Positions 1-64,000 of a stretch of DNA of 64,000 nucleotides are shown in pieces. Where the stretch lies: assembly GCA_903944085.1 (NCBI GenBank), contig CAJAQO010000321.1, positions 8,340 to 72,339 on the forward strand. The letters run 5' to 3'. Numbering within the stretch: the first letter of the stretch is position 1; the number at the start of each line of letters is the position of its first letter. This DNA comes from an uncultured Verrucomicrobia subdivision 3 bacterium. GTDB lineage: Bacteria > Verrucomicrobiota > Verrucomicrobiia > Limisphaerales > UBA11358. The notes under the pieces are model-generated. The model made no database searches, was not told where the DNA came from, and saw nothing but the letters and a program-made list of their open reading frames with translations. Position numbers and translations under genes: made by a program.

Positions 1-71
1 GCGACATTGACACCGGCAGCAATCACCTGGGTTTCCGCTGCGTGAAAGACATCGAGGTAAAACAAAAATGA
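1..71 (+). CDS. 3' end of an FGE/SUMF1-fold (formylglycine-generating enzyme family) protein, partial
   Basis: Frame 3 reads DIDTGSNHLGFRCVKDIEVKQK*. The HLGFRCV tail is the typical C-terminal motif of the FGE-sulfatase fold. Only 22 codons are visible. Confidence 0.45.
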   Translation, partial: DIDTGSNHLGFRCVKDIEVKQK

Positions 72-164
72 AAAACTTGGTTCAACAGGAGCAAACGGGG
101 AGCGCAGAGACCGGAACGGAATTCTCTGCTGCCTCTGCTCCCTCCTGTTCAATTTATTAATCCC

Positions 165-1457
165 ATGAACACTGATTTTGCCCCGACCATTGACAAATAC
201 GACGCGCCGTCCCTGGTCGGCAACCAAGGGCGCAAGCGCTTCCACGTCATGGCCAAGCCGGCCGGGTCCACCTGCAATTTGGATTGCGATTATTGCTTTT
301 ACTTGAGCAAGGAAACGCTGCCGAACGGCCCGGCCACTGGCCGGATGTCCGATGAAATGCTGGAGCGCTTCATCTCGCAATACATCGCCGGCGTGACTGG
401 ACCGGAAGTGGTCTTCTCCTGGCAGGGCGGCGAGCCGACGTTGATGGGCCTGGATTTTTTCCGCAAGGTCGTCGCGCTGGAAAAGAAATACGCCAAGCCG
501 TTTCAGAAAATCGAAAACGATTTGCAGACCAACGGCACGCTGATCAACGAGGAATGGTGCGAGTTTCTGAAGGAGAACCATTTTCTGGTGGGCTTGAGCA
601 TTGATGGGCCGAAGGAGATTCACGACAAGTATCGCGTCACGAAAGGCCGGCAGCCCACGTTTGAAAAAGTTTTTCACACGGCCAAATTATTTCAGCGCTA
701 CGGCGTGCCGTTCAATACGCTGACGTGCGTGAACCGGTTCAATGCCCGCAAGCCGCTGGATGTTTACCGCTTTCTCCGGCGCGAGCTCAACTCCACCTAC
801 CTGCAATTCATCCCGATTGTCGAATACAAGGGCTTCGAGAAAACCGCGCCGCACAAGTGGGACAATGCGGCGTTGCCCAAGGACGGTGAGCCGGAAGCCA
901 AGCCCGGCCATCCCAATTCCATCGTCACCGACTGGTCGGTGGACCCGGACGACTGGGGCTATTTCCTGTGCAAGGTGTTTGACGAATGGCGCAGCAAGGA
1001 CATCGGCAAAGTTCTGGTTAACCACTTTGAGACGCTCGTGTCCCAGCACATGGGCCTGGGTTCGCAGGTCTGCATCTATGGCGAGTTTTGCGGCAAAGGC
1101 GTGGCGGTGGAAAATGACGGCGGCGTTTATTCCTGCGACCACTATGTCTATCCAGAGTATCGGCTGGGCAACATCAAGGACCAGGCGCTCGACAGCCAGG
1201 TTTTTTCCCGAACGCAGGTGAAATTCGGCTACGCCAAAAACGAAACCTTGCCGAAATATTGCCGCCAGTGCGCCTATCTCTCGGATTGCTGGGGCGAATG
1301 TCCGAAGAACCGGATCATCCGCACGCCCGACGGCGAACCGGGTTTGAACTATCTCTGCCGCGGCTTCAAGCAATACTTCGCGCACGCCATTCCCGAAGTG
1401 AACCGGATTGTTGCGGACTTGAAGAAGCAGCCGCTGCAACCCCAAAAGCGGATGTGA
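165..1457 (+). CDS. anaerobic sulfatase-maturating enzyme (radical SAM/SPASM)
   Basis: 430 aa. It has an N-terminal CNLDCDYC (CxxxCxxC) radical-SAM cluster motif, GGEPTL, and C-terminal Cys clusters (CIYGEFC, CDHYVY, CRQCAYLSDCWGEC) typical of anSME/SPASM. Confidence 0.85.
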   Translation: MNTDFAPTIDKYDAPSLVGNQGRKRFHVMAKPAGSTCNLDCDYCFYLSKETLPNGPATGRMSDEMLERFISQYIAGVTGPEVVFSWQGGEPTLMGLDFFRKVVALEKKYAKPFQKIENDLQTNGTLINEEWCEFLKENHFLVGLSIDGPKEIHDKYRVTKGRQPTFEKVFHTAKLFQRYGVPFNTLTCVNRFNARKPLDVYRFLRRELNSTYLQFIPIVEYKGFEKTAPHKWDNAALPKDGEPEAKPGHPNSIVTDWSVDPDDWGYFLCKVFDEWRSKDIGKVLVNHFETLVSQHMGLGSQVCIYGEFCGKGVAVENDGGVYSCDHYVYPEYRLGNIKDQALDSQVFSRTQVKFGYAKNETLPKYCRQCAYLSDCWGECPKNRIIRTPDGEPGLNYLCRGFKQYFAHAIPEVNRIVADLKKQPLQPQKRM

Positions 1458-1484
1458 CCAGCGCATCGTCCACCATCCAAAATC

Positions 1485-2228
1485 ATGAAACTGAAAATCC
1501 TCGCGCTAGTCATGGCGCTGACCTCGGTCAAGGTCATGGCGGGCGACGCGGAAACTAACCGCTGGTCATTCGACATCACGCCTTACCTCTGGGTTGCGAG
1601 CATTGCCGCCGAGACGAGTTTGCCGGACACGCCGCCGTCAACGCCGTCGGGCGTGGATCGGTTCGACACGCGCATCAGCGCCGGCGCGATGCTCGCCGCG
1701 CAGGCGCGCTATAAGTCCGTGGGCATGGCCGTTGATTTCGCTTGGCTGCGCCTCGGCACCGAAGCGCTCAATCCTGGACCGGCCTTTTCCGCCGTGGATT
1801 TGAAGTCGGACTTCATTCACACCACCGCCGCGCTGACTTACCGTTTGCCGTTGCGCGGGAAGTTCCATGCGGATCTGCTGGCCGGTGCGAGACTCTGGAA
1901 TGTAAACGAGGAGATCACGTTCGCCGGCGGCGCGCTGCCGGGGTTCAAGGCGAGCGGTGACAAGACTTGGGTTGACCCCGTGATTGGCGCGGAATTGCGC
2001 TACGACTTGTCCGAACGCTGGTCGCTCGTGACCAAGGGCACCGTGGGCGGATTCGGGGTTTCCTCCAAGATCGCGTGGGAAGTTTTTAGCGGCGTGGACT
2101 ACCGGTTCACGGATTGGTGTTCGGGCATTTTGGGCTATCGCTATCTGCACGAGGAATATGACCGGGAAGATTTCAAATTTAATTTAGACACGAATGGATT
2201 TCTGCTGGGGGTCGGCTTCCATTTCTAA
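1485..2228 (+). CDS. outer-membrane beta-barrel protein (paralog of 4599..5312)
   Basis: Signal peptide MKLKILALVMALTSVKVMA, alternating beta-strand pattern, and a C-terminal ...GVGFHF aromatic terminus. Confidence 0.7.
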   Translation: MKLKILALVMALTSVKVMAGDAETNRWSFDITPYLWVASIAAETSLPDTPPSTPSGVDRFDTRISAGAMLAAQARYKSVGMAVDFAWLRLGTEALNPGPAFSAVDLKSDFIHTTAALTYRLPLRGKFHADLLAGARLWNVNEEITFAGGALPGFKASGDKTWVDPVIGAELRYDLSERWSLVTKGTVGGFGVSSKIAWEVFSGVDYRFTDWCSGILGYRYLHEEYDREDFKFNLDTNGFLLGVGFHF

Positions 2229-2301
2229 ACTGAAAACAGACTTGAAAAACTTTTTCATAATCCCGGCGAGCAGGAAGAAACACGAGCATCCGGTTGCGCC
2301 A

Positions 2302-3243
2302 ATGCTGCTGCTGGCTTTCACCTGCGCATCCGCGTTCGCCCAGCCGGTGGTGCCGTCGGCCGCCGTTGAACAATTCCAGCAGGTCATCGGCAGCCGGGTG
2401 GAGGCCGTGACGATTCTCGGCGGTGACTATGGCGCGGCGGGCGGCATTTACACGTTCCGAGGCGGCGAAGTTGCCAACTTGAGCGTGGCCAAAGTCGGCG
2501 GCGGCGGAAACATCGCGGAGCCGCGCCCGCTCGGCGAGAGCGGCTTGAAATGGGCGCCCGTGCTGCAAGGCAACCTCGGCCACATCTCGGCGCAGAACGA
2601 TTTCGCGACGGGTTATCTGGCCGGCAACAAGTCGGTGTATGACGTGCTGGCCGTGCAGGCCGGCGGCGGCGCGCGGCTTTATTTCACCGACCATTTCAGC
2701 CTCGCGGCCACGCTCAGCGGCATTTACGGGCACACTGAAAACGAGTTCAAGGCGCAGAACGCCGTGGGCGACTACATCAAGTCGGTCGCCAGCGGAACCT
2801 ATGTGGACTGGAATCTGGACACCTGGTCGGTGGAGCCGGCGCTGGATTTGAATTATGATCTTCACTGGCGGCGGGCAACCTTCGCGTTGAGTTCGCGCTA
2901 CAATTATTTCCACACGGAAAGTTTCAGCAGCTCGTCGCCCGTCGTCGGCGTGGACGGCGACTCGCACACCTGGGAGAACAAGCTGGACGTGGACGTGCCG
3001 CTGGGCTGGAAATTGTTTGACCGGGAACTGCACACGGGCGGTTTTTTGTCGCGCACGGAATTGTTTGGCAACGCCGCCGAGGGCCTCAACGAAAACCATA
3101 TTTACACAGTGAACGGACGCTTCGTCATGGATTTGCTGGGGCACGCCTGGAAAGTCCGCTGGCTCGGCGTCGGCTACTCGTATTTTTGGGGTGATCATTT
3201 CGACGGTTGGTCCGCCGGTTTGGATATGCGGTTCAAATTCTAA
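2302..3243 (+). CDS. outer-membrane beta-barrel protein
   Basis: The internal ATG at 2302 gives signal peptide MLLLAFTCASAFA. The protein is Gly/aromatic rich and ends ...GLDMRFKF. The upstream part of ORF 2194 overlaps the previous gene. Confidence 0.6.
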   Translation: MLLLAFTCASAFAQPVVPSAAVEQFQQVIGSRVEAVTILGGDYGAAGGIYTFRGGEVANLSVAKVGGGGNIAEPRPLGESGLKWAPVLQGNLGHISAQNDFATGYLAGNKSVYDVLAVQAGGGARLYFTDHFSLAATLSGIYGHTENEFKAQNAVGDYIKSVASGTYVDWNLDTWSVEPALDLNYDLHWRRATFALSSRYNYFHTESFSSSSPVVGVDGDSHTWENKLDVDVPLGWKLFDRELHTGGFLSRTELFGNAAEGLNENHIYTVNGRFVMDLLGHAWKVRWLGVGYSYFWGDHFDGWSAGLDMRFKF

Positions 3244-3375
3244 CGAACCGCGCACCTGCCGCTGTGCAACTTGGCGGTGCAAATCGGCCCCCGACCTCGC
3301 CGAAACCGGTATTGGACCAAAGGTCAATAGGCAGCCGCCAACGAATCTGGCAAAATGTCCGACGACGATTCACTT

Positions 3376-4557
3376 ATGAATCAAAAACGAACCAATTTGA
3401 CCACGGTGGCGGGGACGTTGCTGGCACTGCTGTTGGCCGGGCCGCTGCTGGCGTCCGATGCGGTTCCATCAGGTTCTGCCGCCGCCACCAATGCTCCCTC
3501 CAAACTTCGTTCGGCTGAGGACGGCTGGCTGGACATCAGCGAATTTATTGATCAGGCCTATGGTTTTGTGCCGTTGGTGATGCCCATCACGGAACCGGCG
3601 GTCGGTTACGGCGGTGTGGGCGGACTGGCGTTTATTGACAAACCCAAAGGCGAGGCGCAGGCGGGTTTTGGCCGGCCGAACATCACGGCGGTCGGCGGCC
3701 TGGGCACGGAGAATGGCACCTGGGGTGGCGGCGTGGTTGACGTGCGCCACTGGCTGGACGACCGGTTGCAAACGCAATTGGCGCTGGCCTACGCTTCGGT
3801 GAATCTTGATTTCTACGGTCTTGGTGCCGACAGCACGCTGAATAATCATCCGCTGCATTACAACCTTGAACCGCTGGGCGGCCGGGTGCAGGCGAAATAT
3901 CGGCTCGGCAATTCGCGCTACTGGGCCGGGTTGGGCTATTCACTTTCCGGCACGCAGGTGAAATTTGATGCGCCAGCGGGCACGCCCGGCTTGCCGGATC
4001 TGCATGGCGATTCTCAAGTCGGCGGATTGAGACCATCGTTCACCTACGATTCGCGCGACAACATTTTCACGGCGACGCGCGGCACCTATTTCGAGGCGAC
4101 CGCGGGGATGTTCAGCCAGGCGCTCGGCGGTGACGATGAATTCCAAAAGATCAATCTCATTGCCATCCAATATCTGCCGCTGCATCCGAAACTGACGCTG
4201 GGCGTGCGCGGCGATGCCAACTTTAGTTTTGGCAACGAGCCGTTTTATCTGCGGCCGTATGTCAGTTTGCGCGGCGCGCCGGCGATGCGCTACCAAGGCG
4301 ATGAAGTGGCGCAGGGCGAAGCGGAATTGCGCTGGCAATTCTGGAAACGCTTCAGCCTCGTCGGCTTTGGTGGTGGCGGCGTGGCGTGGAACAACTTTGA
4401 TCATTTTGAAAAGACGCGAACCATCGTGACCGGCGGCACGGGCTTCCGCTACGAGCTGGCGCGCAAATACGGATTGCACATGGGGGCGGACGTGGCGTTC
4501 GGCCCGGACGGCCCGGTCGTTTATGTGCAATTCGGCAGCGCCTGGATGCGACCCTGA
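3376..4557 (+). CDS. Omp85/BamA-like surface-antigen (D15) barrel protein without an obvious POTRA region
   Basis: Signal peptide MNQKRTNLTTVAGTLLALLLAGPLLA (the ORF opens at 3355). The C-terminal ...GGTGFRYELARKYGLHMGADVAFGPDG... resembles Bac_surface_Ag barrels. Confidence 0.6.
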   Translation: MNQKRTNLTTVAGTLLALLLAGPLLASDAVPSGSAAATNAPSKLRSAEDGWLDISEFIDQAYGFVPLVMPITEPAVGYGGVGGLAFIDKPKGEAQAGFGRPNITAVGGLGTENGTWGGGVVDVRHWLDDRLQTQLALAYASVNLDFYGLGADSTLNNHPLHYNLEPLGGRVQAKYRLGNSRYWAGLGYSLSGTQVKFDAPAGTPGLPDLHGDSQVGGLRPSFTYDSRDNIFTATRGTYFEATAGMFSQALGGDDEFQKINLIAIQYLPLHPKLTLGVRGDANFSFGNEPFYLRPYVSLRGAPAMRYQGDEVAQGEAELRWQFWKRFSLVGFGGGGVAWNNFDHFEKTRTIVTGGTGFRYELARKYGLHMGADVAFGPDGPVVYVQFGSAWMRP

Positions 4558-4598
4558 AATGAAATGCAATTTTTTGATTCATTGAAAGACACCTAACT

Positions 4599-5312
4599 AT
4601 GAAAATAAAAATCCTGTTTGCCTTTGGTCTCACCGCCAGTCTGATTCCGCTGGCGGTATCGGCCGAAGAAACCAGCCCTTGGTCCTGCGACTTCTCACTG
4701 TATGGCCTCGCGGCCGGCATGTCCGGCAACGCCACGGTCAAAGGCGTCAACGCCAACGTGGATGTCGGTTTCGACAAAATCCTCGACCATCTCCAATTCG
4801 GGGCCATGGGGACCGCGCGCATCGGCTACGACCGTTGGGCGCTGACGACGGATATTATTTACATGAAGCTCGGCGCGTCCAAAAACGCGGTGAATGTGGA
4901 CCTGGAACAGTGGGTAGTTGAGCCGACTTTGAGTTATCGCCTCTGCAAGTATTTCGAGCCGCTGGTGGGCCTGCGTTATAACAATGTCAGCGGAGATATT
5001 AACGGCCCTTTCGGCCGTAACCCCACGGGCACGCAGGAGTGGTATGATCCGATCATTGGCGGCAATGTGAACCTGCCGCTCAGCCAGAGCTTTAGTTTTA
5101 ATTTGCGCGGCGACATCGGCGGCTTCGGCGTCGGCTCTGACCTTACCTGGCAGGCCTTTCCCAATTTTGAATGGCACTTTTCAAAGTCCGCTTCGGTGCA
5201 ATTGGGCTACCGCCTCCTTTACAACGACTACGAAACCGGCAGCGGTTTGAATAAATTCAAATACGACATCCTGACCAGCGGCCCGCAAATTGGGTTCGCG
5301 TATCATTTTTAA
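4599..5312 (+). CDS. outer-membrane beta-barrel protein (paralog of 1485..2228)
   Basis: Signal peptide MKIKILFAFGLTASLIPLAVSA. It has the same size and layout as 1485..2228, shares the W.DP.IG motif, and ends ...GFAYHF. Confidence 0.7.
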   Translation: MKIKILFAFGLTASLIPLAVSAEETSPWSCDFSLYGLAAGMSGNATVKGVNANVDVGFDKILDHLQFGAMGTARIGYDRWALTTDIIYMKLGASKNAVNVDLEQWVVEPTLSYRLCKYFEPLVGLRYNNVSGDINGPFGRNPTGTQEWYDPIIGGNVNLPLSQSFSFNLRGDIGGFGVGSDLTWQAFPNFEWHFSKSASVQLGYRLLYNDYETGSGLNKFKYDILTSGPQIGFAYHF

Positions 5313-5352
5313 ACCACCCCAAACCAACACAACATACCTTAAAATTTCCGCC

Positions 5353-5910
5353 ATGAAATACTCATTCCTTGTCCTGCTAAATCTGGCCGCACTCCTCGTC
5401 GCCGGGTGCAATACCACGCCAACCAAGGTGGACAGCGGCCCCATTCACGCAGCCACTTTTAGCTTTGTGGCCAGAAACGGTTCCCAGCCGGAACCCGGTT
5501 TTGCCGACAGCCGGGAAGCGGTTCATGCAATGATCCATGATGCAATCAGCCGGAATCTGGCCGGCAAAGGCGTGACGCAAGTTGAGTCCGGTGGCGATGT
5601 GATCGTGGCGTATCTCGTGATTGTCGGCAACAACGCCGTCACCGAATCCATCAACACTTACTTCGGTTATGGCCGCAATGCCAGCGACCTGCACGACCAA
5701 GCGCAAGATGCCTACACCCACAGCAAGAACCCTAATCATTTCGAGGCCGGCACACTCTTGGTGGACATCATTGATGCGAAAACCTACAAGCTGCTCAAAC
5801 GGGCTTATGTGACACGACCGGTGCTGCGCAATGCAGCGGCGGAGGTGCGGGCTGACAATATTCAGGAAGCCGTGAATGCAGTGCTCAAGGATGTGCACAT
5901 CGCCCATTGA
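5353..5910 (+). CDS. lipoprotein, DUF4136-like
   Basis: Lipobox LLVAGC after the ATG at 5353. GTLLVDIIDAKTYKLLKRAY resembles the DUF4136 core motif. Confidence 0.6.
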   Translation: MKYSFLVLLNLAALLVAGCNTTPTKVDSGPIHAATFSFVARNGSQPEPGFADSREAVHAMIHDAISRNLAGKGVTQVESGGDVIVAYLVIVGNNAVTESINTYFGYGRNASDLHDQAQDAYTHSKNPNHFEAGTLLVDIIDAKTYKLLKRAYVTRPVLRNAAAEVRADNIQEAVNAVLKDVHIAH

Positions 5911-5934
5911 TTACCGATTATTGATCACTGAAAT

Positions 5935-6135
5935 ATGAACAACCTGCACGAGCTCTTGGAAAAGCTAACTTCCGGCGACATCCCTACCGGGGCAATGGGA
6001 GGCGGGGGCATCGTCCTGCTCCTGATCGCGTTGAAAGTGGCCAAAGGCTTTTTGAAAATGATTTTAGTCGTGCTCGCTCTGGCCGCGTTTGCCGGAGCCG
6101 TCTGGTGGCATTTACACAACCAAGGAAAAATATGA
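5935..6135 (+). CDS. small two-TM membrane protein
   Basis: 66 aa with two hydrophobic helices. Its stop overlaps the next start (ATGA at 6132), which suggests translational coupling. Confidence 0.45.
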   Translation: MNNLHELLEKLTSGDIPTGAMGGGGIVLLLIALKVAKGFLKMILVVLALAAFAGAVWWHLHNQGKI

Positions 6136-7319
6136 AATTGAACAAAATACTCGTCATTCCTGTGCTCGCATTCGCGCTGCTGTCGGCGTCCGCGAACGCA
6201 CAAACCGCTCCGGCTTCCGCGCCACCGCCGTCGGCACCAGCCGAGCGCAGCGCGGCGGATTTGGAAAAACTCGTCGCGCCCATCGCGCTTTATCCCGACT
6301 CGCTGATTGCCACCATCCTGCCGGCGGCGGCGTATCCGCTGGAGATTGTCCAAGCGGCGCGTTTCGTGGCGGACACGAACAATCTTCCGAACTTGGATGC
6401 GCAGCCGTGGGATGAAAACGTGCGAGCGGTGGCCGCCGTGCCGGCGGCCATTCAGAAAATGAACGATGATTTGCCGTGGACCATCAGCCTGGGCGAGGCG
6501 TTCATTGCGCAGCCCAAGGAATTGATGGACACGATCCAAAGTTTGCGCGCCAAGGCAGAGGCCCTCGGCACGCTCAAGACTTCGCCGCAGCAGGTGGTCA
6601 CGGTCACCAACACGGTGGTGGAAACCGTGGTGCAGCAGCAGGTCGTTTATGTGACCAACACGATCGTGCAAATCCAGCCGGCCAATCCGCAAGTGATTTA
6701 TGTCCCGGCTTACGATCCCTGGTATGTCTATTATCCGCCGCCGGTTTATTACGTTGGGCCGCCGCCGGTGGTGACTTTCGCGGTCGGTGTCACGGTGGGT
6801 TTGATTATTGCCAACAACTGCGACTGGCATGGCGGCGGCATTTATGTGGGACATCACGGCGCGGTGGTCTGGGGCGGCGGCGGCTACCACCATAGCGATG
6901 TGGACATTGACATCAACCGGAACATAAACATTAACAACAATCACAACACGATTAACAATATCAATCGGCCGGCGCAAAAATGGCAGCCGGACCAGAGCCG
7001 GTTGCGCACAAGTGGTTCGCCCGGCGCCGTGGCTTCGGCGCGCAGTCTGGAGTCGCGCGGCTGGGGTTCACCGGCGACACGCACGGCCGACCGCACACCG
7101 GCGATCAGCCGACCGGCGGCGTCGCCCGGTATCAGTCGCCCCAATCCGGCACCGAGCCGTCCCAGCCCGACGGCCAATCGTTCCGTCCAACCGGCGGCTT
7201 CCCAGGGCAGCGCGTTTGGCGGTTTGAACAACGGCGGTAGCTCGCGGAATTTCAGCAATCGCGGCGCTGCTAGCCGCAGCGGCAGTTCTGGTGGTGGACG
7301 CTTTGGTGGTCGCCGGTAA
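6132..7319 (+). CDS. DUF3300-family secreted protein with a Pro/Ser/Gly/Arg-rich tail
   Basis: Signal peptide MKLNKILVIPVLAFALLSASANA. LVAPIALYPDSLIATILPAAAYPLEIVQAARF is the typical DUF3300 signature. Confidence 0.75.
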   Translation: MKLNKILVIPVLAFALLSASANAQTAPASAPPPSAPAERSAADLEKLVAPIALYPDSLIATILPAAAYPLEIVQAARFVADTNNLPNLDAQPWDENVRAVAAVPAAIQKMNDDLPWTISLGEAFIAQPKELMDTIQSLRAKAEALGTLKTSPQQVVTVTNTVVETVVQQQVVYVTNTIVQIQPANPQVIYVPAYDPWYVYYPPPVYYVGPPPVVTFAVGVTVGLIIANNCDWHGGGIYVGHHGAVVWGGGGYHHSDVDIDINRNININNNHNTINNINRPAQKWQPDQSRLRTSGSPGAVASARSLESRGWGSPATRTADRTPAISRPAASPGISRPNPAPSRPSPTANRSVQPAASQGSAFGGLNNGGSSRNFSNRGAASRSGSSGGGRFGGRR

Positions 7320-7348
7320 TCTTAAAATTCAAAATTATTTTCAACAAT

Positions 7349-8314
7349 ATGAAAACATCACCAAAAAGTTTTTCCACGAATGTGCTAAAACAGTTTTTGC
7401 AATCCGCTGTCCCGCGTCGTCTGGTTTTGGCGCTGGCCTGCATCACGCCATTCGCCCTCAACGCGGCGGACATTGGCAAGACCTTTGCGACGCCTGAAGA
7501 AGCCGTTAACGCACTCGTGGCTGCTGCCAGCGCGAAAGATACCAATGCCTTGCATGACATTTTTGGTCCGGCCACGGCGGACATTGCGAACCCGGATCGC
7601 GTGCAGGCGGCGAATGAGTTGGAGGCGTTCGCCACCGCGCTCAACCAGACCAACCGCATCGTGCATGAGTCGGATTCCAAGTGCGTGCTGGAAGTGGGTG
7701 AGAAATCCTGGCCGTTTCCGATTCCAGTCGTGAAGAAAGATGGCCAATGGTTTTTCGACACCGAGGCCGGCAAGGATGAAATTTTGAATCGCCGAATCGG
7801 TGAAAACGAACTGGCCACGCTCCAAGTGGTGCGCGGCTATGTCGAGGCCCAGCGCGAATACGCCACGAAGGATCGTGATGGCAAAGAAGTGCTGAAGTTC
7901 GCGCAGAAAATCATCAGCTCGCCCGGTCTGAAAGACGGACTTTACTGGCCGCCGGAACTCGACGGTGAAATCAGTCCGCTCGGTCCGCTCGCGGCGGATG
8001 CCGCCGCCGAAGGTTACGGCACAAATCCCGGCACCGAGCGGCAGCCGTTCCACGGATATTATTTCAAGGTTCTTAAGCGTCAGGGGAAAAACCCGCCCGG
8101 CGGAAAATATGATTATGTCATCAATGGAAACATGATCGCCGGCTTCGCGCTCGTGGCGTGGCCCGCCGAATATGGCGAGAGCGGCATCATGACTTTCATC
8201 GTGAATCAACAAGGACGTGTCTATCAAAAAGATCTTGGTCCGCAGACGGCGAAAGCCGCCGGAGCGATGGCGGCATACGACCCGGATAAAACCTGGGCCG
8301 TGTCGGCGGATTGA
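7349..8314 (+). CDS. DUF2950-family secreted protein
   Basis: It has a signal peptide, and the motifs LYWP, FHGYYFKVL and YGESGIMTFIVNQQGRVYQKDLG are typical of DUF2950. It sits next to the DUF3300 gene, as is commonly seen. Confidence 0.75.
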   Translation: MKTSPKSFSTNVLKQFLQSAVPRRLVLALACITPFALNAADIGKTFATPEEAVNALVAAASAKDTNALHDIFGPATADIANPDRVQAANELEAFATALNQTNRIVHESDSKCVLEVGEKSWPFPIPVVKKDGQWFFDTEAGKDEILNRRIGENELATLQVVRGYVEAQREYATKDRDGKEVLKFAQKIISSPGLKDGLYWPPELDGEISPLGPLAADAAAEGYGTNPGTERQPFHGYYFKVLKRQGKNPPGGKYDYVINGNMIAGFALVAWPAEYGESGIMTFIVNQQGRVYQKDLGPQTAKAAGAMAAYDPDKTWAVSAD

Positions 8315-8318
8315 ACCA

Positions 8319-8678
8319 ATGACCGAGTTGAATACAAACTTCCAACGTCTGCTGATCGCCGCCGCCGGCCTGTTGTTGGCCGGCTGCGGCACGGTGCATT
8401 TTGACGTGCCGCCCGGCCAGCGGGTCAGGCTGTTGACGCGCGATGATCCAACCGAGGTGCGCGTGGAGCACAAAATCTGGTATGCGTGGTGGGGCGGCAA
8501 AGTGCTGAACGGAAACCACACCGCGCCCTTCATTGCCACGAATCAATTGGTCGAGGTGAAGATGTTCACGGAACTAACCGTCGGTGACAGTTTGATCAAT
8601 CCGGTCACTTCGATCTTTTCGTTCAGCCGGCGCACGCTGGTCATTGAGGGGAACCGGCGAAAGGAATCAGCGCCATGA
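8319..8678 (+). CDS. small lipoprotein (possibly Bor-like)
   Basis: The ATG at 8319 gives a lipobox LLLAGC. The ORF track start at 8217 overlaps the previous gene. Confidence 0.55.
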   Translation: MTELNTNFQRLLIAAAGLLLAGCGTVHFDVPPGQRVRLLTRDDPTEVRVEHKIWYAWWGGKVLNGNHTAPFIATNQLVEVKMFTELTVGDSLINPVTSIFSFSRRTLVIEGNRRKESAP

Positions 8679-9031
8679 AACACAGCCGCGAAATTATTTT
8701 CGCCGGGCTGCTGCTCGGCGCGACCGGTTGCGCGCATGTGGAGGTCGTGGCCCTGCACGGGCCGCCCGTCTATCTGGTTTCCGCCGCCGCGCCGATGCCG
8801 GTGGAGCGGCGCTGGCGAACCTGGTTTCTGGCCTGGGGCATCACGCCGATAGACAACACCATGCCCGACGAATATATCCAGCGCGAACAACTCACCGAAG
8901 TGCGCGTCATCGTGGAAGACAATGTGCCGGATGCTCTGCACTCGATTTTATACAACGTCATCATTCCTTTCGGCTTGGTGCCGCAAACGGTGGTGCTGCA
9001 AGGCAGCCGCCAGCCCGTTGCCACGCCATAA
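8675..9031 (+). CDS. small lipoprotein
   Basis: Lipobox LLLGATGC, with a 4-nt ATGA overlap with the previous gene. Confidence 0.55.
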   Translation: MKHSREIIFAGLLLGATGCAHVEVVALHGPPVYLVSAAAPMPVERRWRTWFLAWGITPIDNTMPDEYIQREQLTEVRVIVEDNVPDALHSILYNVIIPFGLVPQTVVLQGSRQPVATP

Positions 9032-9073
9032 ATTTAACCGCAAAACACAACTACCAAACCAACCATTAGAATA

Positions 9074-9547
9074 ATGAACACATTGAAACTGCACACCCTG
9101 TTAAAATTCCTCCCGCTGGTGCTGGCGTGCGGACTGGCCAGCTTCGGCTGCAGCTCGATGAACCAGCCGGCGTCGGCCAGCTTTGCCTCGGTCACCATCA
9201 GCGGCAAAACCGCCGCCGAGATTCGTGACGCCACCGTCGCCGTGTTCCGCGAAAATGAATACCAGGTGTTCGCCTCCAGCCAGGGGCTGACCTTTGAGAA
9301 GGAAGGGTCGAAGCTGAATTCCATTTCGCGCGACGGTTTGGTGGGGACGCACTACGGCGCGGTCACGATCATCCGGGTGCGGGTGGCCTTGGTGGATCTT
9401 GGCGGCGGCAAACAACGGTTGCAATGCCAGGCCTCCATGGTGAGCGGGGCGGGCGACGCCTTCACCGAAGAGGAACACCGGCTCGCCAACTTCCGCAGCG
9501 GACCTTACCAGGATCTGTTGGACGAAGTTGCCAAACGACTGAAGTAA
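9074..9547 (+). CDS. lipoprotein
   Basis: Signal peptide plus lipobox LASFGC, 157 aa. Confidence 0.55.
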   Translation: MNTLKLHTLLKFLPLVLACGLASFGCSSMNQPASASFASVTISGKTAAEIRDATVAVFRENEYQVFASSQGLTFEKEGSKLNSISRDGLVGTHYGAVTIIRVRVALVDLGGGKQRLQCQASMVSGAGDAFTEEEHRLANFRSGPYQDLLDEVAKRLK

Positions 9548-9562
9548 TCTTCAATCGCCGCG

Positions 9563-10105
9563 ATGAGACAACTCAAGACCATTCAATGTCTGCCGCTGTT
9601 CGCGCTGCTCGCGCTGTGGGTTTCGGGTTGTGCCACGCCCAACGTCAATCCGCCGCAGGCCCGCGCGAACACGGGCTATGTGGATTTCCACGCCGATTCG
9701 GCGGATGAAATATACTGGCAGGTTGAGCGCTTCGATGACAGTGCGCACAGCTTCAAAAAAGTCATTTCGGATTTGAATCCGCCGGCGGGCGGGTTCTTGC
9801 GGCTGGCCTTTGCGCCGGGACATTACCGGTTGCGGGTGTCGGTTTTGAATCGCGCCACGCGCGAGCCGGGCGTGGTCGAAGTGGAGAGCAAGGACGGACT
9901 GATTACGCCCGTGAAGCTCCAGTTGATTCCCGACGGCACCATGCAAGTCCAACTCAAGTCGCAGCGGGTTGGGGCCACCGCCGGGGGACGCTACGCCCAG
10001 AAAACCAGATATGGCAGCACGGAAGCGACCTTGTTCCGGCTGTCAGCCGAGGCGGAGGCACCGACGGCTTATCGCGTCAAGGAGCAGACAGCTTATGCGC
10101 GCTGA
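9563..10105 (+). CDS. lipoprotein
   Basis: Lipobox LWVSGC, 180 aa. Confidence 0.55.
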   Translation: MRQLKTIQCLPLFALLALWVSGCATPNVNPPQARANTGYVDFHADSADEIYWQVERFDDSAHSFKKVISDLNPPAGGFLRLAFAPGHYRLRVSVLNRATREPGVVEVESKDGLITPVKLQLIPDGTMQVQLKSQRVGATAGGRYAQKTRYGSTEATLFRLSAEAEAPTAYRVKEQTAYAR

Positions 10106-11534
10106 ACCGAGAGCAGCGACGCGTGACGCGCGGCGTCTGGCCACCACTGGCCACCTTTCACTGATCACCGTTCACTGGTCACTCGGTTTGGTTTTCCTGC
10201 TCCTTCTGGCGGGCACGGGCTGCCGCTTGATTCGCGGGGTGGCGGAAGCTCCCGGCCAAGCCGTCCGCACCGTCGCCACCGGCAAGCCAAACGAGGACAC
10301 CGTGGACGCGGTGGACGTGCAACAGACGCTGCTGCGGTTCGCGGATGATTTCTCCGCCAGCATGACGGTTTGCGTGGATAAACTTCAGCGCGGCACGAAC
10401 GCACTGGAGCGCACCGAAGTCCTCCAATGGAAAATCGCGCTGGGCACCGAGACCTGTTCCATCGCCTCCGGGCCGAACGCCATCGCCAACCTGCTCGACA
10501 TGACCGTCTTTGTCACCGTTACCCGGGCGGCGGTGGAGGATCACTGGCTGCCGGAAGTTTTTGGCGAGTCCGCGCGGCCCATGCTGGCCAGTTGCCGGAA
10601 TGCCGAGACAGACATCTGGCGGCTCGCCGGGAAGGTGCTGAAACCGGCGCAGCAGACAGAGCTGCGCACGGCGATTGCGGCGTGGCGTCAGCAGAATCCG
10701 CTGCCAGAAAGCGTCCTCGCGGCCCGCGCGGTGGACTTTGCCTCGCAGGCGGCGCAGGCCAGCAAGGCGGACATCGCCAAGCCCGACAGCGTGTTCAGCC
10801 TGCTGGGCGTTGATCCGCTGGCCGGCATGGACCCCGCCGTGCGCGAGATTACCCAGACGCGGCTGTTCGCTGAACGCGCGCTCTACGTCACGCAGAAAAT
10901 GCCGATGCTGCTCCGGTGGCAGACGGAACTCTTGAGCCTCAATGCGGTGAACATGCCCGCCGTGCAGCAGTTGGTGACCAACTCCACGGAGATCGCCGCC
11001 ACCGTGGACCGCTTCGCCCGCATCGCGGAGCAGTTGCCCGGTCAGGTCAGCGCTGAGCGCGCGGCAATTCTCAAATCGCTTCAGGCGCAGGAGAAATCTT
11101 TGGCCCCGCTGGTCAATGACGTGCGCGACACGCTCGCGGCGGGCGCGCAAATGTCCGCCTCGCTGAATACCACGCTCACCACTTTTGACGCCTTGATGAA
11201 ACGCTTTGGCGTGGGCGAAACCAATCGCGCTCCATCGTCAAAGACCAATGCCGAACCGTTTCGCATTCAGGACTACGCGCAGACGGCGGCGCAACTCGAA
11301 GCGACGGCGCGCCAGTTGACCGAGCTGCTCGTCACGCTGGATCGAACGCTCGGCTCGACCAATCTCACGCAACTTTCCACGCAGATTGCTCCGGTGGTGC
11401 AGCAGGCGCGAACCAGCGGCAAGGAGATCGTGGACTACGCTTTCTGGAAAGGCATCCTGCTCCTCGTCATCGCGCTGCTGGCCGCCTTGATCTACCGTTT
11501 TCTCGCCGCCCGCCTGACGCCTGCGAAGCACTGA
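10095..11534 (+). CDS. helical envelope protein with a C-terminal TM anchor; start uncertain
   Basis: The ATG at 10095 overlaps the previous gene by 11 nt and would translate the heptamer tract. An in-frame TTG at 10188 gives a lipobox-like LLLAGTGC. C-terminal TM helix: ILLLVIALLAALIYRFL. Confidence 0.5.
   Translation: MRAEPRAATRDARRLATTGHLSLITVHWSLGLVFLLLLAGTGCRLIRGVAEAPGQAVRTVATGKPNEDTVDAVDVQQTLLRFADDFSASMTVCVDKLQRGTNALERTEVLQWKIALGTETCSIASGPNAIANLLDMTVFVTVTRAAVEDHWLPEVFGESARPMLASCRNAETDIWRLAGKVLKPAQQTELRTAIAAWRQQNPLPESVLAARAVDFASQAAQASKADIAKPDSVFSLLGVDPLAGMDPAVREITQTRLFAERALYVTQKMPMLLRWQTELLSLNAVNMPAVQQLVTNSTEIAATVDRFARIAEQLPGQVSAERAAILKSLQAQEKSLAPLVNDVRDTLAAGAQMSASLNTTLTTFDALMKRFGVGETNRAPSSKTNAEPFRIQDYAQTAAQLEATARQLTELLVTLDRTLGSTNLTQLSTQIAPVVQQARTSGKEIVDYAFWKGILLLVIALLAALIYRFLAARLTPAKH
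10141..10182. repeat. tract of six 7-nt units ending in CAC (ccaccac tggccac ctttcac tgatcac cgttcac tggtcac)
   Basis: Read directly from the sequence. It uses the same unit family as the tracts at 11532 and 12704-12815. Confidence 0.7.
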
Positions 11535-11552
11535 TTACTGAATACTGATTAC
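11532..11552. repeat. three 7-nt units: tgattac tgaatac tgattac
   Basis: Starts at the TGA stop of the preceding gene and lies between two lipoprotein-cluster genes. Confidence 0.7.
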
Positions 11553-11560
11553 CAAACACC

Positions 11561-12643
11561 ATGAAAACTTCCCGCACAAACTTCGTTTGCCTGTCCCTCG
11601 CGTCTGCCGCGCTGTTCACCGGCTGCACGCATCTCGGTCCCAAATCCGTGGCGGTGGACCGCTTTGATTACAGCACGGCCATCGCCGATTCATGGAAACA
11701 GCAGACGCTCCTGAACATCGTCAAGGTGCGCTACATGGATTTGCCGGTGTTCGTGGATGTGGCTTCCATCGTGGCGGGCTACTCCATGCAGACTGGCGTC
11801 ACCATCAACGGCACGCTCTCGACCGACAAAGCCGTGCAGGGCAACTTCGCCGCCGCCGGCGGCTCGGCCATCTACACCGACCGGCCGACCATCACTTATG
11901 TGCCGCTGACGGGGGAGAAGTTTCTGCGCGGCCTCATCACGCCGATTGATCCGAAGAATATTTTTTTCATGCTCCAATCCGGCTATCCGGCGGATTTCAT
12001 TCTGGGTCTGACCGTCGAGGGTTTGAACGGTGTGCGCAATCGTTCCACGGTCGGCGGCCGGGTGCGGGAGGCCGATCCGGATTTTGTTCGCGCCATGGAT
12101 TTGCTGGACGAGGTGCAGGCCGCCGGCGCGGTCGGGATGCGCGTCGAGGAAGACAAGGCCAAGAACCAGACGGCCGTGCTGTTCTTCCGGCGGGAGGACG
12201 TGCCCGCCGGCATCGCTGAGAAAACGGCGGAGATCCGGCGGCTGCTCAAGCTGCCGGAGGGGCAATCCAAGTTTGTGCTCACCTATTCGCCCACACGCGG
12301 GGCCACGAATGAACTGGCTGTGAACAGCCGTTCCATGTTGCAGATCATGTCCGCCTTTTCGAGTTATCTGGACGTGTCGGCGACGGACTTGAAAGCCCAT
12401 CGCGCGGTGCCCGCCTTTGAAAGCACCGCCCCGGCAAACCGCCAGGACGTGGTGCGCATCCGCTGCGGCAAGGACAAGCCGGCGGACGCGTTTGTGGCCG
12501 TGCAATATCGCAACCAGTGGTTCTGGATTGACGACGGCGACTGGCAGACCAAACGCGCGCTCACCGCCGTGATGTTCTTCTTCACCTTGGCGGACACCGG
12601 CACCAGCGACAAACTGCCGCTGATCACCATCCCGGCGCAGTAA
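11561..12643 (+). CDS. lipoprotein, unknown family
   Basis: Lipobox LFTGC, 360 aa. Confidence 0.6.
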   Translation: MKTSRTNFVCLSLASAALFTGCTHLGPKSVAVDRFDYSTAIADSWKQQTLLNIVKVRYMDLPVFVDVASIVAGYSMQTGVTINGTLSTDKAVQGNFAAAGGSAIYTDRPTITYVPLTGEKFLRGLITPIDPKNIFFMLQSGYPADFILGLTVEGLNGVRNRSTVGGRVREADPDFVRAMDLLDEVQAAGAVGMRVEEDKAKNQTAVLFFRREDVPAGIAEKTAEIRRLLKLPEGQSKFVLTYSPTRGATNELAVNSRSMLQIMSAFSSYLDVSATDLKAHRAVPAFESTAPANRQDVVRIRCGKDKPADAFVAVQYRNQWFWIDDGDWQTKRALTAVMFFFTLADTGTSDKLPLITIPAQ

Positions 12644-12703
12644 CCGGAGCACCTAGGCACAGCATGAAAATTCCGATTCCACCGCTGCAAACTTCTGAGG
12701 GTA

Positions 12704-12815
12704 GTGATCAGTTATCAGTGAACAGTGATCAGTTATCAGTGGTCAGTGATCAAATTACCCCCCACGCAGCGGACCAGCGACTGATTACTGATCACTGTTC
12801 ACTGATTACTGTCAC
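12704..12815. repeat. large hairpin built from 7-nt tandem units
   Basis: The left arm is seven GTGATCA-like units (12704-12752). The right arm (12782-12815) is five units of the reverse complement (tgattac tgatcac tgttcac tgattac tgtcac). The loop is about 29 nt. Confidence 0.75.
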
Positions 12816-12910
12816 CCTTTCCCCGACGACTGGTCAAAAACAGCCAATGGCGGCTTCAAATGTTGCCAAACCGGCTTTCCTCAACGACTTGGCTAAAACT
12901 GTTCTAACGG

Positions 12911-13120
12911 AATCTGGACGCCCAAATGGGGGTCATGGATGCCCAAACGCGGGTCGTGGATGCCCAGATGGGGATGGTGGACGGTCAAACGCGGGTGGTG
13001 GACGCCTAAACGTGGGTCGTGGACGGCCAGATGGGGGTCATGGATGCCCAGATGCCGGTCGTGGACGGTCAAACGTGGGTCATGGACGCCCAGATGCGGG
13101 TGGTGGACGGCCAAATGTCC
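12911..13120. repeat. 21-bp minisatellite, about 10 units, consensus GTCRTGGAYGCCCARAYGNGG
   Basis: The units were counted directly. The region is open in several frames on both strands, which is typical of a stop-free repeat rather than a gene. Confidence 0.8.
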
Positions 13121-13163
13121 TTCATGGCTGGCTTTTTGCCGGGGAAAATGAATTCACGCCCGC

Positions 13164-13305
13164 CCTCACCATGAACCGCGTAGCGTCGGCGTCCCGCCGG
13201 CGGGTTGGCCGGGCGTCCCGCCCGGCGATCGAACTGGCGGCGAGACGCCGCCGGCACTCGCCGCCGGGGACGGCCGCGCTACATGGGGGCCGGTTCATGG
13301 TGAGG
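13164..13305. repeat. palindromic intergenic element (REP/MITE-like)
   Basis: A perfect 15-bp inverted repeat CCTCACCATGAACCG ... CGGTTCATGGTGAGG is separated by 112 nt. The GC-rich inner segment is itself partly palindromic. Confidence 0.65.
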
Positions 13306-13411
13306 CTACCAATATCATTGTCGTTCGTGCCGCTCATCATTGGCCAACCGTTACCCCCACGCGCGCGCATTCGCAGCGAACCCAAACTCCCGGAAACCCG
13401 GAGGACTCCAG

Positions 13412-14665
13412 ATGAATAACCAGCCATCCAGTTGCCGGCCGCCGAGGCTCACGCCGCTGTTGCTCCTGGCCGGTCTGCTCCTGTCGGCGCTGCGCGGTTT
13501 CGCCGCCGCCGCGCCCACATCGGCGCTCGCCACCAGCCCCGTCGCCGAGTCCAACTTCGTCCTCACGACAAACATGGTTGTCGTCACCAACTACGTCGTC
13601 ACCACGAATCTGGTTTTCAACGCGAACCGCGTCGCGGCCGCGCCCACCAATGCCGCGCTGCCCGCCTTGAGCTGGGTGCCGCCGGAGGACAACTATGATT
13701 GGATTCAACTCAAGTCCGGCGAATGGCTCAAGGGCCGGCTCAAGGCCGTGCAGGAGCGCGTGCTGGAATTCAATTCCGAAGAATTGGACGACTTGACGTT
13801 TGATTGGAAAGATATCCGGCAGTTGCGGGCGCATCGGATTTTAGACGTGTTATTTACGAACGGGGAGAAGTTATCCGGTTTGGTCAACGTCACGCCGGAT
13901 AAGATCACAGTAGTTGGCGCGCAGTCACAGGTCTTTTCGCGGGAGCAAATTCAAAGCCTCACGCCGGGCGGCTCCAAAGAGTGGGACTACTGGTCGGGCA
14001 AGGTGTCGCTCGGCCTGAACTTGCGCGCGGGCAACACCCGGCAGGTGGATTACAACGCCAGCATTGATTTGCAGCGCCGCACCCCGGAGACGCGTTTTTC
14101 CATTAATTACCTGGGCAATCTCAGCAGCGTGAACGGCGACGAGAACGCCAACAACCATCGCGTGAACAGTGAATTCGATTACTGGCTGTCGCGGCGATTC
14201 TATCTGCTCGTGCCGAGCGTGGAATATTACAAAGACCCGTTCCAGAATCTGGCGGACCGCGTGACCGTCGGCGGCGGCCTGGGTTATGACCTGATTGACC
14301 GCCCGACGCTGGAGTGGAACATCACCACCGGCCCGGCCTACCAGTATGCCTGGTTTGATTCCAGCGAGCCCGGTGATCCAACCGAGAAAGGCACGGCGGC
14401 GCTCGCCTTCAGCAGCCGCTTCAAATGGGACATCGCTCACCGCACCAAGTTGACCTTGGAATATCGCGGCCAATACACCAGCCGCGAGGTCGGCGAAACT
14501 ACTCACCACGGCGTCGGCACCCTGTCCTTTGAATTGACCAAGCGCTTTGATCTGGATGTCTCCTTCATCTGGGACCGCATCTCCGATCCTAAAGTGGGTG
14601 CGGACAAGATACAGCCCCAGCCGGACGACTTTCGTCTGGTCGTCGGCTTGGGCGTGGACTTTTGA
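13412..14665 (+). CDS. DUF481-family outer-membrane protein (YdiY-like barrel) with an N-terminal extension
   Basis: Signal peptide after the ATG at 13412. The C-terminal half (WSGKVSLGLNLRAGNTRQ...SEFDYWLSRRFYLL...YYKDPFQNL) matches the DUF481 pattern. Confidence 0.7.
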   Translation: MNNQPSSCRPPRLTPLLLLAGLLLSALRGFAAAAPTSALATSPVAESNFVLTTNMVVVTNYVVTTNLVFNANRVAAAPTNAALPALSWVPPEDNYDWIQLKSGEWLKGRLKAVQERVLEFNSEELDDLTFDWKDIRQLRAHRILDVLFTNGEKLSGLVNVTPDKITVVGAQSQVFSREQIQSLTPGGSKEWDYWSGKVSLGLNLRAGNTRQVDYNASIDLQRRTPETRFSINYLGNLSSVNGDENANNHRVNSEFDYWLSRRFYLLVPSVEYYKDPFQNLADRVTVGGGLGYDLIDRPTLEWNITTGPAYQYAWFDSSEPGDPTEKGTAALAFSSRFKWDIAHRTKLTLEYRGQYTSREVGETTHHGVGTLSFELTKRFDLDVSFIWDRISDPKVGADKIQPQPDDFRLVVGLGVDF

Positions 14666-14826
14666 ACCGGAGGAGCTTTCATACCGGTGGTCAGTTCCTG
14701 CACCCTGAGCATCACGGCCTGTAGTCGCAAGGCCACACGGGCTGCGCGGTCGGTTTGGGCGGCTTGGCGCAACGCTTCGAGCCGTTGGAGCGTGCGGGAA
14801 TTACTGCGGGGAAAGATGGACGGCAC
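14666..14826 (-). pseudogene. possible 5' fragment of an IS630-like/HTH transposase
   Basis: The minus frame reads ...RTLQRLEALRQAAQTDRAARVALRLQAVMLRVQELTTG, resembling the N-terminal HTH of IS630-type transposases. It is cut off by the DUF481 gene end. Confidence 0.25.
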
Positions 14827-15134
14827 AATCGTTAATCGTATGTCGCTCTACTTATACGCACACCAGTTCAGCCCATGGCCGCACTGCCGGGCAAGGGGAA
14901 AAACGCCTTCGCTTTTGAAAGCCTTTCTTAAGAAATAATTTTAAGCAATGATGAAGGCGTTGTGGCTATTGTAATGTCGTTTTATTTAGACACAGACATA
15001 TAGGAACACCCTGGTCGCGGGTGACCCTCATTTGCCGTAACCCTTAACCCATGCCCGCAATCGTTCACCACACCTCCAGTCGCGCCCGCATGGCCAAGGA
15101 TCGGACTTTGCATCGCCTCTGAATCCCAAAATTC

Positions 15135-15608
15135 TTGGGCAGCAATCTGCTTTTCGCGCTGGCGTTCCATGGTGTTCCAGCTTTCAGCGCAACCATCCCA
15201 GCCACTCAAAGCGTCAACTTGGCGTGAATCCCAAGCTCTGACCCCAATGTGGTCGGCTACAATGTTTACTATGGTGGGGCGAGCGGCAGCTACACCAACG
15301 AAATCAATGCCGGCAATGTGACGACCATCACCATTTCCGGCCTGGTCGCCGGGGCCACGTATTATTTCGCCGCCACGGCCTATGACGCCCTTGGAAATGA
15401 GAGTGATTTTTCGTCTGAAATCAGCTATCTGGTGCCGGCCAATCTGCCCGCCATGCAGAACCGCAGCGGGCTAACCGGACAATTCATTCTGACCGTGTCC
15501 GGCTCGCCAGGCCAGATATATGACGTGCAGGCATCGCTGGATTTTACCGACACAAACGCGGCAAATTTCCCGCAGCGATTTTACCGCACCTGGGAGAGCC
15601 GGCCGTGA
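15135..15608 (+). pseudogene. FN3-domain secreted protein interrupted by an in-frame TGA at 15225-15227
   Basis: The frame reads (TTG)GSNLLFALAFHGVPAFSATIPATQSVNLA-TGA-IPSSDPNVVGYNVYYGG...ATYYFAATAYDALGNESDFS...RFYRTWESRP*. The TGA sits exactly where the conserved FN3 Trp is expected. Confidence 0.6.
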
Positions 15609-16870
15609 TGCTGCTCAACATCGGTTCCAGCGGCGGCCCGATGGATGGCACCAGCGCTCTTTGTCAGTCAATCAACCAAGCGGTGGGGCCAGGTATTCCC
15701 GGATTCGTGTTTGTCACCGGCACCAGTGATGACGGGGGTATGCCCAGTCATGCGGCGGGGACCGTGGCCCCAAACGGGACGGCTACAATCCAAATCAACC
15801 ATGGCAACCCTGGCACGCTTTATTTTGATTTGTGGTATTCGAGCACAGATCGTTTTGACGTCACCATTACCACCCCGCACGGCACCTACGGTCCCTATAC
15901 ATCACCCGCCGCGAACAACACCTACGATATTCAAAACACGAGTGACTTTTTGTATTACCAGCTTGGTGGCAGCGTCAATTTCTATAACACAATAATCCCA
16001 CAGCGGGAAATCTACGCGCAACTCACCGGCCCGACCGGGGCCTACAGCGTTACGCTCACCGGGACGGTGGTGACCAATGGACACTTCAAAGCTTCCCTGA
16101 ATCCCTCGCAGATCTACAATCCCTCGGCTAACAGCAACTATTTCACCAGTTACGTGGTCCCGGGCTATAACATCTGGGATCTGGCCAGCGCAACAAATGA
16201 TATCTGTCCGAACGATTACGTGCATCGCACCAACTGGGTGGATATTACCGGGGTAGCCAGATCGGAAGCGGACGAGGGCGGACTCGGTCAACTTTGGGGC
16301 GGCACCGGTCTGGGGCCGACTTATGACGGAAGAATTGGCGTGGATGTCAGTGCCCCCGGCGAAAGCGTGTTCACGGTTTACAACACCAATTCCTATTGGG
16401 ACACCTTCCAGTTCAATTTGATTCAAGACGGCTTGGGTCTTTATGGCCGGGCTGATGCCACCAGCGCGGCTAATCCACTGGTGACCGGCATCATTGCCCT
16501 GATGCTCCAAAAGAATCCAAGACTCGACGCCGCCATGGTGAAGCAGATTCTGCATCAATCCGCCAAGGCGGACATGTTCACAGGTGCTGTGCCCAATCCG
16601 CAGTGGGGCTATGGCAAGGTAAGTGCATCCAACGCACTGGCCTTGGTGCAGGCAACCCTGCCGGCCCTTTCAATGCCGGCAGTAATCAATCAGCATTTTC
16701 AGGCGCTGGTGCAACCAACCGTTCCCGGTTGGCAATACCTGCTCCAAACCTCGACCAATCTTGTGTCCTGGTCCGCCATCCTCACCAACACAGCTACGTC
16801 CAACCTCCTGGGAATAGTTGATTCCGGGGCCGTGAGCGGAGCCCGTTTCTACCGAGTCTTCACTCAGTAA
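15605..16870 (+). pseudogene. S8 (subtilisin-like) serine peptidase lacking its N-terminal catalytic Asp/His region
   Basis: The ORF begins inside the (V)LNIGSSGGPMDGTS block. It has a Ser-region ATSAANPLVTGIIALMLQKNP and an RFYR-type C-terminal domain. The upstream frame closes at 15521, so no Asp/His segment is present. Confidence 0.6.
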
Positions 16871-16925
16871 TACGCTGTTTCGGCGTTTTACACATGCCCT
16901 CTCTTAAGAAACTAGACGTATAAGT

Positions 16926-17723
16926 TTACGAGGCTGAGACCAATGTGAGGCCGAGCGCGGCGGCATTTTGCAGAAGACGTTTTAGTTTTTTCTGGTTGGA
17001 ATGGGCGATGGCTTGGTCCCAAACGGAGGGGTCGTAAGGGGCGCGAAATTTCACCATGTGCCAGATGATCCGTGCGAGTTTATGGGCCATGGCGGTGATG
17101 GCTTTTGGCGTGCCCAGACGAGCTTTCCAGCGGCGGAAGCAATCCCCGAGATAGTCCTTGCTGTGCCAGAGGCTCTGGGCGGCGAGGCGCAAGGCCTTGG
17201 CGGAGCGGCTATTGACGTGGCGGGTTTTGACGGAAAGGATTCTACCGCCGGTGATGCGGTTGTCAGGACAGGCTCCGAGCCAGGAGGCGAAACATTTGGC
17301 GGTGGGAAAGCGGGTGGCGAAATCGGGTCCGAGTTCGGTGTAGCGCACCAAGGCGGTGCTGACTTGGATACTGGGGACTTGGGTCAGATCCACGCCGCTG
17401 AGGCGATAGAGTTCGGCGCGGGTATCAAATTTGGGTTCGTTGCGTTGGGGTTTCTTATTGCCCCGCCGATTGGCGGGCAAGGGATGCTGCGCCAAATTGA
17501 TTTTACTGTCGCACTGCCCCATTTGTCGTTGGACCTGATCGTCGCACTGGCCGATGAGTTTTTGGTAATGACGCCAGGTGTCCAAGGCTTGTTGGATGAC
17601 AAAGAGATGTTCCGTGCGCCAGCCAAGGTGGCGGCTTGCGTGCGCAGGGCTTTGATCGATTTGAGCCACGTCCCGTTCGAGCCGGCGGACAAGGCTGTGG
17701 GCTTGGCGGCGCAAGGGCGGCAC
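16926..17723 (-). mobile_element. IS110-family transposase, C-terminal portion only (5'-truncated)
   Basis: The Transposase_20-like block is GVDLTQVPSIQVSTALVRYTELGPDFATRFPTAKCFASWLGACPDNRITGGRILS. The N-terminal DEDD domain (about 130 aa) is absent. Confidence 0.75.
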
Positions 17724-17860
17724 GGTGAGGCGTTCGGCCTGCTGGCGTTTGGGCCACGAGGATTTCCAAGATCACGCGGCTGGAATGGCCGCACATTGAC
17801 CTAGAGGAAAATTTTATTGGGGTTAAAGCGCAACCCGCAGAGACCGACGCGCGCCGAATT

Positions 17861-18099
17861 GTGCCGTTGAAACCAAATTGGAAAGCGCTCCTGCTCCCGC
17901 TGGCGAAGAAAAATGGCAAAGTTGTTACCATTGTGAACACCACCAAGAGCCCGTGGAAACTTTGGCCGACGCCCGGAAGCTCAACCAAACTTGGATCTCC
18001 CCTGACCACGAAGTCGCGCCGCACAGCGCTCTGGCCAGGTGGTCGCCAGCCACTTTCTATCAACAATCGTTGACACAATCACAAACAAAAACTACTTAA
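17861..18099 (+). pseudogene. frameshifted C-terminal remnant of an rve (integrase-core) transposase
   Basis: One frame gives ...KKNGKVVTIVNTTK (compare NGKVERFNRTLK). The next frame gives ...LADARKLNQTWISPDHEVAPHSALARWSPATFYQQ (compare YNxxRPHSALGxxTPxxF). Confidence 0.4.
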
Positions 18100-18233
18100 A
18101 CACCTGGCCAGTTTAAACTGGGTCATACCAACCGCTTGGTTTATGGCTGCGCTGGCTTTATTGGATACATCATCATATCCTGATGCGTTGATTTTAAATT
18201 TGCATTCATGCCGGCCTCGGCTATTTTTCACGC

Positions 18234-22109
<3,876 letters not shown>

Positions 22110-22167
22110 CCCGGCCAAAACTGGCGGCTGGACTTCGCCCGCAGCTTTTCGTCAAGATGGGCGTGCC

Positions 22168-23265
22168 ATGTTCAATCGGTTAAACTTCGCGCTGCTGCTG
22201 GCCGCCGCCATTTTCAGCGGCTGTAAAATCGTTCCCCTTTCGACGCCAAGCGGTTTCAGCCATTTCACCGGGCTGGCGGATTTTTCAAAATTCTCCCGTT
22301 CACAAAATGAAAACGGTGAAACGGTTTTGCTCTCGCCGGAAATCAAATCTGCGATTTCCTGGGATCAACTGGTCGTGTCCTGGAACGCCGAAGCGCCGGC
22401 CGGAACTTTTTTAAAAATCGAGGCGCGCGCCTTTGCGTCCAGTCACGCAACCAAGTTTTACACGCTGGCCAACTGGTCGCTGGACAACAAGCTGTTTCCA
22501 CGCACGAGCGTGCGCGGCCAGAAAGATGCCGACGGCACGGTGGACACCGACACGTTGATTTTGAACCAGCCGGCAAACGCGGTGCAAATCCGCGTGTCGC
22601 TGGGCGGCACGAACGGCGCGTTGCCGACGCTGAAATTTCTCGGCGCTGCTTTTGCCAACACCAAGGCTCCGACCGTCGCGCAGCCGCCAAATCACGCGGC
22701 ATGGGGCAAAATTATTGTGACGCCGGAACATTCGCAGCACGGTTATCCGAATGAAAAAGGCTGGTGCAGTCCGACGTCGCTTTCGATGGTGCTGTCGCGC
22801 TGGGCGGAAAATTTGCACCGGCCGGAAATGAACCTCACCGTGCCGCAAGTCGCGGCGAAAGTTTACGACGAAAGTTTTGCGGGCACGGGCAACTGGCCAT
22901 TCAACACGGCTTTCGCCGGCAGCTTCAGCGGCATGAGAAGTTATGTCACGCGGTTCGACGATATTTCGGAAGTGGAGGATTGGATTGCGGCGGGCATTCC
23001 AGTGATTCTTTCCGCGCGCTGGGACTGGCTGCTGCCGGGTCGTCCGCCGGACAGCGACGGACATTTGATCGTCTGCATCGGCTTCACCGCAAACGGCGAC
23101 GTGGTGATCAACGATCCGGCCACGCGGCTGGACCGGGGCGAATCCGTGCGCCGCATTTATGAACGCGCGGACGTCATCCATTCTTGGACGAAATCGCACA
23201 ATGCCGTTTATCTCGTGTTCCCGGAAAGCGCCGCCATTCCTGAAAACCGTTATGGCCACTGGTAA
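22168..23265 (+). CDS. lipoprotein with a C-terminal peptidase C39-like (papain-fold) domain
   Basis: Lipobox IFSGC. GWCSPTSLSMVLSRW (Cys nucleophile region) and ...DGHLIVCIGFTANGDVVINDP (His region). Confidence 0.6.
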   Translation: MFNRLNFALLLAAAIFSGCKIVPLSTPSGFSHFTGLADFSKFSRSQNENGETVLLSPEIKSAISWDQLVVSWNAEAPAGTFLKIEARAFASSHATKFYTLANWSLDNKLFPRTSVRGQKDADGTVDTDTLILNQPANAVQIRVSLGGTNGALPTLKFLGAAFANTKAPTVAQPPNHAAWGKIIVTPEHSQHGYPNEKGWCSPTSLSMVLSRWAENLHRPEMNLTVPQVAAKVYDESFAGTGNWPFNTAFAGSFSGMRSYVTRFDDISEVEDWIAAGIPVILSARWDWLLPGRPPDSDGHLIVCIGFTANGDVVINDPATRLDRGESVRRIYERADVIHSWTKSHNAVYLVFPESAAIPENRYGHW

Positions 23266-23316
23266 AATTGCGCGAAGCAGGCTTGTTTTTTGGGTTTGAC
23301 AGCGTAGATTGCCAGC

Positions 23317-23775
23317 ATGAAGCACGATGTGGTGCCGGTGCAAATTCGAGGTATTCTCCCCGCCAACAACGGGTGCGCGCTATTCGTCGGCAACGATGAA
23401 AAAGTTTTTGTCATCAGCGTCGAGCCGCAGATGGGCGCGGTCATTGGCATGTTTCTGCGCGACACGCCGAAGGAGCGGCCGCTGACGCATGACCTCATCA
23501 ACCGGATGTTTCAAGGCTTTGGCATCAATGTCGAACGCGTCATCATCACGGACCTGAAAAATTCCACCTATTTCGCGCGGATCATTTTGCAGCAGCAAAA
23601 CGAGCTGGCGCGGAAAATTGTCGAGCTGGACGCGCGGCCGAGCGACTGCCTGGCGCTGGCCGCCGCGCAGAAAAAACCAATTTTTGTTTCGGCTCCGTTG
23701 TTCGAGCAGGTCGAGGACATGACCGCTGTCCTCAATAAAATGAACGAGGCGGGCGGCGAATTGGAATCCGACTGA
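23317..23775 (+). CDS. bifunctional nuclease family protein (BFN/DUF151)
   Basis: 152 aa. The motif RPLTHDLINRMFQGFG...ITDLKNSTYFARI...DARPSDCLALA is characteristic. Confidence 0.8.
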   Translation: MKHDVVPVQIRGILPANNGCALFVGNDEKVFVISVEPQMGAVIGMFLRDTPKERPLTHDLINRMFQGFGINVERVIITDLKNSTYFARIILQQQNELARKIVELDARPSDCLALAAAQKKPIFVSAPLFEQVEDMTAVLNKMNEAGGELESD

Positions 23776-23776
23776 A

Positions 23777-24904
23777 ATGGCCGTGGCCAAGACCAATCCG
23801 CTGGCGCTGGTTTGCGGCGATGACGACTTCGCGGTGAAAGCGCGCGCCCGGCAAATCTTTCAGCAATGGTCGGCGGAACTCGGCGGCATGGATCACGAAA
23901 CCATCGAGGCGAGCGTGAGCAATGGCGGCGAGGCGCTCACCGTTCTGGGCAAGCTGCGCGAGGCGCTGCAAACTCTACCTTTTTTCGGCGGCGGCAAAGT
24001 TGTGTGGCTGCGCGACTGCAATTTTCTCGGCGAAGACCGCACCGCTTCGTCCGCCGCCGTGACCGAGGCGCTGGCGGAACTGGCGGAAGAGTTGAAAACT
24101 TTTTCCTGGCAGACCGTCCGGCTGCTCATCAGCGCGGGCAGGGTGGACAAGCGGAAAGTTTTTTTCAAGACGCTCGACAAAATCGGCACGGTGGAAAATT
24201 TTTCGGCGTGGTCGCAGGATGACAAGGACTGGGCTGACCGGGCGGAAATCGCCGCCGGCGACGCCCTGCGCAAACGGCAGAAAGCCATTTCCGAGGCGGC
24301 GCTGGGCGAGCTGATCAGCCGCGCCGGCGCAAACGCGCGGCAGTTGGAAAATGAAGTTGAAAAGCTCTGCGTTTTCGTCGGCGACCGGGAAAAAATCGAG
24401 CTGGCCGATGTGGCGGCCATTTGTGCGCGCAACAAGACGGCGAAGGCGTTCGCGCTGGGCGACGCGCTGGGCGACCGCGATTTGCCGCGCCTACTCAAGC
24501 GGCTGGACGAGGAGCTTTGGGAAACAAAATTTGACACGGACAAGTCGGAAATTGGCCTGCTTTACGGCCTGATTGGCAAAGTCCGGGCGATGCTGTTGCT
24601 GAAAGAAATGCTGCGCGAAGGCTGGTTGAAAGAAACCCGCGATTACAGCCAGTTCAAGGCTCAACTGGAGCGTGTTCCTGCCGATAAGCTACCAGCGGAC
24701 AAGAAATTTAATCCGCTGGCGCTCAATCCGTATGTGCTTTACAAAGCGCTGCCGCAGGTCAAAAAATATACGTCGGCCGAACTGGTCCGCGCGATGGATG
24801 TGCTGTTGCGCTGCAACCAGCGGCTGGTGTCCAGCGGACTCGACAAAGCGATGGTGCTGCAACAGGCGCTGGTGCAAATTGTGACGCCCGGTGCGGCGGC
24901 CTGA
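23777..24904 (+). CDS. holA: DNA polymerase III delta subunit
   Basis: 375 aa with delta-like blocks (LPFFGGGKVVWLRD; ARQLENEVEKLCVFVG...ELADV; FALGDALGDRD). Confidence 0.6.
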   Translation: MAVAKTNPLALVCGDDDFAVKARARQIFQQWSAELGGMDHETIEASVSNGGEALTVLGKLREALQTLPFFGGGKVVWLRDCNFLGEDRTASSAAVTEALAELAEELKTFSWQTVRLLISAGRVDKRKVFFKTLDKIGTVENFSAWSQDDKDWADRAEIAAGDALRKRQKAISEAALGELISRAGANARQLENEVEKLCVFVGDREKIELADVAAICARNKTAKAFALGDALGDRDLPRLLKRLDEELWETKFDTDKSEIGLLYGLIGKVRAMLLLKEMLREGWLKETRDYSQFKAQLERVPADKLPADKKFNPLALNPYVLYKALPQVKKYTSAELVRAMDVLLRCNQRLVSSGLDKAMVLQQALVQIVTPGAAA

Positions 24905-24929
24905 AAATTTATTTAACGAGAAATCCAAG

Positions 24930-25448
24930 ATGTCATCTGCGAATCTGTCGGTTCTAGTCGGTAAAAACTTTGCCTGCATCAAAATTTGCGGGCGCGGCAA
25001 TTTTGCGTCCAGCCCGGATTTCAAGACGCTGCTGAGCGAACTGGCGCAAAAAGGCTTCCGGCATTTCATCATTGACCTGGGCGAGTGCGTGCTGATGGAC
25101 AGCACGTTTCTCGGCGTGCTGGCGGGCTTTGGCATGAAGCTGAACCCGAACGGCGCGCCGGCCGAGCGCGGGATCGAACTGCACAACGCCACGCCCCGCG
25201 TGAGCGAGCTGTTGGAAAATCTTGGCGCGGCGCATCTGTTCAAGCTCACCAGCGGGCCGCTGCAACTGCCGGCAGACGTGAAGACCTGCACGCCGGAATC
25301 CATCAATCCGACGCACGAACAAATCACCCGGACAAGCCTCGAGGCGCACCAGACCCTGATGGCGATGAACCCGGAAAATATCGCGCGGTTCAAGGACGTG
25401 GCGCAGTTTCTGGCCGAGGATTTGAAGAGCCTCGAAAAAGCCACCTGA
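24930..25448 (+). CDS. STAS-domain protein (anti-sigma-factor antagonist-like)
   Basis: GRGNFASSPDFKTLLSEL...FIIDLGECVLMDSTFLGVLAG is a STAS pattern. The ATG at 24930 follows the holA stop. Confidence 0.65.
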   Translation: MSSANLSVLVGKNFACIKICGRGNFASSPDFKTLLSELAQKGFRHFIIDLGECVLMDSTFLGVLAGFGMKLNPNGAPAERGIELHNATPRVSELLENLGAAHLFKLTSGPLQLPADVKTCTPESINPTHEQITRTSLEAHQTLMAMNPENIARFKDVAQFLAEDLKSLEKAT

Positions 25449-25471
25449 CTTTTTTCTGAATTTTGGAAAAC

Positions 25472-25507
25472 AAAAAGGCGGTGGTCATTTGACCACCGCC
25501 TTTTTGT
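25472..25507. terminator. bidirectional rho-independent terminator
   Basis: aaaaa-GGCGGTGGTC-attt-GACCACCGCC-ttttt, lying between convergent STAS and ftsH. Confidence 0.8.
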
Positions 25508-25517
25508 TTGAAAAACT

Positions 25518-27563
25518 TCAGCCGGCCGGTGCCGGCGCCGGCGTGCCGAGACCCGGCAGTTTGGGCGGCGCGGGTTTGGGCGGATTTTCCGGCAGCGGCG
25601 TGCCGGCCGGCGCACCCATCATCGGGGTGGTGTTTACCGGCGGTTTGGGCGGCGGCGTGAACGTGCCCGTGGTGATGATGTCGGCCACCTGCGTGCCGTC
25701 GAGGGTTTCATATTCGAGCAGGCCGTTGGCAACCTGTTCGAGTTTGTCGCGGTTGTCCTCGATCATTTTCTTGGCGGTCTGGAAGGAGCCGTCCACGATG
25801 CGTTTGACTTCGGCGTCAATGTCCTGCGCCGTGGCTTCGCTGTAATCCTTCGTGCGCATCATGTCGCGGCCGAGGAAAACATATTCCTGCGCCTCGCCGT
25901 AAAGCACGTTGCCGAGTTTTTCGCTCATGCCCCAGTGCATGACCATCGCCTTGGCGAGCTGCGTGGCCTGCTGAATGTCCATCGCTGCGCCGCTGGAAAT
26001 ATCGTCGGTGACATATTCCTCGGCGATGCGTCCGCCCATCGTCATGATGATCGTGTCAATGGCCTGTTTGCGGCGCATGTTCAACATGTCTTCTTTCGGC
26101 AAAGACATCGTGACGCCCAGCGCGCGGCCGCGCGGAATGATGGTGACCTTGTGCAGCGGATGCGTGTGCTTGAGCAGCACGTTCAAAATCGCGTGGCCGG
26201 CCTCGTGCCAGGCGGTGGCGCGTTTCTCTTCGTCGCTCATGGCCATGCTGCGGCGTTCGCGGCCCCAGCGGACTTTGTCGCGGGCTTCTTCAAGTTCAGC
26301 CTGGCCGACGCCTTTTTTGTTGGTGCGCGCCGCGAGCAATGCGGCTTCGTTCAAAAGATTGGCGAGTTCCGCTCCGGAATAACCGGGCGTGCCGCGCGCG
26401 ATGATGGACAAATCCACTTCCGGCAGCAGCTTCACGTTTTTGGCGTGAACTTTCAAAATGCCTTCGCGACCGCGCACATCCGGCAAATTCACCGTCACCT
26501 GCCGGTCAAAACGGCCGGGGCGGAGCAGGGCGGGATCGAGCACATCAGGCCGGTTCGTCGCGGCGATAATGATGATGCCTTCCTGCGTATCAAAGCCGTC
26601 CATCTCGACGAGCAGCGCGTTCAAAGTCTGTTCGCGTTCATCGTTGCCGCCGCCGAGGCCGTGACCACGCGACCGACCCACCGCGTCAATTTCATCAATG
26701 AAAATCAAACAAGGCGTAGATTTGCGCGCCTGCTCAAACATGTCGCGCACGCGGCTCGCGCCGACGCCGACGAACATTTCCACGAAGTCCGAACCGCTGA
26801 TGCTGAAGAAGGCGGCGTCCGCCTCGCCCGCGATGGCCTTGGCCAGAAGCGTTTTGCCGGTGCCGGGCGGCCCGACCATCAGCACGCCTTTCGGAATGCG
26901 TCCGCCGAGGCGCTGGAATTTTTTTGGGTCTTTCAAAAACTCGACAAGTTCGGAAACTTCCTCAATCGCCTCATCCACGCCGGCCACATCTTTGAAAGTG
27001 GTTTTATTGCGGTCTTTGGCGAGCATGCGCGCCTTGCTTTTGCCGAAGCTTAAAGCGCCTTTGCCAGCCGCCTTGATTTGCCGGATGAAGAAGAACCAGA
27101 ACAGCACGCCCAAAATCAGAAACGGCGCGACGCCCCAAATCAGGTTCATCACCACTACGTTCGGGGAACTGATGGTGATTTTCTGCGAATGCGTCAGCAC
27201 GTTTTGCGCCTCCTGCGTGAAAACGAAATTCTGCACGATGAAGGGAATTTCATCCTTGGTCAGCTTGCCGTCCTTCTCGGCCCGGTAGTAGGTGCCGTGA
27301 ACTTCCACGAGCGGCAGCGTTTGCTGGTTCACGACCACCGTTGCGCCGGCAATCTGATTGGAGCTGAATTTGTCCATGAACACGGACTGCGCGAGCGGTT
27401 CGGCGGGCGTCGTGATCCGCTGCTTCATCAGAAACAGCGCCACCGCCGCCGCAATAATCCCGGTCCAGGCCAGCAGCGTGAAAATGGGGATGTTATTAAA
27501 GCTCTTGCCCGGCGGCTTTTTTTGGCCGCCGTTGTCCTTTGAATTTGAATCGTCCTCAAACAT
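25518..27563 (-). CDS. ftsH: ATP-dependent zinc metalloprotease FtsH
   Basis: 681 aa with two N-terminal TM helices, Walker A GPPGTGKT, Walker B IFIDEIDA, and the zinc motif HEAGHA. Confidence 0.97.
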
Positions 27564-27631
27564 TTAGATTGCGCCAAAGTATCACGCCATTACCGCTTTC
27601 GCAATCAATCAATTCCGCTATCATCTGCCGG

Positions 27632-28735
27632 ATGCGCTTTGGCCCGCTCGAACTCAACTCCAACCTGTTTCTCTCGCCGCTGGCGGGCTACACCAATCTG
27701 CCGTTCCGGCTGGTCGTGCGTGAACTCGGCGGGGTCGGGCTGTGCACCACCGATCTCGTCAACGCGCGCTCGCTGATCGAAAAACGCGAGAAGGCGTTCA
27801 AGCTCATCGAGACGCGCCCGGCGGATGCGCCGCTAGCGGTGCAGCTTTTCGGTTCCGTGCCGGAAGAAATGCGCGATGCCGCGCTCGTGGTCGAATCGCG
27901 CGGCGCAGTTTCGGTGGACATCAACATGGGCTGTCCGGTGAAAAAAGTTGTCAAGATTGGCGGCGGCTCGGCAATGATGACCGAACTGGACAAAACCGCC
28001 GCGCTCGTTCGCGGCATGGTCAATGCCGTGAAAATTCCCGTCACGGCGAAAATGCGGCTGGGCTGGGACGACGATAATTTGACCGCGCCGGATTTGGCCC
28101 GCGCGCTGGGAGACGCGGGCGTCGCCGCGATATTTGTTCACGGCCGCACGCGCGAACAGGGATTTGGCGGCACGGTCAACCTCGCGGGCATTCGCAAAGT
28201 GGTCGAAGCGGTAAAGCACATTCCCGTCATCGGCAATGGCGACATCGTGACGCCACAAGCCGCCAAAAAAATGCTGGAAGAAACCGGGTGCGCCGGCGTG
28301 AGCATCGGGCGCGGCGCGTTTTATGATCCGTGGATTTTCAAGCGGACGGTGCATTTGCTGCAAACCGGGGAATTGCAGCCCGAAGAAAATTTCACCGAGC
28401 GCGTGCGCGTGATGCGACGGCACTTGGCTTTGATGATCGAAGTTTTTGGCGAGGAGCTGGGCTGCCGGATGTTCCGCAAAGTCGCGCCCTGGTATGCCAA
28501 GCGATTTGGCCCGTGCCACGAGTTCAACAAAAAAGTCGTGCAGCTCCAATCCCAGGAACAGTTCGCGGAAATTCTGGAAAATTACCGCCGTTGGCGGTGG
28601 CAGTTCCTGGATGACCACGGCGAATTGCAACCGCGCTACCAGCCCGCGCCGATGGTGGCGTCCTTCATGCGCGAGCCGGATTCAATCCCTCGCGAACATA
28701 TTCCCGTGCCGAAAGGGCCGGTGGAAGTGTGGTGA
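27632..28735 (+). CDS. dus: tRNA-dihydrouridine synthase
   Basis: LSPLAGYTNLPFR, DINMGCPVKKV, KMRLGWD and VHGRTREQ are Dus family blocks. The ATG at 27632 avoids overlapping ftsH. Confidence 0.88.
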   Translation: MRFGPLELNSNLFLSPLAGYTNLPFRLVVRELGGVGLCTTDLVNARSLIEKREKAFKLIETRPADAPLAVQLFGSVPEEMRDAALVVESRGAVSVDINMGCPVKKVVKIGGGSAMMTELDKTAALVRGMVNAVKIPVTAKMRLGWDDDNLTAPDLARALGDAGVAAIFVHGRTREQGFGGTVNLAGIRKVVEAVKHIPVIGNGDIVTPQAAKKMLEETGCAGVSIGRGAFYDPWIFKRTVHLLQTGELQPEENFTERVRVMRRHLALMIEVFGEELGCRMFRKVAPWYAKRFGPCHEFNKKVVQLQSQEQFAEILENYRRWRWQFLDDHGELQPRYQPAPMVASFMREPDSIPREHIPVPKGPVEVW

Positions 28736-28823
28736 AACATCAACCGCGCGTTTTTCCGTTTGCGCAATTTGGATCGTGTGCGAAACTGCCTCGCCAATCC
28801 CTACCAAACCAAAGGAATTATCT

Positions 28824-29129
28824 ATGCGCATGTTAATGAACGTCACGCTGCCCCATCACACCTTCAACGCCGCGGTCAAAGACGGCACGGTCGGCGCGAA
28901 GCTGAACAAGATTCTGGAGGCCATCAAACCGGAAGCGGTTTATTTCACCGAGCAAAATGGCCAGCGCGGCGCGGTGCTGGTCGTGAACCTGCCGGATGAT
29001 TCGCAAGTTCCCGCGCTGGCGGAGCCGTGGTTCCTCACGTTTGAGGCCGATGTCGAAATTCGCATCGCGATGACGCCGGACGACTTGAAGCACAGCGGCA
29101 TTGACGACCTGGGTAAGAAGTGGTGTTGA
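28824..29129 (+). CDS. small conserved protein of unknown function (about 101 aa)
   Basis: An AAAGGAA RBS-like element lies upstream of the ATG at 28824. The sequence MRMLMNVTLPHHTFNAAVKDGTVGAKLNKILE...EAVYFTEQNG.RGAVLVVNL resembles a widespread small-protein family that I recall but could not verify. Confidence 0.5.
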   Translation: MRMLMNVTLPHHTFNAAVKDGTVGAKLNKILEAIKPEAVYFTEQNGQRGAVLVVNLPDDSQVPALAEPWFLTFEADVEIRIAMTPDDLKHSGIDDLGKKWC

Positions 29130-29190
29130 ATCCGGTCCGCGCCGAAATCCCCAGACGCACGCAATCGCCGACGCAAGCGCGCCGACGGCA

Positions 29191-29415
29191 TCATCCGCGT
29201 TTCGGCCGCTGGGGTTTTTCGCCGAAGACCTGGTCAATCACTTTTCGGAACTGGCTTTCGGCCGCCGGCGGGGGCGTTTGCGGGCCGGCGATTTCCGCCT
29301 CCAGATCCAGCACAAAAGTTTTCAACCGCTCGCAACGGGCGTGGAGCTTTTTGATCTCGACCTCCAAATGTCCGACTTCGGTGCGCAGGCTGGCGGCGAT
29401 TTCTTGTTTATTCAT
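29191..29415 (-). CDS. possible small coiled-coil protein
   Basis: MNKQEIAASLRTEVGHLEVEIKKLHARCERLKTFVLDLEAEI... This is only the distal part of a longer ORF that otherwise overlaps gpx. Confidence 0.3.
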   Translation of the reverse strand: MNKQEIAASLRTEVGHLEVEIKKLHARCERLKTFVLDLEAEIAGPQTPPPAAESQFRKVIDQVFGEKPQRPKRG

Positions 29416-29513
29416 GATGACGTGGCTGGATGGAACCGCCCGAATGTGAACGCTGGAAAATGATTTGGCAAGCCGCCGCTGAACTGGTTTCCGCGCGGTG
29501 ATTCCAGCGTGGT

Positions 29514-30062
29514 TCACTTCGCCGCCAGCGCGGCTTCGATGGCTTGGGTCAGTTCTTCCGAATCCGGCTTCACTTTGGAATCGAAGCGGTTCAGGATTTT
29601 GCCGTCGCGCCCGATCAGGAACTTGGTGAAATTCCATTTGATGTTGCCGGGAAACGGCGATTCGCCGCCGGCCAGCGCGACGTAAAGCGGATGCCGGTTC
29701 GCGCCGTTGACTTCCAGCTTGTCGAACATCGGAAACGTCACGTTGTATTTGGCCGTGCAAAATTCCTTGATGTCCGCGTCCGTGCCCGGCTCCTGCCCGC
29801 CAAACTGGTTGCACGGGAAGCCGCACACGACGAATCCCTGCCAGCTGTATTTTTTATAGACGGATTCCAGCGCGGCGTATTGCGGCGTGTAACCGCATTT
29901 CGACGCGACGTTGACGACGAGCAGCACCTTGCCGGCGTAGGGCTTGAGCGTGGTGTCTTTGCCGTCAATGTCCTTGAGCGGAATATCGTAAAGCGATCCG
30001 GCGGCGTGAAGCGAAATGGAGGCGGTCATAATTGTGGCGAGCAAAAGCAAAATTATTTTCAT
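29514..30062 (-). CDS. glutathione peroxidase (secreted)
   Basis: VASKCGYT, FPCNQFGGQEP and WNFTKFL motifs, with signal peptide MKIILLLLATIMTASISLHA from the ATG at 30062. Confidence 0.9.
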   Translation of the reverse strand: MKIILLLLATIMTASISLHAAGSLYDIPLKDIDGKDTTLKPYAGKVLLVVNVASKCGYTPQYAALESVYKKYSWQGFVVCGFPCNQFGGQEPGTDADIKEFCTAKYNVTFPMFDKLEVNGANRHPLYVALAGGESPFPGNIKWNFTKFLIGRDGKILNRFDSKVKPDSEELTQAIEAALAAK

Positions 30063-30134
30063 GGCGCAAACCATGCCCCGGGTTGGGCCAACTGTCAAAT
30101 GGCGGCGCGGCCGGCGAAAAAAACGGGCGCCAGT

Positions 30135-30923
30135 TCAACGCCGCCCGTCATACCAGATGAACGCGGCTTCGCGGCTGGTCAGCATCCGGCGCTGATTGAA
30201 AACGGCCCGCACAAAGAATCCCAGATGTTCGCGCGCCGTGTAGAGTTTCATTTTGCGCGCCGAGGTTTTGAGCGGATGCCGGTGGAGGATGACGATGCGC
30301 CGGCCCATTTCGCGCGCGAGTTTTTTCAGCCGCTGACTCAAATCAATTTCCTCCGCCGCAAACAGTTCGCGGCTGAACCCGCCGACTTGCCGGAACGCCG
30401 CCGCTTCGACGAAAATAAACGAGCCGGCCATGAACCGGTTCCAGCGGCTGATGCCATTCCACAATTGCGTGATGAGGCCCGGAATAAACATTTTTTCATC
30501 CAGCCGGACGGTCACGCCGCCGGCGAGACAGCGAGCGGAGCGGATTTGTTCCGCAACATCCGCAAACAGTTCCGCGCTGGGATGCGAATCGGCGTCCACA
30601 AAAATCAGCCAGTCGCCGGCGGCGGCGGCCGCGCCGGCGTTCCGCGCGCGGGCAATCTGGTTGACCGGCTCAAACACGACTTTGGCTCCGGCGGCGCGGG
30701 CGATGTCGGCGGTGCGGTCCGTGGAATTATTGTCGCAGACAACGAGTTCGAATTTCCAGCCAAGCCGGGTGAAGGCGGCGGTGGCGGCTTGAATCTCGGC
30801 CAGGGAAGCACCGAGCAACTTCTCCTCGTTGAAGGCGGGGACGATGACGGAAATTTGCACGCGGCCAACATAACCGGTGTGGCGGGCTTTGCAACTGGGA
30901 CCGGCGCTTTGGCGCGGACTCAT
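30135..30923 (-). CDS. family 2 glycosyltransferase
   Basis: SVIVPAFNEE, VVCDNNSTDRT and FVDADS (DxD) motifs. The start is uncertain (30923 or 30941). Confidence 0.8.
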   Translation of the reverse strand: MSPRQSAGPSCKARHTGYVGRVQISVIVPAFNEEKLLGASLAEIQAATAAFTRLGWKFELVVCDNNSTDRTADIARAAGAKVVFEPVNQIARARNAGAAAAAGDWLIFVDADSHPSAELFADVAEQIRSARCLAGGVTVRLDEKMFIPGLITQLWNGISRWNRFMAGSFIFVEAAAFRQVGGFSRELFAAEEIDLSQRLKKLAREMGRRIVILHRHPLKTSARKMKLYTAREHLGFFVRAVFNQRRMLTSREAAFIWYDGRR

Positions 30924-30969
30924 CACATTTTCGTCGTGCATTTTTTCCGGGATGTTTTTTAATGGTGGT

Positions 30970-32196
30970 ATGACCATTTGGATTTTTGCAATTTTGGTGA
31001 TGGCGGCGGCGGCCTTGGCGGGCTGGCGGCAAGGCGCGATCCGCGCGGCGTTCGCATTTGGCAGCATCCTGCTGGCCGCGCTGCTGGCGGCACCGCTCGG
31101 CCGGCTGTTTCATCCGCTCCTGCCGCACTTTGGCGCGAGCAATCCGGTGACGGCGTGGGCGCTCGCACCGGTGGTCGGCTTTATCGTGGGCTCGATTCCG
31201 TTGCTCGTGGCCGGGCAGATGGTGCATCAGCGGGTGGAACATTTTTACAAATACTCGGCCGGCGATTTGCGGCTGGCGTTGTGGTCGCGGCTCGTCGCCC
31301 GGCTGGGCATCTGCCTCGGCCTGCTGAACGGCGCGGCGTATTTCATCCTCATCAGTTTTTTTATTTTCAACCTGACTTATTGGACCACGCAATTGACGGC
31401 GACGGCGGCGAGTCAGCCGCTGACGATCCGCTTGGCCAACAAGCTGGGCGAAGATTTGCAGGCCACCGGCTTTGCCAAAACCGCGAGCGCGGTGGGCACG
31501 CTGCCGCCGACGTTTTATCAACTGGCGGATTTGTCCGGGCTGCTGATGCAGAATCCGCAACTGGGCGCGCGCGTGGCGCAATATCCCGGGCTGGTCTCGT
31601 TGTGGCAGCGCGAGGACCTGCAAGCACTCGTCACCGATCCCGTCCTGACGAATGCCATGACTTCCGGCGCGTCGCTCGGCGACATCGCGAATACACCGTC
31701 CGTGCAAAGTCTGCTGGCGAACAAAGAACTTTCCAAACAGTTGTGGGGCATTTTGATCACCAACCTGGACGATTTTTCCGGCTATCTGCAAACCGGCAAG
31801 TCGGCGAAGTATGACGGCGAAAAAATCCTGGGCCACTGGGAATTTAATGCCGGCGTGACGGTGGCGTGGCTGCGCCAGAACCAGCCCAAAATGCCCGCGA
31901 GCGAAATGCGCAACATCCGCGCCTGGATGACCCAGGCCTATGCGCAAACCCGGGTGCTGCTGACGGGCGATAACCAGATTTTCATCAAGAGCCTGCCGCA
32001 CCTCAAAACGCAGGCCGGCCAGCCGCCCACCACCGAGTTTGAAAACTGGAAGGGCGACTGGAGCCGCGACGGCAGCAATTACACGCTGCACGTCACCTTC
32101 AACGGCGATGACAAGTTCATGAGTGGCACGACCGACGGCCTGCGGCTCACGATCAAGGACGGGAAAAACATGCTGATTTTCGATCACGCAGATTAA
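30970..32196 (+). CDS. CvpA-family membrane protein with a large C-terminal extension
   Basis: An N-terminal CvpA-like multi-TM region follows the ATG at 30970. The gene is divergent from the GT2 gene. Confidence 0.55.
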   Translation: MTIWIFAILVMAAAALAGWRQGAIRAAFAFGSILLAALLAAPLGRLFHPLLPHFGASNPVTAWALAPVVGFIVGSIPLLVAGQMVHQRVEHFYKYSAGDLRLALWSRLVARLGICLGLLNGAAYFILISFFIFNLTYWTTQLTATAASQPLTIRLANKLGEDLQATGFAKTASAVGTLPPTFYQLADLSGLLMQNPQLGARVAQYPGLVSLWQREDLQALVTDPVLTNAMTSGASLGDIANTPSVQSLLANKELSKQLWGILITNLDDFSGYLQTGKSAKYDGEKILGHWEFNAGVTVAWLRQNQPKMPASEMRNIRAWMTQAYAQTRVLLTGDNQIFIKSLPHLKTQAGQPPTTEFENWKGDWSRDGSNYTLHVTFNGDDKFMSGTTDGLRLTIKDGKNMLIFDHAD

Positions 32197-32298
32197 GCCC
32201 GAATTCTGGACGGTCGGTTGATTTTGAGACACCGCAGGCGACAATACATTTTGTTTTCCAGCTTTTTGTCGCGGCCTGATTTTTGCTTCTAAGGCGGC

Positions 32299-32709
32299 AT
32301 GGACGCAAAAAAATTTTCCGCCGCCCTCGCGCTGCTGCTAGTCGGATTGTTTTTGACGGGCTGCCAAAAAGATTCGGCGCAGCAAAAAACCGCTGCGACC
32401 GGTCTTGCCGCCGGCACCGGCGGCAGCAACGCTGACACCAATTCCGTGGCCCGCGATCTGGGCACTTTGATGCTGACGAATCATTATGAAACGTGCGTGC
32501 AGCTCGGCGCGGGCAAGAATTGCATTCTCACTCCCAAAATGATTGACCGCCATAACATGCAACTCACGCTGGCGGTGGAATCCAAGACCGCCACCGGCAA
32601 AATGCATGACCTGTCCGTCACCCAAGTCGTCACGCCGGCCGGCAAACCGGTGGAAGTGGCGGTTGGTGATTTCAGTCTGAGCCTGACGCCAAACATCGCG
32701 GCGGAATAA
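32299..32709 (+). CDS. lipoprotein
   Basis: Lipobox LFLTGC, 136 aa. Confidence 0.55.
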   Translation: MDAKKFSAALALLLVGLFLTGCQKDSAQQKTAATGLAAGTGGSNADTNSVARDLGTLMLTNHYETCVQLGAGKNCILTPKMIDRHNMQLTLAVESKTATGKMHDLSVTQVVTPAGKPVEVAVGDFSLSLTPNIAAE

Positions 32710-32820
32710 TAAAAATGCGGTTGTGACCGGCGCGATTTGTTTGGCGCGCGCGTCAAAAGTTTTCCGGACAAAACTGAAAATTCTTTCGCCGGCGTAAGCG
32801 AGCCATTAGCCTTGCCGCGC

Positions 32821-33615
32821 ATGTTAGAGCAAACCGTGACCATCGTCGCCAATGAGCGCGACACCGACCAGTATTTCCGCCTCGTGCTGCGTGCGCCGCA
32901 AATCGCGCCGCGCATTCAGCCAGGCCAGTTCGCGCACGTTCGTATTTTGCCGCTGAAGGAGGCGTTGCTGCGCCGGCCGTTCAGCATTTTTCAAGTCGCG
33001 GGCGACACGTTTTCCATCCTCTACAAAACCGTGGGCAAAGGCACGGACGTGCTGTCGCGGATGCGGGCGGGCGAGGAATTGAGCGTCATCGCGCCGCTCG
33101 GCCACGGATTCACCGTGCCGCCGTCGGGCGGCGAAACGCCGCTGCTCGTCGCCGGCGGCTATGGCATGGCGGCGATGTTTTTGCTGGCGCAGCGCTCGCC
33201 GCAAAAAGGCATTGTCTTCGTCGGCGGCCGCCGCCGCGTGGATATTTTGTGTGAACAAGAATTTGCCGCGCTCGGCTGGGAGATTCGGGTTACCACCGAG
33301 GACGGCAGCCACGGCGAAAAAGGTTTGGTCACGCAACCGCTGCTGGCAGAAATCCGAAATCCGAAATCCGAAATCCGAAATCACAAACTGTTCGCCTGCG
33401 GGCCGACCCCGATGCTCAAAGCCGTCGGCAAACTCGCGGAAGAATTTAATTTGCCCGCCGAACTTTCGATGGACGAACACATGTGCTGCGGCGTCGGCAC
33501 CTGCCTGACGTGCGTGATTCCCGTCAAAGCCGGCGCTGCTTGGGAATACCAGCGCACCTGCACCGAAGGCCCGGTGTTTGATGCGCGCGATATTTTGTGG
33601 GAAATCTCGAAATGA
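32821..33615 (+). CDS. PyrK-like FAD/NAD-binding oxidoreductase with a C-terminal 2Fe-2S motif
   Basis: RRPFSI (FAD), GGYGMA (NAD), ACGP.PM and CCGVGTCLTCV cluster motifs. No pyrD is adjacent in this window. Confidence 0.65.
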   Translation: MLEQTVTIVANERDTDQYFRLVLRAPQIAPRIQPGQFAHVRILPLKEALLRRPFSIFQVAGDTFSILYKTVGKGTDVLSRMRAGEELSVIAPLGHGFTVPPSGGETPLLVAGGYGMAAMFLLAQRSPQKGIVFVGGRRRVDILCEQEFAALGWEIRVTTEDGSHGEKGLVTQPLLAEIRNPKSEIRNHKLFACGPTPMLKAVGKLAEEFNLPAELSMDEHMCCGVGTCLTCVIPVKAGAAWEYQRTCTEGPVFDARDILWEISK

Positions 33616-33692
33616 AACTGCCGGACAAATTGTGCCAATGCCGCTCGGTCGCCGCCGGTTGACCACGGAAACCAATTTTCAAACAAGCGTTT

Positions 33693-35138
33693 TTATTTTT
33701 TGGTCCAGCCGCCGCCCAACGCTTTGATCAACGCCACTTCCGCCACTAGGCGCTGGCCGGCGAGTTGAACCGCCGTGCGCTCGTTCGACAGCGCGACACT
33801 TTGGGCCGTGGCCACATCCAAATACGTCACCAAGCCGGCCCGGTAACGGTTGTTCGAAATATCCAGCGTGTGCTGCGCGGCGGTGATGGCGGCGTTTTGG
33901 GCGTTGAGCTGCGCGGCCAGCAGGTGTTGCGCCGAGAGTTCGTCTTCCACTTCCTGAAAAGCAGTCAGCACGGTTTCGCGATAATTGGCCACGGTTCCGT
34001 CATAGGCCGCGCGGGCGGCGGCGAGTTGCGCGCGGTTGCGTCCGCCGGTGAACAGTGGAAACGTGACGGACGGCCCGACCGCCCAAACGCGGCTCGGCCA
34101 GTCAAAAAAACTGCTCGCGCTCAAAGATTGGTAGCCCGCGAGGCCGGTCAAAAAAACGCGCGGATAAAAAGCGCTTTGCGCCACGCCCACGTCGGCGTTC
34201 GCGGCGCTCATCCGGCGTTCGCCGGCGGCGATGTCCGGCCGCCGTTCCAGCAATTCGCTCGGCAAACTCAGCGGCAAATTCGGAATGGCACTCGTTGCCA
34301 GATTTTCCGGCGCGAGCTGGAAACCGGTGGCGGGTTGGCCGCAAAGCGTCGCCAGCGCGTGCAACAAAGTTTCCCGCTGCAACTCGAGCGCGGGCAATTC
34401 GGCCTCCGCGACCCGCAACTGCGTTTCCGCCTGCGACACATCGAGGTCGGAAGCAATGCCGCCCTGTCGCCGGTTTTGCGTCAGCTCCAGCGAGCGGCGA
34501 TACGCCGTGATCGTGTCGGCCACCAGCGCGTGTTCCGCCTCCAGCGCGCGCAGCATGAAATAATCGCTCGCCACTTCGGCTTGCAATGAAAGTTTGGCGG
34601 AGGCCAGATCATCCGCCGCCGCGCCGAACCGCGCCTGCGCGCTTTCAGTCTCCCGGCGCACGCGACCGAACAAATCCAGCTCCCAGTTCAAATCCAGCGG
34701 CGCGAGAAAGGTGTTGTAAGTGTAGGCCGTGCCAGCGGGCTTGCCGCTGACCGGCGCGTTGGCGCTCGTGCGCTGGCGGGTGTAGCTGGGTTGCGCTGAA
34801 AGCTGCGGGAAAAAATCCGCGCGCGCGATTTTGACCAGCGCCCGCGCCTGCTCCAGTTGCGCCGCCGTCGCGGCCAAATCCTGATTGTTTGTCGCCGCCA
34901 GATTTTCCAACCGGTCGAGCTCCGCGCGGTCAAAAATTTTCCACCACGCGCCGCGCGGCAAATCGGCGGCCGGCTGCGCGATTTTCCATTCCGGTAGATT
35001 CGTCATCGAACTCGTTTCGCCAAACGTCGCCGGCATTGGCTGCGAGGCGATGGCCGTCGGCCGCTGATAATCCGGTCCGACGGAGCAGCCCGCGATTAAG
35101 CCGAGGCCCGCTGCAAAAATGAAAAATTGTTTTTTCAT
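33693..35138 (-). CDS. RND efflux outer-membrane factor lipoprotein (NodT/OprM family)
   Basis: The ATG at 35138 gives MKKQFFIFAAGLGLIAGCSVGPDY, the classic OMF lipobox. It overlaps the MFP stop by 4 nt. Confidence 0.9.
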   Translation of the reverse strand: MKKQFFIFAAGLGLIAGCSVGPDYQRPTAIASQPMPATFGETSSMTNLPEWKIAQPAADLPRGAWWKIFDRAELDRLENLAATNNQDLAATAAQLEQARALVKIARADFFPQLSAQPSYTRQRTSANAPVSGKPAGTAYTYNTFLAPLDLNWELDLFGRVRRETESAQARFGAAADDLASAKLSLQAEVASDYFMLRALEAEHALVADTITAYRRSLELTQNRRQGGIASDLDVSQAETQLRVAEAELPALELQRETLLHALATLCGQPATGFQLAPENLATSAIPNLPLSLPSELLERRPDIAAGERRMSAANADVGVAQSAFYPRVFLTGLAGYQSLSASSFFDWPSRVWAVGPSVTFPLFTGGRNRAQLAAARAAYDGTVANYRETVLTAFQEVEDELSAQHLLAAQLNAQNAAITAAQHTLDISNNRYRAGLVTYLDVATAQSVALSNERTAVQLAGQRLVAEVALIKALGGGWTKK

Positions 35139-36322
35139 TTTTCCGCCACCGGTTTCACCGGCTCCGCCACGCGCACCGCCAGGCCGTTCGCCAGCAAGTC
35201 CGGCGGATTGATAATTACGCGGTCGCCAGCCGCAACGCCTTCGAGTATTTCCAATGTCTGCCCAAAATCGCGGCCCAGCTTCACGGTGCGCACTTCCACT
35301 TTGCCGACGGCTGTGACGACGCCGATGCACACGCCCTCGCTGCGGAACAGCAACGTGTTGGCCGGCAGCGTGAGTGTCGGCGCGGCGACGCTGTCGGTGA
35401 AGCGGACTTGCGCGTAGCTGCCGGCCAGCAGGTCGCCACGCGAATTGTCCACCTGCAATTCCGTCAGCAGCGTGCGCGAGCCGGGGTCAATCGCGCCCGC
35501 AGTGCGGACAACTTTGGCCTCGAATTTTTTCCCCGGCAACTGGTCCAAAACCAATTCGGCCTTTTGTTCCGGCGCGATGGCGCGCGACATCGTTTGCGGC
35601 ACGCGAACATAAACGCGCAGCGGATTGGTCTGGGCGAGCCTGAAGAGTTCGTTGCCGTTGCCGGCGGTGATGAGCTGGCCGACATCCGTTTTACGCGCGG
35701 TGATCGTGCCGTCGAATGGCGCGGTGACGCTGGCAAAAATTTTCATTTCTTCCAGCCGGTGCAAATTCGCCTGCGCGGCTTCGAGATTCGCCTGCTTCAA
35801 ATCCAGGTCGGATTTTTTCTCGGCGGTTTCCTGTTCGCTCACGCTCGCGCTCTTGAGCAAATCCGTCCAGCGCGCCGCTGTGATTTTCGCCAAATCGAGT
35901 GCGGCCTGATTTTGCGCGACCTCGGCTTTGGCCTGCGCGAGCTGCTGATCCACTTCCGGCGTGTCAATTTCCGCCAGCAGTTGCCCGGTTTTGACCGATG
36001 CGCCGATGTCCACCAGCCAGCGTTTCAAATAGCCGCTGGCCCGCGCGTAAATCGGCGCTTCGACAAACGCCTGCACTTCCGCCGGCAGCGGCAGACCGAA
36101 ATCGCTTTGGCCGGGCGTCGGCGAGACGACCGCGACCGTGGTGACGGCCAGCTCCTGCGTTTCCTGCGCGAGCGCGCGGCGCGTTCCCCAGCGCGGAATA
36201 AAACCAACGGCCAGCCCGATCAAAATGATGACGATGGCGATGAAGAAAATGCGCATCAAGTGGACGGGCGGCACCGGTTTCGGCGCGGAGCCTGCGGAAT
36301 TTTTTGGATCAACCGGATTCAT
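35135..36322 (-). CDS. RND efflux periplasmic adaptor (MFP)
   Basis: 395 aa with an N-terminal TM, coiled-coil hairpin and lipoyl/beta-barrel pattern. It lies between the RND pump and the OMF. Confidence 0.9.
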   Translation of the reverse strand: MNPVDPKNSAGSAPKPVPPVHLMRIFFIAIVIILIGLAVGFIPRWGTRRALAQETQELAVTTVAVVSPTPGQSDFGLPLPAEVQAFVEAPIYARASGYLKRWLVDIGASVKTGQLLAEIDTPEVDQQLAQAKAEVAQNQAALDLAKITAARWTDLLKSASVSEQETAEKKSDLDLKQANLEAAQANLHRLEEMKIFASVTAPFDGTITARKTDVGQLITAGNGNELFRLAQTNPLRVYVRVPQTMSRAIAPEQKAELVLDQLPGKKFEAKVVRTAGAIDPGSRTLLTELQVDNSRGDLLAGSYAQVRFTDSVAAPTLTLPANTLLFRSEGVCIGVVTAVGKVEVRTVKLGRDFGQTLEILEGVAAGDRVIINPPDLLANGLAVRVAEPVKPVAEK

Positions 36323-36332
36323 AGCGATTCAA

Positions 36333-39300
36333 TTAGGTCGTGGCATTGGGGGCCGGCAGCGCGCCGGCGGCGGCATCATCCGCTGCTTTGCGCTGCGCAA
36401 TTTTGTGGTGCATGAAACTGAAAACTACCGGCACGAACAGCAGCGTCGCAATCGTCGCGACGAACAATCCGCCGATGACCGCGCGGCCGAGCGGCGCGTT
36501 TTGCTCGCCGCCTTCGCCGAGGCCAAGGCTCATCGGCAACATGCCGATCAGCATCGCCGCCGCCGTCATCAGCACCGGCCGGATGCGGCTGACGCCGGCA
36601 TCAAGCGCGGCGGCTATTGGGTCGAGTCCGCGCCGCAAGCTGTCGCGCGCGAAGCTGACGACGAGCACCGAGTTTGCCGTTGCCACGCCCAGGCTCATGA
36701 TCGCGCCCATCAGCGCCGGCACGCTCAAAGTCGTTTGCGACAAAAACAGCGCCCACACCACGCCGGACAGTGCGCCGGGCAGCGCGGTGATGATGATGAA
36801 CGGATCGAGCCAGCTTTGAAAATTCACGACGAGCAAAAGATAAATCAGCGCGATGGCCATGACGAGGCCGACGCCGAGGCCGACGAAGCTGTTGTGCATC
36901 GTTTCGGCCTGGCCGCGCACCACGATGAAGCTGCCGCGCGGCAGATCTTTGTTCGCCTGGTTGACCAGCGGTTGAATGTCTTTCAATACGCCGCCGAGAT
37001 CGCGGCCGTCCACGTTGCCGAAAACATCAATCACCGGCGCAATGTTGTAATGTGTGAACACCGGCGGCTGCACCGTGCGCGAAATCGAGGCGACGTTCGC
37101 GAGAATCTGTCCGGTGCCTGCGCCCGCCGCGCCGCCGATGACCGGCGACGAATTCAGCGTCTCGACGGAATCCATCGCGTATTCCGGCACGCGGGCGTTG
37201 ATGAGATATTGCACGCCAAATTTATCGTCCATCCAATACGACGGCGACACCTGGCCGCTGCCGCTCAAGCTCAACAGCACCGAATTGGCGACGTTTTGTT
37301 CGGTCAAGCCGAGTTGCGCGGCTTTGTCGCGATCCACCTTCACATTGAATTTCGGCAGGTCGGCCGGCTGATGCACCCGCACGTCCACCGCGCCGGGCAC
37401 GCGGCGGATTTGCTCCACGAGCCGCGCGGCGAGGGCGCGATTTTTTTCCAAATCGCGGCCAACGATTTGAATGTCAAACGGCGCAGGCAAACCGAAGTTC
37501 AACGTCTGGCTCACAATGTCGGCGGGCAGAAAATAAAACAGGTTGCCGGGAAACTCGCGGTTCAAAACCTCGCGGAGTTTGCGAACATAAACTTCCGTCG
37601 GCGCGTGGCCTTGATTGAGCGAAACCAGAATGTCCGCGTCACCCGGCCCGATCACGCCGCTGGTGTTGTAGCTCAAATTGATGCTCGAATTCGGAATGCC
37701 GATGTTGTCCATGATGCCGCTGATTTCCGGCGCGGGAATTTCGCGGCGGATGGCGGCGTCAATCTGCGACGTGAGCCGGATGGTTTCTTCCATGCGCGTG
37801 CCGCTGCGGGCGCGGACGTGCAGCATGAACTGGCCGGCGTCCACGCTCGGAAAAAAATCTTCGCCCAATTGCGTGACCAGCAGCCAGGAGCCAACGCACA
37901 GACCGAGAAAAATCAGCGCAAACGGCGCGCGGTGTTCCAGACACGTCGCGAGCAGCGCGCGGTAACTTTCGCGGAAGCGGTCAAAGCCGTTTTCAAACGC
38001 GCGCTGCACGCGGATGAACGGCCGCAAGAACGCCGGCGCGTGGCTGTCGTCCTCGTGTTCGCCATGCAGTTCGACGTTGCGGTAAAACCACATCACCAGC
38101 GTCGGCACGAGCGTCCGCGAAATCACGTAGCTCGCCAGCATCGCGAACACCACGGCCTCGGCCAGCGGCACGAACAAATAATGCGCGACGCCTGTCAAAA
38201 AAAACATCGGCACAAACACGATGCAAATGCACAGCGTCGAGACAAACGCCGGCAGCGCGATTTCTTGTGCGCCGTCGAGAATCGCGTCGTCCAGTTTTTT
38301 GCCGGAAACCATGTGGCGGTGGATGTTTTCAATCGCGACGGTGGCGTCGTCCACCAGAATGCCGACTGCCAGCGCGAGACCGCCGAGCGTCATCAAGTTG
38401 ATGGTTTCGCCGAGCGCGCTCAAAATGGCGACTGAGCTTAACACGGACAAAGGAATTGAAAGCGCGATGATCAGCGTGCTGCGCCACGAGCCGAGAAACA
38501 GCAAAATCATCAGCGCGGTCAATGCTGCCGCCGTGACGCCTTCGCGCAAAACGCCGTTGACCGCCGCGCGGACGAAGAGCGATTGATCGGCAAATTCTTT
38601 CACCTGCAAATCCGCCGTGACGGTGCGCATGATGCGCGGCAGCGCGGCTTTGGCGTTCGCAACCACATCCAGCGTCGAGGCCGCGCCACTTTTCATGATC
38701 GTGAGCAGCGCGCCGCGCACGCCGTCCAGGCGGACGGCGTTGAGTTGCGGATTGTAACCGTCATGAACTTGCGCGACATCGCGGAGACGGATGGTCGCAC
38801 CGTTGACGACTTTCACCGGCAAATTGTTCAGGTCGTCAATCGGCCCGACGCTGCCGTTCACGGCGATGTCATATTCCGTGGAACCAATTTTCGCGGTGCC
38901 GCCGGGCAGAATCAGATTTTGCGCGTTGACGGCATTGACGATGTCCGCCGGCGCGAGATTTTTGGCCTTGAGCGCGGGCAAATTGATGTCCACCGAAATC
39001 ACGCGCATCTTGCCGCCGTAAGGCCACGGCACCACCGCGCCGCGCAGCGTTGAAAGTCCGATGCGCACTTGGTTTGCCGAAACGTCGAACAACTCCTGCT
39101 CCGACAGTTTCGGACTGCTGAAACAGTATTGCAAAATGGGCACGGTCGAGGCGTTGTATTGGACCACCAGCGGCGGCGTGGTTCCGGGCGGCATCTGGCG
39201 CAACACCGTTTGTGCAATGGCCGTGATCTGCGCGACCGCCGCCGGCACCGACGCGCCGGGCTGCAAAAATACTTTGATGACGCCGATGCCGTTGTAGGAG

Positions 39301-39551
39301 GTGGATTCGATGTGCTCGATGTCGTTGACCGTGATGCTCAACGCGCGTTCGTGGGCGAAGACGAGGCGCCGTTCCACATCCTGCGCGTCGAGCCCGGCGT
39401 ATGACCAGATGACGCTGACGACGGGAATGTTGATGCTGGGAAAAATATCCGTGGGCGTGCGCAGCAGAATGAACGGCGTGAGCAGCACCAGCAGCAGCGC
39501 GGCCACCACAAAAGTGTAGGGCCGGCGCAGGGCTAGACGGACAATCCACAT
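36333..39551 (-). CDS. RND efflux permease (AcrB/HAE family)
   Basis: 1072 aa with a 12-TM, two-large-loop architecture and the N-terminus MWIVRLALRRPYTFVV... Confidence 0.95.
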   Translation of the reverse strand: MWIVRLALRRPYTFVVAALLLVLLTPFILLRTPTDIFPSINIPVVSVIWSYAGLDAQDVERRLVFAHERALSITVNDIEHIESTSYNGIGVIKVFLQPGASVPAAVAQITAIAQTVLRQMPPGTTPPLVVQYNASTVPILQYCFSSPKLSEQELFDVSANQVRIGLSTLRGAVVPWPYGGKMRVISVDINLPALKAKNLAPADIVNAVNAQNLILPGGTAKIGSTEYDIAVNGSVGPIDDLNNLPVKVVNGATIRLRDVAQVHDGYNPQLNAVRLDGVRGALLTIMKSGAASTLDVVANAKAALPRIMRTVTADLQVKEFADQSLFVRAAVNGVLREGVTAAALTALMILLFLGSWRSTLIIALSIPLSVLSSVAILSALGETINLMTLGGLALAVGILVDDATVAIENIHRHMVSGKKLDDAILDGAQEIALPAFVSTLCICIVFVPMFFLTGVAHYLFVPLAEAVVFAMLASYVISRTLVPTLVMWFYRNVELHGEHEDDSHAPAFLRPFIRVQRAFENGFDRFRESYRALLATCLEHRAPFALIFLGLCVGSWLLVTQLGEDFFPSVDAGQFMLHVRARSGTRMEETIRLTSQIDAAIRREIPAPEISGIMDNIGIPNSSINLSYNTSGVIGPGDADILVSLNQGHAPTEVYVRKLREVLNREFPGNLFYFLPADIVSQTLNFGLPAPFDIQIVGRDLEKNRALAARLVEQIRRVPGAVDVRVHQPADLPKFNVKVDRDKAAQLGLTEQNVANSVLLSLSGSGQVSPSYWMDDKFGVQYLINARVPEYAMDSVETLNSSPVIGGAAGAGTGQILANVASISRTVQPPVFTHYNIAPVIDVFGNVDGRDLGGVLKDIQPLVNQANKDLPRGSFIVVRGQAETMHNSFVGLGVGLVMAIALIYLLLVVNFQSWLDPFIIITALPGALSGVVWALFLSQTTLSVPALMGAIMSLGVATANSVLVVSFARDSLRRGLDPIAAALDAGVSRIRPVLMTAAAMLIGMLPMSLGLGEGGEQNAPLGRAVIGGLFVATIATLLFVPVVFSFMHHKIAQRKAADDAAAGALPAPNATT

Positions 39552-39689
39552 AAATTAATTATTGGCAAAACAACTTCCATTGCGGCTGGCGACCGGTTGG
39601 CGCGCAATCTTTGATGCGCGGGCGCCTCAGCACAATCCCTGATTATGGCGTTTAACGGCCCCGCTGCCCAATACAAGTTTGGTTGCAGA

Positions 39690-39710
39690 TTGATAGCTTT
39701 ATGTTATCAA
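39690..39710. promoter_or_regulatory. LysR-type operator candidate (T-N11-A dyad)
   Basis: TTGATAgctttatgtTATCAA is a perfect 6-bp dyad in the divergent region between the RND operon and the LysR gene. Confidence 0.55.
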
Positions 39711-39722
39711 TCAAATCCGTAT

Positions 39723-40622
39723 ATGGAACTGCGACAGTTGCGAACTTTCGTGGCGGTGGCGGAGGAATTGAATTTCCGCCGCGCGGCCGAGCGGCTGCGC
39801 ATTGCCCAGCCGGCGGTGAGCGCGCAGATCAAGGCGCTCGAAGCAGAACTGGGCGCGCGCCTGTTTGAGCGGACCACGCGTTCCGTGCTGCTGACCCAGG
39901 CGGGACGCGTGCTGCTCGGCGAGGCTCGCGGCGTGCTGGGCGCGGCGGCGCGGGCCGAGCAGTCGGCCCGCCAGGCCCATCACGGCATGGTGGGCACGCT
40001 GCGCCTGGGCTTTATTCCGCCGGCCGCCAGTCCGCGCCTGGCCGAGGGGTTGCGGCATTTTCATCAACATTTTCCCGGCGTGCAGCTCGCGCTTTTTGAC
40101 CTGACGAGCGCCGAGCAGTTGCGGCGGCTCCGCGCCGGCGAATTGGAGGTTGGTTTGTTGCGCCCGCCGGTCACGTTTCCAGAACTGAAATGGCTGTCGG
40201 CCGAGCAATCGCACCAGGTGCTCGCCGTGCCTGCCGGCCATCGGCTGGCGGCGAAACGAAAGCTGACGTGGAAAGATTTTGACGGCGAAGGCCTGGTGAT
40301 GATCCAGCCCGGCGAACAGCACGGTTTTTACGACGCGTTTCTTGCGGCCTGCGCCAATGCCGGGGCCAAGGTGCATCCCGTGCAATACGCGCACGACATC
40401 CAAACGAAAATGTGGCTGATCTCGGCCGGCTTCGGCGTGGCACCGACCACGGCCGCGCTGTCGAAAGTGAAACGCCCCGGACTGGTCTTCCGGCCGTTGC
40501 CGCCGGGCCTGCCGCCGGTGCAGACCGTGCTGGTCTGGCGGCGGGAGGATGTGTCGCCGGCCGTCCGGAATTTTGTGATGCATTTTAGCAGCCGCAAGCT
40601 TCCGGCGCTGCCGCCGCCGTGA
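39723..40622 (+). CDS. LysR-family transcriptional regulator
   Basis: MELRQLRTFVAVAEELNFRRAAERLRIAQPAVSAQIKALE is the canonical LysR HTH. Confidence 0.9.
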   Translation: MELRQLRTFVAVAEELNFRRAAERLRIAQPAVSAQIKALEAELGARLFERTTRSVLLTQAGRVLLGEARGVLGAAARAEQSARQAHHGMVGTLRLGFIPPAASPRLAEGLRHFHQHFPGVQLALFDLTSAEQLRRLRAGELEVGLLRPPVTFPELKWLSAEQSHQVLAVPAGHRLAAKRKLTWKDFDGEGLVMIQPGEQHGFYDAFLAACANAGAKVHPVQYAHDIQTKMWLISAGFGVAPTTAALSKVKRPGLVFRPLPPGLPPVQTVLVWRREDVSPAVRNFVMHFSSRKLPALPPP

Positions 40623-40756
40623 CGTGACTTCGCGGTGGCGGATAAGTGCCGGTTTTGCATGGCTGCCTTCGGAACCGAGGCAAAATCATTTATAAAAATA
40701 ATTTGCATGAAAAGCTGATTTGCATATGATTTTCTAAATCCTTCAATTCAACAGAT

Positions 40757-43700
40757 TTGGACCTCTTGAACTTGAACTCAAGTTGCAAAAATGGAATCAA
40801 GGCTTTGCGGGCTGCGGCTTTTATTTTAAGCGTGGCTTGTGGCGGGGAAGGTTATGCCCAGACGGCTACTGCCGCCGTCGCCACCAACAGCATCCGGCTG
40901 GTGGAACTCCAAGGCGGGGTGGAAATTCTTCCTGCCGGCACCAGCGTCTGGGTCAAGGCGCAGGCTAACCAGGAACTTCACCCGTTTGACCGGATTCACA
41001 CCACCGAGAACAGCCGCGTGGCACTCCGCTGGTCCGACCAGAGCATCGTGCCGTTTGGGGCTTCGACGGAACTGGAGATTTTGCCGCCGGATGCCGCCAA
41101 TGCGCAGGCGGGCTTGCGGCTGATACGGGGAATCCTTTCATTTTTTCACCGCGACCAGCCGGGTCGCATCCGCCTCATCACGCGCGGCGCAGTGGCCGGC
41201 GTGGAAGGCACGGAGTTCGTCATGGCCGTGGATGCGGCCGACCGCACCACGCTTTCCGTGGTGGATGGCAAAGTGACTTTTGGCAACGCGCAGGCCACGC
41301 TGCTGCTCACCAACGGCCAGCAGGCCGCCGTCGAACCCGGCCACGCACCCGCGCGCACCGCCGGTTTCATCGCCAACAATCTGCTGCAATGGTGCTTTTA
41401 TTATCCGGCGGTGATTGACCCGGATGAATTGCAACTCACGCCGGAGGAAGAAAAAAATCTTGCCAGCTCGCTCGCCGCGTATCGCGCCGGCGATCTGCTC
41501 GCGGCGCTGGAAAAATTCCCCGCCGGAAATTCCAGCTCCGCTGCGGTGAAAATTTATCACGCCGCGCTGCTGCTCGCCGTCGGCGAAGTGGAAAAATCCG
41601 AAGCCGAATTCGCGGCGCTGCCAAAAAATTCCGAACGCATCGGGCGCCTCGCCGGTTCCCTGCGCCAGCTCATCGCGGCCGTAAAACGACAGGCACCGGC
41701 GGCGACGATTGCGCCGCAGTTCGCATCGGAATTTCTGGCCGCTTCTTATTTCGAACAATCCCGCGCCGTGCGTGAAACCTCGTTGCAAAATGCGCTGCAA
41801 CTGGCGAAACGGGCCGCCGCCAGCGCGCCGAAATTGGGTTTTGCCTGGGAGCGTGTCGCGGAATTGGAGTTCAGTTTTGGCCGCGCCCAAGACGCTTTGA
41901 CGGCGCTGGAACAAAGTCTCGCGCTCGGGCCGCGCAACGCGCAGGCGCTCGCGCTGAAAGGTTTCATTCTCGCCGCGCAAAACAATCCGCGCGCGGCCAT
42001 CGTCAGTTTTGATGCCGCCATCGCCGCCGATGCCGCGCTGGGCAATGCCTGGCTCGGTCGCGGCGTGGCTCGCATTCGCACCGGCGACGCGAAAGGCGGG
42101 CGCGAGGATTTGCTCGTGGCCGCCGCGCTGGAACCGCAGCGCGCGGAATTGCGCAGCTATCTCGGCAAAGCTTATCTGGCGACCGGCGACGACGCGCACG
42201 CGGCGAAAGAACTGGCGCTGGCGAAAAAACTCGATCCGCAAGACCCGACGGCGTGGCTATATTCCGCGTTGCAGAACCAGCAGGACAACCAGATCAACGA
42301 CGCGATCCGCGATCTGGAAAAATCGGAATCGCTGAATGACAACCGCGGCGTGTATCGCTCGCAGCTTTTGCTGGACGAGGACCGCGCGGTGCGCAGCGCC
42401 AACCTGGCGGGCATTTATCTCGACGCCGGCCTGACGGACGAGAGCCTGCGCGAAGCCGGTCGCGCGGTGAGCGCCGATTACGCGAATTATTCCGCGCATT
42501 TGTTTCTGGCGAACAGCTACAACCAGTTGCGCGATCCAGACTGGAGCAACCTGCATTACGAGACGCCGGCGAACGCGGAATTTTGGATCGCGAATTTGCT
42601 CGCGCCGCCGAGCGCCGGCACGTTGTCGCCGCTCGTCTCGGAACAGCCGAGCGCAAAATTGTTTGCGCAGAATCGCTTTGGCGTCGCCTCGGACACGACG
42701 TATTTGAGCCGGGGCGCGTGGACGGAAGAAGGCGCGCAGTTTGGCACTTATGATAATTTCAGCTACGACTTCGAGGCGAAATATATTTACGATCCCGGCC
42801 AGCGGCCGAACAACGACTCGGAAGAGCGCGACTTGGTGCTGAATCTCAAATACCAGCTCACGCCGCGCGACAGTGTTTTTTTCAGCGTGGAGCAGACCGA
42901 GGTCAATCATGGCGATGTGTCGCAATATTACAACCCGTCCAGCGCGTCGCCCGACTGGCGTTTTAACGAAACGCAGCAGCCGAACCTGTTCCTCGGCTAT
43001 CACCATGAATGGAGTCCGGGTGTCCACACTTTGTTTCTGGCGACCTCGCAGAACGCCTATGAATCCGGCAGCACAGCCAGTGACGAGCAGCTTGTGGGCT
43101 GGATTTATGGCGGGGTTTACACCGCCACGATAGGCTTTGGCAACTGGGAAAAAATCGGGCTGCACACCCAGGAGTATTCGACCGAACTCCAGCAGATTTG
43201 GGAAACCGTGAACCACACCACCATGGTCGGGGCGCGTTATCATTGGGGCAATAGTCATTATCAGAATGAGGAGGGGAATTCGGATTCGAGTCCCATAGCG
43301 GTTGATATGTTTCCCAACCCGGACCTGTATCCGCGGCAGGATTTTTCCCTGGATTTTCATTATTTCGATGTCTATGCCTACCACAACTGGCAGCTCGCCG
43401 ATGCCTTCGCGGTGAATCTCGGCTTGAGCTACGACCAGTCGGTGCAGCCGGCGGATCCCAGTTCCACGCCGTTTTCCACGGCGGAAAAATCCAGCGCGCA
43501 GCTTTCGCCCAAGGCAGGCTTCATCTGGACGCCGCTGGCCGGCACCACGCTCCGGGCGGCCTACACGCATTCGCTGTCGGATTTCGCAGGCGGCCAAAGT
43601 TACAGTCTGGAGCCGACGGAAGTCGCCGGGTTCAACCAGGCCTTCCGCAGCCTGGTGCCGGAATCGGTCGGCGGCGACACCAGCGGCTCCCGGTTCGACA

Positions 43701-44341
43701 CCTTTGATGTTTCGCTGGAACAGAAGTGGACGACCGGAACCTATCTCGGCTTGTCAGGCGAACTTTTGTATTCCAAGACCGATGCGGTGCAGGGCGGCTA
43801 CATTATCAACACGGATCTATGGAATGATTGGTATCCGCCCTACAACGCCTCGGGTTTCAGGGAAAACATGGATTATCGCGAAGCCTCCCTGCTCTTGAGC
43901 GTGGATCAATTGCTGGGCAAACAATGGTCCGTCGGGGCGCGCTACAAGGTGTCGCGCGCGCGGCTGGATTTGGATTATGTGGATGTTAATCCGGCCACCT
44001 TGCGCACGGTGGTGCAATGGCCGCCGCAACAAACTTTGGACAGCCTGCTGCACACGGTGAATCTGCACGCCAACTGGAACCATCCTTCCGGCCTGTTTGC
44101 GATCCTCGAAGGCAACTGGTATCACCAGTATAATTTTTCCGGCTATTCGCCCGCCGCACCCGGTGCTGATTTCTGGCAGTGCAACGCCTACGTCGGCTAT
44201 CGCTTCTGGCATCGCCGGGCGGAACTCACCGCCGGCCTGCTGAATCTCTTCGACCAGAACTACCAACTGGAGCCCTTGAATCTCAACAACGAAATGGCCC
44301 GCAGCCGGACCTTTCTCGCGCGGCTCAAGCTCAGTTTTTGA
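40757..44341 (+). CDS. secreted FecR-domain / TPR-repeat / C-terminal beta-barrel fusion protein
   Basis: 1194 aa. The N-terminal FecR pattern is (...GGVEILPAGTSVW...DRIHTTENSRVALRWSDQSIV...GILSFFHRD...VAGVEGTEFVM...VVDGKVTF). The middle has TPR-like helices. The last 550 aa or so are beta-rich and end ...FLARLKLSF. The start is a TTG and is uncertain. Confidence 0.65.
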   Translation: MDLLNLNSSCKNGIKALRAAAFILSVACGGEGYAQTATAAVATNSIRLVELQGGVEILPAGTSVWVKAQANQELHPFDRIHTTENSRVALRWSDQSIVPFGASTELEILPPDAANAQAGLRLIRGILSFFHRDQPGRIRLITRGAVAGVEGTEFVMAVDAADRTTLSVVDGKVTFGNAQATLLLTNGQQAAVEPGHAPARTAGFIANNLLQWCFYYPAVIDPDELQLTPEEEKNLASSLAAYRAGDLLAALEKFPAGNSSSAAVKIYHAALLLAVGEVEKSEAEFAALPKNSERIGRLAGSLRQLIAAVKRQAPAATIAPQFASEFLAASYFEQSRAVRETSLQNALQLAKRAAASAPKLGFAWERVAELEFSFGRAQDALTALEQSLALGPRNAQALALKGFILAAQNNPRAAIVSFDAAIAADAALGNAWLGRGVARIRTGDAKGGREDLLVAAALEPQRAELRSYLGKAYLATGDDAHAAKELALAKKLDPQDPTAWLYSALQNQQDNQINDAIRDLEKSESLNDNRGVYRSQLLLDEDRAVRSANLAGIYLDAGLTDESLREAGRAVSADYANYSAHLFLANSYNQLRDPDWSNLHYETPANAEFWIANLLAPPSAGTLSPLVSEQPSAKLFAQNRFGVASDTTYLSRGAWTEEGAQFGTYDNFSYDFEAKYIYDPGQRPNNDSEERDLVLNLKYQLTPRDSVFFSVEQTEVNHGDVSQYYNPSSASPDWRFNETQQPNLFLGYHHEWSPGVHTLFLATSQNAYESGSTASDEQLVGWIYGGVYTATIGFGNWEKIGLHTQEYSTELQQIWETVNHTTMVGARYHWGNSHYQNEEGNSDSSPIAVDMFPNPDLYPRQDFSLDFHYFDVYAYHNWQLADAFAVNLGLSYDQSVQPADPSSTPFSTAEKSSAQLSPKAGFIWTPLAGTTLRAAYTHSLSDFAGGQSYSLEPTEVAGFNQAFRSLVPESVGGDTSGSRFDTFDVSLEQKWTTGTYLGLSGELLYSKTDAVQGGYIINTDLWNDWYPPYNASGFRENMDYREASLLLSVDQLLGKQWSVGARYKVSRARLDLDYVDVNPATLRTVVQWPPQQTLDSLLHTVNLHANWNHPSGLFAILEGNWYHQYNFSGYSPAAPGADFWQCNAYVGYRFWHRRAELTAGLLNLFDQNYQLEPLNLNNEMARSRTFLARLKLSF

Positions 44342-44347
44342 AACGGG

Positions 44348-44779
44348 TCAGTGCCAGGTGATCTGCAAATTCAACGGCTGCCCGTTGGTCGGCGGCGGCG
44401 GCGGGTTTTTGACATAGACCGTCAGTAAATACTGGTCGGTATTCGTCGCCGGAAACGTCACGCTGTTGGTGCCGCACCACGCTGCCGCATCGCTTTTGCG
44501 CTGCACCCACGCCACGGAAATGTAATTCGTGCCCAAACCCGACGCGTCCGTGAGCGTGCCGCTGATAGTGTTCGTTGGCGGCGTGAGCCAGAGCGTGCCG
44601 GCGCTGTTCGTCATTTTGGCATAGCCGGTGTAAGCGCCGGGACAGCCCGACCCGCTGCCGCCGGTTTTTGGGGTGAACGGAATTATTTCGCTGTCCGCCC
44701 AGACCACGCCCGCCGCGAAGCCGGCAAGCGCCAAGACCGTCAAGATGCGTCCGCAGGTGGGTTTGAATTTTCCAGTCAT
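44348..44779 (-). CDS. small secreted protein, unknown function
   Basis: Signal peptide ILTVLALAGFAAGVVWA, a beta-rich body and a PPPPP tract. It lies between the FecR fusion and the kinase. Confidence 0.5.
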   Translation of the reverse strand: MTGKFKPTCGRILTVLALAGFAAGVVWADSEIIPFTPKTGGSGSGCPGAYTGYAKMTNSAGTLWLTPPTNTISGTLTDASGLGTNYISVAWVQRKSDAAAWCGTNSVTFPATNTDQYLLTVYVKNPPPPPTNGQPLNLQITWH

Positions 44780-44883
44780 AAATATTTGTTAAGTTTTGAT
44801 TTCCCGACCGGCTGCCAGATGCAAAAAATAAATGTCACACCGGCGGCGGACTGTAAAGATAAAATGAAAGTGAAAATTGTCCT

Positions 44884-46935
44884 TTGCCGCGCGCTCAATT
44901 ATGCTGGCAGCCACAGGTTGTGACCGGCCCGGACGCCAGCAAAAAATCACCCCGCCGCGCCGCGCTCGGCGCGGCGCTGGCGGCGCTTTGCGGTCTGGTT
45001 TTGTGGTTCACCTCGCTCGGCGATGGCTGGACGAATGCCAGCTATGATTATTTGTTCCGCTTCGGCCATCACAGTGTCACCAATCGCGTCGCGCTGATCT
45101 TGATGGATAACGAGGCGTTCGCGCGATTCGGCCAGACGCGCGGACAGCCGTGGGATCGCGCCTGGCACGCGAAATTATTGAACCGGCTGGCGGATGACGG
45201 CTGTGAGCTGGTGGTGCTGGATGCTTTTTTTGGCGAACTGCGTGATTCGGAGAAAGACGCCGCCCTTGCCCGCGCGATGCAACGTCAGCGGCACATGGTT
45301 GTGATGGCCGAACAAGCGCAGGTGACGCTGCCCGGCGTGGCCGGCGCACAACCGACTTTGCCGGCATCCATTTTTCTCGCGGCGTCGGGCACCAACTGGG
45401 GCGTGGCGTGGCTGGATCCCGATCCGGACTTCATCGTGCGCCGGCAATGGCCGTTTCCCTCGCCTGCCGCGTATCCAAGTTTGCCGTGGACCGCCGCGCG
45501 GCTGGCGGGTGCAAAATTGGCCGGACCGCCGCAGTCACGCTGGCTGCGCTATTACGGGCCGACGGGCGCGTGGCCGCGCATGAGCTATCAGTATGCCCTG
45601 ACGCAGCCGCCCGGTTTTTTTCGCGACCAGATTGTTTTTATTGGCACCCAGCCAAAAACCTCGCTGCCCGGCACCGAGACCGACAATGACAAATTCAGCA
45701 CGCCTTACACGCGCTGGACGGATGAAGCTGCGGGCGGCGTGGATATTCTCCTGACCGAGTTTCTGAATTTGTTGAACCACGACTGGCTGCAACGTCCGGC
45801 GGGTGGGGTCGAAGCCGGTCTGCTCGCGATCACCGGAATTTTTCTCGGCGGCGGCTTGTGCCGTTGTCGCCGGTGGGTGGCGAGTGCGGTGGCGGCGGGA
45901 ATTTTCGTGGCCGTGACTATGGCCGCCATTTGTTTGAGTTATTTTACCAGCTACTGGTTTCCCTGGCTGATCATTGTTGGCGCGCAAATTCCCTGCGCGC
46001 TGGTCTGGAGCCTGGCCACCAGCCCTCGGCGCGAAGCCGGCTTGGAAAAAAACCTTGGGTTGGCCAACGTGCTGGACACGCCGGGCTACGAGCTGATTCA
46101 TCCGCCGTTTGCCGAAGGCGCTTACGGCCAGGTCTGGCTCGCGCGCAACGACGCCGGGCAATGGCGCGCGTTGAAGGCGGTTTATCTCGCGAACTTTGAA
46201 AATAATTCCGACCCGTATGAGCGCGAATACAGCGGCATCCAAAAATACCAGCCCATTTCCGATCAGCATCCGGGCCTGCTGCGCGTGGAGTTTGTCAGCA
46301 AAAAAAGGAAGGATTATTTTTATTATGTGATGGAACTCGGCGATGCGCTGGAGCCGGGCTGGCAACTCGCGCCGGCCACTTACAAGCCGCGCGATCTCGT
46401 CAGTGAACGCGCCAAGCTGCACCGGCGAAGGTTGCCGGTGAAGGAATGTCTGCGCATCGGCATTACTTTGAGCGAAGCTTTGGATTTTCTCCATCGCCAA
46501 GGCATGACGCACCGCGACATCAAACCGCAGAACATCATTTTCGTGAACGACCAGCCCAAGCTGGCGGATTTAGGATTGATCACCGATATTCGCCCGGCGG
46601 ATCAGGAGCGGACGCTCGTCGGCACGCCGGGCTACATGCCGCCTGCGCCGGAACGGCCCGGAACTGTGGCGGCGGATATTTACGCGCTGGGCATGGTTTT
46701 GTATGTGCTTTGCACCGGGCGCGCGGCGGCGCTGTTTCCCGAAGTGGCCACCACTTTGGTGAGCACCGAGGAACCGCCGGAATTTCTGCCGTTGAACACC
46801 GTTATTCTCAAAGCCTGCCAGCCGCTCGCGGCGGATCGCTATGCCTCGGCCGCCCAAATGCGCGCCGCGCTGGAAGAAACGGTGGTGATCATTGAACGCA
46901 ATCGCAATGGCACCAAGGCGACGGAAAAAATGTGA
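44884..46935 (+). CDS. CHASE2-domain transmembrane Ser/Thr protein kinase
   Basis: The N-terminal CHASE2-like region (WTNASYDYLFRF...ALILMDNEAF...LVVLDAFF) is followed by 3 TM helices and a Hanks kinase domain (HRDIKPQN, DLGL, GTPGYMPPAPE). An alternative GTG start lies at 44920. Confidence 0.85.
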   Translation: MPRAQLCWQPQVVTGPDASKKSPRRAALGAALAALCGLVLWFTSLGDGWTNASYDYLFRFGHHSVTNRVALILMDNEAFARFGQTRGQPWDRAWHAKLLNRLADDGCELVVLDAFFGELRDSEKDAALARAMQRQRHMVVMAEQAQVTLPGVAGAQPTLPASIFLAASGTNWGVAWLDPDPDFIVRRQWPFPSPAAYPSLPWTAARLAGAKLAGPPQSRWLRYYGPTGAWPRMSYQYALTQPPGFFRDQIVFIGTQPKTSLPGTETDNDKFSTPYTRWTDEAAGGVDILLTEFLNLLNHDWLQRPAGGVEAGLLAITGIFLGGGLCRCRRWVASAVAAGIFVAVTMAAICLSYFTSYWFPWLIIVGAQIPCALVWSLATSPRREAGLEKNLGLANVLDTPGYELIHPPFAEGAYGQVWLARNDAGQWRALKAVYLANFENNSDPYEREYSGIQKYQPISDQHPGLLRVEFVSKKRKDYFYYVMELGDALEPGWQLAPATYKPRDLVSERAKLHRRRLPVKECLRIGITLSEALDFLHRQGMTHRDIKPQNIIFVNDQPKLADLGLITDIRPADQERTLVGTPGYMPPAPERPGTVAADIYALGMVLYVLCTGRAAALFPEVATTLVSTEEPPEFLPLNTVILKACQPLAADRYASAAQMRAALEETVVIIERNRNGTKATEKM

Positions 46936-46992
46936 GTCCGCGCGCCGTGATTTCTGCTTGAACCAGTATGAAACACGCGTCTGATTTGAAAC

Positions 46993-47020
46993 TTGACCGG
47001 CGCGGGGAATGCGATAAACT
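46993..47020 (+). promoter_or_regulatory. sigma70-like promoter candidate for the ilvB leader
   Basis: TTGACC - 16 nt - TAAACT, about 37 nt upstream of the leader ATG. Confidence 0.35.
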
Positions 47021-47056
47021 CCATCCGCAATGTTGAAAAACGTATCACAAGCTGTC

Positions 47057-47101
47057 ATGCTGGTAGTCGTCGTAGTTGGCGACGCCGTCGGCGCTTGTTG
47101 A
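47057..47101 (+). CDS. putative Val-rich leader peptide MLVVVVVGDAVGAC
   Basis: A 14-codon ORF with five consecutive Val codons. It lies 19 nt upstream of a terminator hairpin and 86 nt upstream of ilvB. Confidence 0.5.
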   Translation: MLVVVVVGDAVGAC

Positions 47102-47120
47102 ACGTAACACTTTAACAAAA

Positions 47121-47150
47121 CCCACGGCTGGCAACGGCTGTGGGTTTTTT
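47121..47150 (+). terminator. rho-independent terminator / attenuator upstream of ilvB
   Basis: CCCACGGCTG-gcaa-CGGCTGTGGG followed by TTTTTT. It is located between the leader ORF and the ilvB start (47188). Confidence 0.7.
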
Positions 47151-47187
47151 GTTACCCTTGGCCGCGCCGCCACCAAAAAGAAACATC

Positions 47188-49077
47188 ATGAGCAAAACAA
47201 CTGAATCCGCAAAAGCGAAAACGAAACCCGCCGCCCAGCGCGCCGAGGTCGGTCCGGCGATGTTCGGGCGCGACATTTTTGTCGAGGCCTTGGAACGCGA
47301 AGGCTGCGAAGTCATTTTCGCGTATCCCGGCGGCGCGAGCATGGAAATCCATCAGTCGCTGACCAAGTCCAAAATCCGCACCATTCTCCCGCGCCACGAG
47401 CAGGGCGGCAGTTTCGCCGCCGAAGGTTATGCCCGCGCCACCGGCAAGGCCGGCGTGTGCATGGGCACCAGCGGGCCGGGCGCGACGAATCTGGTCACGG
47501 CCATCGCGGACGCCTACATGGATTCCTGTCCGCTCATCGCCATCACGGGGCAGGTGAATCAGGCGATGATCGGGCGCGGCGCTTTTCAGGAAACCGATAT
47601 CATCGGCGTGACGCTGCCGATCGTGAAGCACAGTTATCTCATCACGGACATCAACGACATTCCGCGCATTGTCAAAGAGGCGTTTTACATTGCGCAAAGC
47701 GGTCGTCCCGGCCCGGTGGTCATTGATTTTCCAAAAAATCTTCAGCAGCAGAAAACGCAGCCGGTCTGGCCGACGCTCGACGAAATCAAAAAAGGTTTGC
47801 GCGGCTACACGCAGCCGGATTTGAAAGCCGACGACATCGCGCTGAACGAGATCATCGGCCTCATCGAGAAGGCCGAGCGTCCGGTGATTTATTGCGGCGG
47901 CGGCATCATCACCAGCGGGGCGGCGGCGGAATTGAAAAAATTTGCGGAAGCCACGAACATTCCCGTGACGACCACGCTGATGGGCATCGGCGGTTTTCCG
48001 GAAACGCATCCGCTCTCGCTGCGCTGGCTCGGCATGCACGGCGCGGCGTTTGCGAACTGGGCGGTCAACGGCGAATACGAATATCGCAAAGACCCGAACG
48101 GCCCGATGCTCAAGATGAAAGACGGCGCGGATTTGCTGCTCGCGTTCGGCGTGCGTTTCGACGACCGCGTGACGGGCAAGTTCGAGGAATTCTGCAAGCA
48201 CGGCACGATCGTCCATTTGGACATTGATGCGTCGGAGTTGAACAAGAATCGCCGGGTGCATTTGCCCGTCGTCGGCGACATCAAGGACGCGCTCACGCGC
48301 TTGAACCAATTGGTCGCGCAACGAACCGTCGCCAAGAAACACACCGCGTGGCTGGCGCAGATTGATGAATGGAAGAAGAAAGCGCCGTTCGCCTATCGCA
48401 TCACGCCGGAAATCGCCAACAGCGATCACATGGTGGATCACATGCAGGGCAACGAGAGCGAAGTCATTTTGCAGCAGATGGTCGTCGAGACGCTTTACGA
48501 ACTCACCAAGGGCGAGGCTTACATCACCACCGGCGTCGGCCAGCATCAAATGTGGGCGGGGCAATGGTATAAATACAAATATCCGCGCCAATTCATCACC
48601 AGCGCGGGCCTTGGCTCGATGGGCTTTGGCTATCCCGCCGCGCTCGGCATCAAGGTCGCATTGCCCGACAAGCAGGTGGTTGACATTGACGGCGACGGCT
48701 CGTTCCTGATGAACATTCAGGAACTCGCCACCGCGCACGTCGAGAAGATTGCCGCGAAAGCCATCATCCTGAACAACCAGCATCTCGGCATGGTCGTGCA
48801 GTGGGAGGATAATTTTTACAAGGGCAACCGCGGCCACACTTATCTCGGCGACCCGGAACATCGCCCGGAGATTTATCCCGACTACGTCCGCGTGTGCAAT
48901 TCCTTCAACGTGAAATGCGAGCGCGTGATGTTCAAACGGGATTTGCGCGCCGCCATCCAGCGGATGCTCGACGCCGACGAACCCTATGTGCTCGACGTGG
49001 TGACGCCTTACAGCACGCACGTCATCCCGTTCATTCCCGCCAACAAAACCGTGGCCGACATGATTTGGAAGCCGTAA
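47188..49077 (+). CDS. ilvB: acetolactate synthase (AHAS) large subunit
   Basis: GPGATNLVTAIADAYMDS, RPGPVVIDFPKN, and the ThDP motif GDGSFLMNIQELAT...NNQHLGMVVQWE. No ilvN follows. Confidence 0.92.
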   Translation: MSKTTESAKAKTKPAAQRAEVGPAMFGRDIFVEALEREGCEVIFAYPGGASMEIHQSLTKSKIRTILPRHEQGGSFAAEGYARATGKAGVCMGTSGPGATNLVTAIADAYMDSCPLIAITGQVNQAMIGRGAFQETDIIGVTLPIVKHSYLITDINDIPRIVKEAFYIAQSGRPGPVVIDFPKNLQQQKTQPVWPTLDEIKKGLRGYTQPDLKADDIALNEIIGLIEKAERPVIYCGGGIITSGAAAELKKFAEATNIPVTTTLMGIGGFPETHPLSLRWLGMHGAAFANWAVNGEYEYRKDPNGPMLKMKDGADLLLAFGVRFDDRVTGKFEEFCKHGTIVHLDIDASELNKNRRVHLPVVGDIKDALTRLNQLVAQRTVAKKHTAWLAQIDEWKKKAPFAYRITPEIANSDHMVDHMQGNESEVILQQMVVETLYELTKGEAYITTGVGQHQMWAGQWYKYKYPRQFITSAGLGSMGFGYPAALGIKVALPDKQVVDIDGDGSFLMNIQELATAHVEKIAAKAIILNNQHLGMVVQWEDNFYKGNRGHTYLGDPEHRPEIYPDYVRVCNSFNVKCERVMFKRDLRAAIQRMLDADEPYVLDVVTPYSTHVIPFIPANKTVADMIWKP

Positions 49078-49099
49078 AAGCCCGGTTTCAACCGCCGCA

Positions 49100-49138
49100 A
49101 AAACACCCCCGCTGGTTTCCCGGCGGGGGTGTTTGATT
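49100..49138. terminator. bidirectional terminator
   Basis: CACCCCCGC-tggtttcccg-GCGGGGGTG followed by a T-rich stretch, between convergent ilvB and 49150..49845. Confidence 0.65.
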
Positions 49139-49149
49139 TCAGCGGTTGT

Positions 49150-49845
49150 TCAGGCACCCACGACGATGCTCACCGGATTGCTCCACAGGCCCACTTGCGC
49201 CTCGTCCAAGCGGTAGATGCCCCGGTAAGTCCACTTAGCCGGGGCAGTCGGAAAAGGGGTGGTGTCGGTGTAGCCGGGCGTGGGGTCATAGGCCAGCGTC
49301 ACGTAACCTTTGCCGTCGTTGCGGTCCACCTGGATTTCGCATTGGTCCAGATAGGCGGCGTAGCCCTGCCAGCCCCAGCCCACCTGCACATGATTGCCGG
49401 TGATGGACAGCGTGAGCACCGGCTGCAAGGTGGTCAAATCCGGCGGCGTCAGTTCCGCGCCTTCGATGTCCAGCGCCTGACCAATGCTGGTGTTGTAATT
49501 GGCATTGCTCTTGATGTTTTGCACGAGCGCGCGGAAACGGTCTTCAATGCCCGGATTTACCGCCGGCACCGCCGGGGGCAGCACCGGCAGGCCGGGCGTG
49601 CCAGAAGCCGGCGGCACGCCGCCATCGCGCAACAAGTCCTTCCAGGCCGTGAACTGCTGGGCGTCCTTGTGCATGATGATCATGCTTTTGACCCAGTAAT
49701 CGAACGCGGCGGCATCCGCCGCCTGCGCCGCCACCTGCTCCGGCGTCAAAGCCAGCGTGGGCGCATAGGTGGGAAGGTTGTTTTTGCAGGTGAGCATCTG
49801 CGCCGCGAAGGCCAGATCGTTCTTTTGGATGGGATCTGATTTCAT
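49150..49845 (-). CDS. hypothetical protein, helical N-terminus plus FN3-like C-terminal sandwich (paralog A)
   Basis: 231 aa with no signal peptide. It shares a GGVPPA..PGL motif and a similar 5' UTR with 58718..59674. Confidence 0.6.
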   Translation of the reverse strand: MKSDPIQKNDLAFAAQMLTCKNNLPTYAPTLALTPEQVAAQAADAAAFDYWVKSMIIMHKDAQQFTAWKDLLRDGGVPPASGTPGLPVLPPAVPAVNPGIEDRFRALVQNIKSNANYNTSIGQALDIEGAELTPPDLTTLQPVLTLSITGNHVQVGWGWQGYAAYLDQCEIQVDRNDGKGYVTLAYDPTPGYTDTTPFPTAPAKWTYRGIYRLDEAQVGLWSNPVSIVVGA

Positions 49846-49924
49846 TTGGTTGTTCTTTCAGTTTCATTGTTTTATTTACCGACGGAAACAGGTCTTGGTT
49901 TGCGCGTTTAAGTGCTGTTTACCT

Positions 49925-50340
49925 TAAAAAATGGTTTCCCGCAGGGGTTCCGGGCAAACCCCGAAGCCTTCCGCGCTTTCCCGGAACGATTCCGGGAAAT
50001 GGTCAAAGGCTTCCGCGAAGCTCCGGACGGACGAAGAATTTTCCCGGCCCGCCGGCGGGAAAGCCCGGCCCGCCGTCGGGTTTTCGCCAACGGCGTCCGC
50101 GAAATGGCCAAAGGATTTGGGGAACACCCGGAATGCCTCGGGGCACCCGCCGAAGCGCGGCGGCAAGCCGCAGCGGCCGATGGCGAAACTCCGGCGGACC
50201 GGAAGCAACCGCGCCAAGCCTGGCGGCAACGCGGCGGGGAAGCGGACGGGGTGGATAAAACTCAGGCCGAGGCCGGAAAGGGAACCGGCGGAGACGACAT
50301 CAGCTTCCGGAAACCAGATATGCCGCGCAGGGGTCATCAA
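49925..50340. repeat. degenerate ~42-nt tandem array (array 1), immediately 5' of paralog A on the minus strand
   Basis: The units carry palindromic cores such as CCCGGAAcgaTTCCGGG and TTCCCGCCGGCGGGAA. The minus frame gives 14-aa pseudo-repeats (SFAEAFDHFPESFR / ESAEGFGVCPEPLR ...). Several frames are open on both strands. Confidence 0.65.
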
Positions 50341-50406
50341 TAAGGAATGTCCGCCGCCGGCAAAAGTGGACAAATTATTTTGAAATATTTTTGGCACGGG
50401 GAAGAA

Positions 50407-50473
50407 TTGAACAACCAAGGAACCAAGGAACTAAGCCGGCTTGCCTTGGTTCCTTTGTTACTTGGTTGTTCAA
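50407..50473. repeat. hairpin built from AACCAAGG tandem units
   Basis: ttgaacaaccaaggaaccaaggaac - loop taagccggcttg - ccttggttcctttgttacttggttgttcaa. Confidence 0.7.
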
Positions 50474-50572
50474 AATCCTCTGGCGCTGGCTCCGGGCTGG
50501 CTTCGGCAAAAAGGCGCGGGGTGACGCGAAACTATTTCACCCTGGCGGCGACGGGCATTTTTTAGCGCCGTA

Positions 50573-50796
50573 GGCGCGGAATCTCTGTAGCACCACGACC
50601 CAAGAAAATGAAAGCTCCGTAGGAGCGACATCACGGAATATGCCGCTCCTACGGAGCCGGGGACGTTTACGGGAATGTTTCTACAAAGATTCCGCGCCGC
50701 TGGCGCTTGGGGAGAAAGCGGCGGAGGGACGCCGCACTCCAAAACGCTGGCGCGTTGACCGAAGACTCCCGAACCGCGCGGAGCGTCTTGGAGTGC
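50573..50796. repeat. cluster of nested palindromic (REP/MITE-like) modules
   Basis: An outer IR GGCGCGGAATCTCTGTAG / CTACAAAGATTCCGCGCC (50573-90 / 50681-98) encloses a perfect 13-bp IR CTCCGTAGGAGCG / CGCTCCTACGGAG. A second module is GCACTCCAAAACGCT / AGCGTCTTGGAGTGC (50734-48 / 50782-96). Confidence 0.65.
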
Positions 50797-50850
50797 GCCA
50801 GTCCTCTGGCGCTTTGGAATGGCAGGCGGGACGTGCGGGGCGGTGCGAAA

Positions 50851-51870
50851 CTATTTCACCTTTTCGACTACATTTTTCAAACTCGGGTCGTTTTTGAGAG
50901 CCTGATCCACTTCCGGCATGGTATTCCGCAAATTGCTATCAATATAACCGATGGCTCTGAACGCCAATTCGCGAATAAAACGATCATCAATTGAATTGGC
51001 ATATTCGAGCATCTCCGGAATCATTGGCTGGGCATCTGTTCCGATGTGTTGAAGTGTCTCAATGGCCATCAGTTGCTTGAGACCATCCGGGCCTTTTAGT
51101 CCTGCGGTCAGTTCCTTGGAAATTTTTGAATCATTCACACCCTTATATTTTGCCAAAGCGCAGGCGGCCCCGAAACGGATGTCGGCGTTCTCAACATCCA
51201 ACAAGTTTTCCACAGATGTAATGAATGGCGCAACCGTGTCTGGATTTTGCCGAATTGTTTCTGCAATCGCTTCGGGTAGGTAGCGCTGCAAACTTTCATT
51301 GCCCGATATCCTTTCAAGCAAGTTTGGCACTCGCGAAATATTCGCATGGGCAATGTCCCGTTGTGCTACAGTGAAATTATTATGAGTTTGCACCAGTAAA
51401 TCTGCCAGGGCGGGAATGTCTTTCGGCTGAAATCCTATGGTTCTTAAAGACGACAATGCAAGGTAGCTTAATTCACTGTCGTTTCCGTTTAGAATTGGCC
51501 AAAGAAAGGGTGCTGCTTCAGGCGAAGCTTCTCCTCGCCAACCCGAGTTTGGCCGCGCGGTTACCCCAACCAAGCGCATCGCGGAGACCGCCTGTCTCCG
51601 AACTTCAGGGTTGGAATCACTGGCCGCTTTCTTAAGAATGGGGAAAGCAGCCGCGCGATTGGAGCCAAAATGTTCAATCGCGAGACGGCACTTTTCACCC
51701 GGATAACCCCAAGTCCCGGTTGCCGGCCTTTCGATATGCAAGGCCGCCTGCAATTCGGCGGCTGGCGTCAGATGACTTGAATGATAAGCGTAAATGCCAG
51801 CGCCGCCGCCAGCCACGCAGAGAATTGTAGCGGCCGTCACAACCGCCGTTTTTACTTTTGTCCATGCCAT
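50851..51870 (-). CDS. membrane-anchored HEAT-repeat protein (probable former anti-sigma/C-terminal part of the sigma locus)
   Basis: MAWTKVKTAVVTAATILCVAGGGAGIYAY forms a TM helix, followed by HEAT-like repeats (NPEVRRQAVSAMRLVG etc.). Confidence 0.6.
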   Translation of the reverse strand: MAWTKVKTAVVTAATILCVAGGGAGIYAYHSSHLTPAAELQAALHIERPATGTWGYPGEKCRLAIEHFGSNRAAAFPILKKAASDSNPEVRRQAVSAMRLVGVTARPNSGWRGEASPEAAPFLWPILNGNDSELSYLALSSLRTIGFQPKDIPALADLLVQTHNNFTVAQRDIAHANISRVPNLLERISGNESLQRYLPEAIAETIRQNPDTVAPFITSVENLLDVENADIRFGAACALAKYKGVNDSKISKELTAGLKGPDGLKQLMAIETLQHIGTDAQPMIPEMLEYANSIDDRFIRELAFRAIGYIDSNLRNTMPEVDQALKNDPSLKNVVEKVK

Positions 51871-52406
51871 AATTTTCAAAGCTCCTTTCACGAGGGTTAA
51901 AGTTGAAGTTCCTGCCGCCGTCCCTTTTTGCCGCAGCGACGATAGAGATTGTTTGCACCAATCCCGCCGGCGCGGCTTGCACGGAGTTGGCCGCCACCGC
52001 GCCGGCAATCACCGTGGCGGTCAGCGCAACGCCTCGCTGGCTGAAAAATTTACGCAGCTTATCCAGTGCGCGGGCGGTGCGCTTGTGGACGGCGGCTTCG
52101 TTGATGCCCAGCAGCGCCGCCGCTTCCGGTCCGCTTTTGTTTTCGTAAAAGCGCAGCGCCAGCAATGCGCGGTCAGCCGTTCCAAGAGAGGAAATGGCCT
52201 CGTCCAGCAATGGCTCAAGCTGCGACCAGACGACGGGCATGGATGCGTTCAATTCGGATTGCATATACGCCTCCTGTTCGCGCTGGGTCCGGCGGATGGC
52301 GCCGCGGCTGACCGGCAGGTCAGCCCTACCAGCGGAAGGTGCGGAAGTTTTCGCGCCGGAAATCTTTTTCGCCATGCCGCAGATTAGTGAAGCGCGGCGG
52401 CGGCAT
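51871..52406 (-). pseudogene. decayed ECF sigma-70 family factor (region 2 deleted, frameshifted into the HEAT ORF)
   Basis: An N-terminal remnant MPPPRFTNLRHGEKDFRRENFRTFRW* occupies 52406-52326. A different frame carries only region 4 (ADRALLALRFYENKSGPEAAALLGINEAAVHKRTARALDKLR) plus the ...NSVQAAPAGL tail. The reading frame continues into the HEAT ORF if one A of the A5 run (plus-strand T5 at 51925-51929) is removed. Confidence 0.6.
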
Positions 52407-52481
52407 CAATTCACCCTCCGCGCCGTCCCGGCCAAACCGCCGGCCGGTCACGCGCGCCGGTGTTTGAGAAACCCGCCGGCG

Positions 52482-52521
52482 TTGTCACGCAATTGTAACA
52501 TTGCTGACATATTCCTGTCAC
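52482..52521 (+). promoter_or_regulatory. Pho-box-like array (four 7-nt direct repeats on an 11-bp phase)
   Basis: TTGTCAC(52482) N4 TTGTAAC(52493) N4 CTGACAT(52504) N4 CTGTCAC(52515), with a further CTGTCCG at 52536. It lies 43 nt upstream of the porin start. Confidence 0.6.
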
Positions 52522-52563
52522 ACCGCGGCCACAATCTGTCCGCGTTTTGCGACACCACACATA

Positions 52564-53931
52564 ATGAAAACCTACAACACTAAAAATAAGACGAAACTCG
52601 CATTGTTTGCCGGAGCCACCGCGCTCGCGGCGTTCGCCCCCCAGGTCCACGCGCAATCCTCGGATGCGCTGATTGACAAGCTGGTGGAGAAGGGGATTCT
52701 CAGCGCCAACGAAGCCAAGGATCTCCGCGAAGAATCGGACAACGATTTCAAGACCGCGTTCCAAGCCAAGACCGGGATGCCCGACTGGGTGACGGGCTAC
52801 AGTTTCAACGGCAGTTTTCGCGGCCGGTTCGAGCAGTTTTCTGGCAACAACGCCACGGCGGTGGACAAGTCCCGCGAGCGCTATCGCCTGTTTTTAGGGG
52901 CGACCGTGAGCATGAAAGACGGTTTGGAAGCAGGCTTTCGCATCGGTTCCGGCGATACCAAGGGCAGTCTGGCCCAGGGAAATCCGTTGTCCCAGAACAG
53001 CACGATGGGGAACAACTGGAGCGACAAAGGCCTTTATGTGGATTTGGCCTATGGCAAATGGACGCCAATCAATGGCGGCGATTGGAAGCTGTCCTTCACG
53101 GTTGGCAAGATGGAAAGAGATGTGGTATTTGGCAACTCTACTTGGATGGTCATTGATCCAGATTTGACGCCTGAAGGCGCGGTGGTCCAGGCTGGTTATA
53201 CCATCAACAACAAGCATTCCATTACGTTTACTGGCGCAGGACTTGTGCTGGCGTCAGGCATAGGCGGCACTACCCGTCAACCTACGATGGGTGGCGGCCA
53301 GGTGTTATGGAATGCCAAATGGACGGAAAAATGGTCCAGCGTGTTGGGCGCCTCTGTGTTTGCCATTGTTAATCCCGAACAACTCTCCAATGCGAACGTA
53401 ACGCAAATCAACCAGGGCAATACGCGCAACCTCGCTACCGGCGCTCCGATGTATAATTTCACCCCCATCATCGGCGATGCCAGCGTCACCTACAAACTGG
53501 ATTCTTTCCCGCTTTATGACGGCGCTTTTCCCATCACCTTCAAAGGTGAAGTCATGAACAATCCGGGCGCACCCAATAACAACAATGGCTACTGGGTGGG
53601 TGTCATCCTAGGCAAGTCGGGAACCAAGCACACTTGGGATTTGACTTACCGTTACGAATATCTCGAATCTGACGCGTGGTATGACCAGCTCGAAGATGAC
53701 GACAATTCCGCCTATTACCAGGCCGCTCCGGCCGGCGGCGGCTCCGGTGGCTACATTGGCGGCACCAACATCAAGGGTCATTTCATAAAGCTGAACTATT
53801 CCTTAACCGACTCGCTCGTGGTCAGCGCCAGTTGCTATCTCAATGATCTGATCAACCCGACCGTTAATGGCACCAAAGAGCCGCAAAGCAGTGCCATGCA
53901 CTTCTTTGCTGACTTGATGTGGAAATTCTAA
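52564..53931 (+). CDS. outer-membrane porin, probably phosphate-selective (OprO/P-like)
   Basis: It has a signal peptide, an N-terminal coiled segment DALIDKLVEKGILSANEAKDL, and a barrel ending LMWKF. It is first in the pst cluster and follows the Pho boxes. Confidence 0.7.
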   Translation: MKTYNTKNKTKLALFAGATALAAFAPQVHAQSSDALIDKLVEKGILSANEAKDLREESDNDFKTAFQAKTGMPDWVTGYSFNGSFRGRFEQFSGNNATAVDKSRERYRLFLGATVSMKDGLEAGFRIGSGDTKGSLAQGNPLSQNSTMGNNWSDKGLYVDLAYGKWTPINGGDWKLSFTVGKMERDVVFGNSTWMVIDPDLTPEGAVVQAGYTINNKHSITFTGAGLVLASGIGGTTRQPTMGGGQVLWNAKWTEKWSSVLGASVFAIVNPEQLSNANVTQINQGNTRNLATGAPMYNFTPIIGDASVTYKLDSFPLYDGAFPITFKGEVMNNPGAPNNNNGYWVGVILGKSGTKHTWDLTYRYEYLESDAWYDQLEDDDNSAYYQAAPAGGGSGGYIGGTNIKGHFIKLNYSLTDSLVVSASCYLNDLINPTVNGTKEPQSSAMHFFADLMWKF

Positions 53932-53985
53932 ACGTCGCAAAATCGTAACGAGCAAAAACAAATCATTCCTGTCAAATTACCGAAT

Positions 53986-54837
53986 ATGAAAAAAATCATC
54001 CAATCCCTCTGCCTCGCCGTGGCGGCGGCTGGCATCAGCGCCTCCGCTTTTGCCGGCACCATCACCGTCAAAGGTTCGGACACGCTGGTCATCCTCGCGC
54101 AAAAGTGGGCGGAAGTTTACATGGGCCAACACAGCGACGTGAAAATCCAAGTCACCGGCGGGGGCACCGGCACCGGCTTTGCCGCGCTGCAAAGCCAGAC
54201 GACGGATTTGTGCGACGCCTCGCGCAAGGCGAAGGCTGCGGAAATCGCCAACTGCATCAAGGCTTTCGGCAAGCGGCCGACCGAATACAAGGTCGCGCTC
54301 GACGGCCTTTCCGTTTATGTGAACCCGGAAAACTCGCTGAAGGAATTGACCCTCGACCAGGTCGGCGACATCTTCACCGGCAAAATAAAAAACTGGAAGG
54401 AAGTTGGCGGACCGGATGCGCCCATCACAGTTTATAGCCGCGAAAACAGTTCCGGCACTTATGAGTTCTTCAAAGAACATGTTTTGAAAGGCCAGGATTT
54501 CGCCGCGAGCGCGCAAACGATGCCCGGCACGGCGGCCATTGTGCAGGCGGTCGTCAAAGATAAGAATGGCATCGGCTACGGCGGCGCCGCTTACGGCGGC
54601 GGCAGCAAGCTGCTCGCCATCAAAAAGGACGACGCTTCGCCGGCGATTGAACCGACCGAGGAAAATGTCGAAACCGGAACCTATCCCATTTGGCGACACC
54701 TTTACGTCTATGTGAATCCGGCTTTGGACAAAGGCGAAGTGGCCGCTTACCTCAACTGGATTCGCAGCGATGATGGCCAGAAATATGTGAAGGACATCGG
54801 CTATTACCCGCTGCCGAAAAACCTCCGCAGCAACTGA
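53986..54837 (+). CDS. pstS: phosphate ABC transporter substrate-binding protein
   Basis: GSDTL, TGGGTGTGFAAL and SRENSSGTYEFF motifs of the PstS/PBP-2 family. Confidence 0.9.
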   Translation: MKKIIQSLCLAVAAAGISASAFAGTITVKGSDTLVILAQKWAEVYMGQHSDVKIQVTGGGTGTGFAALQSQTTDLCDASRKAKAAEIANCIKAFGKRPTEYKVALDGLSVYVNPENSLKELTLDQVGDIFTGKIKNWKEVGGPDAPITVYSRENSSGTYEFFKEHVLKGQDFAASAQTMPGTAAIVQAVVKDKNGIGYGGAAYGGGSKLLAIKKDDASPAIEPTEENVETGTYPIWRHLYVYVNPALDKGEVAAYLNWIRSDDGQKYVKDIGYYPLPKNLRSN

Positions 54838-54933
54838 TTTGATCGGCGGTTCCTCCAACGATCACCGGTCGCGGGCGGACGTGGTTTCTCGGTTGAGATT
54901 CCCGCGCCGCCCGCGTAACTTTTCCGCCACCTG

Positions 54934-56121
54934 ATGCCATCGAGCCACAAAGAAACGCGCCGCACGCCGGGCTGGATGGGCATCCATCGCGGCCACAAGG
55001 CGCGTCCGCTGGAATGGCTCGCGGAAAAATTCATCTTCCTCGTCTCGCTTTCCACCATCCTGATGGTGTTTCTGATTTTCATCTTCGTCGCACGCGAAGC
55101 TCTGCCGGTCTTCTTCGGCCAGACGGACACCGCGCTAGTCTCCGCCGTCATCCCGCCCGCCGAGATGGACAAACATTCGCCGGCGGAACTGCAAAAATAT
55201 CTCGAACTCACGCCGGAGCAATTCAAGGCCATGGACAAAGACACGCTCAAGACTTTGATGGATGTGAAAGTCGAGGCGCAGAACGATATTCCTGAATCGT
55301 TCCGCAACAGCCGCGACGCGCGCCTCAACACGACCGAATGGCGCTACCTGCTGCTGCCGCATCAATGGGATGATTACAAAAAACCGGAATACATCTGGCA
55401 GCCCGTCGGCCAGATCAAAAAGTTCAACATCATCCCGCTGTTCGTCGGCACGCTGAAAATTACGTTGATCGGACTGCTGTTCGCCGTGCCGCTGGCGGTC
55501 GGCGCGGCGATTTACGTTTCGCAGCTCGCGCGCCCGCGATTCCGCGAGATTTTGAAACCAACGATTGAACTGCTGTCGGGAATTCCATCTGTTGTCGTCG
55601 GTTTTTTTGCGCTGCTGGTCATGGCGACGGTGTTGCAAAAAACTTTCGGCTATGAAACCCGGCTGAACGCCTTTGTCGCCGGCATCGCGCTCGGCTTCGC
55701 GGTCATCCCGATTATTTTTTCCATCGCCGAGGACGCGCTGACCAGTGTGCCGCGCGCCTACACGCAGGCCGCGCTCGCGCTCGGTGCCTCGCGCTGGCAG
55801 ACCGCGTGGCAAATTGTTTTGCCCGCCGCGCTGCCCGGAGTTTTCGCCGCCGCCGTGCTCGGTTTCGGCCGCGCCATCGGCGAAACGATGATCGTGCTGA
55901 TGGTTTGTTCCGCGAGCGTGATGTCGTGGAGCATTTTTGATTCGGCGCGCAGCATCACGACGACCATCGCCGCCGAAATGGCCGAGGCCGTCAACGGCGG
56001 GCCGCATTACCGCATCCTTTTCATGCTTGGCGCGCTGCTCTTCGCCGCGACGTTTGTTTCAAACATGATCGGTGATTTTGTCATCCATCGTTTCAAAAAC
56101 AAATTGGAGGGCAAGCGATGA
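54934..56121 (+). CDS. pstC: phosphate ABC transporter permease PstC (with a long periplasmic insert)
   Basis: Contains the EAA-loop region ALALGASRWQT..V.LPAALPG. The start is uncertain. Confidence 0.85.
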   Translation: MPSSHKETRRTPGWMGIHRGHKARPLEWLAEKFIFLVSLSTILMVFLIFIFVAREALPVFFGQTDTALVSAVIPPAEMDKHSPAELQKYLELTPEQFKAMDKDTLKTLMDVKVEAQNDIPESFRNSRDARLNTTEWRYLLLPHQWDDYKKPEYIWQPVGQIKKFNIIPLFVGTLKITLIGLLFAVPLAVGAAIYVSQLARPRFREILKPTIELLSGIPSVVVGFFALLVMATVLQKTFGYETRLNAFVAGIALGFAVIPIIFSIAEDALTSVPRAYTQAALALGASRWQTAWQIVLPAALPGVFAAAVLGFGRAIGETMIVLMVCSASVMSWSIFDSARSITTTIAAEMAEAVNGGPHYRILFMLGALLFAATFVSNMIGDFVIHRFKNKLEGKR

Positions 56122-57062
56122 ACAAAATTCAAGGCCGCCATTTTCGAGCGGAGAAATTTGATTTCTGGTCATTCTTTTTCTCCGGCCTGACCGGCTTGGC
56201 CACGCTGTTGATCCTCGGCATCCTGGCGACGATTTTAATCAACATCATCGCCAACGGTTGTCAGGGTTTCTCGTGGCATTTTGTCTCGACCATCCCGAAA
56301 AAAGATTTCTTCGACATCAAAACCACCGGCGTGCTGCCGATGATTGTCGGCACCACCTTTCGCGTTTTGGTGATGACGATTTTCGTCATTCCCGTCGGCG
56401 TGATCACCGCGATTTACTTGACGGAATACGCGCCGAGCAATTCCTTCATCACGCGCATCATCCGCGCTGCCGTCAACAATCTCGCCGGCGTCCCGTCCAT
56501 CGTCTTCGGTTTGTTTGGACTCGGCTTCTTCATTAATTTCATCGGCAAAAACCTTGATGTGCTGCTGCACAACTCCAGCGCCGTCTGGGGCCAGCCCGCG
56601 CTCATCTGGGCATCGCTGACGCTGGCCGTGATGACGGTGCCGGTCGTGATCGTGGCGACGGAAGAATCGTTGAAAGCCATTCCGCCGGGCCTGCGCGAAG
56701 CCAGCCTGGCGCTTGGCGCGACGAAGCTGGAAACCATTTTGAAAATTGTTTTGCCGCAGGCGCTGCCTGGCATCATGACCGGCGGGATTCTCGCCGTCAG
56801 CCGCGCCGCCGGCGAGGTCGCGCCGATCTTGTTCACCGGCGTCGCGTATTACATGGCGTCGCTGCCGACGCATTTGAGCGATCAGTTCATGGATTTGGGC
56901 TACCACGTTTTTGTGTTGTCCACGCAATCGCCAAACATCGAGCAGACGCGGCCCATTCTTTATGCGACCGTGCTGGTGCTGCTGGTGCTGACCTTTGCTT
57001 TGAACATCGTCGCGATTATCATCCGCTCCAACATCCGGCGCAAAATGCGTTCGCTGCACTGA
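56118..57062 (+). CDS. pstA: phosphate ABC transporter permease PstA
   Basis: [26 protein letters not shown], with a 4-nt overlap with pstC. Confidence 0.88.
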
Positions 57063-57067
57063 TTTTT

Positions 57068-57883
57068 ATGACCGAGATTTCCCTGCCCAGAATAGCGGTC
57101 GCCGACGCCGGCCCCAAAGCGGCGCCCAGCGCGCCGTTCATTGAGATCGAGTCGCTCTCGCTGTTTTACGGCGCGAGCAAGGCGCTCAAGAACATTTCCG
57201 TGACGCTGGGCGAGAAGGTGGTCACGGCGTTCATCGGCCCGTCCGGCTGCGGCAAATCCACTTTGCTCCGCTGCCTCAACCGCATGAACGATCTGATTGA
57301 CAGCGTCCGCATTGATGGCGCGGTCAAAATTGGCGGGCACGATATTTACGGCCCGGACGTGGACGTGATCGAACTCCGCAAGCGCGTCGGCATGGTGTTT
57401 CAAAAGTCGAATCCGTTTCCCAAATCCATCTACGAAAACGTCGCTTACGGCCTGCGCTTGCACGGCGTAAAAAACAAATCGGAGCTCGCCGCAGCGGTGG
57501 AGAAAAGTCTCCAGCAGTCCGCGCTGTGGGACGAGGTCAAGGACCGGCTGCATTCCAGCGCGCTGGGTTTGTCCGGCGGCCAGCAGCAACGGCTGTGCAT
57601 CGCCCGCGCCATCGCCATCCGGCCGGAAATCATTTTGATGGACGAGCCGGCCAGCGCGCTCGACCCGCTCGCCACCGCACGCATCGAGGAATTGATTTTG
57701 GAATTGAAAAAGGATTTCACCATCGTCATTGTCACGCACAACATGCAGCAAGCCGCGCGCATTTCGGATTTCACCGCCTTTTTCTACATCGGCGAACTGA
57801 TCGAATTTGACCACACCGCCAAGATATTTACCAATCCCGCGAAGAAACAGACGGAGGATTATGTGACCGGCCGGTTTGGTTGA
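57068..57883 (+). CDS. pstB: phosphate ABC transporter ATP-binding protein
   Basis: [34 protein letters not shown] and [10 protein letters not shown]. Confidence 0.95.
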
Positions 57884-57898
57884 AAGCTCATCCTCAGG

Positions 57899-57941
57899 CT
57901 CATCGTCATCCTCATAAATCAAATTTGAGGATGAGGATGAG
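57899..57941. repeat. 16-bp-stem hairpin built from CTCATC/GAGGAT 6-nt units between pstB and phoU
   Basis: CTCATCGTCATCCTCA - 11-nt loop - TGAGGATGAGGATGAG, with 15 of 16 positions paired. No T-tract follows. Confidence 0.75.
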
Positions 57942-57958
57942 AACAATATAATTAAGCT

Positions 57959-58636
57959 ATGGAAAATCATTTTGAAATGGGTCTCGACGCGCTGCGGCAA
58001 AAGATTTTGCTGATGGCCAGCCGCGCCGAGACCGCCGTCAACGAGTCCGTGCAGGCGCTCGTCCAGCGCGATTACGATCTCGCCCTGCGCGTGCGCGAGG
58101 ATGACAACCTCATTGACCAGTTCGAGGTGGAGATTGATGAGATGGCCATTGTGCTGCTGACGAAAGCGCCGCTGGCCAGCAATCTCCGGCTCGTGACCGT
58201 GGCGATGAAAGTTTCGCAGAACCTCGAACGCATCGGCGACGAGGCCACCAAGATTGCCAAACGCGCCCGCGACCTGGCGCAGGAGCCGCCGGTGAAAATC
58301 AATCTGGATGTCAACCGCATGGCCGGTCTTTCCCTCGCGATGGTCAAGGAAGCGCTCGACGCGTTTGTCCACCGCGATTCCGCCGCCGCCCGCGCGCTCA
58401 TTCCGCGCGACAAGGAAGTGGACGCGCTCAACAAGGAAATCCACCAGCAGCTCGCGCAGCACATGATGGCCAACCCCGACACCATCGCCCGCTGTCTGCA
58501 TTGGATCGTTGCCAGCAAAAGCCTCGAACGCATCGCCGACCACGCGAAGAACATCGCCGAGGAAGTGGTCTTTCTCTGCGAGGCGCAGGACATCCGGCAC
58601 CCGGCGGCCAAGGCCGCCGGCAGCGCCCCCGGCTGA
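57959..58636 (+). CDS. phoU: phosphate signalling complex protein PhoU
   Basis: 225 aa with duplicated PhoU helices (E.IGD motifs: LERIGDEATKIA and LERIADHAKNIAE). Confidence 0.9.
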   Translation: MENHFEMGLDALRQKILLMASRAETAVNESVQALVQRDYDLALRVREDDNLIDQFEVEIDEMAIVLLTKAPLASNLRLVTVAMKVSQNLERIGDEATKIAKRARDLAQEPPVKINLDVNRMAGLSLAMVKEALDAFVHRDSAAARALIPRDKEVDALNKEIHQQLAQHMMANPDTIARCLHWIVASKSLERIADHAKNIAEEVVFLCEAQDIRHPAAKAAGSAPG

Positions 58637-58666
58637 AACCGGTGCCGCCTTGGTTCCGAACCAATG

Positions 58667-58709
58667 AAAAACCCGCGCGGCTCCGGCCGCGCGGGCTGAT
58701 TTTTTTTTC
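58667..58709. terminator. bidirectional rho-independent terminator
   Basis: aaaaa-CCCGCGCGGC-tccg-GCCGCGCGGG-ctga-ttttttttt, between convergent phoU and 58718..59674. Confidence 0.8.
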
Positions 58710-58717
58710 GCAGGTGG

Positions 58718-59674
58718 TTACGGCACTCCGACGCTGACCGCATCGCATGGCTGGCTTTCGCCCGTCGCATTGCGGGCGGTGACTGCCACGTTCACGTTCG
58801 CACCCGCCGGCAGGCTGTCGAAAGTGGCTTCCGCATCCTGGGTCAACTGCTCCGCCAGTTCCGTGCCATCCGCCGCGTTCGTCACCGTGAAGCGGTAGCC
58901 GGACGCGCGACGCGCGTCGTCGCAATGCACGAACAAGCTGCCCGAACCGGCAGGGCCCGGTATGACCACGAGATTTTGCGGCACATCCGGCGTGGAGGGA
59001 TGACCCGGCAGATCAAAGCCAAACGCCAGCCAGCGCGGATCATTGTCGTCGAGCAGTTGGCCGAGTTCCGCCAGCAGGCCGGACGCCCGCGCCCGCCCGG
59101 CATCAATGCCGTCCTGCAAGGCCGATTGCGCGTTGCCCGCGTCCGTGTTGCTCTGGTTGCTGGCTTTTTGCGCCGTGACGATGACGCCCGACGCGGCCTG
59201 GCACGCGGCGGCGGTGCAGGCGATGCCGTTGATATTGGCGACTTCCTTTGCCGGATTGGCCGCATAATAAGCGCTCAACAGCAGCAGCAGCGGCTGCGGA
59301 TGCGCCGGCACCGCGAGCGAGCCGCCCGTGAAACCGGCGGCGTTCCACGCGCTGTTCCATTGCGTGCCCAGCACCGGCTTGAGCGCGCCGATGCACGTCA
59401 TCGCCAGCGCGCGACCGTTGCTCTCGGCGGTGCGCAGGTCGGCGGTCATGGCCGCCTTGTTCGCCTTGGCCCCGTTCCACAGCGACTTCAAGCCCGGCAC
59501 GGCGGGCGGCACGCCGCCGGGACCGGCGGGCACACCGATGAGCGCCGTCAAATCCGTGCGGATGGCCGGGCCGGTATTTTGTTTGAGGCCGATGGCCGCG
59601 CCGTATTTGTCCGCCCCGTCGGCGGCATCTTCCAGCAGTTGCACCAGAGGATCGTATGATTCGGGGACTTGCAT
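58718..59674 (-). CDS. hypothetical protein, helical N-terminus plus FN3-like C-terminal sandwich (paralog B)
   Basis: 318 aa with no signal peptide. It carries the GGVPPAVPGL motif, and its 5' UTR resembles that of paralog A. Confidence 0.6.
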   Translation of the reverse strand: MQVPESYDPLVQLLEDAADGADKYGAAIGLKQNTGPAIRTDLTALIGVPAGPGGVPPAVPGLKSLWNGAKANKAAMTADLRTAESNGRALAMTCIGALKPVLGTQWNSAWNAAGFTGGSLAVPAHPQPLLLLLSAYYAANPAKEVANINGIACTAAACQAASGVIVTAQKASNQSNTDAGNAQSALQDGIDAGRARASGLLAELGQLLDDNDPRWLAFGFDLPGHPSTPDVPQNLVVIPGPAGSGSLFVHCDDARRASGYRFTVTNAADGTELAEQLTQDAEATFDSLPAGANVNVAVTARNATGESQPCDAVSVGVP

Positions 59675-59768
59675 GATGTTTGTTCCTTTCTTTGGTTGAT
59701 TGTGTGAAAATTTTTATTCCTCTTGAAATCCGGCGGCAACGTAAAATTGGCGAACCTTATTACATTTC

Positions 59769-60284
59769 TTGCCAAAGCTCAAAATCGCCTGGCGGAAAAC
59801 AAGCTTGGTCAAAACGCTTTTTATTTCGTGGCCATTTTCTAAACTCAACGCATGGCGAAAAAAGTTGCTGCGAAAGAACCTGTTGCCGCTCCACATCAAA
59901 AACCCTCTGCCCTCGTGGATAAAGCAACTATCTGAAAAACATGCGGAGCTTGTTGAAAAGAAGATTGAAGCCACGAAAAATCATGAGATTTTTCCAACTA
60001 GCTTTGTAGTCGCTTCGCTCCACAGTTCGTTCAAATCGATCCTGAAGCCGCTGACATTCCTAATGTCTTTAACAATCCTGGCATTCATGCTTTATGACAG
60101 TTTTTTTCCAGAAGCCAAATTATCCAGTTTTTGGGTTTGGGTATTATTACTGCCATCGTTTATCATTCCATCGGTTGCGTTTTATTTACATTCACTGACC
60201 GTCAAGCTTGCCGAAGCAGCCATTGCCCGTCTCGAAAAACAAATTCGAGAAGCCCAGCGGAAGCAAGGCGAGGAGTCGGTTTGA
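59769..60284 (+). CDS. two-TM membrane protein with flanking helices (SLATT-like architecture, unverified)
   Basis: Lies in an AT-rich segment. The TM helices are LTFLMSLTILAFMLY and FWVWVLLLPSFIIPSVAFYL, and the C-terminal helix is KLAEAAIARLEKQIREAQRK. The start is unclear (TTG). Confidence 0.5.
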   Translation: MPKLKIAWRKTSLVKTLFISWPFSKLNAWRKKLLRKNLLPLHIKNPLPSWIKQLSEKHAELVEKKIEATKNHEIFPTSFVVASLHSSFKSILKPLTFLMSLTILAFMLYDSFFPEAKLSSFWVWVLLLPSFIIPSVAFYLHSLTVKLAEAAIARLEKQIREAQRKQGEESV

Positions 60285-60318
60285 CGAAATGCCGGATGGT
60301 TTGTAATCTCACCGAATT

Positions 60319-60853
60319 ATGCCAGAGCAAATCCTATTGTTTCGGGTGTTCGTGGGTGCGCCATCGGATGTGGACGAAGCCCACGTTGTGATTCGCGGAC
60401 AAATTGAGCAATGGAATCGTGACCACGGGCCGCTGGCGGGAGCACGAGTGGAATTCACGCACTGGCGCACGCACAGTCATCCCGCCGCCGGTGGCCGTCC
60501 GCAAGCACTTCTCAACAAGCAGGTGGTGGATCAATGCGACATCATGGTGGGCATTTTCAACGCGCGGTTTGGTTCGCCCACGGGCGTCGCGGATTCAGGC
60601 ACTGAGGAGGAAATCCGGCGCAGCATCAAGCATGGCAAGAAGGTGATGGTGTATTTCAACAACCAGCCAATCCCGAAACAGCGCAAGGCGCGAAATGAAT
60701 TTGCGCGAATTGAAAAGTTCAAGCAGCAAGCTGGGGAAAAACGCCATTTATCATACCTACACCGATATGCCGACGTTTGAAGCCGCGTTTCGGCAGCACT
60801 TGGCGGGCGTGATGAACGAATTGTTGGCAAAAACCAAATCTGGATTAAAATAA
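60319..60853 (+). pseudogene. DUF4062/TIR-like (Rossmann-like) domain protein, frameshifted at a G4A5 run
   Basis: FRVFVGAPSDVDEA ... CDIMVGIFNARFGSPTGVADSGTEEEIRRSIKHGKKVMVYF fits the DUF4062-type layout. The annotated frame stops at 60780, but the adjacent frame continues as GKNAIYHTYTDMPTFEAAFRQHLAGVMNELLAKTKSGLK* to 60853, 4 nt before the next gene. Confidence 0.55.
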
Positions 60854-60857
60854 AGCC

Positions 60858-61304
60858 ATGAGTGTGAAAAACGCATTGAATGTTTCCGGTGGAAACCTGA
60901 CCGGCGCAAACGTCCACGTTGGCGACCAGGTAACGAATGTGCGTGTGAGCAAAAGCAGCAAGCGCCCCGCCTCATACCCGGAAGGCTGCATCGGCGCGAA
61001 TCTCGCCAAGCGCAATTATGTGAAATATCTGGTGGAGCGTTACAACCATTACCGCGAAGCGGACGCCCGTTTTGGACGCAGCACGCATTTTCATTATTCG
61101 GTGCTTTTCAAAAACATTGAATCCGCATTCAAAGCGCCGACTTATTTCATACCCGAACCCCGGTTTCCAGAGTTGGTTGATTATTTACACGACCGAATCA
61201 ACAACACGATTCTTGGCCGGGTGAACGGCAAGCGCGGCATTCCCAATTACGAGTCCTTCGACGAATATGTGATGGAACACATGGGCGCGGCGGTGGCGGG
61301 CTAA
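60858..61304 (+). CDS. hypothetical protein
   Basis: 148 aa, tightly spaced after the previous gene. I recognise no family. Confidence 0.5.
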   Translation: MSVKNALNVSGGNLTGANVHVGDQVTNVRVSKSSKRPASYPEGCIGANLAKRNYVKYLVERYNHYREADARFGRSTHFHYSVLFKNIESAFKAPTYFIPEPRFPELVDYLHDRINNTILGRVNGKRGIPNYESFDEYVMEHMGAAVAG

Positions 61305-61377
61305 TTAGCCTGAATGTTCTGCTTCAACCCGATCTTCTCCCCAAGGAGATGTATTTTAGCGAGCAACGGGAATTGAC

Positions 61378-61827
61378 ATGAATCTGTCCGAATTGCACCA
61401 GCGGCTCTCGAAAAAGCCTACCTATCGCAAGGCTTACGACGCCATCGGCGAAGTGGTGTTGATCGGCGCGGCGGTGCGGAAGTTGCGCGAAGATTCGGCA
61501 ATGACGCAGCAGGAACTGGCGGACAAACTCGAAATTTCGCAGTTCTATCTTTCCCGTCTCGCAACCGGCAGCGGCAGGGTTGCGCCTTATGTCGTTTCGG
61601 CGGTGGTCTGTCATTTTGAAGAAGAATTGCGCGGACTTGGAATCAATGTCGAGCCGTGGCTGGCCACAACGCCTAAAACCGCGCCGGCAGAAAAACCTTT
61701 GTCGCAACAACGGCCTATAGCGCTTGAAAACGTGTCGCGCACTCGTCGCCCGGCTGCTACCGAGGAATTGGCGGAAGGAGTTTTGCATGACAGGCCAGTG
61801 CCTTACAAAGTTGGGAAACCTCATTGA
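61378..61827 (+). CDS. XRE-family HTH transcriptional regulator
   Basis: VRKLREDSAMTQQELADKLEISQFYLSRLATG is a Cro/C1-type HTH. Confidence 0.7.
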   Translation: MNLSELHQRLSKKPTYRKAYDAIGEVVLIGAAVRKLREDSAMTQQELADKLEISQFYLSRLATGSGRVAPYVVSAVVCHFEEELRGLGINVEPWLATTPKTAPAEKPLSQQRPIALENVSRTRRPAATEELAEGVLHDRPVPYKVGKPH

Positions 61828-62002
61828 GGCTTTCTGCGTGCCGTGGTGACTTGGACTTGATTTGCATGACCACCCTCACCCCGGCCTTCTTCCCAAGGAG
61901 AAGGAGCCACGCGCGCCGCGTCTTTGGCCAAACCAGCGGCGGGATTGGTTGGATGGTTTTTGTGAAAAATCTGGTTAAATTGCTAATTTTGAATGGTTAA
62001 GA

Positions 62003-62374
62003 GGCGTTCGGGTGGGTTTGGGACGGTCTAAAAATTGCCGTCGAACGGTTCGACGGGTTCTAAAAAGCCTTTTTAGGAGGCGTCGAACGGTTCGGGTTCA
62101 CCTAAAAGCTCCTTGAAATAGAGGTCGGACGGCCCGACCGCTCCTAAAACGGCGTTCAAACTGGCGTCGAACCGTCCGGGCTGGGCTAAGACGCCGTTTC
62201 AGCAGGCAGCGAACGGTTCGACCTCATCCAAAAGCTCTTTGAAACTGCCGGCGAACGGTTCGACCGCGCTCAAAACGGCGTTCGAGCCGGCACCGAACAG
62301 CTCGACCGGATCTTAAAACCCTTTTTGAGAGGCGTCGCACGGCTCGGCGGACGTTTTAAGGTCTTTGCTGATGG
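62003..62374. repeat. degenerate ~42-nt tandem array (array 2), nine units
   Basis: The units start near 62003, 62040, 62080, 62124, 62164, 62209, 62251, 62293 and 62332. The consensus is GCGTCGAACGGTTCGAC-N5-CTAAAA-N-TTT... The core is the palindrome GTCGAACGGTTCGAC. Confidence 0.8.
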
Positions 62375-62465
62375 ACCCCGGCGGCGGGGCAAGGCGCGGA
62401 CGCCGCGCCGCCGGGAAATTGATTTTTCGTGCGCGGCGCGGCTTTTTGGGTAAAACTTTGCCCGC

Positions 62466-63095
62466 ATGTTTTCCATTTCGCAACTGTTCAGCAAAGGCGA
62501 CCGGTTTCAGGAACTGCTCGAAGCCGCCGCCGCCGAATCCCACGAAAGCGTCCGGCTCGTCATCGAGCTGATGAAGTCGCCGCGCAATTCCCAGAGCTTC
62601 GATGACCTCATTCTCGCGCGCCGCAAGGAAAAGAAAATCTCCGGGCAGATCAGCAACGAACTGGTGAAAACCTTCATCACCGGCCTGGACCGCGAGGACA
62701 TCGAGACGCTGGCACGGTCGCTGTTCCGCATCCCCAAGGCCGCCGAAAAACTGGCCGAGCGGCTGGTGATGGCCGGGGCGCATCTCGACGGCATGGATTT
62801 TTCCAAGCAGGCCGACATGATGAACAAGGCCACCGACGCCGTGCATGAAATGGTCAAGCAGTTGCGCCACCTGGAGGACATGGAAAAGCTGAAAACCTAT
62901 AACGACCGCCTCCAGCTCGTCGAAGTCGAGGCGGACAAATACATGAACGAACTGCTGCGCGATCTTTACGGCGGCAAATACGACGCCATCCGCGCCATCG
63001 TCGTGCGCGATGTTTATGAGCTGATGGAAAAGGTGGTGGACCGCTGCCACGACACCGGCAACGTGGTCATGCACATCGTGCTGAAAAACTCTTGA
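62466..63095 (+). CDS. DUF47-family (PhoU-like) phosphate-transport accessory protein
   Basis: 209 aa with a DUF47 helical pattern (…REDIE.LA..L..I.…VEVEADKYMNELLRDLY…VYELMEKVVDRCHD). It lies upstream of a PiT transporter, which is the common arrangement. Confidence 0.8.
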   Translation: MFSISQLFSKGDRFQELLEAAAAESHESVRLVIELMKSPRNSQSFDDLILARRKEKKISGQISNELVKTFITGLDREDIETLARSLFRIPKAAEKLAERLVMAGAHLDGMDFSKQADMMNKATDAVHEMVKQLRHLEDMEKLKTYNDRLQLVEVEADKYMNELLRDLYGGKYDAIRAIVVRDVYELMEKVVDRCHDTGNVVMHIVLKNS

Positions 63096-63098
63096 AAT

Positions 63099-63555
63099 GC
63101 GGAGTGCGGAATTCGGAGTGCGGAGTCACTTCGCCGAGCCACCTATGAACAACGAAAAATTGAAGGAGCGCACGAAGCGGTTTGCCTTGGAAATTGTCAA
63201 GCTGGTTGAGGCTTTGCCTCTGGGGAAAACGTGTGACGTTCTAGGGCGGCAACGGCTGCGTTCCGGCACTTCCGTCGGGGCCAATTACCGCGCCGCGTGC
63301 CGCGCCAAATCGCCCGCCGATTTTATTTTCAAAATGGGAATTGTGGAAGAAGAAGCCGATGAATCGAGCTTTTGGATTGAACTGCTGGTCGAGAGCGGAA
63401 AATTAAACCCCGACCAGGCCGCTGCCCTGCTCAAGGAGTGCAACGAACTTGTCGCCATCGTTGTCGCTTCCATCCGAACTGCAAAAAAGAACCGAGCGAC
63501 AGACTCGGCGACGTCGGCCGCTGCCACTCCGCATTCCGCACTCCGCACTCCGCAC
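63099..63555. other. IVS-like insertion: four-helix-bundle ORF bracketed by long inverted repeats of GCGGAGT units
   Basis: The left arm is GCGGAGTGCGGAATTCGGAGTGCGGAGT (63099-63126). The right arm is ACTCCGCATTCCGCACTCCGCACTCCGCAC (63526-63555). Runs of 12-13 bp can pair in more than one register. Confidence 0.7.
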
Positions 63556-63558
63556 TGA
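63145..63558 (+). CDS. four-helix-bundle protein (23S rRNA intervening-sequence protein family)
   Basis: ERTKRFALEIVKLVEALP...GRQRLRSGTSVGANYRAACRAKS.ADFI.KMGIVEEEADES.FW.ELL is the signature. The ATG at 63145 is preferred over 63097, which lies in the repeat arm. Confidence 0.8.
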   Translation: MNNEKLKERTKRFALEIVKLVEALPLGKTCDVLGRQRLRSGTSVGANYRAACRAKSPADFIFKMGIVEEEADESSFWIELLVESGKLNPDQAAALLKECNELVAIVVASIRTAKKNRATDSATSAAATPHSALRTPH

Positions 63559-63560
63559 AT

Positions 63561-64000
63561 ATGTTCCTGATCCTGCTCGTCATTTTCATCGCGCTGGTGT
63601 TCACCTACATCAACGGCTTTCACGACACGGCCAATTCCATCGCCACGGTCGTCTCAACGAAAGTGCTCACGCCGCGCCAGGCGGTTTTGCTGGCGGCGTT
63701 CACCAACCTCATCGGCGCCTTTTTCGGCACCGCTGTCGCCGCGACGATTGCCTCCGGCCTCGTGGACGCGCAGGTGGCGACCATGCCGGTGCTGTGTTGT
63801 GCGTTGCTGGCCGCCATCGTTTGGAGCCTGCTGACATGGTGGTTCGGACTGCCGTCCAGTTCGTCGCACGCGCTCGTCGGCGGGCTGTGCGGCGCGGTGC
63901 TGGCGGCTTCGGGCAAATGGTCGTCAATTATCTGGTCAATCCCTGATCAGGAACATTGGTGGAAGAGCAAAGGGATTCTTTGGAAAGTCATCGTGCCGAT
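63561..64000 (+). CDS. inorganic phosphate transporter, PiT family (5' part; runs off the window)
   Basis: My own translation is MFLILLVIFIALVFTYINGFHDTANSIATVVSTKVLTPRQA...SSSHALVGGL..., containing the PHO4 signature GFHDTANSIAT. It is absent from the ORF track because no stop falls in the window. Confidence 0.85.
   Translation, partial: MFLILLVIFIALVFTYINGFHDTANSIATVVSTKVLTPRQAVLLAAFTNLIGAFFGTAVAATIASGLVDAQVATMPVLCCALLAAIVWSLLTWWFGLPSSSSHALVGGLCGAVLAASGKWSSIIWSIPDQEHWWKSKGILWKVIVP

What the first reader, a model, noticed from the sequence alone, without database searches (positions are those of the whole stretch)
59700..61990. Low-GC four-gene cassette inserted inside a duplicated locus between two phosphate operons; candidate conflict/defence module
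The cassette holds a 2-TM protein, a DUF4062/TIR-like protein, an unknown protein and an XRE regulator.

Seen in sequence:
- 59.8-61.3 kb is visibly AT-richer than the flanks. I estimate about 42% GC by eye for 59.9-60.3 kb against about 60% elsewhere.
- It carries four same-strand, tightly spaced genes.
- At the paralogous locus (49150-50340), the 42-nt array sits about 80 nt 5' of the FN3-tailed gene.
- Here the homologous array (62003-62374) and the homologous gene with its 5' UTR (58718-59745) are separated by this 2.2 kb cassette on the opposite strand.
- That is what an insertion into an ancestral array-plus-gene unit would look like.

Inference: a small 2-TM protein followed by a TIR/DUF4062-like Rossmann-type domain and an HTH regulator resembles the effector-plus-sensor logic of known conflict systems (SLATT 2-TM effectors pair with SLOG/TIR-like domains). 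The third gene has no family I recognise. No integrase or clear att duplication was found.
Basis: partly seen in the sequence, partly recalled or inferred. Interest (0 to 1): 0.7.

Follow-up and report, generated by a model that had tools for sequence, protein, structure and literature searches.

The report
Decayed defence island with split DUF4062 NADase module
The "four-gene cassette" is the eroded remnant of a mobile defence island whose only conserved unit is a two-gene module: a TIR-like DUF4062 enzyme (broken here by a frameshift) and a small uncatalogued partner protein whose domain is elsewhere fused to many different cell-killing enzymes.

Summary
The low-GC stretch, the four same-strand ORFs, the DUF4062 hit and the XRE hit are all real. 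The segment is foreign: close Limisphaerales relatives have phoU directly followed by DUF47-pit.

It is not a four-gene system:
- g1 (the "2-TM" ORF) is an orphan ORF. It overlaps a truncated DNA-methyltransferase 5' remnant plus unique AT-rich filler.
- g4 (XRE) is an orphan HigA-type antitoxin. Its Gp49/HigB toxin gene has been lost.
- Only g2+g3 recur elsewhere, in more than 120 loci. They form a 1.0-kb unit with a 4-nt gap, inserted at unrelated sites or at the end of an MTase-Mrr (sometimes STAND) island.
- In the window, g2 carries a +1 frameshift that removes strand beta5 and helix alphaE.

The g3 domain has no Pfam, PADLOC, NCBIfam, PHROGs or PDB match. It also occurs as the C-terminal domain of HNH, TIR, SEFIR, Mrr and DUF4062 proteins, including full g2-g3 fusions. 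g2 is never found without g3, whereas g3 is often found without g2.

Best reading: a split, two-gene variant of the DUF4062 NADase defence systems (Swarozyc, Evangelion), in which g3 is the sensor or restraining partner. The copy in this genome is probably inactive.

The parts
58637..62415 (.). Variable segment between phoU and the DUF47-IVP-PHO4 operon. It is absent in relatives, which have a gap of only 53-359 nt here.
   Evidence: tblastn of all locus proteins against L006-L043. The gap sequences of L009, L011 and L013, and the alignment of the right edge (window about 62416 onward) to L011.
58718..59674 (-). p318: a 318-aa orphan gene (GC 67%) inside the variable segment. It is not linked to the module anywhere else.
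   Evidence: No Pfam, PADLOC, NCBIfam or PHROGs hit. No homologue in about 240 fetched loci.
59797..59935 (+). Remnant of the promoter region and first 23-27 codons of an N6_N4 DNA methyltransferase gene (ATG 59852, stop 59933-59935).
   Evidence: DNA homology of 82-87% to L106 3095-3186, L109 2534-2601, L116 615-736 and L117 2393-2515, all at the start of MTase genes. The L106 and L109 genes carry PF01555.
59769..60284 (+). g1, the '2-TM' ORF (171 aa, TTG start). It is an orphan and probably not a gene. Its first third overlaps the MTase remnant in another frame. The rest lies in unique AT-rich filler (59936-60270, GC 42.7%).
   Evidence: No family hit. One 98%-identical relative only. Not called by gene finders. 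The equivalent frame in L117 is interrupted by stops. No match of 59920-60270 in any locus.
60300..61305 (+). Conserved two-gene module (g2+g3): the only part of the 'cassette' that recurs elsewhere.
   Evidence: blastn shows 68-90% identity across L086-L109, always ending at these borders. GC of 0.53-0.57 is kept whatever the host GC.
60319..60853 (+). g2: DUF4062 (TIR-like NADase family) gene, 177 aa when intact. Here a +1 insertion at about 60725 splits it into ORF 60319-60780 (153 aa) and the out-of-frame C-terminus in 60695-60853. The motifs F11, Q31-W32 and S93-G-T-E96-E97-E98 are intact. Strand beta5 and helix alphaE are lost.
   Evidence: Pfam and PADLOC hits. Protein and DNA alignments. 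Secondary structure of the fusion model. Motif positions. The identical 153-aa product occurs on 22 contigs from several samples.
60858..61304 (+). g3: intact 148-aa partner protein. It has a disordered N-terminal ~35 residues followed by a five-helix domain of an uncatalogued family.
   Evidence: More than 238 close homologues with 55 invariant columns. AF2 core pLDDT above 90 and no Foldseek or PDB match. 413 profile hits, including fusions to HNH, TIR, SEFIR, Mrr and DUF4062. dN/dS of 0.05-0.14.
61324..61349 (+). 26-nt partial copy of the left end of the MITE-like element.
   Evidence: 96% identical to L109 7231-7256.
61342..61377 (+). Last ~36 nt of a lost Gp49/HigB-type toxin gene. Homology to intact toxin-antitoxin loci starts here.
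   Evidence: blastn to L111, L112, L113 and L152 starts at window 61342. The upstream genes in L111 and L113 match PF05973 (E ~1e-14).
61378..61827 (+). g4: XRE/HigA-type HTH protein, an orphan antitoxin.
   Evidence: HTH_31 and HTH_3 hits. Homologues in L111 and L113 overlap a Gp49 toxin gene by 4 nt. L152 has Gp49-g4-g3.
61870..61957 (+). Left ~88 nt of a MITE-like repeat. The full element is about 170 nt with 33-nt terminal inverted repeats in L109, where two direct copies bracket the module.
   Evidence: 88-94% identity to L109 7225-7312 and 8460-8547, L114, L118, L140, L092 and L112. It occurs nowhere else in the 64-kb window.
62003..62374 (.). 42-nt periodic array (unit contains TCGAACGGTTCGA). 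It belongs to the variable segment. Its function is unknown and it is not part of the module.
   Evidence: the repeat finder family D1. Units printed in register. Absent from the relatives' gaps. No Rfam match.

Best explanation
SHOWN
- The region is a mosaic, partly decayed remnant of a mobile defence island that landed between phoU and the DUF47-pit operon of a Limisphaerales bacterium.
- Its one conserved unit is the two-gene module g2-g3.
- g2 belongs to the DUF4062 family.
- g2 and g3 are always adjacent with a 4-nt spacer, occur as natural single-chain fusions, and are both under strong purifying selection.
- g2 is never found without g3, while g3 often outlives g2.
- The g3 domain is also attached to HNH, TIR, SEFIR, Mrr, methylase and cyclase domains.
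- In this window g2 has a +1 frameshift that removes the last strand and helix of the catalytic fold.
- g1 is an orphan ORF over a methyltransferase 5' remnant plus AT-rich filler.
- g4 is an antitoxin that has lost its Gp49/HigB toxin.
- MITE-like repeats mark the junctions.

INFERRED
- g2 is an NAD+-degrading effector, like the DUF4062 proteins of Swarozyc and Evangelion.
- g3 plays the role that the fused C-terminal AUX region plays in those single-gene systems. [quoted passage not shown]
- The module spreads horizontally, in one clade between flanking MITE-like copies.
- The copy in this genome is probably non-functional as a defence system. g3 may be retained only as a leftover or as insurance.
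For: INSERTION
- phoU is directly followed by DUF47 in L009, L011 and L013. None of 38 related loci carries p318 or g1-g4.
- GC3 of g2 and g3 is foreign.

MODULE
- g2 and g3 are adjacent in all informative loci of three independent scans.
- DNA conservation is limited to window 60300-61305.
- Host contexts are unrelated: an ATP-synthase operon, xfp/ackA, aldehyde dehydrogenase/aminotransferase.
- Some loci are R-M/Mrr/STAND islands.

g2
- DUF4062 hit above the Pfam cut-off and PDC-S60 N-terminus at E = 3.5e-26.
- Conserved F11, QW and SGTEEE motifs match the motifs described for Eva01 and KpSwz.
- DUF4062 is shown to be an NADase in defence in the preprints 10.64898/2026.05.01.722283 and 10.64898/2026.06.25.731849.

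g2-g3 COUPLING
- Five representative proteins and three genomic loci are full-length fusions.
- All 25 g2 loci at >=50% identity have g3 adjacent.
- g2 is absent in 12 and decayed in 5 of the metagenome loci that carry g3, and also decayed in the window, L090, L101 and L106.

g3 AS A SWAPPABLE PARTNER DOMAIN
- Pfam scan of 65 fusion proteins, with coordinates.

OTHER POINTS
- Frameshift.
- Purifying selection: dN/dS of 0.03-0.14.
- g1.
- g4.
- MITE-like element.
Against: - No biochemical or phage data exist for this clade. NADase activity and defence are extrapolated from DUF4062 proteins at low sequence identity.
- The Foldseek search of the fusion model did not single out TIR folds. Ras-like folds ranked first, and the TIR domain 3ozi came 29th, though with the best TM.
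- Many module copies sit alone among housekeeping genes rather than in defence islands, and none was found on IMG/VR viral contigs.
- g3 is not detectably related to the AUX region of the nearest single-chain DUF4062 clade (hhalign probability 0.2%), so 'AUX-equivalent' is an analogy, not a homology.
- The truncated g2 shows no relaxed selection upstream of the frameshift. It could retain some function, or the shift may simply be very recent.
- A 73-aa 2-TM peptide starting at the internal ATG of g1 cannot be excluded.
Confidence: 0.7

Rival explanations
1. g2-g3 is primarily a selfish toxin-antitoxin (addiction) pair. g2 is an NADase-type toxin and g3 is its protein antitoxin. Its spread and persistence come from post-segregational killing rather than phage defence.
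For: - It consists of two small genes with a 4-nt spacer that are horizontally mobile and inserted at many unrelated sites.
- The putative toxin is never found without the partner (25 of 25 loci).
- The partner is often found alone or next to a decayed toxin.
- It co-localises with other TA pairs: Gp49-HigA in the window and L152, UPF0175-PIN in L106, and RelB-ParE near the P0116 locus.
Against: - g3 has no recognisable DNA-binding or antitoxin fold.
- The gene order is effector first, partner second.
- Natural single-chain g2-g3 fusions, and fusions of the g3 domain to HNH, TIR, SEFIR and Mrr, fit a cis-regulatory or sensor domain better than a labile antitoxin.
- TA and abortive-infection roles are not mutually exclusive.
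Confidence: 0.2
2. One reading: a four-gene conflict system in which a 2-TM (SLATT-like) membrane effector works with a TIR/SLOG-like sensor, an unknown protein and an XRE regulator.
For: - The four ORFs are on the same strand and closely spaced.
- By inspection of the translation, the C-terminal half of g1 has two hydrophobic stretches.
- g2 is TIR-like and g4 is an HTH protein.
Against: - g1 and g4 are never linked to g2-g3 in more than 120 loci.
- g1 has no SLATT or any other family hit and no homologues.
- Part of g1 overlaps a methyltransferase remnant, and its frame is broken in L117.
- g4 belongs to a different module, Gp49-HigA.
- Conserved DNA ends at 60300 and 61305.
Confidence: 0.03
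3. g2-g3 is a housekeeping or regulatory nucleotide-metabolism pair (for example a nucleoside 2-deoxyribosyltransferase-like enzyme plus a regulator) with no role in conflict.
For: - Weak Nuc_deoxyrib_tr hit (E = 0.19).
- Several copies are embedded among metabolic genes or even inside an ATPase operon.
- Both genes are under strong purifying selection.
Against: - The distribution is patchy and the insertion sites are non-syntenic.
- The composition is foreign.
- Pseudogenisation is frequent.
- The module recurs next to R-M, Mrr, STAND and TA genes.
- The g3 domain is fused to nucleases and TIR/SEFIR domains typical of defence effectors.
Confidence: 0.05

Closest known systems
Swarozyc (KpSwz; DUF4062 TIR-like NADase defence, bioRxiv 10.64898/2026.05.01.722283)
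   Same: - The effector domain family is the same (DUF4062).
- The acidic catalytic motif is conserved: SGTEEE in g2, against the catalytic E97 in KpSwz.
- The logic is an effector plus an extra region needed for sensing.
- Both are horizontally mobile, and part of their loci lie in defence islands.
   Different: - Swarozyc is one polypeptide (DUF4062 plus a C-terminal AUX that binds the phage portal). Here the core and the partner are two genes, and only a minority of relatives are fused.
- g3 shows no detectable homology to the AUX of the nearest single-chain DUF4062 clade or to any PDB chain.
- The KpSwz sequence itself was not available for comparison.
Evangelion (Eva01-04; plasmid-borne DUF4062 + short AUX, bioRxiv 10.64898/2026.06.25.731849)
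   Same: - The DUF4062 core carries the same motifs: an N-terminal aromatic residue (F11), a Q/W/E motif and a catalytic Glu.
- AUX is required for defence (Eva01 L177* is inactive), which parallels the strict dependence of g2 on g3.
   Different: - Evangelion is a single gene, is enriched on plasmids of Firmicutes and Proteobacteria, and has a short AUX.
- The present module is split, is chromosomal in Verrucomicrobiota and Planctomycetota, and its partner is a 110-residue helical domain shared with other effector types.
- tblastn with g3 found no S. aureus plasmid hit.
bSEFIR (single-gene SEFIR-domain defence; Millman et al. preprint 10.1101/2022.05.11.491447; PADLOC PDLC03957)
   Same: - Some proteins that match the bSEFIR model strongly (P0270, E = 6e-68) carry a g3-type domain at their C-terminus, and the model's match runs into that domain.
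- The architecture is the same: an N-terminal TIR-superfamily effector followed by a C-terminal g3-type domain.
   Different: - The effector is SEFIR, not DUF4062, and it is fused rather than split.
- g3 itself does not hit the bSEFIR model.
- Whether the experimentally tested Bacillus bSEFIR protein contains the domain was not tested.
PADLOC candidate PDC-S60
   Same: g2 and the g2-g3 fusions match its N-terminal ~140-190 positions (E from 1e-26 to 1e-29).
   Different: PDC-S60 is a 906-position model. The remaining ~720 positions have no counterpart here, so only the effector domain is shared.
Gp49/HigB-HigA type II toxin-antitoxin pairs (relevant to g4 only)
   Same: g4 is 82-88% identical at the DNA level to antitoxin genes that overlap a PF05973 toxin gene by 4 nt in L111, L113 and L152.
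   Different: The toxin gene is missing in the window, and only its last ~36 nt remain.

Membership tests
DUF4062 / TIR-like NADase family (g2) | Significant match to PF13271 | tested here: met
   29.0 bits against a gathering cut-off of 24.7, E = 1.3e-6. PADLOC PDC-S60 N-terminal domain at E = 3.5e-26.
DUF4062 / TIR-like NADase family (g2) | Conserved catalytic glutamate region and the F / QW(E) motifs | tested here: met
   F11, Q31-W32 and S93-G-T-E96-E97-E98 are present in the window copy and invariant in the family. The motifs are as described. Residue-by-residue alignment to KpSwz or Eva01 was not possible because their sequences are not held.
DUF4062 / TIR-like NADase family (g2) | Complete five-stranded beta/alpha core | tested here: not met
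   The window copy has a +1 frameshift at about 60725 that replaces beta5 and alphaE with 14 unrelated residues. Intact homologues (177 aa) have the full core.
DUF4062 / TIR-like NADase family (g2) | NAD+ hydrolase activity | not testable with these tools
   This needs an enzyme assay on an intact homologue.
Swarozyc / Evangelion single-gene DUF4062 systems | DUF4062 core and AUX region on one polypeptide | tested here: not met
   They are separate genes with a 4-nt spacer in the window and in all 25 close loci. Only distant relatives are fused.
Swarozyc / Evangelion single-gene DUF4062 systems | AUX region homologous to the published AUX | tested here: inconclusive
   g3 against the AUX of the nearest single-chain clade gives hhalign probability 0.2%. 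No S. aureus plasmid hit. No PDB hit. The KpSwz and Eva01 sequences themselves were not available.
   g1 has no Pfam or PADLOC hit at E <= 1, a single 98%-identical relative, is never linked to g2-g3, and overlaps an MTase remnant.
Type II toxin-antitoxin (Gp49/HigB-HigA), for g4 | HTH antitoxin with an adjacent Gp49-family toxin gene | tested here: not met
   The antitoxin is present. The toxin is present in L111, L113 and L152 but absent from the window, where homology starts 36 nt upstream of g4.
Type II toxin-antitoxin, for g2-g3 | Toxin never encoded without its cognate neutraliser, and a two-gene operon | tested here: met
   25 of 25 g2-ascertained loci have g3. g3 is seen without an intact g2 in at least 17 metagenome loci. 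The spacer is 4 nt.
Type II toxin-antitoxin, for g2-g3 | Direct neutralisation of the toxin by the partner, and an autoregulating DNA-binding antitoxin | not testable with these tools
   No DNA-binding family or fold was recognised in g3. Neutralisation needs an experiment.
MITE-like element flanking the module | Short non-coding element with terminal inverted repeats present in several copies | tested here: met
   The L109 element is about 170 nt with 33-nt inverted ends (88% complementary) and two direct copies that bracket the module. Further copies occur in L092, L112, L114, L140 and the window. Target-site duplications and a cognate transposase were not examined.

The most novel reading that the evidence does not exclude
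The g3 domain is a so far undescribed, widespread control module of prokaryotic immune effectors. It is a ~110-residue helical domain absent from Pfam, PADLOC, NCBIfam, PHROGs and the PDB. It plugs into at least six effector types (HNH, TIR, SEFIR, Mrr, DUF4062, methylase/cyclase), either fused or encoded as a separate gene. The g2-g3 pair would then be the first split, two-component DUF4062 NADase system, in which the partner both restrains and triggers the enzyme. I could not read the third DUF4062 ('NIR') preprint, which may already describe this.
Probability: 0.4. Interest if true: 0.75.

Novelty: new variant of a known kind. Interest (0 to 1): 0.55.

Why it matters
DUF4062 was recognised only in 2026 as a TIR-like NADase used in bacterial immunity and in the human vault protein TEP1. 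All tested bacterial systems are single proteins whose C-terminal AUX region does the sensing.

A natural split form separates the effector and its controller into two small proteins that are also found fused. That makes it a convenient system for asking how such NADases are kept off and switched on.

The partner domain recurs on nucleases and on TIR/SEFIR proteins. This suggests a common, uncatalogued sensing or regulatory module, which annotation pipelines currently label 'hypothetical' or name only by the effector domain.

For this genome, the result is a correct annotation: a pseudogenised defence module, an orphan antitoxin and a spurious ORF, rather than a four-gene system.

Tried and rejected
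- SLATT/2-TM effector idea: rejected.
- XRE as the module's regulator: rejected, it is a HigA-type orphan antitoxin.
- 'Duplicated locus' (p318/p231 paralogy and homologous arrays): only BLASTP E = 0.025, and the array units differ. Neither gene has relatives in about 240 loci.
- Foldseek of g3 against the PDB: no hit, best E = 3.8.
- Sequence searches of the g2 and g3 profiles against the PDB: nothing.
- Foldseek of the fusion model: non-discriminating, generic alpha/beta folds.
- PHROGs: nothing for g1, g3 or p318.
- NCBIfam: nothing over the g3 domain.
- IMG/VR viral contigs: no g3 relatives.
- Rfam on 58600-62500: no match.
- hhalign of g3 against the AUX of single-chain DUF4062 proteins: no relationship.
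- Target-site duplication at the edges of the 3.8-kb segment: only a weak 30-nt resemblance between two GC-rich hairpin + TGATTTTT stretches, not convincing.
- Sequencing error as the cause of the frameshift: unlikely, because the identical 153-aa product is on 22 contigs from several samples and assemblers.
- Programmed frameshift: not supported, because more than 100 homologues are in a single frame.
- The 'NIR' preprint 10.64898/2026.09.04.749371 could not be opened.
Full report
OBSERVATION

The four same-strand ORFs are present: g1 59769-60284, g2 60319-60780, g3 60858-61304 and g4 61378-61827. The window averages 58.5% GC (SD 3.8% for 500-nt windows). The stretch 59700-60300 is 43.3% GC (z = -4.2) and holds the lowest-GC 500 nt of the whole 64 kb. 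The g2-g3 part is only mildly low at 53% (z = -1.8). Third-position GC shows that all four ORFs are compositionally foreign: g1 0.49, g2 0.64, g3 0.63 and g4 0.59, against 0.78-0.82 for pstB, phoU and DUF47.

Profile searches confirm DUF4062 for g2 (29 bits, cut-off 24.7) and add a strong match to the N-terminal ~140 positions of the PADLOC candidate PDC-S60 (E = 3.5e-26). g4 is an XRE-type HTH. g1 and g3 hit nothing in Pfam, PADLOC or NCBIfam.

The 42-nt array at 62003-62374 is real. The supposed paralogous locus near 50 kb is weak. The two proteins align at E = 0.025 only. The 50-kb array is degenerate and has a different unit sequence.

ORGANISM AND INSERTION

The exact g2 product occurs on 22 lake-metagenome and MAG contigs with identical synteny. 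PhoU-based retrieval places the window in Limisphaerales, Verrucomicrobia subdivision 3.

In relatives with 78-83% identical PhoU (L009, L011, L013), phoU is followed directly by DUF47, with gaps of 359, 53 and 302 nt. None of 38 related loci encodes p318, g1, g2, g3 or g4. The conserved DUF47 leader starts at about window 62416. So the whole 58637-62415 segment (p318, the 'cassette' and the array) is variable DNA. The idea that the cassette split an ancestral array-plus-gene unit has no support. In L013 the same intergenic site holds a solo MITE-like element related to the one described below.

THE CONSERVED UNIT IS TWO GENES

g3 has more than 238 close homologues of about 147 aa, and 55 of ~147 columns are invariant. 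g2 has more than 110 homologues, nearly all 177 aa.

Three independent samplings were made: 17 GTDB loci found through g3, 80 metagenome loci found through g3, and 53 GTDB loci found through g2. In all of them g2 and g3 are adjacent and co-oriented with a 4-nt spacer. g1, g4 and p318 are not linked to them. DNA similarity of 68-90% runs only from window ~60300 to 61305.

The module keeps 53-57% GC in hosts that range from 52 to 63%. It sits in unrelated places:
- inside an ATP-synthase operon (L086);
- between phosphoketolase and acetate kinase (L088);
- between aldehyde dehydrogenase/DeoC and an aminotransferase (L107).

In about ten loci it lies downstream of an N6_N4 methyltransferase and an Mrr-like nuclease. 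In L109, the closest relative at 90% DNA identity, the island also holds a methylase/BsuBI-PstI fusion and a STAND NTPase. Both genes are under strong purifying selection, with dN/dS of 0.03-0.14.

g2 IN THE WINDOW IS BROKEN

The window's g2 is 153 aa. The homologous C-terminus (NAIYHTYTDMPTFEAAFRQHLAGVMNELLAK...) lies in the overlapping ORF 60695-60853. A DNA alignment shows one extra base at about 60725. With the frame restored, g2 would end 4 nt before g3, as it does everywhere else.

On the AlphaFold model of a natural g2-g3 fusion (pLDDT 69), the lost part corresponds to strand beta5 and helix alphaE of the five-stranded beta/alpha core. The motifs F11, Q31-W32 and S93-G-T-E96-E97-E98 are intact. 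They match the aromatic, Q/W/E and catalytic-Glu motifs reported for Eva01 and KpSwz.

The frameshift is not an assembly error, because the same product is found in many independent assemblies. It looks recent, because the upstream part shows no excess of non-synonymous change.

Decay of g2 is recurrent:
- frameshift or deletion in L090;
- internal deletion in L101;
- near-complete loss in L106;
- absent next to g3 in 12 metagenome loci and decayed in 5 more.

Conversely, all 25 g2-ascertained loci with at least 50% identity have g3. The asymmetry is therefore not an ascertainment artefact.

WHAT g3 IS

AlphaFold gives a disordered N-terminal ~35 residues and a confident five-helix domain (core pLDDT above 90). 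Foldseek against the PDB (best E = 3.8) and a profile search of PDB sequences find nothing.

A profile search of 1.84 billion representative proteins gives 413 hits. Many are 225-586-aa proteins in which the g3 domain is C-terminal. Among 65 such proteins, the N-terminal parts are:
- HNH nucleases (at least 25);
- TIR, TIR_2 or ThsB-TIR (about 10);
- DUF4062 (5 by a family-specific HMM);
- SEFIR, Mrr, an Eco57I-type methylase and a nucleotide cyclase.

All Pfam, PADLOC and NCBIfam matches fall on those N-terminal parts. The one exception is the PADLOC bSEFIR model, whose match to P0270 (E = 6e-68, residues 3-269) runs into the g3 domain at residues 189-307.

Five representative proteins and three genomic loci (Roseovarius, Akkermansiaceae, Kiritimatiellia) are end-to-end g2-g3 fusions. 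HNH-g3 fusions also occur on conjugative plasmids.

More distant g2-like genes encode ~340-390-aa DUF4062+AUX proteins. Their AUX is unrelated to g3 (hhalign probability 0.2%).

g1 AND g4

Window 59797-59919 is 82-87% identical to the promoter-proximal region and first ~23 codons of N6_N4 methyltransferase genes that head the islands in L106, L109, L116 and L117. In the window that reading frame (ATG 59852) stops after 27 codons.

g1 is read in another frame across this remnant and continues into 59936-60270. That stretch is AT-rich and matches nothing in any locus. g1 has a single 98%-identical relative among 5.8 billion clusters, is not called by gene finders, and its frame is interrupted by stops in L117. 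I therefore regard g1 as a chance ORF across a deletion scar. A short 2-TM peptide starting at its internal ATG cannot be excluded.

g4's homologues in L111 and L113 are preceded by a Gp49/HigB-family toxin gene (PF05973, E ~1e-14) that overlaps them by 4 nt. L152 has toxin-g4-g3. In the window (and in L112) homology begins only 36 nt upstream of g4, so the toxin gene is gone.

JUNCTIONS

In L109/L110 the module is bracketed by two direct copies of a ~170-nt element with 33-nt inverted ends. The window has the first ~88 nt of it at 61870-61957 and a 26-nt piece at 61324-61349, so g4 lies between them. Copies also flank modules or g4 in L092, L112, L114 and L140. The element occurs nowhere else in the 64-kb window. 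No integrase and no convincing target duplication was found.

INTERPRETATION

Shown:
- The region is a foreign, mosaic and partly degraded island.
- A strictly coupled g2-g3 pair is its only conserved unit.
- g2 belongs to DUF4062.
- The g3 domain is a swappable partner of toxic effector domains.

From the literature: DUF4062 proteins are TIR-like NADases that cause abortive infection, and they need their C-terminal AUX region for defence (10.64898/2026.05.01.722283 and 10.64898/2026.06.25.731849).

Inferred:
- g2-g3 is a split two-component version of such a system.
- g3 restrains g2 and senses infection.
- The one-sided decay pattern suggests that g2 is harmful or useless without g3, which also fits a toxin-antitoxin-like relationship.
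- In this genome the system is probably inactive.

Limits:
- There are no experimental data for this clade.
- The fold search of the fusion model did not discriminate.
- The KpSwz, Eva01 and bSEFIR sequences and the third DUF4062 preprint were not available.

Noticed in passing
window 62003-62374; also 49935-50160 and 12915-13117: There are three non-coding arrays with 21/42/63-nt periodicity, built from short imperfect palindromes. The units are TCGAACGGTTCGA at 62 kb, CCCGGAA..TTCCGGG at 50 kb and TGGACGCCCAAATGCGGGTCG at 13 kb. The unit sequences differ between arrays. The 62-kb array is absent from relatives and has no Rfam match.
   Followed up: partly
window 63096-63126 and 63525-63556: The 23S-rRNA-IVP-family gene (63097-63558), wedged between DUF47 and the PHO4 phosphate transporter, is flanked by tandem heptamer repeats (TGCGGAG x4 and CACTCCG x4.6). 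The two are reverse complements of each other, so the transcript could form a long stem around the gene. A homologous IVP gene is at the same place in L009.
   Followed up: no
window 58718-59674 (-) and 49150-49845 (-): Two GC-rich orphan genes (318 and 231 aa) with no family hit and no relatives in about 240 fetched loci. p318 lies inside the variable segment next to phoU and shares a hairpin-plus-T-run terminator-like sequence with it (58666-58708).
   Followed up: partly
L013 10652-10953: In a relative, the phoU|DUF47 intergenic site holds a solo MITE-like element (CTCTCCC...GGGAGAGGG hairpins at both ends). It looks related to the element that flanks the g2-g3 module, which suggests this site is a hotspot for that element family.
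   Followed up: partly
L086 7001-7982 (and L087): The g2-g3 module is inserted inside an ATP-synthase operon of the AtpR/ATPase_gene1 type, between the B subunit and the alpha subunit, in the same orientation as the operon.
   Followed up: no
L152 2-1078: The arrangement here is Gp49 toxin - g4-type antitoxin - g3 (g3 lacks its first ~8 codons and g2 is absent). The same TA family and the module therefore meet repeatedly but in different orders.
   Followed up: partly
L106 3119-7653: A decayed g2-g3 copy lies between a two-methyltransferase/265-aa putative R-M system and a UPF0175-PIN(DUF3368) toxin-antitoxin pair, which is a small defence island. The 265-aa protein has no Pfam hit.
   Followed up: partly
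L109 5522-7216: A 564-aa STAND NTPase (NB-ARC/AAA_16 + TPR) sits directly upstream of g2-g3 in the closest relative of the window's module. Whether it works with the module was not examined.
   Followed up: no
A7 (L213-L233 tails) compared with g3 residues 8-25: The linker just after the DUF4062 core carries a similar short motif (G-x-N-x-x-V-x-V-G-D/G) in two places: the N-terminus of g3, and the otherwise unrelated AUX regions of single-chain DUF4062 proteins. It may correspond to the small inter-subunit beta-sheet described for KpSwz.
   Followed up: no

Follow-up and report, generated by a model that had tools for sequence, protein, structure and literature searches.

The window analysed here, a 64,000-nt stretch of DNA from an uncultured Verrucomicrobia subdivision 3 bacterium, carries a tandem-repeat array with pstSCAB-phoU upstream and genes for a DUF47 protein (PhoU_div), a 23S-IVP protein and a PiT transporter downstream. 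Junction alignment with related species places the array at the right end of a 3.8-kb block inserted in the 3′ end of phoU (58601-62415), where GACATCCGGCAC abuts CCGGCGGCC on the left and GCCGCCGGG abuts AAATTGATTTTTCGTGCGCGGC on the right. In order, the block comprises hyp318 (58718-59674, minus strand), the doubtful ORF orf171, a DUF4062 protein gene, hyp148, an XRE gene (61378-61827), a high-copy repeat, the array and a GC-rich hairpin. The insertion replaces the last phoU codons, and PhoU gains a new C-terminal tail.

For comparison, 20 related species were used, all Verrucomicrobia subdivision 3/Limisphaerales MAGs with a DUF47 protein 67-90% identical to that of the window. The array is absent at the phoU-DUF47 locus in 20 out of 20, and in most of them DUF47 starts ∼55 nt after phoU. 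This spacer is itself an insertion hotspot in the lineage (loci L016-L035 compared), with inserts of 0.3-4.4 kb in L017, L022, L023, L033, L034 and L035; those of L017, L022, L033 and L034 hold ordinary large Pho-type genes, including a response-regulator-like start in L034, and no arrays. GC-rich CCGGCGG...CCGCCGG hairpins are found at both junctions of the window insertion (58601-58620 and 62377-62415), and the CCGGCGG motif is also present 3′ of the tail in other arrays. A mobile island with hairpin ends was considered and rejected, as no recombinase is present and one homologous locus (L157) has no left-end hairpin.

Two other components of the block were characterized. The DUF4062 protein (60319-60780, 153 aa) matches the PADLOC candidate defence protein PDC-S60 (E = 3.5e-26) over the N-terminal 142 positions of a 906-position profile. 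Judged from this match, it may be either a piece of PDC-S60 or a small version that stands alone, with hyp148 and XRE as neighbours. Apart from this protein, PADLOC returned in the window only weak matches of HTH models to the XRE protein. The very-high-copy short repeat CCCTCACCCCGGCC...GGAGAAGGAG...AAACCAGCGGCGGGATTG (61855-61947), just upstream of the array's leader, reaches a depth of 60-160x in peat metagenomes, versus 5-15x for its flanks. Similar elements occur near one homologous array (L164) and in the phoU-DUF47 spacers of L035 and L023; this repeat is separate from the array family.

The array consists of eight 42-nt units (62034-62369, plus strand), with 15-nt core palindromes (P1) and CTAAAA boxes. 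A repeat search recovered seven copies with start-to-start spacings of 42,42,42,42,42,42, and once the last unit is counted there are eight cores, at 62040, 62082, 62124, 62166, 62208, 62250, 62292 and 62334. The sequence-only reading of this DNA had described nine units of 39-45 nt; the array exists as claimed, but unit length is a constant 42 nt throughout and the number is eight. The supposed ninth unit is a degenerate leader unit that has CTAAAA at 62028 and lacks the core.

In every unit the GC-rich palindrome GTCGAACgGTTCGAC alternates with the A/T-rich palindrome CTAAAAAGcCTTTTTAG, 21 nt apart. P1 is GTCGAACnGTTCGAC, with arms of 7+1+7, and the second palindrome, P2, is CTAAAAAGnCTTTTTAG, or written by its arms CTAAAAAG-C-CTTTTTAG (8+1+8), the two centres being 21 bp apart; the CTAAAA box is the left arm of P2 and lies 21 nt from each core centre. 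Because P1 and P2 alternate within the units, the array is nearly the same on both strands: as a whole it almost equals its reverse complement, and a dyad recurs at 21-nt intervals (inverted repeats I1-I5). The tandem arrangement of palindromic cores and CTAAAA boxes, as originally proposed, was borne out by the 42-nt period and by the enrichment of the core, since GTCGAACGGTTCGAC at ≤3 mismatches has 14 matches in the 64-kb window versus 2.9 expected, a count reached in 0 of 100 shuffles, and all except three of these matches fall inside the array. A second hairpin within some units (CTAAAAAGCCTTTTTAG at 62060-62076) and pairing between adjacent units, seen as inter-unit inverted repeats, are likewise present.

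The units are strongly diverged, being 61-81% alike, and it is because of this that TRF at a minimum score of 30 did not detect the array. Of the eight P1 cores a single one matches the consensus perfectly, and several have decayed badly; the P1 centre base switches between C and G, and conservation is consistently higher in left arms than in right ones. The A4-5 tracts are conserved in phase; the AACSGTT loop and the CUAAAA box are conserved too. A CRISPR array, already discounted in the first reading, was rejected here too: near-identical repeats with unique spacers are not found, the entire 42-nt unit repeats at 61-81%, and the would-be spacers are homologous to one another. The reported sequence GTCGGACGGCCCGAC was located at 62124-62138. 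The altered core of unit 4 had been taken as a double, pairing-preserving substitution, which holds only in part: the left-arm A>G is lineage-specific, whereas the right-arm CC is ancestral, as the orthologous units in L092, L157 and L159 carry ...AACGGCCCGAC. The pair adjoining the left-arm change remains A.C.

Conserved modules bracket the units. The leader (TAAATTGCTAATTTTGAATGGTTAAGAGGCGTTC...GGACGGTCTAAAA, 61976-62033, plus strand) marks the start of homology with other arrays and is supported by alignments of the window with L092, L109, L159, L157, L081 and L164. It consists of two degenerate (decayed) units, is kept 5′ of every family member, and its left edge coincides with loose ends of peat-metagenome contigs at 61975/61976. 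The tail, delimited by right-flank comparison (62349-62376, plus strand), is a terminal palindrome GGACGTTTTAAGGTC plus TTTGCTGATGGAC and corresponds to GGACTTTTTAAGGTCC-TTGCGGACGGCCACC in L157, L159, L081 and L130/L164. It is followed by the GC-rich hairpin CCCGGCGGCGGGGC-N11-GCCGCGCCGCCGGG (62377-62415, plus strand), which forms the right end of the inserted block and has 14-nt arms, 93% complementary, with a T-run on its 3′ side.

Homologues were sought by a two-core pattern scan of metagenome contigs, which gave at least 120 stretches, and further homologue contigs were reached via spurious ORFs from the protein search described below. Among the matches listed and the ORF-derived contigs, homologous arrays are found in L092/L109, L159-L163, L157/L158, L081 and L130/L164-L167, where L164 to L167 represent the full version of the L130 array. 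Related arrays thus do exist elsewhere, in other genomes, contrary to one of the outcomes under which the sequence-only reading would have failed; they have the same leader (TAAAT(T/A)GCTnATTTTGAATGGyTAAGAGsCGTTC...GGACGGCCTAAAA), period and tail (GGACTTTTTAAGGTCC-TTGCGGAcGGCCACC). In all arrays measured the spacing is 42 nt, with a single exception of 41 nt in L159. The arrays of the window, L092, L159 and L157 match one another unit for unit at 81-88% identity: each has eight distinct units, in one shared order, and both the block ends and the unit order are identical in these four different flanking contexts. The L157 array is split by an IS256-family element (Transposase_mut; L157 2315-3574, also in L158), which lies in the A-rich box and is flanked by a target duplication of 8 bp, CTAAAAGC.

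A second group comprises L081 and L164, whose arrays precede metallophosphoesterase genes that are orthologous to each other (87% amino-acid identity). At this same locus the array has 3 units in L081 and 8 in L164, and it is missing from the metallophosphoesterase relatives L168 and L169. The array therefore varies between related genomes both in presence and in copy number. The hosts are Limisphaerales/Verrucomicrobia subdivision 3 genomes from lakes, peat and permafrost, with at least two kinds of locus occupied. A unit HMM run over 1.19 Mb of sequence found no further copy, and so the family is low copy; ∼240 kb from the loci of the 20 related species contained no array and the 64-kb window contained one.

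A blastn search of plasmids and phages gave no match to the array, and the two-core pattern in IMG/VR yielded 8 matches, all to unrelated coding or simple repeats. The 42- and 21-nt repeats of L138 and L150 have a similar core word; they also have open frames and no CTAAAA box, and from these features we judged them to be unrelated coding repeats. Same-species contigs (L001-L007) were 99.7-100% identical and for that reason uninformative. A second tandem array in the window, at 12915-13117, the "array 1" of the sequence-only reading, has about 9.7 copies of the 21-nt unit TGGACGCCCAAATGCGGGTCG and no sequence similarity to the 42-nt array; it is preceded (flanks 12703-12815) by heptamer runs of AGTGATC and the inverse ACTGATC.

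The gene hyp318 is the only block gene of the window with a homologue near other arrays. Together with ∼115 nt of upstream region it forms a module (58718-59790, minus strand), defined by tblastx and sequence comparison, which likewise precedes the array in L157 (8000-9102) and L092 (5480-5620). The window and L157 copies share 87% amino-acid identity, and the ∼115-nt upstream region is nearly identical across the three genomes, with conservation ending at an imperfect palindrome, TTGGCAAGAAATGTAATAAGGTTCGCCAA. The cargo between hyp318 and the array differs: the DUF4062 protein, hyp148 and XRE in the window, NosD-like, collagen-like and DsbA-like proteins in L092, and a PKD/Lcl_C protein in L157. 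Genes outside the hyp318-cargo-array block also differ among the three genomes, and no recombinase is present. The AlphaFold model of hyp318 is poor (pLDDT 49) apart from a C-terminal FN3-like domain, with a helical N-terminal part, and a search of IMG/VR with hyp318 gave no match.

The linked hyp318 gene provides a yardstick for the divergence of the array. Between the window and L157 the array is 87.9% identical without gaps, while the identity of hyp318 is 85.7% for fourfold-degenerate sites and 81% for third codon positions. As judged from these alignments, the array diverges at about the neutral rate and is under weak constraint. Its linkers have a mean pairwise divergence of 0.200, its cores one of 0.147 and its leader the lowest, 0.111. 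The orthologue alignments contain about 4 indel events versus roughly 150 substitutions, and this scarcity of indels, along with the nearly invariant 42-nt spacing, suggests some constraint on spacing beyond neutral decay.

The palindromy of the units is real: paired cells amount to 72.7-75.6%, a share that drops to 23-49% if the partners are displaced by 1 to 3 columns. In the set of four orthologous arrays, paired cells were at 72.7% versus 72.1% in shuffled data (85 of 500 shuffles were as high) and double-sided changes numbered 2 versus 1.5 expected, so that no selection for pairing is seen in their recent evolution. Among paralogous units the P2 apex pair does covary (A-T 13, C-G 12, G-C 5), but this reflects three unit types and hence no more than two events. 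Apparent compensatory changes can also arise without selection, through template switching at quasi-palindromes (PMC8794818, PMC5453318).

Taken together, these results lead us to favour, with a probability of roughly one half, the reading that the array belongs to a new family of low-copy, non-coding, dyad-symmetric intergenic tandem-repeat elements in Limisphaerales (Verrucomicrobiota). A 42-bp P1+P2 unit would have been amplified to about eight copies, which then diverged by substitution. Any effect of the array would be structural and exerted in cis, and the family would lack a dedicated trans-acting partner. The array is placed between co-directional genes and, if read through, it would fold into consecutive stem-loops, either closing the upstream transcript at its 3′ end or opening the downstream transcript at its 5′ end. 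By analogy with what has been proposed for REP/BIME and BOX elements, such stem-loops might act in cis by mRNA stabilization, partial termination or insulation. The palindromes themselves may persist partly through template switching at quasi-palindromes, a mutational process, instead of selection. On present evidence the array looks like an ordinary, slowly decaying intergenic repeat.

Several observations fit this reading less comfortably. The spacing seems too well kept for units that differ by 20-40%, with one departure from 42 nt (the 41 nt of L159), and four flanking contexts agree in the block ends and in how the eight distinct units are ordered. The leader and cores evolve slightly more slowly than the linkers, the apex pair of P2 covaries, and the copy number is low, unlike that of typical selfish interspersed repeats.

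In layout the closest known element is BOX, boxA-(boxB)n-boxC (PMC3049150). Both BOX and the array family have conserved end modules around variable tandem internal modules, of about 45 nt in BOX and of 42 nt, in 3 or 8 copies, here; six arrays have the leader and tail in conserved form. Both also have predicted stem-loops, spurious short ORFs and a tendency to cluster with small repeats and IS elements. The array lies in intergenic DNA rich in repeats, beside a high-copy one, and BOX, RUP and SPRITE elements show comparable clustering (PMC3049150). By contrast, BOX occurs in over 100 copies per genome and is regarded as MITE-like with terminal inverted repeats. The array family is low copy, and its module ends have no clear terminal inverted repeats or target duplication in a comparison that lacked an exactly matching empty site. 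Its units are doubly palindromic and strongly diverged among themselves, unlike those of BOX. The likeness is one of layout, and sequence kinship is unlikely because the phylum is different.

REP/BIME elements (PMC3733652) resemble the array as short extragenic palindromes 3′ of genes, sometimes in regular clusters, for which a role as RNA stem-loops or as elements of DNA structure has been proposed. REPs, though, are dispersed in tens to thousands of copies, bear a GTAG or CGTC tag that is unpaired, and in many cases are linked to RAYT transposases (PMC3733652). In the array GTAG is absent, CGTC lies within the paired stem and single units are not dispersed in the window; no RAYT (Y1_Tnp domain) was found near any array.

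The main alternative at the DNA level is a phased array of double-stranded protein-binding sites, like a centromere or an operator cluster of the F sopC type, with putative protein dimers on P1; we hold this to be possible but unlikely. Sites spaced 42 bp apart, that is four helical turns, would all lie on the same helix face, and the A-tracts between P1 sites would aid wrapping or bending of the DNA. The period (4.0 turns) and the 21-bp offset between palindromes (2.0 turns) speak for this design, as do the spacing kept in six arrays, the phased A4-5 tracts and palindromes that run continuously through their centres, which an RNA hairpin does not need. In unit design sopC of the F plasmid is the closest known system: it is built of 12 direct repeats, 43 bp long, every one of which contains an inverted repeat with arms of about 7 bp (PMC3177203), and the array too is, by sequence, a set of tandem repeats each with an inverted-repeat site. 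The sopC units are nearly identical and adjoin sopA and sopB, whereas those of the array are 61-81% alike, with degraded cores, and chromosomal. Pfam searches near the arrays of the window, L081, L092, L130, L157, L159 and L164, along with tables of called genes, showed no parA/parB (sopA/sopB), and the different contexts have no ParA/ParB, Rep or other DNA-binding gene in common. Further points against such sites are the single perfect core out of eight, the better conservation of left than right arms, which is unexpected for a symmetric dimer site, the near-neutral divergence, the persistence of an IS-split array and the lack of similar sequences in plasmid and phage collections.

The array might also encode a stand-alone ncRNA of about 400 nt with repeated stem-loop modules, transcribed from the leader to the hairpin after the tail, which could titrate an RNA-binding protein as a sponge in the manner of CsrB/RsmZ. 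The stem-loop potential predicted by folding is real, with z-scores of −3.1 and −4.0 on the two strands, about equal. A leader and tail that look non-repetitive flank the units in every context, the window has a GC-rich hairpin and then a T-run after the tail, and the AACSGTT loop and the CUAAAA box are conserved. Exact matches to the array were found in unstranded metatranscriptome contigs (Logan) from four runs, one fragment spanning the array into the start of DUF47. These runs, though, were retrieved with the array as query; four runs retrieved via pst-phoU, with very sparse coverage, contained no array fragment. Rfam at E up to 10 gave nothing on the array and three weak matches outside it, and a search for sigma-70-like promoters found none. 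P1 mismatches (G.T 19 versus A.C 26) favour neither strand, compensatory change is not in excess among the four orthologues, divergence is near neutral and the leader itself is made of decayed units. The structured multi-hairpin ncRNA put forward by the sequence-only reading is thus matched by the folding scores but not by an Rfam hit, an excess of compensatory change or a strand preference, and we consider it an unlikely explanation.

In ToxI-like type III TA systems the antitoxin RNA is a series of direct repeats, each about 36-45 nt long and bearing an A-rich motif, and a hairpin comes after them. Compared by description, the array is similar in repeat length, A-rich motif and following hairpin; to our knowledge ToxI units are not palindromic, unlike those of the array. 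No ToxN-, AbiQ- or CptN-like toxin gene follows the array, its place being taken by DUF47/PhoU_div, metallophosphoesterase or other genes. The array has the complete set of defining features of none of these systems, whether BOX, sopC, REP/BIME, CRISPR or type III TA repeats.

A further proposal is that the array is a selected cis-element, either a phased nucleoprotein array bound by a putative Limisphaerales protein or a conserved boundary or insulator of a variable-gene hotspot; we regard a selected role of either form as rather improbable. In three genomes the same two modules, hyp318 with its promoter and the array, bracket different cargo at different chromosomal places: a candidate defence gene plus XRE in the window, and genes for surface proteins in the others. 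This linkage could reflect either an ancestral neighbourhood prone to insertions or a block anchored by two conserved modules. If the four-turn spacing or the hyp318-cargo-array layout were selected, the family would point to a new DNA-organizing or insulating element from an uncultured lineage.

The array is non-coding. Stops interrupt all six frames in the window array and in five related arrays, some of them common to several species, as the first reading had surmised in finding no intact gene. The 14-aa pseudo-repeat that it described on the minus strand was confirmed, with TAA/TGA/TAA/TAG as its stops. It is very doubtful that the array is the remnant of a gene with 14-residue repeats on this strand (...KELLxEVEPFDAS...), inactivated by stops. 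The 42-nt unit does equal 14 codons with the phase held throughout, the pseudo-peptides are similar between arrays, and the minus-strand frame of L092 has a single internal stop. Yet both strands yield similar 14-residue pseudo-peptides because the DNA is palindromic, and are equally protein-like; the C/G flip at the P1 centre would swap Pro and Arg if it were coding, and variable columns among orthologues are distributed by codon phase as 33/38/33 (p=0.79), with no 3-nt periodicity. A decayed repeat-protein gene, one of the roles first suggested, is not supported, given these stops, the missing codon periodicity and the lack of any credible protein relative.

Protein searches agree with this. 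The pseudo-peptide profile matched just two short ORFs (71 and 37 aa) in 5.8 billion protein clusters, both of them located on homologous arrays, and a profile of the Arg-rich "RRTVR" frame gave no match. HMMER with the longest stop-free stretch against 1.84 billion representatives returned one 4704-aa Lys-rich protein with long repeats, which was rejected as a relative: it has 29% identity over 31 residues only, and its E-value is inflated by its many near-identical repeats. The database proteins P0001 (71 aa) and P0002 (37 aa) are ORFs across arrays L159-L163 and L157/L158, and are almost certainly annotation artefacts.

The last suggestion, that the array serves as operator for the XRE-family regulator next to it or titrates this protein, is highly improbable. 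The XRE gene does end 150-200 nt upstream and the palindromes are of a size typical of helix-turn-helix dimers, but homologous arrays adjoin unrelated genes with no XRE homologue and the XRE promoter region is without a P1-like site.

The family adds a defined repeat type (leader, 42-bp doubly palindromic units and tail) to the poorly charted repeats of Verrucomicrobiota. For annotators it provides a reason against calling ORFs across such arrays, two database "hypothetical proteins" being array artefacts.

Downstream of the array, the 23S-rRNA-IVP (four-helix-bundle) gene at 63097-63558 lies between inverted heptamer runs, TGCGGAG and CACTCCG (63098-63126 and 63525-63556). Most related species are without this gene between DUF47 and PiT, and contigs from several runs join 63095 to 63561, or about 63126 to 63528, skipping it; for these reasons the IVP gene behaves like an insertion cassette.
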